A DNA stretch of 64,000 bases from Lentisphaeria bacterium. Lineage in GTDB: Bacteria > Verrucomicrobiota > Lentisphaeria > JABSQK01 > JAWLHB01. This document shows positions 1 through 64,000 of the stretch, piece after piece. Each line of letters starts with the position of its first letter. Position 1 is the stretch's first letter. The stretch spans positions 1 to 64,000 of the forward strand of contig JAWLHB010000018.1 in NCBI GenBank assembly GCA_041690595.1, written 5' to 3'. Made by a program: the position numbers and the translations under genes. The notes beneath the pieces were generated by a model. It made no database searches. It worked only from the letters and a program-made list of their open reading frames with translations, and was not told where the DNA came from.

Positions 1-60
1 CGGAGGACGGAGGGGTGGACGGAGCGAGTGAGGCAGGTCGGAGGTTGGGAAGGGGCAACG

Positions 61-470
61 ACCAACGCCGGTGCCACTCAGGCGAGTGGCGTGCCCAGGA
101 GGGGAGGACGCGGCGCGAATGAGGGGGGCGGGGCGTTGGGAGGGGCAACGTCCAACGCCGGTGCCACTCAGGCGAGTGGCGTGCCCAGGAGGGGAGGACG
201 CGGAGCGAATGAGGGGGGCGGGGCGGCTGGGAGAGGGCAAGGCGCAAGCCGGTGCCACTCAGGCGAGTGGCGTGCCCAGGAGGGGTGGACGCGGAGCGAA
301 TGAGGGGGGCGGGGCGTTGGGGAGGGGCAAGGCGCAAGCCGGTGCCACTCAGGCGAGTGGCGTGCCCGGGATGGGAGGACGCGGAGCGAATGAGGAGGGC
401 GGGGCGTTGGGAGGGGCAAGGCGCAAGCCGGTGCCACTCAGGCGAGTGGCGTGCCCAGGAGGGGGACGCG
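61..470. repeat. Tandem array of five ~90-bp G-rich units, each with the palindrome GCCACTC-AGGC-GAGTGGC (REP/BIME-like)
   Basis: Core at 73-90, 163-180, 254-271, 344-361 and 433-450 (period 89-91 bp). The intervening sequence is also near-identical between units, so this is not CRISPR. Confidence 0.92.
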
Positions 471-741
471 AAGACGCGGAGAAGCTAACATCAGGCAGCC
501 CAAGGGGCTCGATCTCGACGGGTTCGACAGCCTACCATGGCAGGTGGCCGCTCAGAGAGCGGCTCAGTCGCGGCTCGGAGAGCTCTTCACTAATAGGTCC
601 TGTGGAATTGAGCGAGAAGAATGTCCGGGCAATGGCCGGGTGGGGTCCCCACGTTGAGCTCACACAGGAGGCGGAACGGGTTTGGACTTAGGAAGAAACA
701 TGTCCGGGGCCTGTGGAGGCTTACGGTATGGGGCGGCGGGG

Positions 742-2352
742 TCAGCTGGGCTGCTTTCGGCGGGCTTTGCGGCGGTAGGATTCGAAGTCTTCGAGGCCGC
801 CGCGGAAGTCGAGGATCTTCTGATCGTCGATATAGAAGATGCGGGTGGCGAGGCTGCGGACGAACTCGTAGTCGTGGCTGACGAAGAGGACGGTGTTCTG
901 GACGAGGGTGAGGGCGTAGTTGAGAGACTCGATGGACTCGAGGTCGAGATGGTTGGTGGGCTCGTCGAGGGCGATGACGTTGCCGCCCTGCATCATCATG
1001 CGGGCGAGGATGAGGCGGGCTTTCTCACCGCCGCTGAGGACGTCGATCTTCTTGTTGACGTCGTCGCCGCTGAAGAGCATCTTGCCCATGAAGCTGCGCA
1101 GCTCGGGATCGGTGAGGTCGCGCTGCTCGACGGAACATCGGAGCCATTCCATGGCGGGTTCGCGTCCCTTGAGCTGACTGCCGGCGTCCTGGGGGAAGTG
1201 GCTGAAGTCGACGGTGTCGCCGAAGCGGACCTTGCCGCGATCGGGCTGGAGCTCGTTGAGGAGGATTCGCAGGAGGGTGGTTTTGCCGACGCCGTTGGTG
1301 CCGAGGATGGCGACCTTTTCGTCATTTTCGATGGTGGCGCTGAAGTCGCGGAAGAGGAGGGAGTCATAGCTTTTGGAGATGCCCTCGAGTTCGATGACCT
1401 TGTCGCCGAGGCGCTGCTTTGGCTTGAAGCGGATGTAGGGGGACTGGCGGGAGCTTGGCTTGATCTCTTCGAGCTGAATGCGGCGGAGTTCGTTCTGGCG
1501 GGAAGTGGCCTGGCGGGCTTTGCTGGCGTTGGCGCCAAAGCGGCTGATGAACTCGCGCAGCTCGGCCACGCGCTTTTCCTTCTTGCTGTTGTCGTTGCGA
1601 ATGCGCTCGAGGGCTTCTTCATTGGCGATCATGAAATCGTCGTAGTTGCCGGTGAAGAGGCGAACTTCGCAGTAATCGAGGTCGGCGATGTGGGTGCAGA
1701 CGGAGTTGAGAAAATGGCGGTCATGGGAGATGACGACGACGGTGCCCTTGTTGGCGGCGAGGAAGCCGACAAGCCATTCGCGGCTGGCCATGTCGAGATG
1801 GTTGGTGGGCTCGTCGAGGAGGAGGATGTCGGGCTTGCCAAAGAGGCACTGGGCGAGGAGGACGCGGAGCTTGAAGCCGCCGGTGAGGGCGCTGAGGGGG
1901 CGGGAGTGGAAGGATTCGTCGATACCGAGACCGATGAGGAGCTTGGCGGCTTCGGCTTCCATGGTGTAGCCGCCGGCATTGCCGAACTCTTCTTCGATGT
2001 GGGCGGCGCGCTCTTCTTCCTTCTCGGTCAAAGCTTCGTGGGAGTAGAGGTGCTCGCGCTCCTGGTGGATGCGCCAGAGAGCGGGATTGCCCATGAAGAC
2101 GACGTCGAGGATGACGGTGTTCTCGTACTCGTAGTGATCCTGCTTGAGGTAGCCGAGGGTGCAGCCGGAGTCGATGGCGATCTGCCCTTTGGTGGCGACG
2201 ACTTCGCCGGTCATGATCTTCATGAAGGTGGACTTGCCGACACCGTTGGCACCGATGAGGCCATAACGGTTGCCGGGACGGAACTTGACGCTAACGTCCT
2301 TGAACAGGGTGTTCTGGCCGAAGCTCATGGTGACGGAAGAGGTGGCGATCAT
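742..2352 (-). CDS. ABC-F family ribosome-associated ATPase (YbiT-like)
   Basis: Two ABC domains (GANGVGKST and GTNGVGKTT, LSGGE, DEPTNHLD twice) joined by a linker; no TM segments; 536 aa. Confidence 0.93.
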   Translation of the reverse strand: MIATSSVTMSFGQNTLFKDVSVKFRPGNRYGLIGANGVGKSTFMKIMTGEVVATKGQIAIDSGCTLGYLKQDHYEYENTVILDVVFMGNPALWRIHQEREHLYSHEALTEKEEERAAHIEEEFGNAGGYTMEAEAAKLLIGLGIDESFHSRPLSALTGGFKLRVLLAQCLFGKPDILLLDEPTNHLDMASREWLVGFLAANKGTVVVISHDRHFLNSVCTHIADLDYCEVRLFTGNYDDFMIANEEALERIRNDNSKKEKRVAELREFISRFGANASKARQATSRQNELRRIQLEEIKPSSRQSPYIRFKPKQRLGDKVIELEGISKSYDSLLFRDFSATIENDEKVAILGTNGVGKTTLLRILLNELQPDRGKVRFGDTVDFSHFPQDAGSQLKGREPAMEWLRCSVEQRDLTDPELRSFMGKMLFSGDDVNKKIDVLSGGEKARLILARMMMQGGNVIALDEPTNHLDLESIESLNYALTLVQNTVLFVSHDYEFVRSLATRIFYIDDQKILDFRGGLEDFESYRRKARRKQPS

Positions 2353-2490
2353 GGTAGGGCAGCACTGGAACTGGAGGTTGGGTCGAGAAAAGCAAAAGCG
2401 TTCAAGATACCACGTCTAACCGGAATAGCAAGGGCTGATGGCGAGTGGCGCGGGCACGCGGGCACGATCGGCGGGGCGGAGATGATCGGC

Positions 2491-2690
2491 GGGGCGCTGC
2501 CCCGGACCCCGCTGGGGAGGCGCACCTCCCCAGCCCCCTCAGTACTTTTTGTCGGGTTCCGGAGATCGGATCTCCAGATCCCGACGGGACGCGGAGAGGT
2601 GGGGACGCGATGTCTGGGAGGGGCGATGGAAGGTTGGGGAGGAAGCGGGGCGCGGAGGCGGAGCCACTCAGGCGAGTGGCGTGCCCAGGA
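2491..2690. repeat. Intergenic mosaic of REP-like hairpins
   Basis: GCTGGGGAGG-CGCA-CCTCCCCAGC (2511-2534); GTCGGG...GGAGATC-G-GATCTCC...CCCGAC (2551-2585); a solo GCCACTC-AGGC-GAGTGGC copy (2663-2680). Confidence 0.75.
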
Positions 2691-2720
2691 GGGTGAGTGA
2701 TGTTCCCAGAATTGCTTTAG

Positions 2721-5700
2721 TCAGCTGGTGGTGTCGGGCGAGCTTGAAACAGATAGGGCTTCGCGCTTTTCGATCCAGCCCAGATCGCCGAGGATCATGT
2801 ACATGCATGGCAGAGCGAGCAGAACCAGAAAGGTGGAAGCCATCAAGCCGAAGGCGGTGCTGATCACCAGAGGCTTGAGGATCTGGGCCTGGAGACTGCG
2901 CTCGAAGAGGATCGGCAGCAGGCCGGCAATGGTGGTGGTCGAGGTGAGCAGGACGGCTCGGAAACGGTCGCGGCTTGCGGCGGCGGCGGCCTCATGCAGG
3001 GTGGTGGCGGTGGTGCGCGCGTGCTTGAGGAAGATGACCAGCAGGATGGAATCGTTGACGACGATACCGGCGAGGGCGATGAAGCCCAGCAGACTGGGGG
3101 TACTGATGGGCGTCTGCATCAAGGCATGGCCGAAGATGACGCCAATCAGGGAGAAGGGGATGGCGATCATGACGATCAGAGGTTCAGTATAGGTACGAAA
3201 CTGGAAGCTGAGCAGGACAAAAATGCCAATCATGCCGATGCCGAGAGCGGCAAGCATGGATAGGCGCGTTCGTCCCGTCTCCTCGAGTTCTCCGGCAATG
3301 GTCAGGTCGATGCGTGGATACTTCTGGCGAAAATCGGCCAGATGGGTTTGGCGGAAGAGGCCCATCAGCTCGTTGGCATTTATCAGGCGGGTGTCGACAT
3401 CGCCGTAGAGGGTGACGGCACGCGTTCGGTTGAAGCGTGCGATGCGAGCCCATCCGCGTTCGGGCGTCCACGCAGCGACGCTGCGCAAGGGCACCTCCCT
3501 TCCATCCGCGAGTACCAGCATGAAATCTTCCAGGTACTTGAGGCTGTCACGCTCGGTTTCGGCCAGGCGCACATCGATCTCGTAGGACTCGCTGCCGATC
3601 TGGACTTCGTCAGCGACCAGCCCCTGGAAAGCGCCGCGCAACTGCCGGGCCACCTGTTCGGCGGTGATGCCGATGCCGTGGGCATCTTCGCGCAGGCGCA
3701 GGCGCAGCTCCGGCTTGCCCGGCCGCAGGTCGTCGGTCAGGTTGATGACACCCTTGAATTGGCTGAACCATGTATGGAGTTCCCGGACGGCACTTTGCAG
3801 CTCGGTCAGGTCATGACCGCGCAGGCGCACCTCGATAGGGCGACCGCCGGGGCCGAAGCCCGGTTCGCTCAGAGTGAGGCTGATCAGATCGGGCGGTGAG
3901 CCGATCTGGCGTCGCCACTCCGCGAGGTAGGCGTCGATGGTGCCGGATCGTTCCTCGGCACTGAGCAGGTCGACGGTGATGGTGGCGACGTGGGGGCCGC
4001 TTTCGAAGGCCTCGGTGTTGTGGCTGAACTGGACATACGCATTCTCGACAAGGTCGCGTTGGTTGGGTTGCTCCGGCGCAAAGGCTTGATTCGTGCGCTC
4101 CAGGGCATCGAGAATCCGTGCCACGGTCAGTTCGGTGCGGGCCAGTGGTGTTCCCTGGGGCATCAGGAGGCGGGCCACGACCACGTCACCTTCCAGTTCG
4201 GGGAATCCCTGCACCTTGATTCTGCCTGAGGCGAGCATGGCGATCGAAAGGATGAAGAGCGCGATGATCGCGCTGAAAACCAGGTAGCGATGGCGGAGCA
4301 GATGCGTTACGACATTGCCGGCGATGTTCCGGCGAATCCACTCGATGAAGCTGTCGAAACGACGTCTCATAGTTCCGGCCTGGTGCGGATCGACATGGCG
4401 CATGGCGTGATTGAGGTGGGCGGGCAGGATGACAAAAGCTTCGATCAGACTGACGGCCAGCACGAGGAGCAGAATCATGGGCACGACGCGCAGAACGCGT
4501 CCGATCTGACCGCCGATGAAGGCGAGGGGTGCCAGCACGCAGGTGGTGGTGATGAAGGAGGAGACGACGCCGGCGGCGACCTCTTTGGTGCCGTCAACGG
4601 CGGCTTGAAGCGGTCCCTTTCCCAGCAGTCGGTGTGCGGCAATGTTCTCGGCGATGACGATGGCGTCGTCCATCAGGAGTCCAAGTGCCAGAAGCAGCCC
4701 GACCATGGTGAACATGTTGACGCTCAATCCCAGGTGGGGTGCGATCAGGAAGGCGCCAAGGAAGGAGACAGGTAACCCCATGGCTACCCAGAAGGAGACG
4801 CGAATGTTGAAGAAGGCCCACATGACCAAGAATACGAGAACCAAACCCTGCATGCCGTTGGTGATGAGCATGTTCATGCGATCGGCCAGAATCAAGGATT
4901 CGTCCTGGCTGATGGTGAGCGTCATTTGTGGATGTCGCGAGCGCTCGTCTTCGATGAAGGCCCTGGCGCGTTGGGCGACCTGGATGGTGTCTTCGGCCTT
5001 TGTTTTGCGGATGTTCAGCAATGCGCAACGGTGTCCGTTCATCACGATCTTCTGGTCGTCGCGTTCGAAGAGATCCACTATGGTGGCGATCTCGCCCAGG
5101 CGGATTTCAGCGCCGTCGGTACCCGCCCATACCACCAGACGTTCAAGTTCTTCGGGGGTGCGGCGCTGATCATGGAAACGCAGGAGGATATCGCGCTCTC
5201 TTGTTTCGATGGTTCCCAGCGGCATGTCGCGGCTTTGCGCGGCGATGGCGTCGGCCACCATGGGCACCGTCAGCCCGGTGCGCCGCAGTTCGGCCGCGGA
5301 GAGGGCGAGCCGCAGTTGGTGTTCGGAGAAGCCCTCGATATCGATCAGGGCCAGTCCCGATTCCTGCATGCGATCCTTGAGGTTCTCGCTGTATGCCTTC
5401 AGGTCAGGTGTGTCCAACGGCCCTGCCACGAGCAAGGCCATGACGAGATCCGTACGGCCGAGTTCCACGATAACCGGCTCCTCGACGTCATCGGGAAAAT
5501 CGTCAATGGCATCGATGCCGCGCTCGATATCGTTGAAGAAGGTCTGAAAGTCGCCATTCTCGCTCATCTCGACGACGGTGATGGAGAGCCCTTCGCGGGA
5601 GTCGGTGCGGATCTCATGCAGGTAGCTGACGTCGTCGAGGGCATCCTCGACGCGTTGCGCCACGGTTTCCTCGACCTCTTCGGCGGTGGCGCCGGGATAG

Positions 5701-5843
5701 GGAATGCGGATTTCCACTTCACTGGGCGCGAAGTCGGGCATGGTTTCGCGCAGAATCCGCGGCAATGCCATCAACCCGGCGATGATGAAGAGCGCCATCA
5801 CCAGGTTGGCGGCGGTGGGATGGCCGGCGAAGAAGCGGATCAT
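2721..5843 (-). CDS. RND efflux transporter permease (AcrB/AcrD/AcrF family)
   Basis: 1040 aa, two hydrophobic halves, GLLMDDAIVIAENI and RFRAVLLTSTTT motifs. Confidence 0.95.
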   Translation of the reverse strand: MIRFFAGHPTAANLVMALFIIAGLMALPRILRETMPDFAPSEVEIRIPYPGATAEEVEETVAQRVEDALDDVSYLHEIRTDSREGLSITVVEMSENGDFQTFFNDIERGIDAIDDFPDDVEEPVIVELGRTDLVMALLVAGPLDTPDLKAYSENLKDRMQESGLALIDIEGFSEHQLRLALSAAELRRTGLTVPMVADAIAAQSRDMPLGTIETRERDILLRFHDQRRTPEELERLVVWAGTDGAEIRLGEIATIVDLFERDDQKIVMNGHRCALLNIRKTKAEDTIQVAQRARAFIEDERSRHPQMTLTISQDESLILADRMNMLITNGMQGLVLVFLVMWAFFNIRVSFWVAMGLPVSFLGAFLIAPHLGLSVNMFTMVGLLLALGLLMDDAIVIAENIAAHRLLGKGPLQAAVDGTKEVAAGVVSSFITTTCVLAPLAFIGGQIGRVLRVVPMILLLVLAVSLIEAFVILPAHLNHAMRHVDPHQAGTMRRRFDSFIEWIRRNIAGNVVTHLLRHRYLVFSAIIALFILSIAMLASGRIKVQGFPELEGDVVVARLLMPQGTPLARTELTVARILDALERTNQAFAPEQPNQRDLVENAYVQFSHNTEAFESGPHVATITVDLLSAEERSGTIDAYLAEWRRQIGSPPDLISLTLSEPGFGPGGRPIEVRLRGHDLTELQSAVRELHTWFSQFKGVINLTDDLRPGKPELRLRLREDAHGIGITAEQVARQLRGAFQGLVADEVQIGSESYEIDVRLAETERDSLKYLEDFMLVLADGREVPLRSVAAWTPERGWARIARFNRTRAVTLYGDVDTRLINANELMGLFRQTHLADFRQKYPRIDLTIAGELEETGRTRLSMLAALGIGMIGIFVLLSFQFRTYTEPLIVMIAIPFSLIGVIFGHALMQTPISTPSLLGFIALAGIVVNDSILLVIFLKHARTTATTLHEAAAAASRDRFRAVLLTSTTTIAGLLPILFERSLQAQILKPLVISTAFGLMASTFLVLLALPCMYMILGDLGWIEKREALSVSSSPDTTS

Positions 5844-7225
5844 GGGGATGCCTCCCGACCCTCGGCCTGCGCGAGGATGCGTTCACGCAGATCCGCATCG
5901 TCGACGGCTTCCACCTTCATCCCCTCGATGGCAGGGGAAGGATCGGAAACAACGATGGTCTCGCCGCCCTGGAGTCCGGACTCGAGGACGATCAAATCGT
6001 CCTGCTCGAAGGCGATGTTGACAGTCCGCCGGCGCAATCTTCCCTCCTCGTCGACGAGATAAACGGTCCCGCTCCGCACGGCGCTGCGCGGCAGAACAAC
6101 GGTCTGGAGAAGTGGCGGCGCCTGCAGTTGCATTTCGCAGTACATGCCGCGGACAAGGGCCGGGCGGACGCCGGGGACCACCTGCCCATAGGGATCCTCG
6201 ACAACGGCCACAACATTGATGGCTCGGGTGCGTGGATCGACAGCTTCACGAATCCGGTCGAATCGCGCGGGCCAGGTGGCCTCCCAGTCGCCGCTGCGCA
6301 GCCGGATCGTGACGGTAAGATCGAAGAGTTGGCGCAGTCTTTCCATGGTGATGCCCGGCTCGAAGTGGCGACGTTTTTCGAGCGGCAGCAGGTTCCGCAA
6401 TTGTTCGGGACGGAACTTCGCTTCGATCTCCACCGTGCCCGTCCCATGTGCCTCGAAGAGTTGCTGACCGGCATGGAGCACCTGCCCCACCTCCATGCTG
6501 ACGCTGCCAAGACGGCAATCGAAGGGGGCGCGAATGACTGTCCTGGCCAAATCGAGTTGAGCCTGCTTCAAGTTGGCCTCATGGACGGCAAGCGCGGCCG
6601 TGAGAGCGTCACGGCGGGCGGGAATCTGTGCAAGGGCGTTGGTGAGCTGCTGAACGGCCTGTTCCTGTTGCAGAACGCTGCGCTCTTCGCGATCCACCTC
6701 ATCGGCTGCAACCGCTTCTTGTTGACGGAGGGTTCGCAGACGCTCCAGAGATTGGCGGGCAAAAGCCAGCGACCGTTTCTCGATCTCGAGCGACGCCTTC
6801 GCGTTGCGCTCTTCGGCTGCCAGTTCATCCAGCTTGGCCTGAGTTTCCGCAATGCTTGCCGTACGCTGCGCCACCGCCAACTCGTACTCCGTGGGGTCGA
6901 TGCTGAGCAGCACAACCCCCTCGCCAAGCAATGCGCCGGACTCCAGGCGGGGATGCGCCGAGACGACGGTGCCCTTGACTTCGGCCACCGCCTGCCAGAC
7001 GCGCGCCGGCTCGGCCAGCCCGTAGCCGACCGCTCGCGGGCTGAAGGCGACGAGCGGCACGTCGATGACGCGCATGGTCCTGCCCACTTCCTGGACATCT
7101 TTGCGGACAGGCGCGGACCGGGTCTTCATCAGGACGATGACAACGCCCACGGCAATCAGTATCGGCAGTAGCCGAAGAGCCACGCGGAAGGTTTTTCGGA
7201 TGATGTTGCGCGTGTGTTCAGTCAT
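5840..7225 (-). CDS. RND periplasmic adaptor (membrane fusion protein)
   Basis: N-terminal TM anchor, lipoyl halves, long coiled coil and IRAPFD motif; 4-bp overlap with the RND gene. Confidence 0.92.
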   Translation of the reverse strand: MTEHTRNIIRKTFRVALRLLPILIAVGVVIVLMKTRSAPVRKDVQEVGRTMRVIDVPLVAFSPRAVGYGLAEPARVWQAVAEVKGTVVSAHPRLESGALLGEGVVLLSIDPTEYELAVAQRTASIAETQAKLDELAAEERNAKASLEIEKRSLAFARQSLERLRTLRQQEAVAADEVDREERSVLQQEQAVQQLTNALAQIPARRDALTAALAVHEANLKQAQLDLARTVIRAPFDCRLGSVSMEVGQVLHAGQQLFEAHGTGTVEIEAKFRPEQLRNLLPLEKRRHFEPGITMERLRQLFDLTVTIRLRSGDWEATWPARFDRIREAVDPRTRAINVVAVVEDPYGQVVPGVRPALVRGMYCEMQLQAPPLLQTVVLPRSAVRSGTVYLVDEEGRLRRRTVNIAFEQDDLIVLESGLQGGETIVVSDPSPAIEGMKVEAVDDADLRERILAQAEGREASP

Positions 7226-7273
7226 GGGAGTGATGCTTTTTGTTCGGTTGGTGAGTTCTGCTCGCGGGGATCC

Positions 7274-7900
7274 TCATGTTTCATCTCCCAGTGGCGCTTC
7301 GCTGCGCTGGACCAGGCCTTGCAGGAATACCGGCCAGGCGGCAGTCAGGTGGCTTTTCGGATCGAAGCCATCCATGGAAAGGCGGTGAAGCATGGCGGCG
7401 GGAAGAACCAGCCCGATGAACATGACCGCGGCCGTGCGTGAAGGAATATCGGAACGAATATCGCCCTCCTGCTGACCCTGTTCGACGATGAGCGCAACCT
7501 CCTGAAGATACGACCCCATCGTGTCGCGCAAAGCAGACCAACGTTCCTGATGATCCGCCTGCGCGAAATGGGCGAATATGACGTGGAGGAAAGCGGGGGT
7601 CTCAACCACCAGGGTCAGGTGACGAATCAGCAGCAACCGCAGGCGTTCCAGTGCGTCGGTGGCCTCGCCGCGCACCGCCTCCACATTGGCCAGCATCCGT
7701 GATCGCAGGAGATTCAGGACCGCGTCCAGGACGGCCTCCTTCCCCCTGTAGTGGCGGTAGAGCGCAGAGGGCACAATTCCCACGCGCTCAGCGATGCCTG
7801 CCATGCTCAGGCTCGAAAGTCCTCCGGAGGCGATCATCTCCATCGCGGCTTCGGCGATCTGTTCCTGGCGAAGGTCCGTATTGGTCTTTGTCGCTCGCAT
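7274..7900 (-). CDS. TetR/AcrR family regulator
   Basis: N-terminal HTH (IAERVGIVPSALYRHY). Start moved to the ATG at 7900 because the longer ORF runs through the promoter. Confidence 0.92.
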   Translation of the reverse strand: MRATKTNTDLRQEQIAEAAMEMIASGGLSSLSMAGIAERVGIVPSALYRHYRGKEAVLDAVLNLLRSRMLANVEAVRGEATDALERLRLLLIRHLTLVVETPAFLHVIFAHFAQADHQERWSALRDTMGSYLQEVALIVEQGQQEGDIRSDIPSRTAAVMFIGLVLPAAMLHRLSMDGFDPKSHLTAAWPVFLQGLVQRSEAPLGDET

Positions 7901-7932
7901 CCGGATGCTTGACTCCCACTGGTTGATCTTGA

Positions 7933-7979
7933 ATTGTGATTCACTATTCACAATATACACCAATGGGTTGTCTCGTCAA
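7933..7979 (-). promoter_or_regulatory. Sigma70-like promoter of the tetR-MFP-RND operon with an overlapping palindromic operator
   Basis: Minus strand TTGACG-16 nt-TATATT (7979-7974, 7957-7952). Inverted repeat ATTGTGA-N8-TCACAAT at 7933-7954 overlaps the -10. Confidence 0.72.
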
Positions 7980-8144
7980 AGCGAACTTGGCAGCGGACAG
8001 GAAGGTTTTCCTTCTCCGGAGCTTGACTTTTGAGTTATCTGATGTATGCTATATGTTCTGACTTTCGGTTATGAAGGCGAGACATGGGGTAAGCAGTGAG
8101 GATTTGGTATGGGTTGGTATCCGGCATCACAGGAGGATGGGGTT

Positions 8145-8465
8145 GGACCGAGGATTGGACCGAGGTTATTGGGATGGAGCGAAGCGCAGAAAGCCGCTCG
8201 GGACAAACACGGACAAAACGGACGGACACGGACAATCGGTGGCACTGTCGGACCGAGGATTGGACCGAGGTTTTGGGGGTGGAGCGAGGCACGAGAGGCC
8301 ACTCCGGACGAAACACGGACACGGACAATCGGTGGCACTGTCGGACCGAGGATTGGACCGAGGTTTTGGGGTGGAGAGGCGCAAGAGGCCACTCCGGACG
8401 AGACACGGACACGGACAATCGGTGGCACTGGCGGACCGAGGATTGGACCGAGGTTTTGGGGTGGA
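8145..8465. repeat. Second tandem repeat family (~90-105 bp units; core GGACCGAGGATTGGACCGAGG plus ACACGGACACGGACAATCGGTGGCACTG)
   Basis: Cores start at 8145, 8250, 8343 and 8433; a detached copy starts at 8757. Confidence 0.9.
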
Positions 8466-8835
8466 GCAACTATGGCAATTGCAGGGCCGATGGGGAGAAC
8501 GTCTCACTAGTAAGTCCCGTGGAATTGAGCTTACACGGGGGGGCAGCAATGGCCGTTGGGGTAATGGCGGGATCGGTACCGATGGGGAGGCGAGGGGATA
8601 TGAGGGGAGTCAGGCGTCGGGGAGTGGCAACGTCCAACGCCGGAGCCACTCAGGCGAGTGGCGTGCCCAGGGTGCGCGCAATGGCAGGGCCGTTGGGGAC
8701 AACGGCCTAATCGCTGTTCGGAGAATGTCTCCCATTTGCCGAGGGCCGATGGAGCAGGACCGAGGATTGGACCGAGGTTTTGGGGTGGGATGGAGGTGGG
8801 GATTATAGTATGGCTGGGGTAATCACTTCTGAGGC

Positions 8836-9936
8836 ATGACGATGCGGTATCGCTACTATGAATGGGACCGGGAGCTGATGGAGCGGCTGATGGCGGAGCA
8901 GGACCTGATGCGCCTGTTCAACCATCTGCTTCTGCAGACGAATGGGAATGTGGACGAGGCGCTGCGGTGGATGGAGCATTTTCAGGAGCGGGGCTACATC
9001 GGTAAGGATGTGGATCTGAAGGGCTTCAAGCGACGGCTGCGGGATGAGGAGATCGTGCGGCTGGAAGGTGGCGCGCATCGGCTGACGAAGCGCGGCGAGA
9101 AGGGGCTTCGGCAGGAGTCGCTGGACTTTATCTTCCGTAACTTGAAGGAGTCGGGAATCGGCTCGCATCCGCTGGGCCGGGAGGGCGAAAATCCGGGGGA
9201 GCAGCTGCCGGAAAGCCGGCCGTTCCTGTATGGGGATTCGCCGCGGGATATCGATTTCAACGAGTCGTACAAGAATACGATGCGACGGGTGGGGCTGGGG
9301 GATCTGGAGTTGGAGGAGGAGGACCTGGCGGTACGCGAGCGTGAGGCGCGGACGGGGGCGGCGACGGTGCTGCTGCTGGATATCTCGCACTCGATGGTGC
9401 TCTATGGGGAGGATCGGATCACGCCGGCGAAGCAGGTGGCGATGGCGCTGGCGGAGATGATCAAGACGCGGTATCCGAAGGATAGCCTGGACATCGTGGT
9501 CTTCGGAGATGAGGCGAAGCGGATCAAGCTGTCGGAGCTGGCGTATGTGGGGGTCGGGCCGTATCATACGAACACGCAGGAAGGTCTGCGGATGGGTCGA
9601 GAGTTGCTGCTGCGCCGGAAGTCGAACAATCGGCAGATCTTCATGATCACGGATGGCAAGCCGTCGGTGGTGCGGGAACGCTCGGGAGAGTTGTACATGA
9701 ATTCCTTCGGGCTGGATCCGTACATTGTGAACCAGACCCTGAACGAAGCGATGGCGTGCCGGAAGAAGGGGATCGTGATCACGACGTTCATGATCGCGAG
9801 CGATGGGTATCTGCAGCAGTTCGTGCGGCGGCTGACGGAGTTGAACCGGGGACGGGCGTACTTCGCGCCGTTGAACCGGCTGGGTGGCTTTATCTTTCAC
9901 GATTTCATGAACCATCGTCACAAGCGGGCGAAGTAG
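8836..9936 (+). CDS. VWA-domain protein
   Basis: MIDAS DISHS, TNT and ITDG motifs; 366 aa. Confidence 0.85.
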   Translation: MTMRYRYYEWDRELMERLMAEQDLMRLFNHLLLQTNGNVDEALRWMEHFQERGYIGKDVDLKGFKRRLRDEEIVRLEGGAHRLTKRGEKGLRQESLDFIFRNLKESGIGSHPLGREGENPGEQLPESRPFLYGDSPRDIDFNESYKNTMRRVGLGDLELEEEDLAVREREARTGAATVLLLDISHSMVLYGEDRITPAKQVAMALAEMIKTRYPKDSLDIVVFGDEAKRIKLSELAYVGVGPYHTNTQEGLRMGRELLLRRKSNNRQIFMITDGKPSVVRERSGELYMNSFGLDPYIVNQTLNEAMACRKKGIVITTFMIASDGYLQQFVRRLTELNRGRAYFAPLNRLGGFIFHDFMNHRHKRAK

Positions 9937-9957
9937 GCAACGGGCAGGGGAGTCGCG

Positions 9958-11013
9958 ATGAGCAAACGGGAGGTGTGGCGGGTGACGCCGGGGCGGCTGG
10001 AGAGTCTGCGCCTGGAGGGGGAAGAGATGGGAGAGCTGCCGGCGGGGAGGGTGCGGGTGGCGGTGGAAGCTGTGGGGCTGAACTTTGCCGACGTCTTTGC
10101 GTGTCTGGGGCTCTACTCAGCGGCGCCGAAGGTGCCGTTTGTGCCGGGGCTGGAGTTCGCGGGGATGGTGCTGGAGGCGGAGAGGGAGACGGGCTTCGCG
10201 GCGGGCGACCGGGTGCTGGGGGTGACGCGCTTCGGGGGGTTCGCGACGCTGATCGATGCCGATCCGCGGGCGCTGCAGCCTCTGCCGGATGGGTGGAGCG
10301 CGGAGGAGGGAGCGGCCTTTGCCGTGCAGGCGATGACGGCCTGGTATGCGCTGCGACGGCTGGGAGATGTGCGGCCGGGACAGACGGTGCTGGTGCATTC
10401 GGCGGCGGGAGGGGTCGGGCTGCAGGCGCTGGCCATGCTGGAGGCGATCGGCGCGCGGGCCGTCGGTACGGTCGGTCACGCAGAGAAGGTGATCTTTCTG
10501 GTGAAGCAGGCGCGACTGGACGAGAGCCGGGTCCTGGTTCGGGATGAAGCGCGTTTCGGCGATCAACTCGACGAGGCGCTGGGAGAGCTGGGGGTGAGCG
10601 GTTTTGACTTGATACTGGACAGCCTTGGCGGGAGCTTTCTGCGGCCAGGGTATGATCGCCTGCTGCCGGGGGGCCGGCTGGTGGTCTTCGGCTCGGGGGT
10701 GATGATGCCGGGCGGGCGCCGCCGCAACTGGCTCCGGCTGGGCTGGCGGTATTTGCGTCGGCCACGCCTCGATCCGCTGGCGATGATCGGCGAGAATCGC
10801 AGCGTGATGGGTTTCAACCTGATCCGGCTGTGGGATCGGATCGAGGAGATGGGGGAGCTGTGCGGAGAGATCCGGGCGTTGGGGCTGACGGCGCCGCACA
10901 TCGGCGAGCGCTTTGGGTTCGACCGTCTGCCGGAGGCGTTGCGGCGCTTTCAGAGCGGACGAACGGTCGGTAAGGTGGTGGTGGTGACGGGACAATCGAC
11001 GGAGGAAGGGTAG
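9958..11013 (+). CDS. Zinc-independent MDR oxidoreductase (quinone reductase/VAT-1-like)
   Basis: GLNFAD, PGLEFAG, HSAAGGVG and C-terminal GKVVV motifs. Confidence 0.9.
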   Translation: MSKREVWRVTPGRLESLRLEGEEMGELPAGRVRVAVEAVGLNFADVFACLGLYSAAPKVPFVPGLEFAGMVLEAERETGFAAGDRVLGVTRFGGFATLIDADPRALQPLPDGWSAEEGAAFAVQAMTAWYALRRLGDVRPGQTVLVHSAAGGVGLQALAMLEAIGARAVGTVGHAEKVIFLVKQARLDESRVLVRDEARFGDQLDEALGELGVSGFDLILDSLGGSFLRPGYDRLLPGGRLVVFGSGVMMPGGRRRNWLRLGWRYLRRPRLDPLAMIGENRSVMGFNLIRLWDRIEEMGELCGEIRALGLTAPHIGERFGFDRLPEALRRFQSGRTVGKVVVVTGQSTEEG

Positions 11014-11931
11014 ATGAGTGGGGAGCGTTACGATATCATCGGGCTGGGCACAACCGCGGTGGATGAGTTCATCTACGTGCCGCGCTTTCCAACAGAAGAT
11101 ACGAAGATGGCATTCAGCCGTCGGATGCAGCAGTGCGGCGGGCTGACGGCGACGGCGCTGGTGGCCGCGAGCCGGCTGGGGGCGCGCTGCGCCTACGCGG
11201 GACAGCTGGGGGATGACGATTTGTCGGCGACAGTGGCGGCGGCGCTGCGGCGGGAGGGGGTCGATCTCTCGCATGCGGTGCAGGTGGCGGAAGCACGGCC
11301 GTACGCGGCGACGATTCTGGTGGTGGAGAACAGCGGGACGCGCACGATCCTGGCGCGGCAGCCGGAGGTGATCGGCGCGCACCCGCGATTGCCGGCGGCT
11401 GAGGTGATCCGCTCGGCGAAGGCGCTGTTCGTGGATCCAAAAGGGCTGGATGGGCAGGTGCGGGCGGCGGAGATTGCGCGGGCGGCGGGAATGGCGGTGA
11501 TCGGGGATGTCGAGCACGATGCGCCAGGGCTCGGAAGGTTGCTGCCGCTGATCGATCACCTGATCGTGCCGCGGAAGGGAGCCGCCGAGCTGTGCGGTGA
11601 AGGAGATCCCGGCAGGGCCGCGGCGGCGCTGTTGCGCGACGATCGCGACGTGGTGGTGGTCACGTGCGGCGCGGAGGGGGGCTGGGTGGCGAGTCGCGAG
11701 CAGGAGACGGCGCGGCATTTTGCCGCCTATGGCGTCGAGGTGGTGGATACCACAGGCTGTGGGGATGCCTTTCACGGCGCTTATGCCGCCGCCTGGTGCG
11801 AAGAGATGCCGCTCTACGACCGCGTGAGGTGGGCGGCGGCGACCGCGGCATTGAAGGCAATGCACCCCGGTGGACAATCGGGACTGCCAACGCGAAAAAT
11901 GCTGGAAGATTTTCTCCGAAGCCGGGCATAA
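11014..11931 (+). CDS. PfkB/ribokinase family carbohydrate kinase
   Basis: N-terminal GG...ASRLG signature and DTTGCGDAF. Confidence 0.92.
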   Translation: MSGERYDIIGLGTTAVDEFIYVPRFPTEDTKMAFSRRMQQCGGLTATALVAASRLGARCAYAGQLGDDDLSATVAAALRREGVDLSHAVQVAEARPYAATILVVENSGTRTILARQPEVIGAHPRLPAAEVIRSAKALFVDPKGLDGQVRAAEIARAAGMAVIGDVEHDAPGLGRLLPLIDHLIVPRKGAAELCGEGDPGRAAAALLRDDRDVVVVTCGAEGGWVASREQETARHFAAYGVEVVDTTGCGDAFHGAYAAAWCEEMPLYDRVRWAAATAALKAMHPGGQSGLPTRKMLEDFLRSRA

Positions 11932-12172
11932 CCTGCTAAGTGCTTGCAACGCAGATAGTTACGTATCTTATCCGAGAAAAGTTTTCGGGCGATTTGGCGT
12001 CGCGGACGATGCAAAACGTTAGGTGAACGTTTGCTTTGTAAAATGGGCTCGCCTATTTTAGCAAGGAGGCTGTTCGTCCTTGGCGCTATCGCTTTATGAT
12101 AGTAATGAGGATGAGCTGGAGCGAGGCGCCGGCAGGATGAGAATCACCCAGCTCTAAGGATGTCCCCCAGCC

Positions 12173-13768
12173 ATGAAGAATGCCCCCCGACTACTGCTCA
12201 TTACGGATGATCGACCAGAAAGCTCAATGCTCGCAGCCGAACTTCGGGAGCATCATCGAGACAGCTTTGTTGACATTGTGCATACTGCGGATGCACTGGA
12301 GAGAGCTATCGGGGGAGAGGCTCCAGATCTGGTCTTGCTGAGCTTCGACCTGACGTGGACATCCCCGACGGAGTTGCTTGGCCGCGTGGTAGCGTCGTGG
12401 CCGCTGCATCCGGTTGTCGTCTGCGCGCAGAATGGCAGCGAGGAACTGGCGGTGGAAGCGCTGAAGGCGGGGGCGGTGGATTACGTGGCATTGAGCAGCG
12501 GTAGCAGCCGCTTCGACAGGGCGGTTTGCGAGGCGCTCGCTCTGCCGCGGGTCGACCGGCAGACGGAATTGCGGCAGTTGCGCCTCAAGGCGATGCGGTT
12601 GGAGAATGACGTGACGAGCCTGCAACAGGGGCAGAACCGGCTGATCGCCGAGGAACGCATGAAGGCGCTGACGGAGATGGCCGGCGGCATCTCGCATGAC
12701 TTCAACAATGCGCTCTGCATCATCCAGGGCTTTGTGGAGCTGCTGTTGCTGCGTCCCGTATCGCAACAGGATAGCGAGCGGGTGGATCATTACCTGAATA
12801 TGATCCATAACACGACGTTGGAGACGGCCCAGGTGGTCCGGAGGCTGCGCGACTTCTATCGCCAGCGCAACACCACTCAGTTGCAGACGGTGCTGGGCCT
12901 GGACAGGCTGGTGAACAGCGTCTTGAAAGACCGGGCGGAGGCTCTGCGAAGGCAGGGGATCGACGTGGTGACGAACCTGCCGGACAAGCTATATGTGCGT
13001 GGCTGCTGGGAGGAGCTGCTGGATGCGGTAGGAATGCTGATCGACAATGCAAGTGAAGCGATGGCGGATGGCGGCTCGATCCGGATCGAAACCAGCGTGG
13101 ACGGAGACGAGGTGATCCTGGCGTTCAGCGATACGGGGTGCGGCATGAGCGAGTCGGAGATCGGGCGCTGCATCGAGCCCTTCTTCACGACCAAGGGTGC
13201 GGGGCGAAAGGGCCTGGGCTTGTCAACGGTTCATGGTACGGCCATGCGGCATGGCGGCGCGCTTCGCATCGAGAGCAGCAAGCAGCAGGGCACCCGGGTT
13301 CTGCTTCGCCTGCCGCTTTGCCATCATAGCCTGAGTTTCGATTCGGAAAGACTTCGCGAAAGCTGGCGTGCCTCGCACAGCTGCTCGATCCTGGTAGCGG
13401 AGGACGCGGAGTCGGTGCGCGAGATTCTTGCGGAGATGCTGGTCGCGCAGGGGCACCACGTGGCTGCCTGCGGCAGTTCGAAGGAGGCGCTCGAGCGCTT
13501 CACAAGTCAGCAGTTCGACGTGGTGATCTGTGATCGGGATCTTTCCGGTATGGGTGGCGAGGCGCTGGCCGCCAGGTTGCGCCAGTTGCGACCGGATCAG
13601 CCGATCATCCTGCTGACCGGGCTGGCAAGCGTGATGCAGGCGGAGGGCAAATGGCCGGCCAATGTGGACGTGGTCGTGTCGAAGCCGATCGATTTCGCCA
13701 AGCTGGAGATCTGCCTGGCGGAGTTGACCGAGCACCGCCACGAGCTGCCGATAGCCCTTTACGTGTAG
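12173..13768 (+). CDS. Cytoplasmic hybrid histidine kinase (REC-HisKA-HATPase-REC)
   Basis: GGISHDFNN H-box, DTGCGM and PFFTTK..GLGLS boxes; receiver domains at both ends. Confidence 0.92.
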   Translation: MKNAPRLLLITDDRPESSMLAAELREHHRDSFVDIVHTADALERAIGGEAPDLVLLSFDLTWTSPTELLGRVVASWPLHPVVVCAQNGSEELAVEALKAGAVDYVALSSGSSRFDRAVCEALALPRVDRQTELRQLRLKAMRLENDVTSLQQGQNRLIAEERMKALTEMAGGISHDFNNALCIIQGFVELLLLRPVSQQDSERVDHYLNMIHNTTLETAQVVRRLRDFYRQRNTTQLQTVLGLDRLVNSVLKDRAEALRRQGIDVVTNLPDKLYVRGCWEELLDAVGMLIDNASEAMADGGSIRIETSVDGDEVILAFSDTGCGMSESEIGRCIEPFFTTKGAGRKGLGLSTVHGTAMRHGGALRIESSKQQGTRVLLRLPLCHHSLSFDSERLRESWRASHSCSILVAEDAESVREILAEMLVAQGHHVAACGSSKEALERFTSQQFDVVICDRDLSGMGGEALAARLRQLRPDQPIILLTGLASVMQAEGKWPANVDVVVSKPIDFAKLEICLAELTEHRHELPIALYV

Positions 13769-13964
13769 CTCGGCTTACTCGGCTTCTGCGGCTTCAGGCA
13801 CAGGGGTTGCTATTGGGGTAAAAGCAGGTTACAGTCCGCTTGGAATGGAAGCCGGAGCGATGGAATCTTGTGCGAAAGATCGGCGCCGGGAGTTGCGGAT
13901 GCAGACAGGGTGGCGCTGACAGATGCACCGATCCTGAAGACGCGCTGCATCGAGTAGATGGACA

Positions 13965-14037
13965 CTCAGGCCGGGCCCGAGCTGGACCGGCGTGAGGGGC
14001 CGTGACGGCGTATTGCCGTAGAGGACGGCAGCTTTTT
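13965..14037 (+). promoter_or_regulatory. Structured 5' leader / attenuator upstream of sulP (candidate cis-regulatory RNA)
   Basis: Hairpin GCCGGGCC/GGACCGGC (13970-13991). Terminator TGCCGT-AGAGG-ACGGCA-GC-T5 (14014-14037), with a competing ACGGCG at 14005-14010. Confidence 0.6.
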
Positions 14038-14068
14038 AACCCTGATTGATACGGAGTCTTAGTGTTTG

Positions 14069-15559
14069 ATGGTGTCACTGTCGTTGAATTACCTGAGAGA
14101 GAACTGGCTGGGGAATGTTCGCAATGAGGTGCTGGCAGGCATGGTGGTGGCGTTGGCGCTCATCCCGGAAGCGATCGCCTTTTCGATCATTGCGGGGGTG
14201 GACCCGAAAGTAGGGCTTTACGCGTCCTTCAGTATCGCGGTGGTCATTGCGTTTGCGGGCGGGCGGGCCGGCATGATCTCGGCTGCCACGGGGGCGATGG
14301 CGCTGGTGATGGTGATGCTGGTAAAGGAACACGGCCTGCAGTACCTGCTGGCAGCCACCATCCTGACGGGCGTTCTACAGATCCTGGCCGGACTGTTCAA
14401 GCTGGGAACCTTGATGCGCTTTGTCTCACGCTCGGTGGTGACAGGCTTCGTGAACGCGCTGGCGATCCTGATCTTCATGGCGCAGTTGCCGGAGTTCAGG
14501 GGGGCGGGTTTGCTCATGTACGGAATGGTGGCCTTCGGGCTGGCGATCATCTACATTCTGCCCCGCTTCACCAAGGCGATCCCATCGCCCCTGGTCTGTA
14601 TCGTGCTGCTGACCGCCATCAGCATGGCCATGGGGCTGGATCTGCGCACCGTTGGGGATATGGGGGCGTTACCCTCGACATTGCCGGTCTTCCTGCTGCC
14701 GGATATTCCGCTGAACCTGGAGACGCTGCGGATCATTCTTCCTTACGCACTGACGCTCACCGCGGTGGGACTTCTGGAGTCGCTGATGACGGCGACGATC
14801 GTGGACGACCTGACCGATACGCCGAGCAACAAGAATCGGGAGTGCACGGGGCAGGGGCTGGCCAACATCGTCAGCGGCTTCTTCGGGGGCATGGCCGGCT
14901 GTGCGATGATTGGGCAATCCGTCATCAACGTCAAGTCTGGAGGTCGCGGACGGCTGTCGACGCTGGTCGCGGGGCTCTTCCTGCTCTTCCTCATTCTGGT
15001 GCTGGGCGAGTGGGCAAGGCGCATCCCGATGGCCGCGCTGGTGGCAGTGATGATCATGGTGTCGATCGGCACGTTCAGCTGGCAGTCGATTCGGAATCTG
15101 GCCACGTATCCGAAGAGTTCCAGCCTGGTGATGATCACCACCGTCCTGGTGGTGGTGCTGACGCACGATCTGGCAATGGGGGTCTTTGCGGGAGTCCTCA
15201 TGAGTGCCCTCTTCTTTGCGCGGAAGGTATCGCAGCTGCTGAAGATCGAGTCGACGCTTTCCGAGGACAGGTTACGACGCACCTACGTGGTCCATGGACA
15301 GGTCTTCTTTGCGTCGGCGGAGCGCTTTATCGGCGCGTTCGACTTCAAGGAAGTGGTCGAGCGGGTGACCATCGATGTGAGCAGCGCCCATTTCTGGGAC
15401 ATCTCGGCGGTGGGAGCGCTGGACACGGTGGTGCTGAAGTTCCGGCGCGACGGCACGGAGGTGGAGTTGATCGGTATGAACGAAGCCAGTGCTACAATCG
15501 TGGACCGCCTCGCCGTTCACGACAAGCCGAATGCGCTCGAACTCATGAACCAACACTGA
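14069..15559 (+). CDS. SulP family anion transporter with C-terminal STAS domain
   Basis: [25 protein letters not shown] and [11 protein letters not shown] motifs; many TM helices. Confidence 0.95.
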
Positions 15560-15569
15560 GGAGGCGACC

Positions 15570-16427
15570 ATGCCTGCACGATTACTCGTATGCATCGACG
15601 GATCCGCGTATGCCGACACCGTTTGCGCAATGGCCGGCTGGGTGGCAAAACGGCTCGATGCCGAGATCGACCTGCTGCACGTCTTGCGCCGCCATTCGGA
15701 TTATGAAGCTCCGGCATCTGACCATACCGGCTCGATCGGGCTTGGCGCCCGCAGCGGGCTTCTGGAGGAGCTGACGAAGGTCGACGAAGCGCGGGGGCGC
15801 CTGGATCAGCAGAAGGGTCGGCTCATCCTGGAGCACGGCGAGCGCGTACTGAAGGAGGCAGGGGTGCGGAACGTCAATCTGTTCCATCGCAGGGGAAGCC
15901 TGACGGATACGGTGCAGGAATTGGAAGCGAGCGTGGACATGATCTTCATCGGCAAGCGCGGTGAGCATGCTGACATGAACTCGGTCTTTCTCGGCTCGAA
16001 TCTGGAGAAGACCGCGCGCGCCATCCACAAGCCGCTCTTCGTAATCCCTTCGGCAATTCGTCCCATCGCGCATTTCCTCATTGCCTATGACGGACAGGAG
16101 AGCGTGCGCAAGGCCGTCGACTATCTGGTGCGGTCGCCCTTGCTCAAGGGGCTGGACTGCCATCTCCTGGCGGTCGATACGGCGACCGTCACGATCGATA
16201 TGACCGGCACCGAGCAACGCCTGCGCGACGCGGGTTTCACCCTGCAGGTGACGCATTCACGCGATGTCCACGCGGATCAAGCAATCGCCGCCCATGTGAA
16301 CGATCATGAGATCGACCTGCTGGTCACCGGAGCTTACAGCCACTCGCGGGTCCGTACTCTCCTGCTGGGCAGCACGACCGCCTCCCTGATCAAGTCCTGC
16401 CGCATTCCCCTGCTCCTCTTCAGATAG
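15570..16427 (+). CDS. Tandem-domain universal stress protein
   Basis: LLVCIDGS, GKRG...LGSNLE and GAYSHSR..LLGSTT; GAGGAGG RBS. Confidence 0.93.
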   Translation: MPARLLVCIDGSAYADTVCAMAGWVAKRLDAEIDLLHVLRRHSDYEAPASDHTGSIGLGARSGLLEELTKVDEARGRLDQQKGRLILEHGERVLKEAGVRNVNLFHRRGSLTDTVQELEASVDMIFIGKRGEHADMNSVFLGSNLEKTARAIHKPLFVIPSAIRPIAHFLIAYDGQESVRKAVDYLVRSPLLKGLDCHLLAVDTATVTIDMTGTEQRLRDAGFTLQVTHSRDVHADQAIAAHVNDHEIDLLVTGAYSHSRVRTLLLGSTTASLIKSCRIPLLLFR

Positions 16428-16439
16428 GGGATCTGCGCT

Positions 16440-17498
16440 TCAGGAAGGATCGAGTTCGGCCAGGCGCCGACTCAATTCTTCCACCTGCTTCTGCAAGGAC
16501 TTGAGCTGGCTATGCATGTCAGGCAGACGCTGATAAAGGACGCTGCAGCGCATGAACTTGGCGCGGGGCATGGCCGGCATTCCCATCAGCGTGGCGCCGG
16601 GCTCGACATCCGACATGGGACCGGACTTGCCCATGATGGTGGCGCCGTCGCCAATGTGGATATGGCCAGGCGCTCCGGATTGCCCGGCCATGATCACATG
16701 CTTGCCAAGGATGGCGCTGCCGGAGATGCCCACTTGCGCGACAATGACGCTGTGCTCGCCGATGACGACGTTGTGCGCAATCTGCACCAGATTGTCGACC
16801 TTGACGCCGCGTTTGATCCAGGTGCGCCCAAAGCGTGCCCGGTCGACGGTGACGCAGGCGCCCAGTTCCACATCGTCGTCGATCTGAACCATGCCGATCT
16901 GCGGAATCTTGGTGTGCCCCTCCTTGCTCATCTCGAAGCCAAAGCCGTCACTGCCGATCACGGTTCCGGAATGAACGATGACGCGATCACCCAGAATGCA
17001 GGCCTCGCGGACCGTCACGTTCGGATAGAGATGGCAGTCGCGCCCAATCCGCGCTCCATGGCCGATGTAGGTGCCCGCGCCAATGATGGTCTTCTCGCCG
17101 ATGACCGCGCCCTCTTCGATGACGGCACAGGCGCCGATGCTGGCTGACGGCGCGACCGTCGCACCCTCGGCTACGACTGCCGCGGGGTGAGTGCCGGGAG
17201 TCGGCACCAGAGGCGCCGGGGCAAAGTCCACCACCAGTTGCGAAAAGGCACGGTTGGGATTGTCACAGCGGATATAGGCTCGGCCTGGAGGCGGTTCCGC
17301 GGCGTAATCGATCGGCACGAGAACAATGCCTGCCTCGGTGGTCGCCACCTGCGCGCGGTACTTTTCATTACCCAGGAAGGAGACATGGCGCTCACCGGCG
17401 TCAGCCAGAGAGGCGACCGCGGAGACCTTCACGGACCCGTCGCCCACAAGGCTGCCGCCGACCTCTGCCGCGATGTCGGCTGCACTCTTTTCCGCCAT
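16440..17498 (-). CDS. lpxD: UDP-3-O-acylglucosamine N-acyltransferase
   Basis: Hexapeptide repeats, IGSDGFGF, KIPQIG, DRARFG and KVDNLVQIAHN. Confidence 0.96.
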   Translation of the reverse strand: MAEKSAADIAAEVGGSLVGDGSVKVSAVASLADAGERHVSFLGNEKYRAQVATTEAGIVLVPIDYAAEPPPGRAYIRCDNPNRAFSQLVVDFAPAPLVPTPGTHPAAVVAEGATVAPSASIGACAVIEEGAVIGEKTIIGAGTYIGHGARIGRDCHLYPNVTVREACILGDRVIVHSGTVIGSDGFGFEMSKEGHTKIPQIGMVQIDDDVELGACVTVDRARFGRTWIKRGVKVDNLVQIAHNVVIGEHSVIVAQVGISGSAILGKHVIMAGQSGAPGHIHIGDGATIMGKSGPMSDVEPGATLMGMPAMPRAKFMRCSVLYQRLPDMHSQLKSLQKQVEELSRRLAELDPS

Positions 17499-17501
17499 GG
17501 T

Positions 17502-18149
17502 TTACTGCCCTTCTTTTACGGGAGACTCTTTGCTGGCGGCCCGCCGCGCTTCATCGGCGGCTTCGATGGCAGCGTTGAGTTCCTTGATCTCTTCTTCATG
17601 ACCCTGATTGACCTGGCTGATGATCGTCTGGGTGACATCCATTTTGGCGTTGGCATAGAGAATAGGAGGAATGCCATTGCTGGTGACGCCGGAGGAATCG
17701 AGGAGCAGGTCGATGGCGTTATCCTGAGCGAATTTCTCGATGGTGGTGGTGAGTATGGCAAGGATCTCGCGGCGCTCGTCAAGCTTATTCTTCTCGACCT
17801 TGCGCTGGATCTGCCGAATATCGTTCTCGCGTTCCTGAATCTTGGCGACCAGGCGACGCCCTTCCTCACGATTCTCTTTCTTGGCTTCTTCGGACATGGT
17901 GAAGGACTTGTCGCGGCTGACGACTTCCTGCATCTGCACCTTGAGGGATTCGGTCTCATTTTCGAGCTTGATCAGGTACTCCATGTCAGCACTGGTGCGC
18001 AGCTCCTTCTCGAAGCGCTTGGTGCGGTAGAACGCGTCAAAAACGTCCTGCATATCGATGGTGGCAACGCTGATTTCGGCAAATGCTGAACCGCAGAGCA
18101 GGAGGCCAAGCAGGCAGCAGATCGTGAACGGTTTGGTAAGTCTGGCCAT
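17502..18149 (-). CDS. skp: OmpH/Skp periplasmic chaperone
   Basis: Signal peptide, IATIDMQDVF-like first strand, coiled coil and C-terminal DVTQTII; immediately upstream of lpxD. Confidence 0.82.
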   Translation of the reverse strand: MARLTKPFTICCLLGLLLCGSAFAEISVATIDMQDVFDAFYRTKRFEKELRTSADMEYLIKLENETESLKVQMQEVVSRDKSFTMSEEAKKENREEGRRLVAKIQERENDIRQIQRKVEKNKLDERREILAILTTTIEKFAQDNAIDLLLDSSGVTSNGIPPILYANAKMDVTQTIISQVNQGHEEEIKELNAAIEAADEARRAASKESPVKEGQ

Positions 18150-18173
18150 GCAGGGCCTCTCCTTCTTCATCGG

Positions 18174-18677
18174 TTAATTTTCTGTTTCCAGGCGCTCGAT
18201 GTCCTGCCGCAAATAGTCTACTACATCGCGAAATTTCGGCATGTTCTCGGGGTCGATCTGCATCAGCGTCTCGTGGGCCTCGAGAATGGTTCGTTCCGCG
18301 GTCAGAGGCTGATCGTCACGTTCGGTATGACAGAGAGTGGCCCAATTGACTTCGTCCAGAAGCGTGTGCGTGAAGACAAAGAGCTTCTTGAGCCCCAGGC
18401 CATAGAGCAGCTTCTTGAGCCGCTCATCGGCATTGACGATCTCCGCATTGAGTCCCTGCTTGCGGGCGCGAAGCCCGATCATGGCCAGCACCCCCATGAT
18501 GGTACTGTCCATGCCTTCACACTCGGAGAGGTCAATGTGCACATGCTTGATGTTCTTGTCGAGCACTCGCATGCCATAATCGCGAACACGCTGGCTGCAA
18601 GAGAAGGTGGCACGCCCGATCAAGCGGATCTGCGCATGCTCTTCGTCGTCAGCAACCAGTATTCTAGCATCGGCCAT
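18174..18677 (-). CDS. STAS-domain anti-sigma-factor antagonist (RsbV/SpoIIAA-like)
   Basis: IDLSECEGMDSTIMGVL phosphoacceptor motif; GAGGT RBS before the ATG at 18677. Confidence 0.85.
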   Translation of the reverse strand: MADARILVADDEEHAQIRLIGRATFSCSQRVRDYGMRVLDKNIKHVHIDLSECEGMDSTIMGVLAMIGLRARKQGLNAEIVNADERLKKLLYGLGLKKLFVFTHTLLDEVNWATLCHTERDDQPLTAERTILEAHETLMQIDPENMPKFRDVVDYLRQDIERLETEN

Positions 18678-18836
18678 GTCAGCCACCTCTTGCATGTGTA
18701 GCGGGAACAGCCATTCGCCGACAATTCCCATTATCGATTAGTATAGACGAAGCTGGAGAAAATGCCACCTCCTTTGCCTGCTCACACATCGGCATGGGCG
18801 GGTTGCAGGCCATGCCCTCCGCGGTTAACTTTCGGC

Positions 18837-20714
18837 ATGCGCCTCGACGACTACCCATTTCTCCTTTACTGGAAGCCACTGGCCCTCACCATCATCCTGC
18901 TGGTGGTATTCGGCCAGACAGTCTTTTTCAACTTCGTCAATTGGGACGATCCGCACTATCTGGTAAACAATCCCGCGATTCAGAACCTTTCGTGGGGCCA
19001 CGTGAAGCAGATCCTGACCCCGGGAGCCATCCCGGAAGAGCAGCTCTACATCCCGGTGACCTACCTGTCCCATCTGGCGGAGAGCGCCCTCTTCGGCTTT
19101 TCAGCTGGGGTAGTGCATGGCGTCAACCTGCTCCTTCACCTGCTCAACGTCCTGCTGCTGTACCAGCTCTTCAAGCGCTGGTCGAATGAAAGCTGGATCG
19201 CCTTTGCCGGTGCTGTCCTCTTTGCCGTGCATCCGCTGCAGGCGGAAGCCGTCGCCTGGGCGATGGGACGAAAGGAGCTGCTGTCGACAACCTTCGGCCT
19301 CATCTGCTTGCTCGGTTGGCAAGGCTTTCTGGAAGAGCACCGGAGGAACAGCCTGCTTGTCGCTATCTCGGCGGCGGCCCTGGCCATGCTGTGCAAACCG
19401 ACGATGATCATGCTGCCGGTGCTGCTCCTGCTGGTGGCGTGGGCCGTGCACGAGGAACGCCTGTCGCGCCGGGAGCTGCTTGCCGCCCTGCCTCTGATCG
19501 TGCTGGCGGCAACTGTGCTTGGCCTCAATCGCCTGATCGCGGCGCCAACCATGGCGAGCGAAGCCTCGACCCCCCTGGCGCTGATCCAGGCGGCCTACCT
19601 TCCGGCACTTTTCAATGGCTGGCTGGAGCGGCTGCTGCTGCTGGCGCCGCCCATGCCCCACTATCGGCTGGGAGCCCTGTCACCGTCGAGCATTTCCTGG
19701 CTGCATGCGCTCCCGCTGCTGATCCTGCTCGGTGGGCTTGCCATTGCGTTTCGGCATGGACAGCGACGCCTCTGGTTCGGCCTCTGCTTTGCCATTCTGG
19801 CCGCCTTGCCGGCTATCGGTATTCTCGTGCTGCGCAACCGTTATTTCGTGACGGCGGACCGCTACGGGTACTTTCCGTTGATCGGCGTCTGGTTCACGGC
19901 AGCCATCGTACTGGGACAGTTGGCGCCGACATGGCGCCGCGCCTATACCGGACTCCTCGTCATCTTCACCTGCCTGGCGGTCGTGCAAACCTATCGGGTG
20001 ACCGGCATCTGGCGGGAGAGCCGGAGTCTGTGGGAGTACGTCCTGCGCCGGGAACCGGAGCATCCGATCGCTCACAATGCCTTGGCCAACGCACTCGCCG
20101 AAGCCGGCGAGCACAACCTGGCGCGCCATCACTATCGGACGGCAGCCCTGCTACAGACGGATTACCCGCAGCCACGGTACAATCTCGCCATGATACTCAT
20201 CGACAGCGATCCGCGGCAGGCGCGGCGACTGCTGCGCCACGCCCTGATAGCGGATCCCGCGTTTGCCACTGCCTGGCACCAACTGGGTACACTGCACCGC
20301 AATGCTGGCGAACCGAAGGCCGCCCTGAACGCCTACAGTCGTGCTCTGATCGCCAATCCCGGCCTGGCCACCGCCTGGTTCGACCGGGCGCAGCTTCATC
20401 AGGACTCCGGCGATCTGGAGGCAGCATGCCGGGATTTGGCCCAAGCCCTACGCCGTCGACCGGACTGGTCGCGAGCCCATTTCAAGCTCGCGGTCTGCCA
20501 CCACCGCCTCAGCCAGCCGGCCGATGCGATGCTCCACTATCAGCGTGCGATTGCACTCGACCCAACCTACCACGAAGCATGGTACAACATGGCCTTGCTG
20601 CTTCAGGGGCTCGGCCAGACGCAGCCCGCCCGCCATGCACTTGGTCAAGCTCTTGCCCTGAGCCCGGAAGATCCCGACTACCTGGCTGCATGGCGCGACA
20701 TGACGGAAAGATAA
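18837..20714 (+). CDS. TMTC-like GT-C glycosyltransferase with C-terminal TPR repeats
   Basis: NWDD loop, HPLQAEAVAW, KP and ADRYGY motifs; about 11 TM helices followed by multiple TPRs. Confidence 0.85.
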   Translation: MRLDDYPFLLYWKPLALTIILLVVFGQTVFFNFVNWDDPHYLVNNPAIQNLSWGHVKQILTPGAIPEEQLYIPVTYLSHLAESALFGFSAGVVHGVNLLLHLLNVLLLYQLFKRWSNESWIAFAGAVLFAVHPLQAEAVAWAMGRKELLSTTFGLICLLGWQGFLEEHRRNSLLVAISAAALAMLCKPTMIMLPVLLLLVAWAVHEERLSRRELLAALPLIVLAATVLGLNRLIAAPTMASEASTPLALIQAAYLPALFNGWLERLLLLAPPMPHYRLGALSPSSISWLHALPLLILLGGLAIAFRHGQRRLWFGLCFAILAALPAIGILVLRNRYFVTADRYGYFPLIGVWFTAAIVLGQLAPTWRRAYTGLLVIFTCLAVVQTYRVTGIWRESRSLWEYVLRREPEHPIAHNALANALAEAGEHNLARHHYRTAALLQTDYPQPRYNLAMILIDSDPRQARRLLRHALIADPAFATAWHQLGTLHRNAGEPKAALNAYSRALIANPGLATAWFDRAQLHQDSGDLEAACRDLAQALRRRPDWSRAHFKLAVCHHRLSQPADAMLHYQRAIALDPTYHEAWYNMALLLQGLGQTQPARHALGQALALSPEDPDYLAAWRDMTER

Positions 20715-20742
20715 GCGCTGGCACCCCCGGCCAATTCACCGC

Positions 20743-20882
20743 AAAAAAGCGGTGGCGTCAAACACGGCTGATGGGCGGGGAGCCAAAGCATCCGGTCTGA
20801 CGCCACCTAGGGCAGGTCTTTCAACCTTCATTGTTCGGGAAGGCGACCCTCTCTTTCAGGTCAGATCAGAGTCGCTATCCGC
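20743..20882 (-). ncRNA. Candidate sigma54-dependent small RNA (~140 nt, three stem-loops, U6 tail)
   Basis: Upstream -24/-12 promoter. Stems GCGACUCU/AGGGUCGC, AGGUU-GAAA-GACCU and GGUGGCGUCAGAC/GUUUGACGCCACC followed by GCUUUUUU. Both neighbouring genes are on the + strand. Confidence 0.6.
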
Positions 20883-20892
20883 TGTCCTTATC

Positions 20893-20908
20893 AGCAACTG
20901 CAATGCCA
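20893..20908 (-). promoter_or_regulatory. Sigma54 (-24/-12) promoter
   Basis: TGGCATTGCAGTTGCT versus consensus TGGCACG-N4-TTGCW; exact GG-N10-GC spacing. Confidence 0.7.
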
Positions 20909-21118
20909 ATCTCTTTTTGAGCCTGAACACGCCAAACGGTGGCACCTCCATGTTGCACTCCCTTTACGCCCCTGTTCAAACTCCTGACGGCCGCCTGCTT
21001 CAGACCCCGCTCCGGCATCCCCGATTGATTGAGCCGCGAATGAAAGTACCTTATGCGCAGACCCGGACAGCTTTGTATACAGATCGACACACTGCCCGAA
21101 TCCCAACCGCGGAAGCCC

Positions 21119-22018
21119 ATGCCGAGCCTGCTTGACAATGTCCTCGTCATCTACAAGAAGAGCCTCTACCAGATCTATTTTCAGGAGCGCTCGCAGCAGA
21201 TGGCATCCGGTAGCAATCGCTTCAGCGAAGCCGACATCCAGCGCTTCGCCGATGCTCACGATACCCACAACCGTACCCTCGAGACCGTTGACCGGGAGCT
21301 GACCTGCCTGGGGATTCGCCATCGCCTTGTCTACCGCGCCCGCATCATGAACTACCAGCACTATTCGCTGGTCATCTCCGTCGGCGGCGACGGGACCTTC
21401 ATCGAAGCGGCCCGCCGGATCACCGATCAGGCCATTCTGGGCGTCAATTCCGACCCCCAGCGAAGCGTCGGCGCCTTCTGTGTCACCAACAGCACCTGCT
21501 TCGGCGACTTCATGCGAAACCTGACTAACGGATCCCCGCGGATACGACTCTTCAACCGGATGGATATTCGCCTCAACGACGAACTTTATGCATTTCGGGC
21601 GGTCAACGAAGTATTGGTAGCGCACCAGTCACCAGCGGCGATGAGCCGCTATTCTCTACATATCGACGGTCAGGAGGAAGTGCAGCGCAGCTCGGGCATC
21701 TGGATCAGCACCGCGGCAGGCTCGAGCGGCGCGATACACTCAGCCGGCGGGCAGACAATGCCGCTGGGCAGCAAGCGCCTTCAGTACCGTCCACGCGAGT
21801 TGTTCAACGCTCCGAACAAACCTACGTACAAGCTTCGAGGCGGGATGCTCCGCCTCAACCAGGAGATCGAACTGCAATCCATGATGCGCGAGGGTATCGC
21901 CTATATCGACGGCCCCCACCTGCGCCTCCCCGTTCCGCATGGCAATCGGTTGCGACTTAGCAACTCCTCCATGCCCCTGCGTGTCCTTATCGACAAGCGC
22001 GCCACCGACAAGCGCTGA
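21119..22018 (+). CDS. NAD(+)/NADH kinase
   Basis: VGGDGT, GVN, NE and STAAGS..AIHSAGG motifs. Confidence 0.9.
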   Translation: MPSLLDNVLVIYKKSLYQIYFQERSQQMASGSNRFSEADIQRFADAHDTHNRTLETVDRELTCLGIRHRLVYRARIMNYQHYSLVISVGGDGTFIEAARRITDQAILGVNSDPQRSVGAFCVTNSTCFGDFMRNLTNGSPRIRLFNRMDIRLNDELYAFRAVNEVLVAHQSPAAMSRYSLHIDGQEEVQRSSGIWISTAAGSSGAIHSAGGQTMPLGSKRLQYRPRELFNAPNKPTYKLRGGMLRLNQEIELQSMMREGIAYIDGPHLRLPVPHGNRLRLSNSSMPLRVLIDKRATDKR

Positions 22019-22049
22019 CCCCACTCAACTCAACCAAGGATCCTCGATC

Positions 22050-23066
22050 ATGCCTGATACCGCTCCCACGCCTCCACCCACTTCCCAGCAGGGCGAAGCC
22101 ATCGTCCGCCGCGTCATGGCCGCGCGCGAAAAGATCACCGCCGAACTCCGCAAGGGGATCATCGGCCAGGAAGCCATCATGGAGCAGCTCATCATCGCCC
22201 TGCTCACCCGCGGCCACTGCCTCATGACCGGCGTCCCAGGACTCGGTAAGACGCTGCTGGTAAAGTCTATCGCCCAGATCTTCTCCCTCTCCTTCAAACG
22301 CATACAGTTCACCCCCGACCTCATGCCTGCCGACATCTATGGCACCGAGGTCGTCGAAGAAGATCCCGCCACCGGCAAGCGGACCTTCAACTTCGTACGC
22401 GGCCCCATCTTCGCCAATCTCGTCCTGGCGGATGAAATCAACCGCACCCCGCCCAAGACCCAGGCCGCCCTGCTCGAAGCCATGGAAGAGCGGCAGGTCA
22501 CCGCCGCCGGCCACACCTTTGCCCTGGACGAGCCTTTTTTCGTCCTCGCCACACAGAATCCCATCGAACTCGAAGGCACCTATCCCCTCCCCGAAGCCCA
22601 GCTCGACCGCTTCATCTTCAACGTCATCCTCGATTATCTCCCCATCGAGCAGGAAGAAGAGATGGTGATGCGGACCACCAACCCATCCAAGCCCGAATTC
22701 AACGAGATCTTCGCCGGCGAAGAAATCATTGAGATCCAGAAGCTCGTGCGTGAAGTACCCGTCGGCACCAACGTGGTCAAATATGCCGTCCGCCTCGTCT
22801 CCGCCACCCGTCAGGTGCCCACATCGCCCCAGATCGTCAAAGACTTCGTCAAATGGGGGGCAGGCAGCCGCGCGTCTCAGGCACTCATCCTCGCCGGAAA
22901 GGCCCGCGCCCTTCTGCACGGCAGGTACAACGTCGCAATCGAGGACATTCGGGCTCTCGCCGCACCCGTACTCCGCCATCGTGTCCTCACCAATTTCCAC
23001 GCCGATGCCGAAGGGGTTACCGTCGAGCACATCATCGCGCAATTGCTCGAACAGACCCCCGAATAA
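22050..23066 (+). CDS. MoxR family AAA+ ATPase
   Basis: GVPGLGKT, RIQFTPDLMPAD, DEINR and ATQNPIE.EGTYPLPEAQLDRF. Confidence 0.96.
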   Translation: MPDTAPTPPPTSQQGEAIVRRVMAAREKITAELRKGIIGQEAIMEQLIIALLTRGHCLMTGVPGLGKTLLVKSIAQIFSLSFKRIQFTPDLMPADIYGTEVVEEDPATGKRTFNFVRGPIFANLVLADEINRTPPKTQAALLEAMEERQVTAAGHTFALDEPFFVLATQNPIELEGTYPLPEAQLDRFIFNVILDYLPIEQEEEMVMRTTNPSKPEFNEIFAGEEIIEIQKLVREVPVGTNVVKYAVRLVSATRQVPTSPQIVKDFVKWGAGSRASQALILAGKARALLHGRYNVAIEDIRALAAPVLRHRVLTNFHADAEGVTVEHIIAQLLEQTPE

Positions 23067-23290
23067 GCACGACATTCCCGCTCATACCGCCAGAACACAG
23101 CCTTCAAACACCATTTTAAATGGTGAAGTTTTGCGTTCCGGCGTCTACAGTCGCTTGCAATACCATTTCTGTCTCCTATTGTGAGAAATGTCGCAATTTT
23201 GACCTGCCTGGCGAGAGATGGGGCTCACGCCGATAACAGGTATAGGGATCGACCGTAAATTGCTCATTCTCAAGGGGAATACTTCACGCT

Positions 23291-24049
23291 ATGACTACAT
23301 TTCTGTCCAAGATCAGAAACAATCTCTTCGGCAACCAAACCGCCGAAGAACCCGAAGCCGCACAGGAGGCCTCTCTGGCCGAGGTGCTGGAAAACGAGCA
23401 ATCCACGGAAGAGCCCACCGCGGAGGAGCAGCATTGGGAGCGCCTGGATGACATCGACTCCATCCCCGACCCCGACGACGTCTCCTTCGAAGATGGGCGC
23501 CGCGAATACAGCGGCATGCCCGGCAATTACCAGGTGGTCATCCGCCCCGTCTACAATCACTTCTTCCTCTCCCGCAAGTACGGCACCCACGGAAAACCCA
23601 GCATCAAGATGAGCTGGCGCTTCAACGAGTACGGTCGCATCGATCTCGTCGATGCCCGCCTCCTCCCCGAAAAAGACGTCTTCCACCTGATCAAGATCCG
23701 CCACTTCGAGCAGTTGGCCGAGCCGTGGAACGAATCCGTCGCCTTCCATTACAACCTGCCGCCCCGGGTGGCCCTCCTCAATCCCGGCTTCAAGGATCTC
23801 CGCTACCCCCGCAAGTACCAGTCGATCCTGCGCTTCGGCCATTCCATGGCCCGCGATGTGATCCATTCTCTCGAAGGCGGAGCCGTACGTGACTCCTTCG
23901 TTCTCGGCGAGCAACAGGACCAGCTGCGCGACATCGTCAAGGACGAAACCGCCCTCGTCCTCCTCAAGCAGGCCAGCCAGATCATGCCCTCAAGCAAAAT
24001 GCTCAACAAGACCGTCATGAAGGTCTTCTACGACGAAGATACCCGCTGA
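23291..24049 (+). CDS. Hypothetical protein with acidic N-terminus
   Basis: 252-aa ORF with host-like codon usage and an AAGGGG RBS-like site; no recognised motif. Confidence 0.75.
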   Translation: MTTFLSKIRNNLFGNQTAEEPEAAQEASLAEVLENEQSTEEPTAEEQHWERLDDIDSIPDPDDVSFEDGRREYSGMPGNYQVVIRPVYNHFFLSRKYGTHGKPSIKMSWRFNEYGRIDLVDARLLPEKDVFHLIKIRHFEQLAEPWNESVAFHYNLPPRVALLNPGFKDLRYPRKYQSILRFGHSMARDVIHSLEGGAVRDSFVLGEQQDQLRDIVKDETALVLLKQASQIMPSSKMLNKTVMKVFYDEDTR

Positions 24050-24087
24050 TTCGACCGCTGGTCCCTCCTCGTCAGCTGCGCCGATGC

Positions 24088-24189
24088 ATGCCCTTGACGG
24101 GGCATCGTTACCCCCAGCACGCCGGCAATGTGCTGAAGGGGCATCGTCCCATATCCTGCCCCCCACACGCATCAACCCCAACGGGGTTG
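24088..24189. repeat. Small REP-like palindromes between convergent genes
   Basis: ATGCCC...GGGCAT (24088-24105) and CAACCCC-AAC-GGGGTTG (24173-24189). Confidence 0.5.
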
Positions 24190-24225
24190 CGTCCACCGTG
24201 TTCAACTCGGGCCATTCCTGCCGCT

Positions 24226-25209
24226 TCAGCGCCAGTTCATGATCGTGGTGGAGAGAAAACTCGCCAGCATGGTGAGCAGCGGCACCACATGCGGTTCGAT
24301 CTCCCGCGTCGGCATGAAGCTGTCCGTATAGATGATGCCGATGCAATCCTCGATCGAATAGAGCCGACGTTCGCTGTAAACAATCGGGATGCAGGCAAGG
24401 GAATTCAGGTTCAGCGCGACCATGCTGTGCGGCAGCGTTGTCCGCTTGCGCGCATCGTCGATGATGATGGTGCCTCCATCCAGCAGGGACTGCTGGAGCA
24501 GCGTCTGGCTGATCTTGAATGGCGAATCCACATCCGTGAAACCCTCTCCGAAAGTCGTTTCCCGCGTCACGCATTGCCGCAGAACCAGCTCCCCCGCCTC
24601 ATCCGTGTCCGTAAGGAAAAAGACACCGCGGTCCATCTTCGTGATTTTCAGCACCGCATCCACCGCAACTTCGCACGCGCTGTTCAGATCGGCGGCGGCG
24701 GCAATCTCCATATAGGCCCCGTGCAGAATGAACTGAGCCTGTTGCGCGGTCTGCGCCGAGAAAATCGTGGTTCCCTCCGGCGGATCCCCCTCGAAGAAGG
24801 TGAAGAGATCGGCACCCAGGCGGATGCTGTCTCCGGCAACCAGCGACTTCCCGGACTCGAAAGGCTGATCGTTGAGCAGGCAGAAACCCTTCGGCGAGGG
24901 GGGATGCAACCTGAATGTATCGTCCCCCATGTACTCCAGCAGAATGCTGTTGGCACTGTGGCATGGAATCACGTAATCATCGCTCATCCGGCGACCGACG
25001 CGGTAGCTGCGACGGCAAAGCGGAAAGAGCAATCCCTGCGGTATCACCCCTTCGCCTTCACTCTCCAGATAGCCCACCAGAAGACTCGACTCGCAACTCT
25101 CGCAACTCAGGGCATCGTAAGCATTCTCATGATCGCAATAAAGACATAACTGACGAGCATCCTGGTCGTTCACCGTCGGAGCATTGGCTTGAGCAGAATT
25201 GTCACTCAT
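24226..25209 (-). CDS. Zinc-ribbon + FHA-like + GAF domain protein
   Basis: CLYC..CESC; YRVGRR...LVAGDSIRLG (FHA fold); C-terminal GAF (SLACIPI...IGIIYTD). Start is uncertain. Confidence 0.75.
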   Translation of the reverse strand: MSDNSAQANAPTVNDQDARQLCLYCDHENAYDALSCESCESSLLVGYLESEGEGVIPQGLLFPLCRRSYRVGRRMSDDYVIPCHSANSILLEYMGDDTFRLHPPSPKGFCLLNDQPFESGKSLVAGDSIRLGADLFTFFEGDPPEGTTIFSAQTAQQAQFILHGAYMEIAAAADLNSACEVAVDAVLKITKMDRGVFFLTDTDEAGELVLRQCVTRETTFGEGFTDVDSPFKISQTLLQQSLLDGGTIIIDDARKRTTLPHSMVALNLNSLACIPIVYSERRLYSIEDCIGIIYTDSFMPTREIEPHVVPLLTMLASFLSTTIMNWR

Positions 25210-25324
25210 CGTCGGCACCATCAGGTAGAGAGGGTTCGACGACACAATAGCGCAATCCTCGCGCTTCTTCCACTCCATTTCGTGAAGTGATCGAAGCGCT
25301 CACCTCACGACTCATAGCCGGCGC

Positions 25325-26158
25325 CTACAGTTTTACCGCATGTTCCGCTTCAGCGGATGCCGACGTCTCCGTGCTGAACAACTCCGCTCCCTGCACCCGC
25401 CGCCGCCGTCCCCAGACCATCAGATTCGGCCGGTCGCAGCTCTGACCGGAGGTCTGACGATTCTCCGGATGCCGATAGCCCACCCGCACCATCCGGCGCA
25501 TGTCATGGGTCCGGTTCACATACGAGCCGTGAATTGTGAAGATGTTGAAGCAGACCACATCCCCCTTCCGGGCGGGAACAGCCACGGAATCCGCCAGCCT
25601 CCACACATCCTGCGGCAGGTGCGGCGTGCACGGCGTGCCATCCGCGAACTGAGTGATATGCGGCAGCGCCCCCTGCTTGTGCGAACCCGGAAGAAAGCGG
25701 ATCTCTCCATTCTCATGGCATGTATCGTCGAGGTGCACAAGGACATCGACGAAGCGGTCGTCGTCGTGCTTGTAAAAGGCCCAATCCTGATGCATCGGGA
25801 ACGGCTGACCCGTCTCGCAAGGCTTCACATGCATGGTCGAATGATGCAGCGCCACCTGCTCCCGACCAAGCAGATCGGCCATCGCTTCACACAGATTCGG
25901 CTTCGTGACGCCCCGCATCCAGGAGGCCGCATAATAGTGCAGATCGTGCATCGCGATAAGCTCCGATTTACCCTCCGTCGCTTCGTCCATGATCTCCTTG
26001 CGCCACGGCCCAGTCCACCCAATCCCCCGGCTCGCCCACGTGTCGATCATCCAGTTGAGATCGTCACGCATCGCCTCGATCTCGCCGTCATTGAAGACGT
26101 TCGGGATATGCAGGTAACCATTCTCATGATAGAAATCGATTTGCTGTTGGGTCAGCAT
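25325..26158 (-). CDS. Phytanoyl-CoA dioxygenase (PhyH) family Fe(II)/2OG enzyme
   Basis: LTQQQIDFYHENGYL, HQD, PGSHK and distal HGS..N motifs. Confidence 0.92.
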   Translation of the reverse strand: MLTQQQIDFYHENGYLHIPNVFNDGEIEAMRDDLNWMIDTWASRGIGWTGPWRKEIMDEATEGKSELIAMHDLHYYAASWMRGVTKPNLCEAMADLLGREQVALHHSTMHVKPCETGQPFPMHQDWAFYKHDDDRFVDVLVHLDDTCHENGEIRFLPGSHKQGALPHITQFADGTPCTPHLPQDVWRLADSVAVPARKGDVVCFNIFTIHGSYVNRTHDMRRMVRVGYRHPENRQTSGQSCDRPNLMVWGRRRRVQGAELFSTETSASAEAEHAVKL

Positions 26159-26281
26159 GGTGACGATGCTCCGGTAATCATTGGATGAGGCTGGCGCGAC
26201 GCCAGCGTGGATTTGCTATTACTCTATTGCATGGCAGGGTATGATGGCAATTGGAACAACCCGCGACTTGTGGTAAAAATC

Positions 26282-27133
26282 ATGCACGATGCTCCCGCCT
26301 TGGCCGATGTCGAATGGCCGCTGGAAGGTTCTCCTGTCATCTGGCGCGCCGATCGCTTTGCCCACGGCGACCGCTACTACGCCACCCAGTATCAGGGTGC
26401 CACCCACGCCCTGCACCTCTACGACTACCATGGTTCCATGCGCCTCGATGGCCGCCAGATCCAGCTCGAACCGGGCCTTCTCACCCTCTCCCCAGCCAAC
26501 CATGTGAGCAGCTATCACCTGCCGCAGCCCGGACATCACTGGTGCATTCATTTTCTGCCGCTCCCGGCCCGAGGGCGACTGGCGCGGCTGCCGCTCGTTC
26601 TTGGCCTCGACCGCGAAAGAGCGTCCATCAACGAACAGTTCCGCGAAATTGCCCGGCTTCACGCCCTCTCCTTTCGCCGCGGCAGCGCCGGACGCATTGC
26701 CGCCGCCGCCGCTTCCGCTTCACTACAGGCCCTCCTCCTGCGCCTCGCCATGCTCCCCGACGCACGACACCAGGCAACCGTCGAACGGGGTGCCGATGAC
26801 GCCATCGAGCGCGTCGTCGCCATCATCAACGAAGCGCTCGATCACTCCCTCGAAATACCCGAACTTGCCGCCGCCGTCGGGCTCTCCCAGAACTATCTGG
26901 CGCGTTGTTTCCGCCGCCAGTTCGGCGTCACCATGCCCCGCTACATCCTGCAGCGGCGTATCGACGTGGCCCGCCAACTTCTCCGCAGCACCGATCTGCA
27001 GGTAAAGGCCGTGGCTGCTCGCGTCGGCATGCCCGATCCCCAGCACTTCAACAAGCAGTTCCGTCACCTCACCGGACTCAGCCCTACCCTCTACCGCCAG
27101 ACAAAGCTCCACGAACCCCCGACCGACTCCTGA
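26282..27133 (+). CDS. AraC family transcriptional regulator
   Basis: Cupin-like N-terminus and C-terminal double HTH (LAAAVGLSQNYL...F; VGMPDPQHFNKQF..TGLSP). Confidence 0.93.
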   Translation: MHDAPALADVEWPLEGSPVIWRADRFAHGDRYYATQYQGATHALHLYDYHGSMRLDGRQIQLEPGLLTLSPANHVSSYHLPQPGHHWCIHFLPLPARGRLARLPLVLGLDRERASINEQFREIARLHALSFRRGSAGRIAAAAASASLQALLLRLAMLPDARHQATVERGADDAIERVVAIINEALDHSLEIPELAAAVGLSQNYLARCFRRQFGVTMPRYILQRRIDVARQLLRSTDLQVKAVAARVGMPDPQHFNKQFRHLTGLSPTLYRQTKLHEPPTDS

Positions 27134-27136
27134 AGC

Positions 27137-28750
27137 TCAGCTCCTGGGCTCGATCCGGATCTCCGCCCAGCGCAGCTCGGCGACCCCGGAAAAGCCAATC
27201 CATTCGAAGACATTCATGCCCGGATGCAACCACTCGGGAGGCACCCGATAGGCCAACAGGAATGGTATGGCATTCTTCAGGTTGGCGACGCAGCGCTCGA
27301 TCTGGTTGTCCAGCAGCATCGCCCCTCCGGTCTCCTCGACCTCTTCCAGGATCCGGCCGTTGCCCCGTACTTCGCCCTTCCCTTCCATCTCCACCGGCTC
27401 CGAGAAGCCGAGATAGAGGATGACCTCGGCATCGGCATCCGGCGCGAAGCCGGTGTCCAGCCGCAGGGTGATGCTCCCTTCGAGTCGGGCGTAGTCGTAG
27501 CCAACGGCAGGATTGCTCAATGGCACGGGCAATTGGCTGCGCGCGGGTACCCCCGGCGCGGCAACACCATGACCGGGCAGGTGCACTCGCCTCTGCCCCC
27601 TCAGTGTTTCCTCCGAACCCAGAGTCTGCAGCAGAGCCTTGAACTCGCCGGGACGCGAGCTTTCCGCATAACAGGTATTGAAGAAGTAGAGCCCGTCCGC
27701 CCCGCGGTTCAGCAAGCTGGCAGCCTCGCCGCGCAACAGATCGTCATGCCCCACCAGGCCGGTGAGTCCCAGCGCCGTATAGGGAGCCTGCACCCCGCAG
27801 CAATGCGCGAGGAGACGTACGCCGTCGCCCAGAATCTTTCGCCACAGCGCGATAGGCGTGAAGCCCAGTGACATGCCCCCGAACGATGACAGCGTCACCT
27901 GATCCACCAGCTTCTTCTCCGACCACGCCAACAGATCGTAGCCAAGTGCCTCACACACCTCGAACTCAGCGGGTATGCGCACCCCCAGCCGGACCGCGTG
28001 ACCAAGCCGTTCTTCGGCCCGCCGGACATACCCACGAACGTCTTCCATGAATCCAGTCAGCACCGCTGCCCCCTCTGCCTCGAAGCCGGGCCGAAAGTGC
28101 ATACCCCAGCGCAGCCAGTCCAACTCGATGCCATCCATGTCCCACTTCTCCAGCACCTCACCGACCAGCTTCAAATGATGCGCTCTCACCTCGGCGAGGC
28201 TAAAATCGTAAGCGCCCTCCATGCTGCGCTCCTCGCGATAGGTCGCCCGCCGCCATTCGGGATGCGCCTTCCACATCTCCGACGGAAACATCAGCGCCCA
28301 GCCGCGATAGTCCCCCCTCCCTTCCTCCAAACGTTGCCGATATTCCTGAAGACCGTGGCAGTCGTTCATACGCAGGCTCAGCCAGCCCTCGACTCCATGC
28401 CGGCGACAGCGGTCGATCCAGAGCTGGTACCGATCGAGGCCCCGGCGGTCCAGTTCGAGCATGTTGTCGAGCATGTGCCTGCCATGGCCGCCCGTGCTCA
28501 AGTCCAGACTGCGCAGGAAAGGCTGGTCGTCCGGCCCGGCCGGTTCGTAGCCGTCGCACACGTACTCCCAGACATCGCTCCGGTACAACGCCTTCTGGTA
28601 GTTGACGCAGAAGAGCACGCCCGCCACCTGCGTCCTCTCGCAGTAGAAATCCGCCAGCCCTTCGATGCCCTCGCGCGTCATATCCTCCCGCGGATGGAGC
28701 GACGTGAAATGGCTGTCGTCCTCGTTGATGAAGAGAGTGCGTTCTTTCAC
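27137..28750 (-). CDS. Putative TIM-barrel glycoside hydrolase (GHL10/DUF187-like)
   Basis: FINEDD, SLRMND, YDFS..EVR, DGIELDW and GADGLYFFN motifs; GTG start. Confidence 0.65.
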   Translation of the reverse strand: MKERTLFINEDDSHFTSLHPREDMTREGIEGLADFYCERTQVAGVLFCVNYQKALYRSDVWEYVCDGYEPAGPDDQPFLRSLDLSTGGHGRHMLDNMLELDRRGLDRYQLWIDRCRRHGVEGWLSLRMNDCHGLQEYRQRLEEGRGDYRGWALMFPSEMWKAHPEWRRATYREERSMEGAYDFSLAEVRAHHLKLVGEVLEKWDMDGIELDWLRWGMHFRPGFEAEGAAVLTGFMEDVRGYVRRAEERLGHAVRLGVRIPAEFEVCEALGYDLLAWSEKKLVDQVTLSSFGGMSLGFTPIALWRKILGDGVRLLAHCCGVQAPYTALGLTGLVGHDDLLRGEAASLLNRGADGLYFFNTCYAESSRPGEFKALLQTLGSEETLRGQRRVHLPGHGVAAPGVPARSQLPVPLSNPAVGYDYARLEGSITLRLDTGFAPDADAEVILYLGFSEPVEMEGKGEVRGNGRILEEVEETGGAMLLDNQIERCVANLKNAIPFLLAYRVPPEWLHPGMNVFEWIGFSGVAELRWAEIRIEPRS

Positions 28751-28837
28751 GGTCTCAATCTCCCAATTATCCGAATGATTGAAGATGCATCTTGCCGAAG
28801 TCGCCGGTCGTGGCTCGGCCTATCCTGATAGCTTTCC

Positions 28838-29920
28838 TTACGGATGCCCGTACTCTCGGATCGTTTCGACGAAGGCCATCACGTTCTCCCAAGGTACCTC
28901 CGGACGGATCATGTGCGCTGGCGCGCAAAGATAGCCGCCACCGCCAGCACTCATCTTGTCGATGGTGCGGCGAACCGTATCGCGGACGTCCTGGGGTGAC
29001 CCGAACGGCAGCGTCGTCTGCACACCGATGCCGCCGTGGAAGCAGATCCGCTCCCCGTACTTCTTTTTGAGCGCGAAGATGTCCATGCACTCGGGCTGGA
29101 TCGGGTTGAGAATGTCCACTCCGGCCTCGATGAATCCTTCGATCAAGGGCTCGACGTTGCCGTCGCTATGGTAAAAAACCATGATCTCGGGATTGACGCG
29201 TCTGGCGGCGGCGACCGCGTCGCGCATCATCGGGAAGATCCAGTCGCGCCACATCGCCGGGCTCATCATGGGCGCCTGTTGCGTGGCCACGTCACTGCCC
29301 GTCTGCAGGATGTCCGCACCGGTTCGGGCAACCTCCTCCGCCATGCGCACCTGTCCTTCCGCCCACTTGGCAAACAGCTTGCGAGCCCAGGCTTCGTCAG
29401 CAGCCATGCCCAGCAACAGGGTGTCGAACCCGGTAAGACCCCACAGGGCCTCGAAGTAGTTAGGCCCGCCCATATACACCGGCAGTCCTCTGGCATGGGC
29501 CGCGTCCACCTTCTCCTTGCAGCCGACGAAGCGGTGCGCGGCGCCCACATCGTCCGGCCAGGGATACCTCTCCAGCTCTTCCACCGAGCTGATGCCGCGC
29601 AAGGGGAAGTAGTTGATCGCATCGTCGCTCGCGGCATGATACACCGAGGCCCCGCCCCATTCGCTACCAATGACCGCCTCCGCCGGCAGCGAACCGTCGG
29701 CGTAGTACAACGAACGCCAGTCCGGCGTGGGCCGCCGCGTTCCGCCGGTCGCCCCGATCCAGGCGCCGTCGAACTTGAAATACTCCGCAAGATTCACCTC
29801 CGGCCCCAGATGCTTGCGGAACATCGCCATCGCGCCGGGGCTGACCCCGAAGTCCAGCGTCATCCACTCCGCCTTCTCACGGCGAACGATCCGCCGCAGA
29901 TTCTCGCGCGCCGTTATCAT
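28838..29920 (-). CDS. Uroporphyrinogen decarboxylase/MtaA-like superfamily protein
   Basis: SDVATQ..PMMSP, FYHSDG, NPIQPE, GGIGVQTTLPFG and APAH motifs. Confidence 0.85.
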   Translation of the reverse strand: MITARENLRRIVRREKAEWMTLDFGVSPGAMAMFRKHLGPEVNLAEYFKFDGAWIGATGGTRRPTPDWRSLYYADGSLPAEAVIGSEWGGASVYHAASDDAINYFPLRGISSVEELERYPWPDDVGAAHRFVGCKEKVDAAHARGLPVYMGGPNYFEALWGLTGFDTLLLGMAADEAWARKLFAKWAEGQVRMAEEVARTGADILQTGSDVATQQAPMMSPAMWRDWIFPMMRDAVAAARRVNPEIMVFYHSDGNVEPLIEGFIEAGVDILNPIQPECMDIFALKKKYGERICFHGGIGVQTTLPFGSPQDVRDTVRRTIDKMSAGGGGYLCAPAHMIRPEVPWENVMAFVETIREYGHP

Positions 29921-31629
29921 CGCTTCTCCTCGTGCGGCTTCAGGCTGGGCGTCGTCCCCTTGCCTTTCCACACATGCGGAGCGAGCTGCACCGTGAGCGT
30001 CCCCCCGTCCAGCACATGCTCCACACGAATGAAGGCGCACTCGATCCCCTCCTCGACTCTGGCAGCCACCGGCGCGCCGTTCCAGGCCGCCGACGTAAAA
30101 CGGGCCCCAAGATCCAGTGGCAGCCGGAAGTGCCCCGGCACGCCGACTGCGTTGGTCTTCACGGTCAGCCGTTCGGCCGTCTCGTCGTACCGCACGACCA
30201 GATCGAGGCGACCGACCGCGCCGAGGCGAACACTTAGCCGATTATCGCGCTCCGCCCAGGGCGAGGGATGGCAGGAATGCCGGTAGGAGCGGTACAGCGG
30301 CAGGTTCGGCTGGATCGCGATCTCACGGAAACCGATCGCCGCCGGGGTCACGCCGAAAAGCCCCTCGACGATCGCCGTCAGATGCGCGGTGGCGCTGACC
30401 ACGTATTCGTCACGGTTGAAGAATGCGGCATGGTCGACCGTACCGTCAAGCCGATAGCTTTCGAGGAAGTCACCGTCCCGGACCGCGACCTCGGCGCGTC
30501 GCAGAACGGCCCGCTGCAACGCCTGTTGCAGGCCGGCGGCATTGAGCGCCTGGACGCAATGGAAATAGGGCGTATCCCAGGCGCCGCCGATCTGGCCGCA
30601 ATCCTCACCCATGTCCACGCCGTTGGGATGTTCGGGCGAGTACCACGAGTAGGTCGGGAAATACTGCGGCATCGGGAAGCAGCGCTCGCGGGTCAGCGCG
30701 TCGTGAAGCACCCGGGCCACGGCCAGAAGGCGCTCCGCGGAGACGCCCCCTTCCGCGGCATAGTGTGGGACAACATCCGTCTCGCGGCTGCTTTCGCGGA
30801 TGCCGTTAAGCGTGAAGAACCAGCGGCCGCTGTTCTCGTCGCGCTGGACATGGTAGTAGCCGCCGAGATCGCTCCAGGCCCGCGTTTCGATGGCATCCAC
30901 CGTGCGCTGGTGCAGCTCCCCAAGCGGCGTGGCCGTCGCGGAGTTCCGCTTTGCGGCCGCGGCATGCGCCTTCTTCAGAAAGACCGCGAACGCCATGGTG
31001 GGGACAATCGCCTTGTTCGTCGGGTCGTAGTTGACCGGATAGTGGTTCGGTTCGCCCAGATGGGTTCCCCAGAAGGTGTTGGCATTGCCGCCGACATTGA
31101 GCAAGCCCGAGCCTTCCGGGTCGAACGCCTGGCTCATCTGCTGCGCAAAGGCGGCGGCCCGCTCCAGCACCGCGCCGAACCAGTCTTCCTCAGGATCGAA
31201 GTACTGAAGCATGTCGCCCAGCACCATGCCATACATGGTGTTGACGTTGGCGACTGGCGGAACATGGGGATGGGCCTTGCTGTGCCCAAGCAGCTCGCCG
31301 CGCTCGTTGAGCGCTTCGAGGAAGCTGTTCCGAAAGAACTCGTCCGTCAACCCGGGCTCGTCAGCCCACAGGTACGCCATCAACCGGGCCTGATGGCGGA
31401 TGTCGCGTTCGTCCCAGAGCATGGACATGTGTCCGCGTCGACCGAGGCTCACGGGCAGCCAGGCGCCAGGATGACCCGGTCCCGTACCGTCCCGGTTGCC
31501 CTCCCAGTACAACCTCCGGGCCTTGTCCAGCAGCGCCACGGCGATGCGCCACGATTCGTTCAGATATGGCAGCGGCGTGTCGATGCCGACATCCGCGGGG
31601 GTCGCTTCAGGCTTCTTCCAGGCGTTCAT
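29917..31629 (-). CDS. Putative six-hairpin (alpha/alpha)6 glycosidase-like protein
   Basis: WDERD, W..GGYY, GGAW and C-terminal EGLFGV.P...GF.EI.I.P, typical of GH78/GH65-like C-termini; 4-bp overlap with the next gene. Confidence 0.55.
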   Translation of the reverse strand: MNAWKKPEATPADVGIDTPLPYLNESWRIAVALLDKARRLYWEGNRDGTGPGHPGAWLPVSLGRRGHMSMLWDERDIRHQARLMAYLWADEPGLTDEFFRNSFLEALNERGELLGHSKAHPHVPPVANVNTMYGMVLGDMLQYFDPEEDWFGAVLERAAAFAQQMSQAFDPEGSGLLNVGGNANTFWGTHLGEPNHYPVNYDPTNKAIVPTMAFAVFLKKAHAAAAKRNSATATPLGELHQRTVDAIETRAWSDLGGYYHVQRDENSGRWFFTLNGIRESSRETDVVPHYAAEGGVSAERLLAVARVLHDALTRERCFPMPQYFPTYSWYSPEHPNGVDMGEDCGQIGGAWDTPYFHCVQALNAAGLQQALQRAVLRRAEVAVRDGDFLESYRLDGTVDHAAFFNRDEYVVSATAHLTAIVEGLFGVTPAAIGFREIAIQPNLPLYRSYRHSCHPSPWAERDNRLSVRLGAVGRLDLVVRYDETAERLTVKTNAVGVPGHFRLPLDLGARFTSAAWNGAPVAARVEEGIECAFIRVEHVLDGGTLTVQLAPHVWKGKGTTPSLKPHEEKR

Positions 31630-31654
31630 CTTCAGACGGTTTCCTTCTTGTCTT

Positions 31655-32830
31655 CTACTCCAGCCCCAGCAACTCGAGGATGTAGTCCGGCTCCGGTGGT
31701 GGATAGTCCGGTTCATGGCGGACATGCAGCGTACAGCGAGCGCCGACGGCGTCCGCCCGTTGCTTGAACAGCAGTCCCAGCCGCGGATGGTGCACCCCTT
31801 CGTCCGTCCGGTCGAGCGGACCCACATAACTCAAAAAGATGGGCGGGTCGCTGGCGTCCAGATGCTTGACCGGCGAACAGTAGTCGATCAGCGCCTGCGT
31901 TTCCACATCGATCTCCAGCCCCTTCAGCTTCGCGTTCGGTACTTTCAGACCGTTTGAAAACATGCCATGGTTGAGTGCTTCAAGGATACCCCCGGCTTTC
32001 ATGTCCGCCGGATCGACGGTGGTCTGGGCGCCGCCACCCACGGCACCCTGAATGCGAGTCGACTCGCGAAGAACGGGATCCTCTGCCTTCGGATCGATCA
32101 GGTCGTCGTGCGTTGCCAGCCACAGCACATTGCATCCGCCAGCCGAATCGCCCATGGCCACGAACTGGCCCTTGTCCAGGTTGTACTTGGCCGCATTGGC
32201 GCGCAGGAACTGGATGGCGCGGGCCGAGTCGTGCAATGGCGCCGGCAGCTTGTGCTCCTGATGGACGTAGCGGTAGGTGACAGAAGCCACCGTCCCACCC
32301 CTGGCAAGAACCTTCTGCACCAGGTCGCGCTGCATGATCGGATATTCCGTCTGGCGTCCATGCGCCCAGCCGCCACCGTGGATCAGGACCAGCACCGGCG
32401 TTGGCTTCGTCGCCCCTTTGGGCATATAGATGTCCAGCAGATGCCGCTCGTCCGGACCATAGGCAACATCCAGTTCATGGCTCCAACCCTTCGGCAGCGT
32501 CAGATCAAGCAGACGATGAAACAGCCGCAGAGACTCTTCGTGCCGACCCGCGGTAAACGTTCCCCACACGCGGTAGTTCAACACCTGCAGCCGCAACTCC
32601 TCCGGCACGGTTTCTACGCCGTCGTATCTCTCCAGCAGCACCAGAGCGTCCTCGAGCCGGTTCTCCTTGCGCTGAAGATGCACCGCCTGCTCGTAATCCT
32701 TCCGCATCTGCTCGGTCAATGCCTGGTCCACGATTGGCTCTCCCGATGGATTCAATTCCGCCACCAACACATTGGCCGTCATCACCCACGCGCACAGGAA
32801 ACTCACCAATCGAAAAACTCTGCCGCTCAT
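31655..32830 (-). CDS. Secreted alpha/beta hydrolase (carbohydrate esterase-like)
   Basis: Signal peptide, LDIY.P, HGGGW and GDSAGG nucleophile elbow. Confidence 0.88.
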   Translation of the reverse strand: MSGRVFRLVSFLCAWVMTANVLVAELNPSGEPIVDQALTEQMRKDYEQAVHLQRKENRLEDALVLLERYDGVETVPEELRLQVLNYRVWGTFTAGRHEESLRLFHRLLDLTLPKGWSHELDVAYGPDERHLLDIYMPKGATKPTPVLVLIHGGGWAHGRQTEYPIMQRDLVQKVLARGGTVASVTYRYVHQEHKLPAPLHDSARAIQFLRANAAKYNLDKGQFVAMGDSAGGCNVLWLATHDDLIDPKAEDPVLRESTRIQGAVGGGAQTTVDPADMKAGGILEALNHGMFSNGLKVPNAKLKGLEIDVETQALIDYCSPVKHLDASDPPIFLSYVGPLDRTDEGVHHPRLGLLFKQRADAVGARCTLHVRHEPDYPPPEPDYILELLGLE

Positions 32831-35800
32831 TGCTTGACCCCCACTGGATGTACCAGTATGCGGTGCTCGCCAGGCGCCAGCGTTATCGTCTCCCCCGCCC
32901 ACTCGACGCCCGGCAGCTCCATTGTTCGCGTCAGCGTCGCGGTGATCGGCGCGTCCGTCGGATTGTTCACCGAAACATGCCACAGCGGCGGCGTACCACC
33001 CGCGGCGTCCTTCAGGCAAACCACATTGATGAACAACTCCTCACCCCCCGCGGCGGCCACCACCGGCTGGCCGACCACGAGATGATGCAGCGCCGCCTGG
33101 TCAGTGGGCACCGGGAAATAGACGCGGCCGTCGAAATCCATCCCAAGGGTACGGAAGCGGTTCTGCGCCTTTCCATAACGTCCCGCGCCGACGTAGCCCT
33201 CCTTCTGCCACAGGATGGCGCTCCAACGCGGATTGAATCCGGCCACCCGGAAGGGCAGGTTCGCATCCAGGCTATCCGCCGACCGCGGCACCTTCACCTC
33301 CACCGCCCCTCTCTCAGCTTCCAACTCGATAACCCCCGGTGGCGCAGCGACGCGGACGCCGCGAAGAATCTCGAACCCGTCCGGCTGCTGGAAGTAGCGC
33401 ACCCAGCGCAGCAGCGCATCGGTATGCGGGATTGGCTTGTCCATCGGCCATGAGCAGTAGAACCACTCGAGAAGCCGCTGGTCGCCCGCCGCGACGCGCA
33501 GTCCTCCCTGTGGCAGCGCCTCGCGCAGCACCACGGATGCGGGATCCACGCTTAACTCCAGCGGCACGCCCCGGTTGACGAGCAACATCGCGTTGGCCTC
33601 GTTCGGCGAGATGGCGGCGAACCAGTCGCCGGTCTCGATTGTCCAGCGGGTCATGCCGGGCGCTGCACGCTCGCCTCGTGGTGCCGCGTCCCGTGCGGCC
33701 ACCAGCGTCTCCCCACGACCATGCACCAGCATCACGTGCTGTTCGAGATCTTTGCGCCAGAGATTGCTGAGATGAACCTGGTTCAGCACCATGTTTTCCT
33801 TGAAGGTGTTCACGTGCGTGAACAGCGTCGCGGTCGGCCCCTGCCTGCGGCCAAACGGCCCCCAACCCATCGCTACCCCATCTTGATATTGGTCCCATTC
33901 AGTGAAGACACCCACCATGTCCACCAACGGCGCCGGCTCGATCGGGCCATAATCAGTCCACGGATTCCGATGCGGCGAACCAGGCAACTGCACGCCGCGG
34001 CTGACCGAGCGTCCGCGCCACGCCCGCTCGTCGCAAAGCTCCATCACCGGCGTCTGATAGGGTCGGCCGCCCTGTTGGTCGGTACTGGTCTGAAAAGAAG
34101 GCAGCACCGGCCCCATGGGCAGCAGCTCGAGCTTACCCACCGCCATGCCCATCCCGTCCCAGGCCGCGCCGGTTTCAGGTATCTGCGGCACGCTCGAGGA
34201 GCGTTGCCAGCCAGGACCGCGGTAGAGCCGCATACCGCCGCAATCGTTCACATGGTCCCCGCAGAAGACGCAGACCGGCGCCCCATCGTTCCAGCCGCGC
34301 AGAGGAAAGGATACCGCCTTGCCACCGTTGGCGTCAGTCGCCACCACACTCATGTTGCGTTGCAGCGATCCGCTCAGGAAGAGGCGCGTCGAGAACTCCT
34401 TCGCCCCTCCGGGCAGGAAACGCCGGAACAACCGGTCCCCATCGTAGACGCTCACCTCCTTCAGCCCAGCCTCGGCCACCACCTGCAGGAAAGGCGTCGT
34501 CAGCATGCGCTCAGCAACGAACAACTCCCCCGCGTACGTGCCGGTGCGGTACATGCCGCGTGGCCAGTGCAGGATTATCGGGCCACTACTGGGAAAGACG
34601 TTGAACGCCGCAAACTGCGAATTCCAGCGCAGCGCGTGATCCCACAGCGCCCGAACCGACGGGGCCGTGGCATAAGTCAGCCCCTTCGATCCCTCGACCC
34701 CCGCCGCGATGGCGTAATAGTCCGGCATGCTTTCCGGCGCCTCGGCGTGCGTAAGTCCCCGGCCAACGTCAACCATGGTGGCCAACGCTGCCGGCGAATC
34801 GAGTAAGTTGATCGCCACTGGAGTCCCCGACATGGTGCCGGCATTGGTCAGCAGGTACTGGTCGGTGACGTCCTCCACCAACTCACCGTTGCGGTAATAG
34901 ACCACGCCGACCATGCTGAACAACCGCAGGTCATGCACCGCCAGGCCGCCACTCTTCATCGGTTCGATAAAATCGAAATAGCCCATCGAATTCACCGTGT
35001 TCCACTGCGCGTCGAAAATAAAATCGATGAACCGGCTCGTCTCCCAGCTTCCATCCTCCTTTTGCGGCTGGAGTATCATGACGCTTCGGTCGGGCGAAAG
35101 GAATTTGTCGTGCATGAAGAGCGGATCCAGTCCGAAATGGAAAAACTGGTTGCCCAGGTTGGTGCGAATACGGTAGCCGGCCAGCAGCAGCAGATCGTCC
35201 CCACTGTTTTCCTTGCAATCGGCAACCAACTGCGTGAATTCCGCCTGCGTCAGTTCGGTGAGATCCTCCAGGAAAATGATGAACGCTACTCCCTTCTCGC
35301 GAGCTACGGCGGCGTACTCGGCCACCGTGCCCTGGCCACCGGAGTAGGCCGTGCGCGGACCAACTATCCCCTGATGCAGCTTGACTACGGGAGGTTTCAG
35401 CTCGGGATCGTGCTGGGTCGAGTACGGCTGGAAGCCTTGCGGTCCCATGTAGCGCAGATGACCGTTCGCGTCCGGCTTCTCCAGCGTACGCATCCAGCGG
35501 TCGGCGGCAGTCACGTATCCCCCCAGCGTGCCACCCCCCAGGCTCGGCGCGGCCAGCCAACGGAAGGTCTGATCCAGCAGTTTGCCGAAGTCCGACGGCT
35601 GATTGTTCAGCCCCTTGTCGAGCATGACGCCGTTGTGCAACCAGGAGAGACCCGAACCAAAGTGATAGAAGGGATGCGCGTGAAAGAGCGCCAGACGGCC
35701 AGGACCCAGGTCGCGAATCGCAAACAGTGGTGGTTCCTCAACCCCATCGGGCCGAACATATGGCGCATCGTACCAAGGCACCCCCGGTTTATTTTCAACC

Positions 35801-36504
35801 AGTTGCAGCGGTTCGGTACGACTATTCTTCGGGGCCCGCACGACCACCGTCCACGAGTCGTCAACCTCGATCGGGCCCGCCGTACCCCAATCACCACCAC
35901 CTTGTATTTCTCTCAGAAAGCCGGGATACCAGACACGGGCTACACCCTCGGAAACTGGTGAATCCTGGACGTTTTCCGTCACATAAAAGCTGTGTCCCAG
36001 GCGAGGATGGCGAACATAGCGGTCCGGCGCCATCGCCACCCGTTCAAGCGGTTTCCGAGCGCCCCAGCGTTCCAGCGCCTTCTGCGTCGAGTTGTAGAAG
36101 ACCGGGCTGTAGTGATGCTGTAGCAGGTTTACCATCACCCCGCCGCCCACCGCCAGGAACCGGTCCACCAACGCCAGAGTCTCTTCCAGGTTCGCACCGC
36201 TTCCAGGACCGCCGCTCGGCTCGTGGGTCACCTTACCCTCCTGCGGAAAATCCACCAGCAGCAGCACATTGTACCCCTGCAACCGCTCCCAGGTCAGATC
36301 CCGGTGATGAATGGCATCAACCTCGAACCCGGCCGCCTGCAGCCGCTTCATATAGTCCAAGTCCACCGTACCGCCCCAGTTGTCAATCAGGATCGCGGGC
36401 TTCGATGGTGTCGGCGCAACCTCGTCGCCGGCAACAGTAAAGGTGGCGACAAACGCAAGCGCAAGCGTTAACCCCCAAGTCATGCAAGTCGACAGCTTGG
36501 CCAT
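32827..36504 (-). CDS. Large secreted multidomain protein (GATase-like domain plus degenerate PHP-like domain)
   Basis: Signal peptide; 1225 aa; PRTAYSGGQGTVAEY...GVAFIIFLED resembles the PHP start but lacks the His ligands. Confidence 0.6.
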   Translation of the reverse strand: MAKLSTCMTWGLTLALAFVATFTVAGDEVAPTPSKPAILIDNWGGTVDLDYMKRLQAAGFEVDAIHHRDLTWERLQGYNVLLLVDFPQEGKVTHEPSGGPGSGANLEETLALVDRFLAVGGGVMVNLLQHHYSPVFYNSTQKALERWGARKPLERVAMAPDRYVRHPRLGHSFYVTENVQDSPVSEGVARVWYPGFLREIQGGGDWGTAGPIEVDDSWTVVVRAPKNSRTEPLQLVENKPGVPWYDAPYVRPDGVEEPPLFAIRDLGPGRLALFHAHPFYHFGSGLSWLHNGVMLDKGLNNQPSDFGKLLDQTFRWLAAPSLGGGTLGGYVTAADRWMRTLEKPDANGHLRYMGPQGFQPYSTQHDPELKPPVVKLHQGIVGPRTAYSGGQGTVAEYAAVAREKGVAFIIFLEDLTELTQAEFTQLVADCKENSGDDLLLLAGYRIRTNLGNQFFHFGLDPLFMHDKFLSPDRSVMILQPQKEDGSWETSRFIDFIFDAQWNTVNSMGYFDFIEPMKSGGLAVHDLRLFSMVGVVYYRNGELVEDVTDQYLLTNAGTMSGTPVAINLLDSPAALATMVDVGRGLTHAEAPESMPDYYAIAAGVEGSKGLTYATAPSVRALWDHALRWNSQFAAFNVFPSSGPIILHWPRGMYRTGTYAGELFVAERMLTTPFLQVVAEAGLKEVSVYDGDRLFRRFLPGGAKEFSTRLFLSGSLQRNMSVVATDANGGKAVSFPLRGWNDGAPVCVFCGDHVNDCGGMRLYRGPGWQRSSSVPQIPETGAAWDGMGMAVGKLELLPMGPVLPSFQTSTDQQGGRPYQTPVMELCDERAWRGRSVSRGVQLPGSPHRNPWTDYGPIEPAPLVDMVGVFTEWDQYQDGVAMGWGPFGRRQGPTATLFTHVNTFKENMVLNQVHLSNLWRKDLEQHVMLVHGRGETLVAARDAAPRGERAAPGMTRWTIETGDWFAAISPNEANAMLLVNRGVPLELSVDPASVVLREALPQGGLRVAAGDQRLLEWFYCSWPMDKPIPHTDALLRWVRYFQQPDGFEILRGVRVAAPPGVIELEAERGAVEVKVPRSADSLDANLPFRVAGFNPRWSAILWQKEGYVGAGRYGKAQNRFRTLGMDFDGRVYFPVPTDQAALHHLVVGQPVVAAAGGEELFINVVCLKDAAGGTPPLWHVSVNNPTDAPITATLTRTMELPGVEWAGETITLAPGEHRILVHPVGVKQ

Positions 36505-36685
36505 GGGCTTCTTGCTCCTCGTTATGTTGGTTGCTTCGTCTCCCGTTCTCGTGCCGGCTCGACGGAGCCATCTGTACCAATGCCCTATTCGTCGGGTTAC
36601 AGAGGTGACTCCCAATCAGGCCAGTACAGGCAACTCCATGGGCTTCACGGCATCTCGCGGCAATCTCGCGCTAACGGCGTACCGC

Positions 36686-37780
36686 CTAGCTGCGCATCGG
36701 CATGATGACGTAGAGAAACCCTTCGTCACCAAGCATCACAACTGGCTTGAACTCGTCATTGAACCGCAGGGTCATATCGTCGCATTCCAACTGGCGAAGC
36801 GGATCGCGCAGGAACGTCGGATTGAAGGCAATGTTGACCGGTTCGCCCTGGTACGAAACCTGGAGCGGCTCGCTCGCTTCGCCCACATCCGTCGAACTCG
36901 CACTCATCACCAGATTGTCCTGTTCCAGCGCTACCTTGATCGAGGCTCCCGAATCGGTGACCACAACTGAAACACGGTTGAGCACCTCCAGGAATTTCTC
37001 CCTCTGCATCACCACCGAGTTCTGGAACGACGCCGGAATCACCTGGCGGTAATTCGGATAGTTGCCTTCCACAAGCTTCGAGACAACACGCGTATTGCCA
37101 ACCTCGAAAGAGGCACGCGATTCAGAGAACCGGATGACCAACTCTCCCTCGTCGTCCAGCAACCGCTCCAACTCATGCACAACCTTGATCGGCAGAATGA
37201 CGTCACCATCTTCCACTGAATCGCCATCCTCGAGAATCTTCTCGACCAGCGCAAGCCGCCGACCGTCCGTCGCAACCGTCGTGAAATTACCATCGCGATT
37301 GCTCAAGAGGATGCCGTTCAGCACATACCGCGTTTGATCGGTGCTGACGGAATACGAGATCTTGCGCAACGTCTTACCGAACTCCAGACTCGGCAGGACC
37401 ACCTTACGATCTTCCTGCAGCTCACTCTCCTTCGGAAACTCACTGGCCTGCAAGCCCATCACTTTGAACTGGGCCGGACCGCAGGAGATCTGTGTCGTCA
37501 GCTCCTCATCCGTGTCCAGCGTCACATCGCCGCCGGGAAGTGTCCCCACGATCTGACCGAATTTCTTTGCCGGAAGCGTTATCGAGCCTTCCCGTTCAAT
37601 CGTGGCGTCGACGATCGTGGTGATGCTGACTTCAAGATCGGTGGTGGACAGTGACAGCTGATTATCCTTGCCTTCAAGCAGAACATTGCTGAGCACAGGT
37701 ATGGTCGAGCGACTGCTGACGACGCTCAACACCTTGCGGAGCGCTTCAAGCAGCATGGCAGTTGATACGGTTAGCTTCAT
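36686..37780 (-). CDS. dnaN: DNA polymerase III beta clamp
   Basis: IPVLSNVL, TDLE, RYVLNG, VATDGRRL, GNYPNY and C-terminal YVIMPMR. Confidence 0.98.
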   Translation of the reverse strand: MKLTVSTAMLLEALRKVLSVVSSRSTIPVLSNVLLEGKDNQLSLSTTDLEVSITTIVDATIEREGSITLPAKKFGQIVGTLPGGDVTLDTDEELTTQISCGPAQFKVMGLQASEFPKESELQEDRKVVLPSLEFGKTLRKISYSVSTDQTRYVLNGILLSNRDGNFTTVATDGRRLALVEKILEDGDSVEDGDVILPIKVVHELERLLDDEGELVIRFSESRASFEVGNTRVVSKLVEGNYPNYRQVIPASFQNSVVMQREKFLEVLNRVSVVVTDSGASIKVALEQDNLVMSASSTDVGEASEPLQVSYQGEPVNIAFNPTFLRDPLRQLECDDMTLRFNDEFKPVVMLGDEGFLYVIMPMRS

Positions 37781-37939
37781 GTGTCCCTGTCCTTTGGCGT
37801 TGCGTATTACGATTGTCCCCGTAGTCTTTCAGGTACGTAATCTAATAACCTTTATACGATTGTCTATCTCAAGCAGTCACATTCCTGAAACATGAGCCCT
37901 TGAACCACTCCCCGGAAAAGACCCGACAAGCCCCCTCTC

Positions 37940-38165
37940 CACCAGTTTGTGAACAGTTCCTTCATGATAGTAGTGTTTAAATTATTTAAACCAGTCCCTA
38001 TCAGTATACCCTGTGGATATGTTAATGGAAGTCGCAACATACTGGTAATGCGTAGTTTACGGAGCAGTTTGCCTGTTGGGAAAGTACTCGGCAACCCGGC
38101 AGCAACATGAGGATAAGTGTTGTTAAGAGGATATGAAGACTCTATTAACAGCTTCTTCACATGGT
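37940..38165. other. Putative replication origin (DnaA-box cluster plus AT-rich unwinding element)
   Basis: DnaA-box-like 9-mers TGTGAACAG 37948, TGTGGATAT 38012, TGAGGATAA 38108, TGTTGTTAA 38118, CTATTAACA 38142 and TTCTTCACA 38153. AT tract TTTAAATTATTTAAA at 37976-37990. Directly upstream of dnaN. Confidence 0.68.
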
Positions 38166-38176
38166 TGCTGCCCCCC

Positions 38177-39583
38177 TCAGGAGGTGCGGGTGAGAAGCAC
38201 CATCGTCTGGTCATCATTCTGAACGGAAGCCTGTGTAAACGTTCGTACGGCGGTCAGAATCCCCTCCGTTGCCTGCTGCGGATCGAGCGGCTGTTGCTTC
38301 CACGCCTGGATGAGCCGATCCAGCCCGAACTCCTCGTTCTTGTCGCTGAGCGCTTCCGTGATGCCGTCCGTGAAGAGTAGAATACTCGACCCGGGTGGCC
38401 AGGAAAAGGAGAAGGTGTCGTACTGCGGGTCCAGATCTTCCGGGAGGAGTCCGAGCGCCGGTCCTTCCGGCGAGATTACCTGGATCTCTCCCTTCGTCGT
38501 TCGGATCAGCAGCTCCGTGTGCCCCGCCCGCGCATACTCGATCGTGTTGTCCTTCTTGTCCACCAGGCAGCAAGCCATGGTGATGAACTGCGGTTCGTCC
38601 GTATCCGTGAAGAGATTACGGTTCAACTCCTTCATCAGCCCTTCCAGATCGCGCCGATACCGGAAGGCATTGCTCCGCAGGAAGCTGCGGCACATCGCCA
38701 TCAGCATGCACGCCGGCACTCCCTTCCCGCTGGCGTCGGCAATCACCACCAGTACATTGTCCTCATCCAGCGTAATGAAGTCGTAGAAGTCGCCGCTCAC
38801 TTCCCGCGCCGGGATGTTGACCGCATTGATCTTGAGCCGGCGGCTGTAAGGTGCCCGCGCCGGCAACAACGACTTCTGGATCTCCCGTGCAAGCTTCAGA
38901 TCCTGCTGAACCCGCTGCTGCATGGCAAGCTCTTCATACACCTGGATCAGCGTGCTACCCAACGCTACCTGGTTGGAAAGCGACTGCAGCAGGTAGGCGT
39001 CATCCTGGCTGAAGTGCCCGTTCTCCATCTGCTTGTCAATGGCGCAGATCACCCCGATGTTCCCTTCATCGATACTCATCGGTACCGCCAGAAAGCTCTG
39101 GATGCTGGCGTGGCCGCCGCCGCCGTCCAGCTGGTGTTCCAGGATCGGCTGACCGCCCAGAATGACTTCCCCAAGACGCGATTCGTTCAAATCCACGCTC
39201 GACGCGTTCAGATCGTGCAGCAGCCGACTGCCGCTCGACTGCGTATCCTGTTGATTCACGCTCGGAAGCCGGCCCGTCTTCGCCACCGCGCGAAGAAGCG
39301 TATCTCCTTCGAGCGAATAAATCACCAGGGCTCGCGCGTGAATGGCTGCCGCTACGTAGCTGGCCACAAGCTGCAGCCAGCGCGTCGAATCGTTCGTCGT
39401 CACGATGCTGTTCGCAAACCGATTCAGAAAGCTGACCACCTCCTCGCGGTCCGAACGCGCCCGCGCTTCCCGACGCAGCATCCGCTTGAGCCGTTTCAAC
39501 AACGTGAAATGAAGCACGGTCAACAGCCCGAGGATGACTGTCATCGCCCCTAATGTCCCTATTGTCCAGATAAAGGTATCCAC
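38177..39583 (-). CDS. Membrane-anchored GAF + PP2C (SpoIIE/RsbU-like) Ser/Thr phosphatase
   Basis: N-terminal TM, GAF, LAREIQKSLLP, VSGDFYD, IADASGKG, FTDGITE and DDQT; GTG start. Confidence 0.92.
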   Translation of the reverse strand: MDTFIWTIGTLGAMTVILGLLTVLHFTLLKRLKRMLRREARARSDREEVVSFLNRFANSIVTTNDSTRWLQLVASYVAAAIHARALVIYSLEGDTLLRAVAKTGRLPSVNQQDTQSSGSRLLHDLNASSVDLNESRLGEVILGGQPILEHQLDGGGGHASIQSFLAVPMSIDEGNIGVICAIDKQMENGHFSQDDAYLLQSLSNQVALGSTLIQVYEELAMQQRVQQDLKLAREIQKSLLPARAPYSRRLKINAVNIPAREVSGDFYDFITLDEDNVLVVIADASGKGVPACMLMAMCRSFLRSNAFRYRRDLEGLMKELNRNLFTDTDEPQFITMACCLVDKKDNTIEYARAGHTELLIRTTKGEIQVISPEGPALGLLPEDLDPQYDTFSFSWPPGSSILLFTDGITEALSDKNEEFGLDRLIQAWKQQPLDPQQATEGILTAVRTFTQASVQNDDQTMVLLTRTS

Positions 39584-39685
39584 AAGCCTGGGGAAACTTT
39601 TTGGTGAGAGGATTTACATGGCGGCTACCGCGGCTAATATATCACCGCTCACTCTCGTATCTGCACGTCTCCCCATTTTTTGCCC

Positions 39686-41362
39686 ATGCTTTCGCACCTT
39701 CTTATCAAAAACCTCGCCCTGATCGAGGAGCTGAACATCGATTTCAGCTCGGGCCTGAATATTGTCACCGGCGAAACCGGCGCCGGCAAATCGATCATCA
39801 TCGGTGCCGTCCAGCTGATTCTGGGCCAACGGGCCGAGAAGAGCCTCATCCGCGGCGGCGCCGAAAGCTGCGAAATCACCGGCATCTTCGAGTTGGCCGA
39901 CCGACCCGATGCCGTCGCCGAGGTCGACGCGGTGCTGCAGGCGGCGGGCGCGCCCCCATGTGACGATGGGCAGCTCATTGTGCGGCGCGTCATCACCGAC
40001 AAGAGCTCCAGAGCCTTTGCCAATGCAGCCCCGGTCACCGTCGCGGTCTTGAAGGAACTCGGCGACGTACTGATCGATGTGCATGGGCCATACGATCATC
40101 AATCCCTCCTCCGACCGGCAAGACAGTTGACCGTTCTCGATGCATTTGGCGATCTCGGCAAAGAGGTCGAGGCCTGCGCCGCTCTTCATGCCGTCCTCCG
40201 CCAGGTGCAGGAACGTATTCGTCAGAGCACCGAAGAGTTTGCCTCTCCGGACATGGTCGATCTGCTCCGCTTCCAGGTCAAGGAAATCGAACACGCGGCC
40301 CTGCGACCCGGCGAAGACGAGGAACTGGCCCAGCGCCATGCACGCGTCGCCAACGCCAGCGAGCTTCTCGAACTGGTCCAACGCGCCCATGCCGCCATCA
40401 GCGAACAGGAAGGTTGCCTGCAGGATCGACTGGGTGACGTGATCCGGGACATGCAGGAGGTCGAGCGCATGGATCCCGAAGGAGGCCATCGCTTTCTCCT
40501 CTCCCTCGAAGCCGCCAGCAACGAACTCCAGACGGTGAGCGAAGAAATGTCCTCATACCTGGAGGAGATCGAGGTCGACCCGCGCGAACTGGCCGAACTG
40601 GAAGAACGCATGGCCCTCATCCAGCGGCTAAAGCGTAAGTATGGCGGCAGCCTGGAGGAGGTCGCCGCCCATCTCGAAGCCGTCGTCGAGCGGCTGAGTC
40701 GGCTCGACGACCAGGGCGCCTGGCGCGAAAAGCTGCGGCGCGACGAGAAGGAGGCCGAAGCCGCCTTGCTCGAAGCCGCCCGCGCCTTGTCGCGTAAACG
40801 ACGCCGGGAAGCGCGGCGGCTGGCCCCCCTCGTGACCGAGAAGCTGCAGCGGCTGGGCTTCCCCGATGGCCAGTTCGATGTACAGATTGAAGATGCAGCC
40901 GTCGGCGCCCACGGTATGGATGCGGTCGAGTTTCAGGTGGCTCCCAACCCCGGCGAAGGAAGCGCCCCACTGCGCGTCATCGCCAGCAGCGGTGAAATCG
41001 CCCGCGTCATGCTCGCCCTCAAAACTGTTCTCACCGCCGCCGACCGCGTCCCCCTCTTGATCTTCGACGAGGTCGACGCCAACATTGGCGGCGTTGTCGC
41101 CTTGACAGTCGGCGCCGAGCTGAAGAAGCTGGGAACACAGCATCAGATCATCTGCATTTCCCATCTGCCGCAGATCGCGGCCGGCGGCGATCGCCACTTC
41201 CGGGTCGCCAAGATGGTGCGGGGGAAGCGCACCGTGGCAACCATGGATTGCCTCGATGGCGAAGCTCGCATTGACGAACTCGCCCGCATGCTCGGCGGTG
41301 AGGAATCCAGCAGCGTGGTACGAAAGCATGCCGCCGAGATGATCGACAAGGTCAGCCGTTAA
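39686..41362 (+). CDS. recN: DNA repair protein RecN
   Basis: TGETGAGKS, long coiled coil, ASSGEIAR, FDEVDANIGG and SHLPQIAA. Confidence 0.96.
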   Translation: MLSHLLIKNLALIEELNIDFSSGLNIVTGETGAGKSIIIGAVQLILGQRAEKSLIRGGAESCEITGIFELADRPDAVAEVDAVLQAAGAPPCDDGQLIVRRVITDKSSRAFANAAPVTVAVLKELGDVLIDVHGPYDHQSLLRPARQLTVLDAFGDLGKEVEACAALHAVLRQVQERIRQSTEEFASPDMVDLLRFQVKEIEHAALRPGEDEELAQRHARVANASELLELVQRAHAAISEQEGCLQDRLGDVIRDMQEVERMDPEGGHRFLLSLEAASNELQTVSEEMSSYLEEIEVDPRELAELEERMALIQRLKRKYGGSLEEVAAHLEAVVERLSRLDDQGAWREKLRRDEKEAEAALLEAARALSRKRRREARRLAPLVTEKLQRLGFPDGQFDVQIEDAAVGAHGMDAVEFQVAPNPGEGSAPLRVIASSGEIARVMLALKTVLTAADRVPLLIFDEVDANIGGVVALTVGAELKKLGTQHQIICISHLPQIAAGGDRHFRVAKMVRGKRTVATMDCLDGEARIDELARMLGGEESSSVVRKHAAEMIDKVSR

Positions 41363-42050
41363 GCGCGTTGCCCAGCGGGTCGTCCAGACGCAGCATGCTC
41401 TCCACGATGTACGGCTCTCCATATTCACAGCCAATCAGGCCCCCATAGTAGGCGGAGCGGCTGCGCATCATGTGATGGAACGAACCGCTGCCGATGACCG
41501 TCTTGCCTGACTTGAACTGGCTGCCGTACGCGTCGATCGCCGCGCATTTCGCTTCGAATTGCGCCGAGATGTCGATGATGAAGGAAGGTTTTACATCCTG
41601 GTACTCCGGATGAAAGATCAACCGGTGCGGCCGCCATGGAGGCGAGTCCGTGACGTAGCCGCCCGCGCCCGAAAAGAAATGAACGCTCCGGGCAAGCTCA
41701 CCGGTCGCCGTGTGATCGGGATGGCGGCAAGGAGGCAGGGGCGCCACCAGCAGCTTGGCGCGGGTTTGGCGGATCACCTCGACGATGGGCCGGCGGTGCT
41801 CGTCACAATCGCGCAGACCGCTGTCGGGGAGGCCCAGATTCCGCCGCCACCGCAACTGCAGGATCTCATTCGCACGGGCGGTTTCCTCTTCTCGTTGTTC
41901 CACCGAGCCGGTCGTTGCCGCTTCACCGCGGGTAAGGTCGAGCACCCCGACGCGATAACCGGCCTGCACCATCTTCAGAATGGTGCCGCCGCAGTAGAGT
42001 TCGGCATCGTCGGGATGGGCACTCAGGATGAGGTAGTCGAGTTCCTGCAT
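41352..42050 (-). CDS. bshB1: Bacillithiol biosynthesis deacetylase (PIG-L family)
   Basis: AHPDDAELYCGGT, DLTRGE..T.G and RHPDH motifs; adjacent to bshC. Confidence 0.87.
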   Translation of the reverse strand: MQELDYLILSAHPDDAELYCGGTILKMVQAGYRVGVLDLTRGEAATTGSVEQREEETARANEILQLRWRRNLGLPDSGLRDCDEHRRPIVEVIRQTRAKLLVAPLPPCRHPDHTATGELARSVHFFSGAGGYVTDSPPWRPHRLIFHPEYQDVKPSFIIDISAQFEAKCAAIDAYGSQFKSGKTVIGSGSFHHMMRSRSAYYGGLIGCEYGEPYIVESMLRLDDPLGNALNG

Positions 42051-42060
42051 AGGTTGGCCG

Positions 42061-43617
42061 TTATTGGCTGGTAGTGATCAGATAGTGCCGCGGCTCCATG
42101 GGATCGAAGCTCTCCACCAGGCGGAGCGGAAAATCCGCGCCCTGCGACTCGATGAAGTGAAAGATGTTCAACACCCGCTCCTGCAGCGTATTCCGGGGCA
42201 GGACGACGGCAAAGAATCGGTCGAGCCGGTCGTTGCCGATGCCGGCGGCTGACAGGTAATCGCGGTGGGTCTTCTTGCGCAGTGACTGCAACTGCACCTT
42301 GAACGAGTGTCCGTAGCTCTCGAAGCGGCGATCGTGCACGGGTGACTGCAACTCCCGCCGAAGATCGTCGAAGAGGCGTGACAACGCTTCTTCCGCGCGG
42401 TCGAATGCCTGCCGGTCGTGCTCCGGGAGATTGCGGCGCCAGTAAAGTGGCCGCGGGCCGCGAAAGTAGTCGTCGGGTGTCAGGTGCAGTTTGTCCGCAA
42501 GCTTGGCTTCCCTGTCGGTAAGGATGGTCGCATGATTACGCGGATGGATTATCGGCATCTCCGTGCCGAAGAGGTCGAAGAGCGGCTGAAGCTGCAGGTG
42601 GTAGCGATATTCACTGGGGCCCGCCACGTAAGCGAGGGTCGGCAACTGCTGCGTCTGCAGAATCGGGCGAAGGAAGGCGCCCGTCGAGAAGGAATCGGGC
42701 TTCTCCCCTATCTCCCGGATGACATCGTCTGCTTCAAGCCACCGGTTGTGGAGGTTCAACTGCCCATGGCGCTCCAGTACGTTCCCACGATGGCCAGCCT
42801 CGTCCAGATGAAAGAGGCCGAAGCCGGAGTTGGCATCGAACGCCGGCTGCACATCGAAGGGGGCCAGGCGCTGCGCACCCACGGTCAGCGCCTGACGGAT
42901 GGCTCCCCGCTCCGAAACGACCTGCTGCAGAAAGCTGACGGCCAAGGGGCGCAACAGCCTGGGCTCGAGGATGATCAGCCCGCTTCCCCGAAAGAGACGC
43001 GCAATGACAGCCGAGCTGTAGAGGCCGTAGTTGTCGAAAGCAGGCGCCGTAAGCGCGGCGATTTCGTCATGGTGGGCCGTATACGGAACCTGCTGGAGAT
43101 ACGTCGCGAGCAACTGAGTGACCGCCGGATCCACGCTCAGCGCTTCCGCCGCCACTCCAGCGTGCGCAAACTCCGCTCGCCATTCCCGCCCCGGATGGTG
43201 AAAGCTCGCCACTTCGCTCAGGTCGTGATCCTCCGTCGCGTTCCAGTAGATCGGCACCACCGGGAGACCCAACTGCCGCCCCGCCTGGCGCGCCAGGCGA
43301 ATCGTCGTCGCAATCTTGTAAATCGTATACAGAGGGCCGCTCAGAAGCCCGGCCTGCTGACCAGTCACCACGCTCAGCGCACCGTGCGCCAGTTGGCGGC
43401 AGTTGGCCAGCGCCGATTCATCATTGTCGATGCTCTGATTGTACGCCGTCAGGACGGCGGCCACCTTCTTCATCCGCGGCGGCGCTGCCAGGATCGACTC
43501 CGCGCGACGGGCCAGCGTCGTCGGAGTCGCCAGGCGCCACGGCATCAACTCATCGAGCCGCGGGTGATCCAGCAACTCGGTGGGCAGCAACGGCCGTTGA
43601 AGTAGTTGAATCTGCAT
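42061..43617 (-). CDS. bshC: Bacillithiol cysteine-adding enzyme
   Basis: VVTGQQAGLLSGPLYTIYK, YWNATEDHD..E, LPTLAYVAGPSE..Y and LQERVLN. Confidence 0.93.
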   Translation of the reverse strand: MQIQLLQRPLLPTELLDHPRLDELMPWRLATPTTLARRAESILAAPPRMKKVAAVLTAYNQSIDNDESALANCRQLAHGALSVVTGQQAGLLSGPLYTIYKIATTIRLARQAGRQLGLPVVPIYWNATEDHDLSEVASFHHPGREWRAEFAHAGVAAEALSVDPAVTQLLATYLQQVPYTAHHDEIAALTAPAFDNYGLYSSAVIARLFRGSGLIILEPRLLRPLAVSFLQQVVSERGAIRQALTVGAQRLAPFDVQPAFDANSGFGLFHLDEAGHRGNVLERHGQLNLHNRWLEADDVIREIGEKPDSFSTGAFLRPILQTQQLPTLAYVAGPSEYRYHLQLQPLFDLFGTEMPIIHPRNHATILTDREAKLADKLHLTPDDYFRGPRPLYWRRNLPEHDRQAFDRAEEALSRLFDDLRRELQSPVHDRRFESYGHSFKVQLQSLRKKTHRDYLSAAGIGNDRLDRFFAVVLPRNTLQERVLNIFHFIESQGADFPLRLVESFDPMEPRHYLITTSQ

Positions 43618-43631
43618 CCTGACGCATCCTT

Positions 43632-44381
43632 TCAGGCAATATCCAGAGGTGGCTTGTGACCGATGACGATCAGCCGCGGTGCATCGGGGGTGAAAGGCCG
43701 TCCGTCCGCCGCTCCGCAAAAGCGATCAATCACCAGACCGGCCGCCTCGGCAAAGGCAAGAAACTCATTCGGCCCATACAACTTCACGCTCTCCTGATAC
43801 GTGCGCGAGCCGAAGCTGTCTTCAATGGTGAGCGACTTGTCGATGGAGCTATTGACGATATCGATCCAGCGGCGCTGTGTCAAGGTGAAGTCAGGCGTAT
43901 GGCGAATATCCTGGGGAATCAGTGAGCGATATTCACGGCTCGCGTTCAGAAAGTCGAAGAGAAAGCCGCCACCCGGCCTCAACACCTTGTTGATCTGGTG
44001 AAAGACCGCCTCGTTTTCGGCGTCTGCGCGAAAATAACCGAAACTGGTGAAAAAGGAGAAGACGAAATCAAACGCCTGCCAGAAAGGGAGCCGACGCATG
44101 TCCGCACGGATGAGACGATCGGCAGTCGCCACCAACTCCTGCGCAGCCGTCAGCAGCGGCGCCGAAAGATCGACTCCATAGACATCGAGCCCATGATTGC
44201 GCAACACCGCAAGGTGACGCCCCGCTCCACAGCACAGGTCCAGGCATCGCGGACCTGCCCCCAGTGGAACCAGCGCCAGCAACTGCTCGAGCACCCGCTC
44301 CGCTTCCCCCAAATCCCGGTGGCGATAGATCCGCAGGTAATCCTCCGCAAAACTGCGCCTGTACCACTCTGCCTGCCCCAT
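43632..44381 (-). CDS. Class I SAM-dependent methyltransferase, candidate bacillithiol N-methyltransferase (NmbA-like)
   Basis: LDLCCGAGRH, GVDLS, ADMR and FTSFGYF motifs; first gene of the bshC-bshB1 operon. Confidence 0.8.
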   Translation of the reverse strand: MGQAEWYRRSFAEDYLRIYRHRDLGEAERVLEQLLALVPLGAGPRCLDLCCGAGRHLAVLRNHGLDVYGVDLSAPLLTAAQELVATADRLIRADMRRLPFWQAFDFVFSFFTSFGYFRADAENEAVFHQINKVLRPGGGFLFDFLNASREYRSLIPQDIRHTPDFTLTQRRWIDIVNSSIDKSLTIEDSFGSRTYQESVKLYGPNEFLAFAEAAGLVIDRFCGAADGRPFTPDAPRLIVIGHKPPLDIA

Positions 44382-44482
44382 CGGACCCTACCCTCTTGTC
44401 TGTCACCGACCCTGATTCTGGTCGGTGACAGACATTTCCCCAATCGTTTCAAGGCGCTGCATCGTCGTGAATGCAGCCGAGC

Positions 44483-44944
44483 CTAGTCGCGGCGACCCAG
44501 AATCCAGCCCAGCAACAGCGACGAAAGTGCCACGCCGCCGATGAACTGCCACGGCTTGTCATGCACGCTCTTGTCGACCTGCTTGGCCACTTCCACGGCT
44601 TTCTCCGCGCCCACATCCTTCGCGTGGACCGCCACTTCCTTTGCGTGAACCGCCGCTTCCGTGGCACGACACTTGGCGCTGTTCAGCTTGGCTGTGACAC
44701 CGCTCTCCGTCTCCTTCACGACTGTCTTCAGGTTGCTGTATTTCTCCGCGATCAGCAGCTTGAGCGCATCGCGCTTGTCCACCGCCACTTCTTCAAGCAG
44801 GTGCAGAGCTTCACGCACCTTCTTCTTGTCGACTTCATTCAACTCAGCGGCTGATACGCCCGCTGCCGCGGGAGACATGGGGGCGGCGACTGTGCCGCCT
44901 GGTTGATTCTCGATCTCCATGTTTTTTCCTTCATCATTTGGCAT
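44483..44944 (-). CDS. DUF883/ElaB/YqjD family tail-anchored protein
   Basis: Helical body ending VHDKPWQFIGG...LLGWILGRR; AAAAGGAG RBS. Confidence 0.85.
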   Translation of the reverse strand: MPNDEGKNMEIENQPGGTVAAPMSPAAAGVSAAELNEVDKKKVREALHLLEEVAVDKRDALKLLIAEKYSNLKTVVKETESGVTAKLNSAKCRATEAAVHAKEVAVHAKDVGAEKAVEVAKQVDKSVHDKPWQFIGGVALSSLLLGWILGRRD

Positions 44945-45055
44945 GGTGACTCTCCTTTTATGGGGTTGAGGTTGAGCGGGAGGTACACTATTCGCCCGTC
45001 ATGCTACTATACCCACCTCTCTACACGCTAAGCAAGTAATCGCGGAACGATGCCA

Positions 45056-45511
45056 TCAACTCTTGCCGCGGCGAAAGAAAAAGGAAAACCAACTGGTGCG
45101 CCGGCGGGGCGGTATGTCGCCGGCCGCCGTCTCGAAGTGAGTCTGCGACTGCCCCGAATCCAGCGCCTCTTCCGCAACTGCCGGCTGAACCTCCACGTCG
45201 TTGAGGATCAGCCGGTCAGGTGAGCGCCGATACTCGAAGACATCCTCGCCGATCGCCATCCGTGAACCCAGACGCAGAAAATGATGCTGACCCCGAAGCC
45301 GGCGCCCTTCACATTTCGTCCCATTGGTGCTGTTGAGATCTTCAAGCAACAGGCGCGAGCCATCCAGCGATACCCGGCAATGATACCGGGAAGCCTTCGC
45401 TTCCAGCAGACGTACCTCGCTGTCCGGCGCCCGGCCCAACGTGATCTTGCCTGTTCGAAGCTCAAACTGAACGCCCTTGTCAGGCCCTGCTGTACATACC
45501 AGCCATGGCAT
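45056..45511 (-). CDS. FHA-domain protein
   Basis: Canonical LGR, SRYH and DLNSTNGT pThr-binding residues. Confidence 0.88.
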   Translation of the reverse strand: MPWLVCTAGPDKGVQFELRTGKITLGRAPDSEVRLLEAKASRYHCRVSLDGSRLLLEDLNSTNGTKCEGRRLRGQHHFLRLGSRMAIGEDVFEYRRSPDRLILNDVEVQPAVAEEALDSGQSQTHFETAAGDIPPRRRTSWFSFFFRRGKS

Positions 45512-45623
45512 CGTTCACCTGTCCCTGGATCACTAAATGGCGTAATCTATACGATTTGAAAGTGAATGCAATAACCACCTCATCCACTTCCATGGCCCGC
45601 CACCTTCAAGAACCGCGCACAAA

Positions 45624-47582
45624 TCATGCCGCCACCCCCCCGGACGGTGGGCAGGCATGCGTCGAACCGACATTTCCTGACGGCAAGGCCGGTGACGGTT
45701 TCCGCACCGGCCGCGAAGCTGGTTCCGATGCCAAGGATGCCGCGCCGATAACATTCTCTCCACAAAACTGGCAGGGCTCGTGCCGCTTCCCGTTCCGGCC
45801 GGCGAGCAGCTGGGTGATCGCCTTGTTCAGTGCTTCTCCCGTAATGGGTTTACTCAGCAGCAGATCCGCCATGGTCTCTTCTCCGGCCGCCTTCATGAAC
45901 TCACCGAATCCCGTCAGCATGATGATCGGCTGCGTCACGCTCTGTCGGCGGATAGCGGCAATGAGCTGCTCGCCGTTCATGTCCGGCATGGCCAGATCCG
46001 TGATTACGACGGCGAACCTGCCTTCCTCGTACAACTCCAGCGCCTGCTTCCCGGAGACGGCCATGCTGACCGCGAAGCCCATCTCCGACAACGTGGCCCG
46101 GAGACCACGGCACAACAACTCGTTGTCGTCCACCACCAGCAGCGGAGTGCCCCGGTGGTCATACGGCGTCGGTTCAATCGGATCCCTTGGTGGCCGGGCT
46201 TCTTCGGCCAAAGCGGGAAACAGCATGGACATCGTCGTTCCGCGGCCCATTTCGCTGCGAATATCCAGCTTCCCCGTATGCCGCCGAATGGTTCCATTCA
46301 CCGTGGCCAGACCCAGACCTGTACCCTGCACCCCCTTGGTCGTAAAGAAGGGCTCGGTACATTTGTTGATTGTTTCAGCGGTCATGCCGATACCCGTGTC
46401 GATCACCTCCGCGGCTACCCGCTCCTCCCGGTCCGCTGTGCGCACGGTCAGCGTGCCGCCATGCGGCATGGAGTCCACCGCATTGCCAATCAGGTTGATC
46501 AGTGCCTCGCGCAGCTCCGACTCGCAACCGGCGATGCGACGGGTGGTCTGGAGCCTCCTCTCGACGCAAATCGTTACCCCCTTGGCTTGGGGCTGACTTT
46601 CCCAGCGGGGGCGGCTCAACTCGATGGTCTGATCCACCAGCGCATTCAGATCGATGACCGTGACCGCGTCCTGGACCTCACGGTAGCGATAGAACTCCCG
46701 CATCCGGTTGACCACCGCAGTGGCATCCTTGACCGCTGTCTGGATCAACCCAAGGTAGCTTCGCCGCTTATTCGGTGTAAGCCTGTCGTCCCAGTCAAGC
46801 AGCATCTCTGAATAGCCGCAGACGACCGCCAGAGCGTTGTTGAAGTCGTGGGCTATGCCACTGGCCATCTGCCCGAGCGCCTGCAATCTCTCCTGCTGGA
46901 TCACTTGCTGTTGAGAATCCTGAAGCGCCTTCAGCGCACTCTCGCGTTCCTGATTGGACTGCTCCAACTCGACGTGAGATTTGCGCAGCTCACCTTGGTC
47001 GTGGATACGTTGGGTGATGTCCCGGCCGATCGACTGAACGTAAAGCAACTGCCCCCTTCCATCGACCACCGGAATGTCCGTCCACTCCATCCAGGCAGCT
47101 TCCAACCCGCCACGATCGACTTGATGGATATGGCTTCGCGGATGACCCGAGGCCACAATCTCGGCGGCGGCTTCAAAGACACTTGCGCGTTTGCTCGTCG
47201 GCACCAGGTCCAGCCAACGCCGGCCCAGCAGCTTCTGGGGGCTGGTCACGAAAAGGTCCGCGTACCGCTCGTTGACGAATGTCAGCGTCGTGTCGGGCAG
47301 CCAACAGCAGATGGGATCCGGCAGCTTCTCCACCATCGCCCGGTAACGCTCTTCCTGTCGCCGCGACTTGCCCAGAAAAAACCTGGCCATCGAGTGGATG
47401 ATCAAGACCGAGATTGACACGTAGAGGAGGTCGAATACGAGGACAACCGAGAACACCTCGCTCGATACCCGCGTCGCCCTGAGTAGCACCAGATTGGCGC
47501 CACCCAGAACCACAAGGCCGATGATGACGTAAGATCCAGCCAGCCAGCCAGTAGCTCGGCGCGTAGTGGTGATGAGCGGCAT
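45624..47582 (-). CDS. Membrane-bound PAS hybrid histidine kinase
   Basis: Two N-terminal TMs, PAS/PAC, SGIAHDFNN, N/G boxes and C-terminal REC (VITDLAMP). Confidence 0.92.
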   Translation of the reverse strand: MPLITTTRRATGWLAGSYVIIGLVVLGGANLVLLRATRVSSEVFSVVLVFDLLYVSISVLIIHSMARFFLGKSRRQEERYRAMVEKLPDPICCWLPDTTLTFVNERYADLFVTSPQKLLGRRWLDLVPTSKRASVFEAAAEIVASGHPRSHIHQVDRGGLEAAWMEWTDIPVVDGRGQLLYVQSIGRDITQRIHDQGELRKSHVELEQSNQERESALKALQDSQQQVIQQERLQALGQMASGIAHDFNNALAVVCGYSEMLLDWDDRLTPNKRRSYLGLIQTAVKDATAVVNRMREFYRYREVQDAVTVIDLNALVDQTIELSRPRWESQPQAKGVTICVERRLQTTRRIAGCESELREALINLIGNAVDSMPHGGTLTVRTADREERVAAEVIDTGIGMTAETINKCTEPFFTTKGVQGTGLGLATVNGTIRRHTGKLDIRSEMGRGTTMSMLFPALAEEARPPRDPIEPTPYDHRGTPLLVVDDNELLCRGLRATLSEMGFAVSMAVSGKQALELYEEGRFAVVITDLAMPDMNGEQLIAAIRRQSVTQPIIMLTGFGEFMKAAGEETMADLLLSKPITGEALNKAITQLLAGRNGKRHEPCQFCGENVIGAASLASEPASRPVRKPSPALPSGNVGSTHACPPSGGVAA

Positions 47583-47615
47583 AGTAGTGAGTCCTGAGTT
47601 AAGGGTTCAGTTTGG

Positions 47616-50369
47616 TCATTGGGTGAACGTTCGTTTGATCACGCGCGGTTCCTTTCGGCAGCCGAAATCGACGAGGGTCGGCCGCCGCGCGGAGCCCACC
47701 TCCGCCACCATCGGATTGGGCGTTGTCACCTGGTATCGGGTCGGCAGGCTGGTGACATCCAGTTGCACGTCGTAGCTGCCTGACATCAAGTCGGTCATGA
47801 AATAGGTGCCGTCGCCATCGGTAAAGGTCTCTCGAATGGCTTGGCCATCCTGATGGAGTAACAGGCGAACAAAGCCCAGAGGCTGCTCGCCGGCGTCACG
47901 AACTCCATTACCATTGGCATCCTCGTAGACCGTCCCGGCAAGGCCGCCGATGAAGCATACCGGCAGTTCCATGTAGTGATCGCCGGGCTGCTCCAATCGC
48001 AGCCGGAGATCGTCCGGTCTCGCCAGCTGCAGCTCGGCCGGCAACTGCGCCGTCTCCACGATCATGTCATGGATCCCCGGCGGTACCGGGGCAAAGTGGA
48101 ATTCCCCCTCCTGATCGGTGTAAACCTGCTGCTCGCCGAGGCCGACCGCTACCTTGGGCAGCGGCCGATCTCCGTCATCGTAGCGGCCATTGTCGTTCGT
48201 GTCGACAAACAGCCGTCCGCTCGACCGGGAAGCGACCTTGGCAATAGGAACCGGCATGCCGAAGGTATGAGTCCAGGACAGCAGGCAGAGCCGGCTCTCG
48301 GACTCCTCCCCCAGATCCCGGTACTCGGTTTCGAAGGACAACGTATTGGCCCGGTTCACGCGATAGGAGACCCTCAACCGGACGGATGCACCCGCATGAT
48401 CGTCACCCGTTCGAAGATCGCCCCGGTAGCTGACCGAGGTCTGCAGGCGATTGTCGAGCAGGCGGCCGCCCAGCTCCGCTTCCCATTGCTCGCGTTCGTC
48501 AAGTCCGATGGTGTGACGGGTGTCCTGAGAGACCGAGGTGCGGTAGCCAATTCGCCCGTAGTAGCGATCCAGACTGAACGTCGCCGCGCCATCGTACCGC
48601 GTTGTCGATCTCATGCCCGACCGGCTCTCGCGACGGCCCCATTCGCCACCCCCCGAGAGGCTCAGCCGACGGAAACTCTTCAACAGGCGCATCCGGACAA
48701 ACAGCGACTCCTCGTCGCCGCTTGGGGCGCCCCGGTGGCGGTCTTCCTGATTCCGGATTTCGCCACTCAACGTCAGCACCGGCCACCGGCGCAGGGATAA
48801 TTGCGTGCCCAGAATCGTGCGGGTCGTGAGCGTGGCGGAACGATCGGGCTCCAACTCCAGGTTGTTCTGATAGCGCTCATGGTCGAGCCACAGCGTCAGC
48901 GGCTGGGAAACGGCGTAACGCCAGTAGGTGCGATAGCCTTCGCGGTCACGAAGACCACCGGTGTAATCCGTGTCCGCGTGGTAGACCTCGGCCGTCCCGT
49001 GGAGCGAGTCAAGGTGCAGGGTCGAGGTCACCCGCCAGGCTGTACCTTGCAGGGTACGCGAGTGCTCCTGCCCGTCGCTCGCCGCCAGTTCGGCGCCGAC
49101 CGACCAGCCGTCAAGAAGTTCCTGTTCGACCAGCGCACTCACCTGTCGCGTATCTCGTGGGGCAACCGCCCTTTCATCCAGCCGAACTTCCTGCAGCGTT
49201 ACGTGCGTCAGGGCCAGGTTGCTGCGTCTTCCCGGCTTGCCGACAACCTGCGTCCCGAAAGCACGCTCCTCGAGTCCCTCACCCGCATCCCGGGTGCCGA
49301 CGAAGGTTGATGAGTCCAGATAGCGGCTGCGCAGGCGCAACCGCGCCCCCCTCCCGTGCAGGTCGGAGGTCAGGCGGGTGTACTGGTCGTTCGTGTCGCC
49401 CAGGCTCAGATCCCAGCGATCGTTGCCAAAATCCAGGCGATAGTAGTCGGTCTCGTCCGCTTCCTCGCCACGCATCAGCTTTTGGCGTACATATAGCGCG
49501 GTGTGGTAGCCGTCCGGCAGGTCACCGGCAGTGAAAAGCTCGACCTGCGATTCGATCGGACCATCACTCCGCTCCCGCGCGCTGAGGGTCATCCGTGCCG
49601 GGAGCGTCGGATAGATCGAACCCACCGCGGCCGACGGGCTGGGCAGGGATTCCAGCGTCACCACTTCCTCGACCGACACGCCCGGCGATTCCGCGCTTGC
49701 ATCGGCAAACCCCAACAGAATCCGCAATCGGTCGGTCGTTCGCCGGGCCAGATCCGCCGGCACCAGCACCTCGAGGTCGACAACCCGGCTCTCCCCGGGA
49801 GCCAGTGAGATCGTCCGAGGAGTGAAACGTACCGGCCACCGATGGCTGGAAACCAGGCTCACCACGAAGTCGTCGGCGGCATTGCCGCGATTGACGATTG
49901 CCACGCTGTAGTGCACCGTTTCGCCTGGGTAGGCACGCTCCTGATGGTCCAGAAGACGGAGGGCCACATCGCGGTGCCGTCCGATGGCCACACGGGCCTC
50001 GGCCCAGGCGGAATCCCCACCCTCGCGCCGTGATTGGGCCGTGCAGGAAATCACGTAACCATCCATGGCCAGCGCGTCGGGAGGTATGGCAATCGTGATA
50101 AAACGACGCTGGCGCTCCCCGGCGCCAACCGTTACGGGGGGCGGGGGACTGACGGTTTGCCAGCCCGCGGGAAGCTCTACGCCAACGTCGAACGTCTGTT
50201 CATCATTTCCCCCATGTCGCATCTCAAGCACCAGCGTTAGGAAGCTTCGTGGAGATATCTCGCCTGATGGCACCCGCAAGGCTATGTCCAGGTCGGCAGT
50301 CGCCGCCGGAACTGCCGTGAACAGCAGGCTCAGCGTGATGAGTGATATTCGCTGCGCTGTCGATAACAT
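47616..50369 (-). CDS. Putative usher-like outer-membrane protein (two Ig/NEW3-like domains, predicted beta-barrel, two SdrD-B/Cna-B-like domains)
   Basis: Signal peptide; LPAGW and NRGNAAD Ig motifs; about 450 aa of amphipathic beta-strands; two F/Y-x-D-x-N-x-N-G..D.G(D/E) repeats. Confidence 0.6.
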   Translation of the reverse strand: MLSTAQRISLITLSLLFTAVPAATADLDIALRVPSGEISPRSFLTLVLEMRHGGNDEQTFDVGVELPAGWQTVSPPPPVTVGAGERQRRFITIAIPPDALAMDGYVISCTAQSRREGGDSAWAEARVAIGRHRDVALRLLDHQERAYPGETVHYSVAIVNRGNAADDFVVSLVSSHRWPVRFTPRTISLAPGESRVVDLEVLVPADLARRTTDRLRILLGFADASAESPGVSVEEVVTLESLPSPSAAVGSIYPTLPARMTLSARERSDGPIESQVELFTAGDLPDGYHTALYVRQKLMRGEEADETDYYRLDFGNDRWDLSLGDTNDQYTRLTSDLHGRGARLRLRSRYLDSSTFVGTRDAGEGLEERAFGTQVVGKPGRRSNLALTHVTLQEVRLDERAVAPRDTRQVSALVEQELLDGWSVGAELAASDGQEHSRTLQGTAWRVTSTLHLDSLHGTAEVYHADTDYTGGLRDREGYRTYWRYAVSQPLTLWLDHERYQNNLELEPDRSATLTTRTILGTQLSLRRWPVLTLSGEIRNQEDRHRGAPSGDEESLFVRMRLLKSFRRLSLSGGGEWGRRESRSGMRSTTRYDGAATFSLDRYYGRIGYRTSVSQDTRHTIGLDEREQWEAELGGRLLDNRLQTSVSYRGDLRTGDDHAGASVRLRVSYRVNRANTLSFETEYRDLGEESESRLCLLSWTHTFGMPVPIAKVASRSSGRLFVDTNDNGRYDDGDRPLPKVAVGLGEQQVYTDQEGEFHFAPVPPGIHDMIVETAQLPAELQLARPDDLRLRLEQPGDHYMELPVCFIGGLAGTVYEDANGNGVRDAGEQPLGFVRLLLHQDGQAIRETFTDGDGTYFMTDLMSGSYDVQLDVTSLPTRYQVTTPNPMVAEVGSARRPTLVDFGCRKEPRVIKRTFTQ

Positions 50370-50374
50370 GATGG

Positions 50375-50884
50375 CTAGTCGTCGACGGTCATCGAGATCG
50401 TCATGTCAAGGCTGTAGGCCGCTGGCGGATCGCTCCAGTCCACCAGCATTCGCAGGTCAAGTCGAATGATGGCCGGACCACCTCCCGGCCTTGCTTCGAC
50501 CAGACTCTCGGTGGTGGTCAGGAGGCGATAGGCGTTGGCCCCATCGCCGTCCTGCTTCCACCGCACGTCCTCGCAGCCCTTTGCCATTACCCCAGGCAGG
50601 AAAAGGGAGTTTGCTGCCTTGATGTGGAGGCTCCAACCCTTGCCTGTGTCACCCCCGTCCACGGTGATCAGCAGCGCATAGTCGTTTGTCGCCGCGCCGA
50701 TCTCGGAAGCGCCCGCGTCCAGCGTCAGCGCCGTCGGCGTGTCAAAGGTGACGTTCAGTGTGTCGACCGTGAAGGCAGGATCCACCGCCAGAAGCGACCA
50801 CGGCAGCCACAGGAAGCAGAGCACCAGCAAGGTCGGAAGACCTGTCGCTCCTGACCGGCGACCTCTTTGGGACACATGATTCAT
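50375..50884 (-). CDS. Secreted pilin-like subunit (minor)
   Basis: Signal peptide, GWSLHI and C-terminal W-S-D-P-P-A-A-Y-x-x-x-M-T-I strand; paralog of its neighbours. Confidence 0.62.
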   Translation of the reverse strand: MNHVSQRGRRSGATGLPTLLVLCFLWLPWSLLAVDPAFTVDTLNVTFDTPTALTLDAGASEIGAATNDYALLITVDGGDTGKGWSLHIKAANSLFLPGVMAKGCEDVRWKQDGDGANAYRLLTTTESLVEARPGGGPAIIRLDLRMLVDWSDPPAAYSLDMTISMTVDD

Positions 50885-50927
50885 GATGAAAACCTTCGGT
50901 AAGAGCCCCGTACGCCAGGCAAGACGA

Positions 50928-51416
50928 TCAGGGGGCCAGTTCGGCAAGCGTGAGATCCAGGTAAAGGCCGTAAGTACCGGGCAGATCCCGCGACCAGTGC
51001 AGCCGCATCCGTATGTCGAAGACGACCGTGTGATTGGTGATCCCCTGAGTGCTGCTCTCGGCGATCACATCGACGGAGCCGATCGGCACATACGTGCCAC
51101 CGCTCCTGCGCCATTCCAGATCGATGAGTGGCTTGGCATACCCGTTCACCGTCCCAAGGTCGGCGGCAGCCGTCTTCACCGACAACGCCCAACCCGTATT
51201 GCTGGAGAGCGTGACCGATACGGCTGCCTCGATCTCCACGAAACCCGCGTCGAAGTCGCTGGCGGTAATCTCCGGAAAAGCGATTGAAGCCGTACTCAGT
51301 TGCACCACCACTACCGGCGATACCGTCATTGTGACGCTGACGGTTTCCGCCGCCCGCAATCCCGCTGTCGCCAGCAGGAGCCAGGCGAGTATCTTCACGG
51401 GGCCAAGCACAGTCAT
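50928..51416 (-). CDS. Secreted pilin-like subunit (minor)
   Basis: Signal peptide, alternating N-terminal strand TVSVTMTV, SNTGWALSV and W..DLPGTY...LTL. Confidence 0.68.
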   Translation of the reverse strand: MTVLGPVKILAWLLLATAGLRAAETVSVTMTVSPVVVVQLSTASIAFPEITASDFDAGFVEIEAAVSVTLSSNTGWALSVKTAAADLGTVNGYAKPLIDLEWRRSGGTYVPIGSVDVIAESSTQGITNHTVVFDIRMRLHWSRDLPGTYGLYLDLTLAELAP

Positions 51417-51419
51417 CGC

Positions 51420-52238
51420 CTACTTCTCCTCGAACTGCAGTTCGCCGGCTATCAGCTCCTCACCACCGTAATCGACGATGGCCAGCGCCAGATACGTCCC
51501 CGGGGCGAGCTTCGTCGGGCAGGTGGCGGTGACCACCCGTTTGTCCCCCGGATAGACGTTGAACAGGCCGTTACCGTCGAGTGGGGCGGTATGAACGGTC
51601 TCTCCCTGCTCGTTGCGGAATTCCACCCGACCCTCGCAGCGAAGCAGCGAGTTGCCCGTGTTCTCGAAGGTTACCCCCACGGTCAATGGGCTCGTCTCTG
51701 CTGCTGGACTCAGGGACATGTCATCGATTCGCCCCGCCAGCTCGAGCGTGCCGGGCACCGTCTCGTGAATGCGAATGCACCAGCGTGGCTTGACCAATAC
51801 ACGCAGGGAGAACAGCTCCCGTTGCGCTTGCCGTTCCGGCAGCGTCGAACTCTGCTCCCCGAAAATGAATGCCCAGTACGTCCCCTCGGCGGACGCCGGT
51901 ACAAGAATGCTCACCCGCACTTGCCCTTTCTCCCGAGGGGCCAGGTTAATAACCCGCGGCGATACGGTCAACCAGGTCGAACAACCGCGTGGCGCTGTTC
52001 CCGGCTCCAGTTCGCGTTCCTGGCCATCTGGCAACCGTACGAAATCCTTGACCGAAAGCGTCACCGAGACTGCTTGGTCACTGTCGTTGTTGACGGTCAG
52101 CGTACGCGTCTCCCCCGCGTCGGCCTTGGCACCGAATTCCAACCGCATGGGAGCAAGACTGAACGTATCGGCGTGAAGCGGCAGGCCCATCAGCGGCAGA
52201 ACAACCGCGAAAATCAACAGGTGTAAACGCACGTGCAT
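51420..52238 (-). CDS. Pilus assembly chaperone-like protein (PapD/DUF916-like, two Ig domains)
   Basis: Signal peptide, S-L-A-P-x-R-x-E start, WL.VSP, GTYWA.IF, FENTGN and PG.Y...AIVDYG. Alternative start at 52304. Confidence 0.75.
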   Translation of the reverse strand: MHVRLHLLIFAVVLPLMGLPLHADTFSLAPMRLEFGAKADAGETRTLTVNNDSDQAVSVTLSVKDFVRLPDGQERELEPGTAPRGCSTWLTVSPRVINLAPREKGQVRVSILVPASAEGTYWAFIFGEQSSTLPERQAQRELFSLRVLVKPRWCIRIHETVPGTLELAGRIDDMSLSPAAETSPLTVGVTFENTGNSLLRCEGRVEFRNEQGETVHTAPLDGNGLFNVYPGDKRVVTATCPTKLAPGTYLALAIVDYGGEELIAGELQFEEK

Positions 52239-52326
52239 CGGGGCATTCCTTGAGCGTGGCATCATCGGCCACGGTTGCAGATTGTCGGCATCGGGGCTAC
52301 GCATCTTTGCTCCCCCGGAAATAACC

Positions 52327-52362
52327 GGATCGAGGAAGCGGCTGTGAGCCGCCCCTCGATCC
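52327..52362 (-). terminator. Strong intercistronic hairpin after the major pilin-like gene
   Basis: GGATCGAGG..GCGGC-TGTGA-GCCGC.CCTCGATCC; no long U-tract, so a partial terminator or mRNA stabiliser. Confidence 0.6.
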
Positions 52363-52378
52363 AGTCGATACCCCAATC

Positions 52379-52984
52379 TTATTCGGTGACTTCGGAGATC
52401 GTCAGCGTGACGGTGACGGCGTACGCGCCAACAATGTCGGAGGCCCAATCCATGAGGATTTCCGCGTTGATGTCCGCCGCGGCATTCTCCACGCCGTGAC
52501 CGGCGGCGGCGCCAACCGATCCTCCGCCCAGGATGTCGCTGCCAGCGGTCGTGATGGCCGTGTAGGCGCCAAACCCACCCAGCGCCGCCATCCCGTCGGT
52601 TGCGAAACCGGCGGTGAGGTTGTCCACCATCAGGCGAAGATCCGTGTCGCTGCCGTCCGCCTTCTTGTCGGCCGTCGCCAGATAGGCCGCCGGCAGTGTC
52701 CACCCACTCTTGGCCGCCGTGATCTTGTACTTGGTGTTGCAGTCGAAATCGCTGATGACGATCAGATCCGGGATGACCAGCTTGTCGGCGTCAAACATGG
52801 CGATGTCCACCCCGTCGGTGAACCCCGTTCGGTCCGCCTCGACCAGCTCCCAACTGGCGCAAAATGGTACAGTGCCGTTGATCGTCGTGCCGTCATGGAC
52901 ATCCGTTTCGGCCTGGGCGCTCCCCAGGAACGACAGGCTCAGGGCAGCGGCGAGTACATAGCTTTTCAAGTGAAGTTTGATCAT
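52379..52984 (-). CDS. Secreted major pilin-like subunit
   Basis: Signal peptide ending AQA, two Cys, GWTLP and C-terminal W..D..GAYAVTVTLTISE; first gene after the sigma54 promoter. Confidence 0.72.
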   Translation of the reverse strand: MIKLHLKSYVLAAALSLSFLGSAQAETDVHDGTTINGTVPFCASWELVEADRTGFTDGVDIAMFDADKLVIPDLIVISDFDCNTKYKITAAKSGWTLPAAYLATADKKADGSDTDLRLMVDNLTAGFATDGMAALGGFGAYTAITTAGSDILGGGSVGAAAGHGVENAAADINAEILMDWASDIVGAYAVTVTLTISEVTE

Positions 52985-53123
52985 GGTGAAGACAAGTCCC
53001 TCTAGTTGTGTTAACTCAATCATGGCTGTGTGCGTACCGATAGTTGCTTCCCCCCTCGCAACTCGCAATGGGTTTTCCAAAGAAGCTCCCAGTACATGGT
53101 GTACCGTAAGCACCTGCCTCTTC

Positions 53124-53139
53124 AGCAGCATGCATGCCA
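53124..53139 (-). promoter_or_regulatory. Sigma54 (-24/-12) promoter of the pilus-like operon
   Basis: TGGCATGCATGCTGCT, exact GG-N10-GC spacing. Confidence 0.75.
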
Positions 53140-53227
53140 ATACCCTTTCGAGCCTCTTCCTGGAGGCCGAAATGCATGGCGCGACGGACTCTTACGGGGA
53201 CCGTCCGATCCGGACTGTCGATTTCCG

Positions 53228-53264
53228 TTGTCGAGATTTCGACAACTGTCCGGTATTCGACAGT
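53228..53264. promoter_or_regulatory. Tandem palindromic upstream activator sites (TGTC-N8-GACA, two copies)
   Basis: TTGTCGAGATTTCGACAA (53228-53245) and ACTGTCCGGTATTCGACAGT (53245-53264), about 90-125 bp upstream of the -24 element. Confidence 0.68.
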
Positions 53265-53276
53265 TCCGCCAGGGAC

Positions 53277-54725
53277 TCAGTCGTTCAGGCGACCCAATCG
53301 ACTCAAAAACTTGCTGCGACTCAGCCCCAGCAGTCGAGCTGCCTGGCTCTTGTTGTGATCGCACATCGCCAGCGCCTGGCTGACCAATTCTCGCTCGATC
53401 TCCTCCAGATTCACCCCTTCCGGAGGCAAAATGTACGATCCCGGCTGCGCCATCTTCTGGGCAGGACTCTCCACCGCGAACTCGGTCGCCATGGAGAGCC
53501 CCAGGTGGCTGGCCCGCAGCACGACATCATTGTGCAGCAACACCGCCCGATCGATCAGGTTCTTCAACTCGCGGATGTTGCCCGGCCACGGGTAGGCCAG
53601 CATGGCCGCCAGAGCATCGTCCGCTACACCGGCAAAGTCTTTGCCTCGCTGCGTACTGAATTGACGCAGGAATCGCTGCGCCAGCGGCTCGATGCTCTCC
53701 GGCTGTTCGCGCAGCGGCGCCAGACGGATGATCCCCACGTGCAGACGGTAGTAGAGGTCCGCGCGGAACTGACCGTCCCGCACCAGCTCCTCGACGTCGC
53801 GATTGGTGGCGCAGATGAAGCGTACATCCAACTTGCATTTCCGGCTCCCGCCTACCCGCCGCACTTCCCGCTCCTCCAGCACCCGCAGCAGCTTCGCCTG
53901 ATCGACCAGCGGACACTCGGCGATCTCGTCAAGAAAGACCGATCCCCCGTTTGCCAGCTCCAGTTTACCCATCCGACCCTTCGGATCCGCGCCCGTGAAG
54001 GCCCCTCCCTCATAGCCAAAAAGCTCGCTCTCGAAGAGCGTCGGCGCAATCGCCGCACAGTTGAGGTCGACGAATGGCGTGGCGGATTGCATCTTGTCCC
54101 CGTGGTGAACCAGCCGGGCTACCAGCTCCTTGCCGGTCCCCGTCTCCCCTTGGATCATCACCGGCACTGAACGGTCGCGGTGCAAGACCATTGCCAGTTC
54201 CACCACCTCTCGCATCTGTTCGGAGGCTACCGTCAACTCCGCCACTCCCGTTATCCTGGCAAGCTCCTCCCGGTAAGTCGCCAACGCCTGGGAGACCTTC
54301 CTGTTCTTCCCGCGCAAGCCGGACAGTTTCTTGCGGAAGCTTTGGTTGTCGCGCAGCAGGCGCTGGTGTTCGGCTGCCCGCCCCACGCAGGCCAGAAAGT
54401 CGTCGGTCATGAGCGGCTTCTGCAGGTAGTCGAACGCGCCATGCCGCAAAGCGCTGATCGCCGACGACATGTTCGCGTGTCCGGTCAGAATGATCACGTC
54501 CGTCAGCTTTGCCGAGGGTCCGGCTTTCACCTGCTCGAGGATCTCCTGGCCGCTCATCGTCCCCAGGCGAAGGTCGGTGACGACGACGGGGTAGTCCCCG
54601 GCCGCAAGCATCGTCATGGCGCTCTCGCCATCATGTGCGGTGTTGACCTCGTAACCTTCGTAAGTCAGCAGCTCCACCAGCAGCGTCTGCATCGCGGGTT
54701 CATTTTCAACGACCAGAACCTTCAT
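53277..54725 (-). CDS. NtrC-family sigma54 activator (REC-AAA+-Fis HTH)
   Basis: VVTDLRL, GETGTGKE, ESELFG..GAFTGA, FRADLYYRL, WPGNIREL and NKSQAARLLG. Confidence 0.96.
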   Translation of the reverse strand: MKVLVVENEPAMQTLLVELLTYEGYEVNTAHDGESAMTMLAAGDYPVVVTDLRLGTMSGQEILEQVKAGPSAKLTDVIILTGHANMSSAISALRHGAFDYLQKPLMTDDFLACVGRAAEHQRLLRDNQSFRKKLSGLRGKNRKVSQALATYREELARITGVAELTVASEQMREVVELAMVLHRDRSVPVMIQGETGTGKELVARLVHHGDKMQSATPFVDLNCAAIAPTLFESELFGYEGGAFTGADPKGRMGKLELANGGSVFLDEIAECPLVDQAKLLRVLEEREVRRVGGSRKCKLDVRFICATNRDVEELVRDGQFRADLYYRLHVGIIRLAPLREQPESIEPLAQRFLRQFSTQRGKDFAGVADDALAAMLAYPWPGNIRELKNLIDRAVLLHNDVVLRASHLGLSMATEFAVESPAQKMAQPGSYILPPEGVNLEEIERELVSQALAMCDHNKSQAARLLGLSRSKFLSRLGRLND

Positions 54726-54967
54726 TCATCTTCTCCTGTAACTGTCCGTCTCCCCGCGACGAAACATTGTTGTGAAGCTAACACCAATCTTGCACGAAGC
54801 AACCCGGCAGCCAACCTCGCCAACGCCGCCAACGCTCGCACTCACTTGAACTGGTTCGATTTACGGTTAATGTAGCGGGCTGCCGGCCGACTGTCTTGTA
54901 TTTCGTTTGGTCGGGAAGCCATGGTAACGTAGTAGCAGGCGGAAGCTTACCCGCAAGGAAGTAGAAG

Positions 54968-56410
54968 ATGGACGACATGAGCATGGATGACAGCCCCGAA
55001 TCGATGGACGACTTACTCCCCGCGGAGTACGAACTCCAGCTTTCCGAAATGCGCAGTGGCTTTACCCCCGGCGAAAAAGTGAAAGGTAAGGTCTCCGCCA
55101 TCTCCAGCAGTGCGGTCTTTATCGATGTCAACGCCAAGAGTGAAGGCATCATCGATCGCCTCGAACTCGAGACCGACGGGCAACTCCAGGTCACTGAAGG
55201 CGACATCATCGAAGCCTACTTCAGCGACTACGATGAAGGTGAGTTCATCTTCACCGTCAAGGTGAGTGCCAGCGAGGCCAATGATGAAGTCCTCTCCGGC
55301 GCCTTCCAGTCCCAGATCCCCATCGAGGGCAAGGTGATCGCCGAGCGAAAGGGCGGATTCGAGGTCAAAGTCGGCGCCCAGTCCGGTTTCTGCCCCTTCT
55401 CCCAGATCGACCTCTACGGCGCCCGCGACGCCAGTGCCTACATCGGCCACACCTTCACCTTCCGCATCATGGAATACGACGGACGCAATCTCGTCGTCTC
55501 CCGCCGGCAGTTGCTCGAAGAGGATCGCGAGAAGGAAAAGGTCGAACTCAGGAAGGGACTCAACGAGGGCGATCTCGTCACCGGTTCCATCACCAAGGTT
55601 CTGGATTTCGGCGCTTTCGTCGACATTGGCGGCGTCGAGGGATTGATTCCCGCCAGCGAACTCTCATGGGATCGCAGCATCAAGCCCTCCGACATTGTCT
55701 CTGCCGGACAGAAGGTCGAAGTGACCGTCGTCCGCATCGACTGGGAGAAGGAACGCTTCACCCTCAGCCTCAAAAAGGCCATCGGTGATCCATGGGACAC
55801 CGTCGCCGAAAAGTTCAGCGAGACCAAACGCTACAGCGGCGTCGTCACCAAGCTCATGGAATTTGGCGCCTTTGTCCAGCTCGAACCCGGCATCGAAGGA
55901 CTGGTTCATATCTCCAGGCTCGGTGCCGGCAAACGCCTCAATCACGCCAGTGAGGTGCTCGAAGAGGGCCAGGAGCTCGAAGTCTACATCGACAGCATCG
56001 ACATGGAGCGCCGGCGCATTTCGCTCGTCCTCGAGAATGTGCAGGTCGGCCGTGAGATGAAGGTCGAAGGCGGCGAGACCGTCACCGTCGGTCAGGAAGT
56101 CACGGGACGTGTCGAGGACATCAAGCCCTTTGGCGTTTTCGTCAAGCTCTCGCCAACCCAGACTGGCTTGCTCCACGTCAGCGAAATTCAGTTCCAGGGC
56201 ATGGTCGACAAGGGACGCGACATGTACAAGCGCTTCCCCCCAGGATCGGAAATCACCGTCATCGTCGAGAAGGTGGAAGGCAAGCGCATCTCCCTCTCCC
56301 TCCCGAAGAGCCAGGACGATGTCGCCGAGTTCCGCAAGGACCTCGCCGGTGGCCGCGATCAGGAAGGCCTCGGCAACATGGGCTCCATCCTCGACGGCCT
56401 CAATCTCTGA
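54968..56410 (+). CDS. Ribosomal protein S1-like protein (five S1 domains)
   Basis: Five S1 repeats (e.g. FGAFVDIGGVEGLI, FGAFVQLEPGIEGLVHIS, FGVFVKL..GLLHVSE). Confidence 0.88.
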   Translation: MDDMSMDDSPESMDDLLPAEYELQLSEMRSGFTPGEKVKGKVSAISSSAVFIDVNAKSEGIIDRLELETDGQLQVTEGDIIEAYFSDYDEGEFIFTVKVSASEANDEVLSGAFQSQIPIEGKVIAERKGGFEVKVGAQSGFCPFSQIDLYGARDASAYIGHTFTFRIMEYDGRNLVVSRRQLLEEDREKEKVELRKGLNEGDLVTGSITKVLDFGAFVDIGGVEGLIPASELSWDRSIKPSDIVSAGQKVEVTVVRIDWEKERFTLSLKKAIGDPWDTVAEKFSETKRYSGVVTKLMEFGAFVQLEPGIEGLVHISRLGAGKRLNHASEVLEEGQELEVYIDSIDMERRRISLVLENVQVGREMKVEGGETVTVGQEVTGRVEDIKPFGVFVKLSPTQTGLLHVSEIQFQGMVDKGRDMYKRFPPGSEITVIVEKVEGKRISLSLPKSQDDVAEFRKDLAGGRDQEGLGNMGSILDGLNL

Positions 56411-56462
56411 GGCCCCTCCGCGATCGCCATCCACATTGAGACCTTTCTCAATTCGATGGAGC

Positions 56463-56497
56463 TTGCATTCTCATAGTATTTGGCTATACTACCAATA
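56463..56497 (+). promoter_or_regulatory. Sigma70-like promoter with an inverted repeat over the -10
   Basis: TTGCAT-16 nt-TATACT; TTGG-CTATACTA-CCAA straddles the -10. Confidence 0.5.
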
Positions 56498-56545
56498 AGG
56501 CATTTACTGCGGGGAATAGCGTCGGCAACATAAAGGAGAACGGGG

Positions 56546-57859
56546 ATGAACTGGCAAGGGGAATGGAAGAAACTGGCAGCGATGATCGCAATCTTTCTCG
56601 GTTGCTTTTACCTGCCGCTGGAGAACGAGCGCTTTCAGGGTGCGATCATGGAGGCGCTGAACCTCACCCGCTGGTATGCTCAGGAGCACGTGATCCTCTG
56701 CCTGGTGCCCGCCTTCTTCATTGCCGGGGCCATAGCCGTCTTCGTGAGCCAGGCATCGGTCATGAAGTATCTTGGCGCAAGAGCCAACAAGGTGCTCGCC
56801 TATGGCGTTGCCAGCGTCAGCGGCACCATACTGGCGGTCTGCTCGTGCACCGTCCTGCCGCTCTTTGCGGGCATCCATCGCATGGGCGCGGGCCTCGGCC
56901 CCGCCTGCACCTTTCTCTACAGCGGCCCCGCGATCAACATCCTCGCCATTGTTCTGACTGCCGCGGTACTCGGTCCCAGGCTGGGCATTGCGCGAGCCGT
57001 CGGCGCCATCCTCTTCAGCATCGTCATCGGCCTCGCCATGCATCTCATCTTCCACAAGGAGGAGGAGGCCAAGGCCGCCGCCCAGATGGCCATGCCCGAG
57101 GCCGAAGTCAGCCGCCCCCTCTGGCAGAACGCCCTCTACTTTGCCTCGATGGTCGGCATCCTGGTCTTCGCCAACTGGGGCAAGCCCGAAGCCGGAGTCG
57201 AAACCGGTACATGGTACCTCATCTGGGCCTCCAAATGGTGGCTCACCAGCCTCTTCGCTCTCGCCCTGGCCGCCATCATGGTCCTCTGGTTCAAAACCGC
57301 TTGGTGGAAGATGGCGCTGGCTGTCATCGCCACCGCTTCGGCCGCGGCCATCGCGCCTCACGAGCCGATGCTTGCCTTCGTCGTCGGCGTTCTTGGCCTC
57401 TCCATCATCACCAGCCGTGACGAGGGTGAAAAGGGCGAATGGTTCAGCCAGAGCTGGGGTTTCGCCAAGCAGATCCTCCCCCTGCTCCTCATCGGCGTGC
57501 TGATCGCCGGGGCACTTCTGGGACGCCCCGGCCACGAAGGCTTGATCCCCTCCCATTGGGTCAGCACCCTGGTCGGCGGAAACTCCCTGCGCGCCAACTT
57601 CGTCGCCTCCTTTGCCGGTGCCTTCATGTACTTCGCGACCCTCACCGAGGTCCCGATCCTGCAGGGCTTGATCGGCAGCGGCATGGGTGAAGGCCCCGCT
57701 CTGGCGCTGCTCCTCGCCGGCCCCGCCCTCAGTCTGCCCAACATGCTTGTCATTCGCAGTGTCATGGGCACGAAGAAGACCATTGTCTTCGTCCTCCTTG
57801 TCATCGTCATGGCCACCATCAGCGGCATCCTCTACGGTTCCATCTGGGCCACTCCATGA
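56546..57859 (+). CDS. ArsP/DUF318 family permease
   Basis: AVCSCTVLPLF, FLYSGPAIN, MYFATLTEVP and LLAGPALSLP motifs; AAGGAG RBS. Confidence 0.88.
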   Translation: MNWQGEWKKLAAMIAIFLGCFYLPLENERFQGAIMEALNLTRWYAQEHVILCLVPAFFIAGAIAVFVSQASVMKYLGARANKVLAYGVASVSGTILAVCSCTVLPLFAGIHRMGAGLGPACTFLYSGPAINILAIVLTAAVLGPRLGIARAVGAILFSIVIGLAMHLIFHKEEEAKAAAQMAMPEAEVSRPLWQNALYFASMVGILVFANWGKPEAGVETGTWYLIWASKWWLTSLFALALAAIMVLWFKTAWWKMALAVIATASAAAIAPHEPMLAFVVGVLGLSIITSRDEGEKGEWFSQSWGFAKQILPLLLIGVLIAGALLGRPGHEGLIPSHWVSTLVGGNSLRANFVASFAGAFMYFATLTEVPILQGLIGSGMGEGPALALLLAGPALSLPNMLVIRSVMGTKKTIVFVLLVIVMATISGILYGSIWATP

Positions 57860-57958
57860 ATCTCACTCGCGGGATGGCATACATAGCGTCCATCACACTT
57901 CCCCTCATTGGTTCAACACGCCAGGAATTCTCTGAAGGGGCATCTGTGGGGACAGAGC

Positions 57959-58660
57959 CTATGGCGCCTGCCGCATCTCTTCGCTGACGATGCGGCCGCC
58001 GCGAAGGCGGATGGTGCGATGCGCCCGATCGGCGAGTTGCTGATCGTGGGTGACCAGCACAAGAGTCGTGCCGTGATGCGCGTTGAGGTCAAAGAGCTGA
58101 TCGATGACCACATGCCCCGTATCGGCATCCAGATTCCCGGTAGGTTCATCGGCAAAGAGGATATCCGGCTCGTTAACGAAGGCGCGGGCAATGGCGACGC
58201 GCTGCTGCTCTCCGCCCGAGAGCTGGGCGGGATAGTGATCCAGCCGGTCCCCAAGGCGTACATGATCGAGCAGCTCCGTCGCCCGTGGGCGATTCTGTCG
58301 CTGACCGCGCAACTCGAGCGGAACCATGACATTCTCCAGAGCCGTGAGCGTCGGGATCAACTGGAAGGCCTGAAAGATGAAGCCGATATGCTTCGAGCGC
58401 AACGCCGCGCGTTCATCCTCATCGAGATCGCTCAGCGCATGGCCGGCAAGGGTGACGGCTCCGGAGGACGGCGTGTCCAGACCCGCGCAGAGGCCAAGAA
58501 GGGTCGACTTGCCGCTGCCTGAGGGGCCAATGATAGCGCAACTGTCTCCCCGAGGCACGGAGAAGCTCAGTTCGTGCAGCACCGTCAGCCGGCGCTCGCC
58601 GGACTGGTAAACCTTGGTGAGATCCACCGCGGTGAGGATGGGCGAAGGGGATTCAGGCAT
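57959..58660 (-). CDS. ABC transporter ATP-binding protein (YbbA/LolD-like)
   Basis: [26 protein letters not shown] and VTHD. Confidence 0.93.
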
Positions 58661-58718
58661 TTGGTCGGAGCAGGGGATTCGGGTTGTCAGAAGGCGAATG
58701 GCACTTTAAAGTACTACC

Positions 58719-59360
58719 ATGAAAGCGCTGATACACAACCTGTGCATCATCATTCTGATGATTCTCTCCCTCGATTTGGCCGCGGCTGCCGACAAGAAGC
58801 TCACCATTGCCTTTCTCGGTGACAGTCTGACGGCCGGATACGGACTCTCCCAGGAAGTGGCCTACCCCGCGCTGATCGAGAAGAAACTGCTCGCCGCAGG
58901 CATCGATGCCACCGTCATCAATGCCGGGTTGAGCGGCGATACCACCAGTGGCGGCAGACGGCGCATCAACTGGTTGCTGAAGCGGCCCGTGGATCTCCTG
59001 GTGATCGCCCTCGGCGCCAACGATGGCCTGCGGGGCGTGCCTGTCAGCGAGATGCGCAAGAACCTGACGGCGATCATCGATGCTGCACGCACCAGGAACC
59101 CCCAGATGCAGATCGTCCTCGCCGGCATGCGTATGCCCCCCAACATGGGCTCCGACTATGCCGACGACTTTCACCGGATGTTTCGCGACCTTGCCCAAGA
59201 GCATGACACCGCCCTCATTCCCTTCCTGCTCGAAGGCGTCGGCGGCGTCGCTGACTTGAACCAGAGCGACGGCATTCACCCGACCGCCGAGGGCCAGAAG
59301 CTTCTGGCCGATACCGTCTGGCTGGTCCTTGAGCCACTCCTGACCAGACAGGCCAACTGA
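58719..59360 (+). CDS. GDSL/SGNH arylesterase (TesA-like)
   Basis: Signal peptide, GDSLTAGYG, NAGLSGDTT, LGANDGLRG and DGIHP. Confidence 0.93.
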   Translation: MKALIHNLCIIILMILSLDLAAAADKKLTIAFLGDSLTAGYGLSQEVAYPALIEKKLLAAGIDATVINAGLSGDTTSGGRRRINWLLKRPVDLLVIALGANDGLRGVPVSEMRKNLTAIIDAARTRNPQMQIVLAGMRMPPNMGSDYADDFHRMFRDLAQEHDTALIPFLLEGVGGVADLNQSDGIHPTAEGQKLLADTVWLVLEPLLTRQAN

Positions 59361-59362
59361 CC

Positions 59363-60367
59363 ATGAACAGCCGGCAGCGCGCCACCCTGGTACAGATCAT
59401 CGGCCAGGTGAGCGACCCGGAACCGACACCCGCCGACGACCATCTCGGTGCGCAGGCTGAGGTCGTCTGCGATACCTGCCATCGCTTTCTCACCTGGGCC
59501 GCGGTCGAAGTGGCCGACGAGGATTGCGGCTTTCGCTGCGCGGCCTGCATGGCGGCAACGCGCCAGTCGGCGGCACGTCGGCGTCTGATACGGATGTTGC
59601 GTTCGCCACTGACCTACGTGATCCTGCTGGTGGTCATGAGCGGGGTGCTTTTCGCCGCCGGCGTGGGCCGCCTGCAGCCGCGGGTAGTGCAGCAACGCGA
59701 TGCCTTGAAGCCGTGGTTTCGCCATCGCTTGCCGCGTCTGCATGCGCTGCAGGGCGGACGTGTGCGGATGCGCGTTCTGGTGCTGGAAGAGGAGGGCCAC
59801 CGGTCGGAAGTGGCCCGCTGGGCCAGGCTTGGCAATCACGCCTTCAACCGCGCCGCCGATCTCTGGCAGGGGACCGATGCGGAGCCACACCTGCGCGTCG
59901 CGGCGACCGTGATGAGCGCGTATACGGGTGACACTCAGGTGGCACACGCGACCCTCAAAGCCCTGGCCCCGGACTATCCGCCGGATAGCAAGGAGCATCT
60001 GTCGTACCTCTTTTACCGGGGACGTATCGCGCTGGCGGCAGGCGATCGCCAGGCTGCCATCGACGACCTGGAGAGCGTCCTGCGCGGCATCGGGAGCGGT
60101 CGCGAAAAGATGCTCGACCTCTCCGCCCTCGAGTTGTTGCTGGAAGCGGATCAGCAGGCGATGGGTGAAGCCGCCATGGTCCGTCGGATGGCGGAGATCA
60201 GCGGCCTGAACCTGCAGGGCGGCTACATGGCGCGCGAGATTATCGCGCTGTTCAAGGCGCAGGGCATACGTTCCCTCGTCGCCAACAAGGTCGAGCGTGA
60301 GATGAAGGAAGCGGGTGCATGGAATCGACGCGGTGAGAGCGTCATCGTGGAGCCCGCGCGTCGTTGA
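59363..60367 (+). CDS. Hypothetical membrane protein (N-terminal CxxC..CxxC, one TM, TPR-like helices)
   Basis: CDTC...CAAC, a hydrophobic segment and YLFYRGRIALAAGD...AIDDL. Confidence 0.65.
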   Translation: MNSRQRATLVQIIGQVSDPEPTPADDHLGAQAEVVCDTCHRFLTWAAVEVADEDCGFRCAACMAATRQSAARRRLIRMLRSPLTYVILLVVMSGVLFAAGVGRLQPRVVQQRDALKPWFRHRLPRLHALQGGRVRMRVLVLEEEGHRSEVARWARLGNHAFNRAADLWQGTDAEPHLRVAATVMSAYTGDTQVAHATLKALAPDYPPDSKEHLSYLFYRGRIALAAGDRQAAIDDLESVLRGIGSGREKMLDLSALELLLEADQQAMGEAAMVRRMAEISGLNLQGGYMAREIIALFKAQGIRSLVANKVEREMKEAGAWNRRGESVIVEPARR

Positions 60368-60382
60368 ACCCGGAGGTGATCG

Positions 60383-61585
60383 GTGTTTCTTCCCTATGCG
60401 GTCGAGGCGGATGAGCATGAGGTCCAGGAAAAGCCCTGGCTCGTTTACGGGCTGCTGCTGGCGATGCTGATCGTTCACCTCTTCATCTGGCTGCACCTCT
60501 CCGACAACTCCCGCCTCTACACACTCCTGCGTTACGGCGTGACGAAGTATGACTACCACAGCTGGCAGCCGCTCACCTGCACCCTGCTGCACGGCAGCTG
60601 GATGCACCTGGTCGGCAACATGTACATGCTCTGGGTCTACGGCGTCTCTCTTGAGCGCCTGACTGGTTGGTGGCAACTGCTCCTCGTCTACATTGTCGGT
60701 GCCTATGTGAGCGTGCAGGTGCAACTCTGGACGATGAACTCGCTGATGGCGGACGTGCCCGTCATCGGCGCTTCAGGGGCGATCAGCGCCGTCCTGGGCG
60801 CCTTCTTCGTCTGGCTGCCGCACGCCTGGCTGCATTGTCTCTTCTTCTCTCCGCTGACCTTTCGCCCCTTGCGCCTGCGGCTGCCCGCATGGGTGATTCT
60901 CATCCTCTGGTTCCTGGCGCAACTGATTCATTCCCTGCAGTTGGCCGGAGAGGTCGCCGGAGTCGCCTTCTGGGCGCATGTCGCGGGCTTCGCCGCCGGA
61001 GCAGGGCTGGCGACCTTCTTCAAGGCGATGCGTCAGCGCCTCATCGAAGACTGGGCCGAAGGGCGCAAGACCCCGCTGCTGGATGCCTGGCGCCTCTGGC
61101 TGGATGGCAGGCGCGAGCAGGCACTGGCGGCCGAAGAGGCGCTTCGCAAAGAGACCGTCACGGGCGCCCATGGCAGTCAGGCCCTCCTGAGCGGATTGGT
61201 CGATCTGCGCCAGCGTCGGCATCGGGAAGCTGCCGCTGCCGCTCTGACGCGCGCCTTCCGCCAGGCCGCGGATTATCGCGACGATGCGCGCAAGCTGACC
61301 TGCTACCTGCATCTGCTGCAGGCCGCGCCTCCGTTCGAGATCGCGCCGGATATTCACCGCGAAGCGGGACTTTCGGCACTCGCCTTCAAGCGTCCCGCCA
61401 TGGCACTTACCTGCTTTCAGCGGGCCATCATCACCGGCGAAGAGGAGCGGCTGGGACAGGTGATAGCCTCTGTCGCCGCCATGCTCGAGCACAAGTTCGC
61501 GCGGCCGGATCTGGCGCGCCAGGTGCGGGAGTTGGAGGGTGAAGTTTCTCGCGGCGGTGATACATTGGCAGGCGATTCACCATGA
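60383..61585 (+). CDS. Rhomboid intramembrane serine protease with helical C-terminal extension
   Basis: H...MHLVGNM, GASGAI (catalytic Ser) and AHVAGF (catalytic His); GGAGG RBS before a GTG start. Confidence 0.9.
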   Translation: MFLPYAVEADEHEVQEKPWLVYGLLLAMLIVHLFIWLHLSDNSRLYTLLRYGVTKYDYHSWQPLTCTLLHGSWMHLVGNMYMLWVYGVSLERLTGWWQLLLVYIVGAYVSVQVQLWTMNSLMADVPVIGASGAISAVLGAFFVWLPHAWLHCLFFSPLTFRPLRLRLPAWVILILWFLAQLIHSLQLAGEVAGVAFWAHVAGFAAGAGLATFFKAMRQRLIEDWAEGRKTPLLDAWRLWLDGRREQALAAEEALRKETVTGAHGSQALLSGLVDLRQRRHREAAAAALTRAFRQAADYRDDARKLTCYLHLLQAAPPFEIAPDIHREAGLSALAFKRPAMALTCFQRAIITGEEERLGQVIASVAAMLEHKFARPDLARQVRELEGEVSRGGDTLAGDSP

Positions 61586-61613
61586 ACCAACGGCGGACCC
61601 TGAAAGGATGCCC

Positions 61614-64000
61614 ATGCAGAAGCAACTGATCGTGATGTTCGGCAACCATTTCGACCTCGTCTGGCGTCGCCCATGGGCCCGCGACTACACCTATCTTGGC
61701 AAGCGCTACCTCGGGTACCGGCGGCTCCAGAACCTCCTCATCGACCGCAACCTGACTATGGCCGAAGAAGGGCGGGGCTCCTACAAGGTGGAGCAGGCGC
61801 TCAGCGTCCGGGCCTACCTGGAGGAGCACCCGGAAGCTCTGCCCAGGCTCCAGGCGCTTCATCGCCAGGGACTCTTCGAGGTGCTCGGCGCCGGCGAGTC
61901 GATCATGGACGTCAACATGTGCTTCAGCGAGACCATGGTGCGCAACCTTGCCTCCGGCATCGACTATTGCGACCGCATCCTCGGGATGCCGCCCAACCTG
62001 GCCTGTCACAACGACGGTTTCGGTTCCTCGGCCCAATTCCCGCAGGTCATGCGCGGCTGTGGCCTGGCCGGAATCCGGGGCATGTCGTACTGCTGTCCGG
62101 AGCTACCTTACTGGCGGGGACTGGATGGAAGCACCGTCGCCGTCCTCAAGGATCCACCCGGCGTCACCCTCTTCTACGACCACTGCTATCATGAACCCTG
62201 CCGTGCCTGCGACGGACAAGGCTGCGACAGCTGCGAAGCCACCGGCCTCGACCTTCCCCAGAATGTCTATCCGCCCTTCGAACCTCCACCCGACAGCGCC
62301 TTCAACGACGGCATGGCGATGTACAAGATCTGTTCCGAAGAGATGCTGCCGCCATCCTGCATGACGGAGTTGATGGCGACGTGGGAAGCAGCAGGCATAT
62401 CCTGCCAATGGGGCACCAACCGCGCCTTCGACGACCTCTTCCGCCACCAGCTTGACGCCGTCGATCATGCCCCCGCCGATCAGATCTCCGCACGCGTCGA
62501 GAACAATCCCGTGCAGACGGGATGCTACGTGAGCCGCAGTCGCATCAAGCAGCTGGCGCGTCGCTGCGAGGCTCTCTTCTACAGCTGGGAACGCGCCCTG
62601 GCACTGACCGCTCCCGCCGCCCTCGACGATGATCGATGGACCGCCTTTTTCCTCGAACTGCCCCTCTATTACTTTCACGACGCCATCACCGGCACCCATC
62701 AGGACGAGGCGTACGTGGAACTGATCGACCGCATGCAGGAGATGCTGGCAGGAGTTGACGCCTTTGGCCGTTCGGCCCTCTCGTCAGACCAGCCCGAGAA
62801 GCCGCTCTGGTGCTTCAATCCCAGCCATCGGCGCTTGCCGTTGCGGGTGACCCTGCCTGACGAGGAGTGGCGATCCGCCCGCCCGCGGGTGGCGCTGCTG
62901 CCCGACGGTCGCCGGGCCCCGGTCGTGCTGCCGCTGCATCCCGACGCGCCGAAGATGCCGCTCCTGCCCAGCCGTCTCATCGCGGCGGTGGGACCCAACG
63001 CCCGCACTCGGCCGGACCGCATCGAGCCGGTGATCGAGGTGCCGGAGCTGTCGCCGCTGGAGTGGTCCCGCATCGAGTTGGTCGAAGGAAAGCCGCCCCA
63101 GCCGCTGGAGGGGGATGTGATGGAAAACCGCTGGCTGCGGGTGGAACTGGGCGATCATGGCGTCAAGGCGCTGGAGCACTTGGCGAGTGGTGTGCGCCTG
63201 GAGCCGGAGCTGCCGCTGGGCCATCTGCTTTGCGAGGAAGACGAGGGAGACCCCTGGGGCACGCGCAAGATATGCACCTTCAGCAAGGAGCTGGCGCGGT
63301 ACACGCATCGGCTCGGCGGGTTGCGCTGCGACGGGTACAGCGAAGTCTATTTCGTCGGCCGCTACGAGCCAAACCTCCCCTTCGGCCGGGAGGAGGACCC
63401 CGCCATCTTCGCTCTGGAGTGGTACCTGACCGTGCGCCTCCTCGACGACGCGGAGCGGCTCGACTTCCAGGTCGAGCTCTTCTGGAAGAGCGCCAACCGA
63501 CGTATTCGGGCTTGCTTTCCGGTTGGCGCCCAGACGGATTCCGCCTGGTATTCGATCCCCGGCGGCTGGCTGGAACGACCGCGCTACGAACAGACGGAGC
63601 GCTGCCTCTGGAGCCCCGGCGGCGATTGGCCGGCCGTCCATGCCGTGGCCACCCAGCCCGACGGCACCGGCCTGGGATGGGCGATCGTCAATCATGGAAC
63701 CCCTTCGGCTCGCGTGGCCGATGGCAGCATCGATATCACCCTGCTGCGCTCGCCCGGCTTCGGGCACTGCCTGGAACGGTATGCCCAAAGCTATCCGATG
63801 CCGACCAGCGGCATTCGCGATGGCGGATGGCATCTCTTCACCTTCTCCCTTCTGCCGCATCACGGTCAGACCGATCTGTCGCGACTCATGGGGACCGCTG
63901 CCGCGCTCAACCTGGCCCCGCCCCTCGTCCATGCCGCGGCCCAACCTCGCGCCACCCGCCTCGAGCTCCAGGCCGAGGACGCCGAACTCCTGGCAATCAA
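61614..64000 (+). CDS. GH38 alpha-mannosidase-like protein (3'-partial; missing from the ORF track)
   Basis: Translated by hand at several points: NHFDLVW, NDGFGSSAQFPQ, FHDAITGT (62673) and TLLRSP (63738) all lie in one frame; AAGGA RBS. Confidence 0.85.
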   Translation, partial: MQKQLIVMFGNHFDLVWRRPWARDYTYLGKRYLGYRRLQNLLIDRNLTMAEEGRGSYKVEQALSVRAYLEEHPEALPRLQALHRQGLFEVLGAGESIMDVNMCFSETMVRNLASGIDYCDRILGMPPNLACHNDGFGSSAQFPQVMRGCGLAGIRGMSYCCPELPYWRGLDGSTVAVLKDPPGVTLFYDHCYHEPCRACDGQGCDSCEATGLDLPQNVYPPFEPPPDSAFNDGMAMYKICSEEMLPPSCMTELMATWEAAGISCQWGTNRAFDDLFRHQLDAVDHAPADQISARVENNPVQTGCYVSRSRIKQLARRCEALFYSWERALALTAPAALDDDRWTAFFLELPLYYFHDAITGTHQDEAYVELIDRMQEMLAGVDAFGRSALSSDQPEKPLWCFNPSHRRLPLRVTLPDEEWRSARPRVALLPDGRRAPVVLPLHPDAPKMPLLPSRLIAAVGPNARTRPDRIEPVIEVPELSPLEWSRIELVEGKPPQPLEGDVMENRWLRVELGDHGVKALEHLASGVRLEPELPLGHLLCEEDEGDPWGTRKICTFSKELARYTHRLGGLRCDGYSEVYFVGRYEPNLPFGREEDPAIFALEWYLTVRLLDDAERLDFQVELFWKSANRRIRACFPVGAQTDSAWYSIPGGWLERPRYEQTERCLWSPGGDWPAVHAVATQPDGTGLGWAIVNHGTPSARVADGSIDITLLRSPGFGHCLERYAQSYPMPTSGIRDGGWHLFTFSLLPHHGQTDLSRLMGTAAALNLAPPLVHAAAQPRATRLELQAEDAELLAI

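Follow-up and report, generated by a model that had tools for sequence, protein, structure and literature searches.

The DNA analysed here, called the window, is a stretch of 64,000 nucleotides (contig JAWLHB010000018.1) from the genome of a Lentisphaeria bacterium of 8.1 Mb, 61.5% GC and 97% completeness, on which our own gene calling gave 5768 genes; the comparison set included 0 genomes of the same family. The element under study lies in an intergenic gap of 404 nt. On one side ends a plus-strand gene (18837..20714) that encodes, according to Pfam, a TMTC-like membrane protein with PMT_2 and TPR parts, one of five paralogs, which is convergent with the element. On the other side a divergent gene for an NAD kinase-like protein begins (21119..22018, plus strand), followed by a MoxR AAA ATPase gene, all family scores being under the curated cut-offs. 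A weak sigma70-like hexamer pair, recognized by eye at 21025-21052 of the window (plus strand) and absent from the promoter scanner output, may serve the NAD kinase gene as a promoter, which would stand back-to-back with the sigma54 box described below.

On the minus strand the gap contains a -24/-12 sigma54 promoter box (20893..20908), three stems, a GAAA loop and a GC followed by a U tract, all of which were confirmed at the coordinates assigned to them in the preliminary description. The usual sigma54 spacing would place the transcription start at 20882/20883 and predicts an RNA of about 140 nt (20743..20882). In 5' to 3' order this RNA would comprise stem 1 (20843..20875), a linker (20828..20842), stem 2 with its GAAA tetraloop (20814..20827), and stem 3 (20751..20807), a terminator-like helix of 13 bp with an inner extension and a UCCCC apical loop (20777..20781); GC separates stem 3 from the U6 tract (20743..20748). 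The U6 tract starts 2 nt from stem 3 and doubles as the loop of a 6-bp palindrome in the sequence (20737-20754). A 31-codon ORF (20736..20831, minus strand) overlaps the unit and a 14-bp motif (20918..20931, plus strand) adjoins the -24 box. The hairpin unit is single-copy in the genome, as opposed to a REP/MITE-type multicopy repeat, which had been named as a possible objection. DNA contigs of near strains cover parts of the unit, with 4 differences each.

Two RpoN proteins are encoded in the genome, together with 23 matches to the activator domain, 22 of them at E<1e-40. The strict box TGGCAY-N5-TTGCT occurs once in the window, where 0.15 occurrences are expected; 13 of 100 window shuffles reach one, so the box alone is not significant. 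The same count speaks for an alternative in which no gene is transcribed here, stem 3 protecting the TMTC mRNA at its 3' end or acting as a terminator in reverse orientation, with the box and stems 1 and 2 as coincidences or relics. When restricted to gene-leading sites, TGGCAY-N5-TTGC is found 14 times vs 1-7 times at six wrong spacers, and among all intergenic sites 21 times vs 3-20, one wrong spacer having given 20. Some of the gene-leading sites precede genes which, from their translations, we take to be glnA, csbD and the flagellar genes flgD and fliW. On a scoring matrix trained on 15 gene-leading sites, from which the box of this unit was left out, the box reaches 18.6 bits and rank 19 genome-wide; the seven non-training sites down to that rank are three intergenic and four coding ones, and the four coding sites outscore it. 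The sigma54 promoter proposed earlier is upheld by the match of the box to the host's own sites and by the presence of two RpoN and about 22 activators, and the box is probably a real promoter. Other sigma54 sites were noted in the genome. The second rpoN (L063:39-1746, contig C14) has its own sigma54 box and lies, with csrA immediately after it, at the end of a cluster of flagellar type; at C58:25000-25230 (plus strand) a sigma54 site precedes a structured leader of 214 nt (z -3.9) and then a membrane protein gene; boxes at C5:150428 (minus) and C15:47225 (plus) lead short frames absent from our gene calls.

The minus strand of the unit folds at -61.1 kcal/mol (z -4.93), a value matched by none of 200 shuffles, compared with z -2.16 on the plus strand, where 6 of 200 shuffles were as good; a structured minus-strand unit, as previously put forward, is thus borne out. 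In the 5' 75 nt, which exclude stem 3, z is -3.41 on the minus vs -0.32 on the plus strand, and since this half is significant on the minus strand alone, strand-specific structure extends beyond the terminator, which argues against an untranscribed coincidence. The G-U pairs had been thought to favor the minus strand in all three stems: the bias is strong in stem 1 (-14.0 kcal/mol vs -7.6 on the plus strand) and weaker in stem 2 (-4.8 vs -2.5), whereas stem 3 is nearly strand-neutral (-33.3 vs -32.0). This near equality of stem 3 counts in favor of the coincidence, as does the finding that in 6 of the 140 tandem genes carrying a long hairpin at the 3' end the only U tract is antisense, but among those six hairpins a box occurs only at this one. 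Among 51 gene-less terminator-like hairpins stem 3 has the highest stability, and no other of them is preceded by a strict box at the correct spacing, six wrong spacings having given 1 in total. The linker, formerly described as single-stranded, is open in its 3' part, whereas the prediction pairs its CUUCCC with the 5' GGA, and opening CCUUCC costs 7.9 kcal/mol. The fold that contains stem 3 lies 16.5 kcal/mol below any fold without it; as the terminated fold is far more stable than its alternatives, the default product would be a discrete RNA.

A second gene-less sigma54 unit, the twin, was found at C17:92145-92308 on the minus strand. Its length is similar (137 nt vs 140 nt), its box at C17:92308 ranks third on the matrix, and its fold (z -6.5) closes with a long hairpin, after which comes a short U run; no Rfam family was matched by it. 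When 58 intergenic sigma54 sites were ranked by fold z, the twin and this unit came first and second (-6.9 and -5.6), and only at these two is a same-strand gene absent behind the site. Box, structure and terminator thus coincide twice, at the top of the ranking, against the reading of the locus as untranscribed; that reading can also draw on conservation not having been found in order, class and GTDB-wide searches, and it is considered unlikely, although with a weight that has to be reckoned with.

The twin points into the 3' end of a TMTC-like gene (758 aa), its U run overlapping the stop codon, and among the findings this position behind a paralog is the most surprising one. Only two gene-less 6/6 boxes lie 90-320 nt from a convergent gene in the genome, and both face TMTC-like paralogs, while two 5/6 boxes facing convergent genes lead ATG-started frames. 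Free space lies behind 1038 gene ends, and of the roughly 538,000 pairs that these can form 645 (0.12%) are paralogous; the chance of both units pointing into TMTC-like (PMT+TPR) 3' ends is about one to three per thousand. The membrane parts of the two proteins share only 29% identity, each being at least as near to that of other paralogs, and there is little similarity between their TPR ends. The two RNAs were rejected as homologs, their likeness not being significant either globally (p 0.07-0.09) or when R1, the single-sequence model of this unit, was run on the twin (E 0.27); such models, including R2 for the twin, are insensitive. The 14-bp motif adjoins both -24 boxes in opposite orientations, its only exact matches in the genome being those two, and a 12/14 copy precedes the sigma54 promoter at C21:138806 at equal distance. 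This motif, which is degenerate and was derived post hoc from two sites (best local alignment p 0.29), is a possible site for a DNA-bending protein or a regulator. In the best explanation the twin would be a second RNA of like design belonging to the same sigma54 regulon.

The shared position is also the ground for an alternative by which the units act in cis: sigma54 transcription at the 3' end of the TMTC-like gene would pass through a structured attenuator or leader, and read-through or 3' overlap would silence the gene by antisense pairing or transcriptional interference. Besides the two boxes and the rarity of paralogous pairs, it is favored by the nascent folds of both RNAs, in which upstream sequence transiently holds the 5' arm of the terminator, and by the precedent of the downstream antisense S-box promoter of ubiG (PMC2566862). 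Against it, the terminated fold is more stable than any alternative by 16.5 (unit) and 16.9 (twin) kcal/mol, and shuffles form an antiterminator as good in 10% and 26% of cases, so that the pairing does not exceed them; of the features of an attenuator or riboswitch, the unit displays transient upstream pairing only. Moreover, two of the five TMTC-like paralogs have such a unit and three do not. Among relatives, the strict convergent box was found at none of about 72 TMTC-like genes (0/29 and 0/44 in two sets, with three loose matches in each), a few of these genes being split so that the first stop is possibly not the true end; the set of 44 has one gene in common with that of 29 and was obtained after dropping 8 loci with the stop outside, 3 duplicates and 3 loci of the own genome. 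The TMTC link is therefore genome-specific on present data. On balance the cis-acting reading is improbable. Still less probable, at the level of a long shot, is its more specific form, in which both units would be a recurring module behind TMTC-like protein glycosyltransferase genes, the leader being a ligand- or protein-gated attenuator that releases antisense transcription; if true, this would be an undescribed riboswitch-like RNA tying sigma54 signalling to envelope protein glycosylation.

Homologs had been expected upstream of NAD kinase genes in relatives, and there none was found: among 13 loci of the order, 11 of them with upstream DNA, the strict box occurs at 0 and loose matches at 2, and what lies upstream of the closest NAD kinase (63%, L024) is a methyltransferase-like gene. 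The positional link is better to the TMTC-like gene, as at the twin, which keeps the cis-acting reading alive. BLAST of 431 nt in 60 relatives yielded one weak match only, outside the RNA, and a relaxed BLAST in the order gave a best match (E 5e-4) within an AraC ORF and nothing at 32 further loci. R1 matched once in 14 order genomes, inside a kinase ORF, and had no match in 150 class genomes or on 83 TMTC loci; R2 had none in 14 order genomes. A pattern of box plus GNRA loop was present in 26 of 350 class genomes, with 0 of the 29 resulting loci scored by R1, and a pattern of box plus linker in GTDB genomes produced 42 loci, about the chance number, with a best R1 E of 0.36. Phages gave one 29-nt match and plasmids none; in viral contigs the counts were 2, both chance-like, and 0. 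The closest relatives belong to other families, at about 50% protein identity, so that missing homologs neither support nor refute the RNA. In an order relative (G006:C362), the stretch L107:1299-1455 carries a sigma54 box, three hairpins, a C-rich stretch and a long U run, followed by a HEAT-repeat gene; its sequence is unrelated to the unit and Rfam gives only a sub-threshold suhB match.

The transcript might also be the mRNA of a small peptide, considering that the lineage has sigma54-led peptides of about 55 aa and that in the twin a GTG-started frame of 28 codons scores like coding sequence (+9.9). The 31-codon ORF of this unit, however, has a dicodon score of -13.9, so low in 0.04% of 4562 gene windows, had no usable atlas match, and reaches its stop past the U6 terminator, all of which agrees with the doubts already expressed about it; moreover, neither frame fits the profile of the small-peptide family (-1.3 and -1.6 bits), and both were rejected as members. 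The ORF is probably untranslated, and a peptide mRNA is highly unlikely. Two tandem peptides of about 50 aa were observed at L179:439-600 and C17:89431-89562 (both minus strand), with the motif LxDLLP..VxGG..FG and no Pfam family; homologs were found in 9 of 14 genomes of the order, where they often lie between a sigma54 box and prepilin-like gene clusters.

From these sequence-based results, the unit is likely to be a genuine sigma54-driven small RNA, which belongs to a known kind but has not been described before. The best reading of its function, still tentative, is that of a lineage-specific, Hfq-independent sRNA acting in trans on Shine-Dalgarno (SD) sequences. Transcription would start near 20882 on the minus strand, driven by one of the two sigma54 factors together with an enhancer-binding activator, and the RNA is predicted to fold into a protective 5' stem, the GNRA hairpin and the long 3' hairpin, which would end transcription at U6. 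The C-rich loop that is left exposed, the UCCCC capping stem 3 or CCUCC in the twin, would then seed pairing in trans with GGAG/GGGAG ribosome-binding sites, where translation would be blocked. Hfq was not found in the genome (best E 0.097, under the cut-off), nor were ProQ, RapZ and Ro60; given the absence of detectable Hfq, ProQ and RapZ, action in the manner of C-rich Hfq-independent sRNAs is the most likely one. The tip loop is the most open C-rich, anti-SD-like site, its UCCC opening at 0.0 kcal/mol (0.9 for the loop of the twin), compared with 4.9 kcal/mol for the UCCC copy in the linker. The linker itself, earlier suggested as the anti-SD seed, is partly occluded by pairing with the 5' GGA, and its predicted targets are no better than those of shuffled seeds. 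Of 5749 genes, 34% have GGAG in the SD zone; by our own estimate chance alone gives about 0.7 UCCC 4-mers per 140 nt. In the genome-wide target prediction, where neither seed did better than shuffles, the first percentile was -15.2 vs -13.0 to -18.1 for shuffles, and -22.4 vs -20.5 to -23.8. Pairing with glmS or TMTC mRNAs was rejected, that with the glmS leader not going beyond shuffles. It counts against the trans model that it does not explain why both units lie behind TMTC-like genes.

Titration of a protein, most plausibly CsrA, was weighed as well, since csrA lies directly behind the second rpoN with its own sigma54 box. GGA occurs only twice in the unit, in paired positions that cost about 5 kcal/mol to open, and once in the twin; ANGGA and AAnAAnAA motifs are absent, and Hfq, ProQ, RapZ and Ro60, as other candidate proteins, were not found in the genome. 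The absence of open GGA or CA repeats argues against a sponge, and such a role is quite unlikely. A CsrB/RsmZ sponge was discarded as several exposed ANGGA motifs are missing, CrcZ as AAnAAnAA repeats are missing and Hfq was not found, and Y RNA as its Ro60/TROVE partner was not found; a scan of intergenic DNA for CsrB-like RNAs returned only simple repeats among its top 16.

The comparison with Rfam 15 that had been proposed (cmscan at the gathering score) matched no family in the unit (best 17.8 bits, E 7.6-9) or the whole window. 6S RNA was dismissed, with no RF00013 match and a fold that is not a rod; no 6S RNA over the Rfam cut-off was found in the own genome or in 14-15 order genomes, and it may be divergent in the lineage. 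SRP RNA, RNase P RNA, tmRNA and tRNA were set aside, the genome's own having been found elsewhere. A solitary CRISPR repeat was rejected, 285 of 1631 comparable sites aligning to the host repeat as well or better; the CRISPR array itself, of about 100 repeats, lies at C22:21200-28500 and is presumably type I-C-like.

If real, the units would represent sigma54-controlled sRNAs in a little-studied PVC-type lineage lacking detectable Hfq, ProQ and RapZ, and would extend chaperone-free C-rich-loop regulation to sigma54 regulons. In the literature covered, no described sRNA was found for the lineage, nor a sigma54 sRNA in PVC bacteria or one linked to TMTC. Their value is limited by the single uncultured genome, in which the sRNA is a prediction from sequence with no homologs found. 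The placement of both units behind TMTC-like genes is unexplained and can be tested.

Among known systems, Qrr and CrcZ are sigma54-driven stand-alone RNAs, and LhrC is a further C-rich Hfq-independent sRNA besides RsaE and RNAIII. With Qrr, CrcZ and CsrB/RsmZ the unit shares the design of a stand-alone RNA, with the first two the sigma54 box, and CsrA is present in the host; it differs from them in that there is no Hfq over the cut-off, no CA repeats, no repeated open GGA and no Rfam match. GlmY and GlmZ likewise form a pair of sRNAs with three stems each, the promoter of GlmY being of the sigma54 type (PMC4152352, PMC6075780), but here RapZ was not found, there is no glmS-leader pairing beyond shuffles and the two RNAs are not significantly similar. 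The ubiG antisense S-box of Clostridium acetobutylicum (PMC2566862) resembles the unit in its convergent promoter, structured leader and terminator downstream of a gene, whereas the unit has a sigma54 promoter and no known aptamer or clear antiterminator. As to RsaE and RNAIII, they are under sigmaA/B, in another phylum, and the proposed action is by analogy with them; a 5' hairpin, a terminator and an unpaired UCCC, here in the freely open tip loop, are common features, and such loops act without Hfq (PMC2790875), in line with a host lacking detectable Hfq. A host-type -24/-12 box, RpoN and activators, as expected of a sigma54-dependent sRNA, are all present, and while the unit lacks the Rfam match and the adjoining activator gene of Pxr of Myxococcus xanthus, it has in common with Pxr (PMC5684412) the architecture of a stand-alone sRNA with a predicted sigma54 promoter and three stem-loops.
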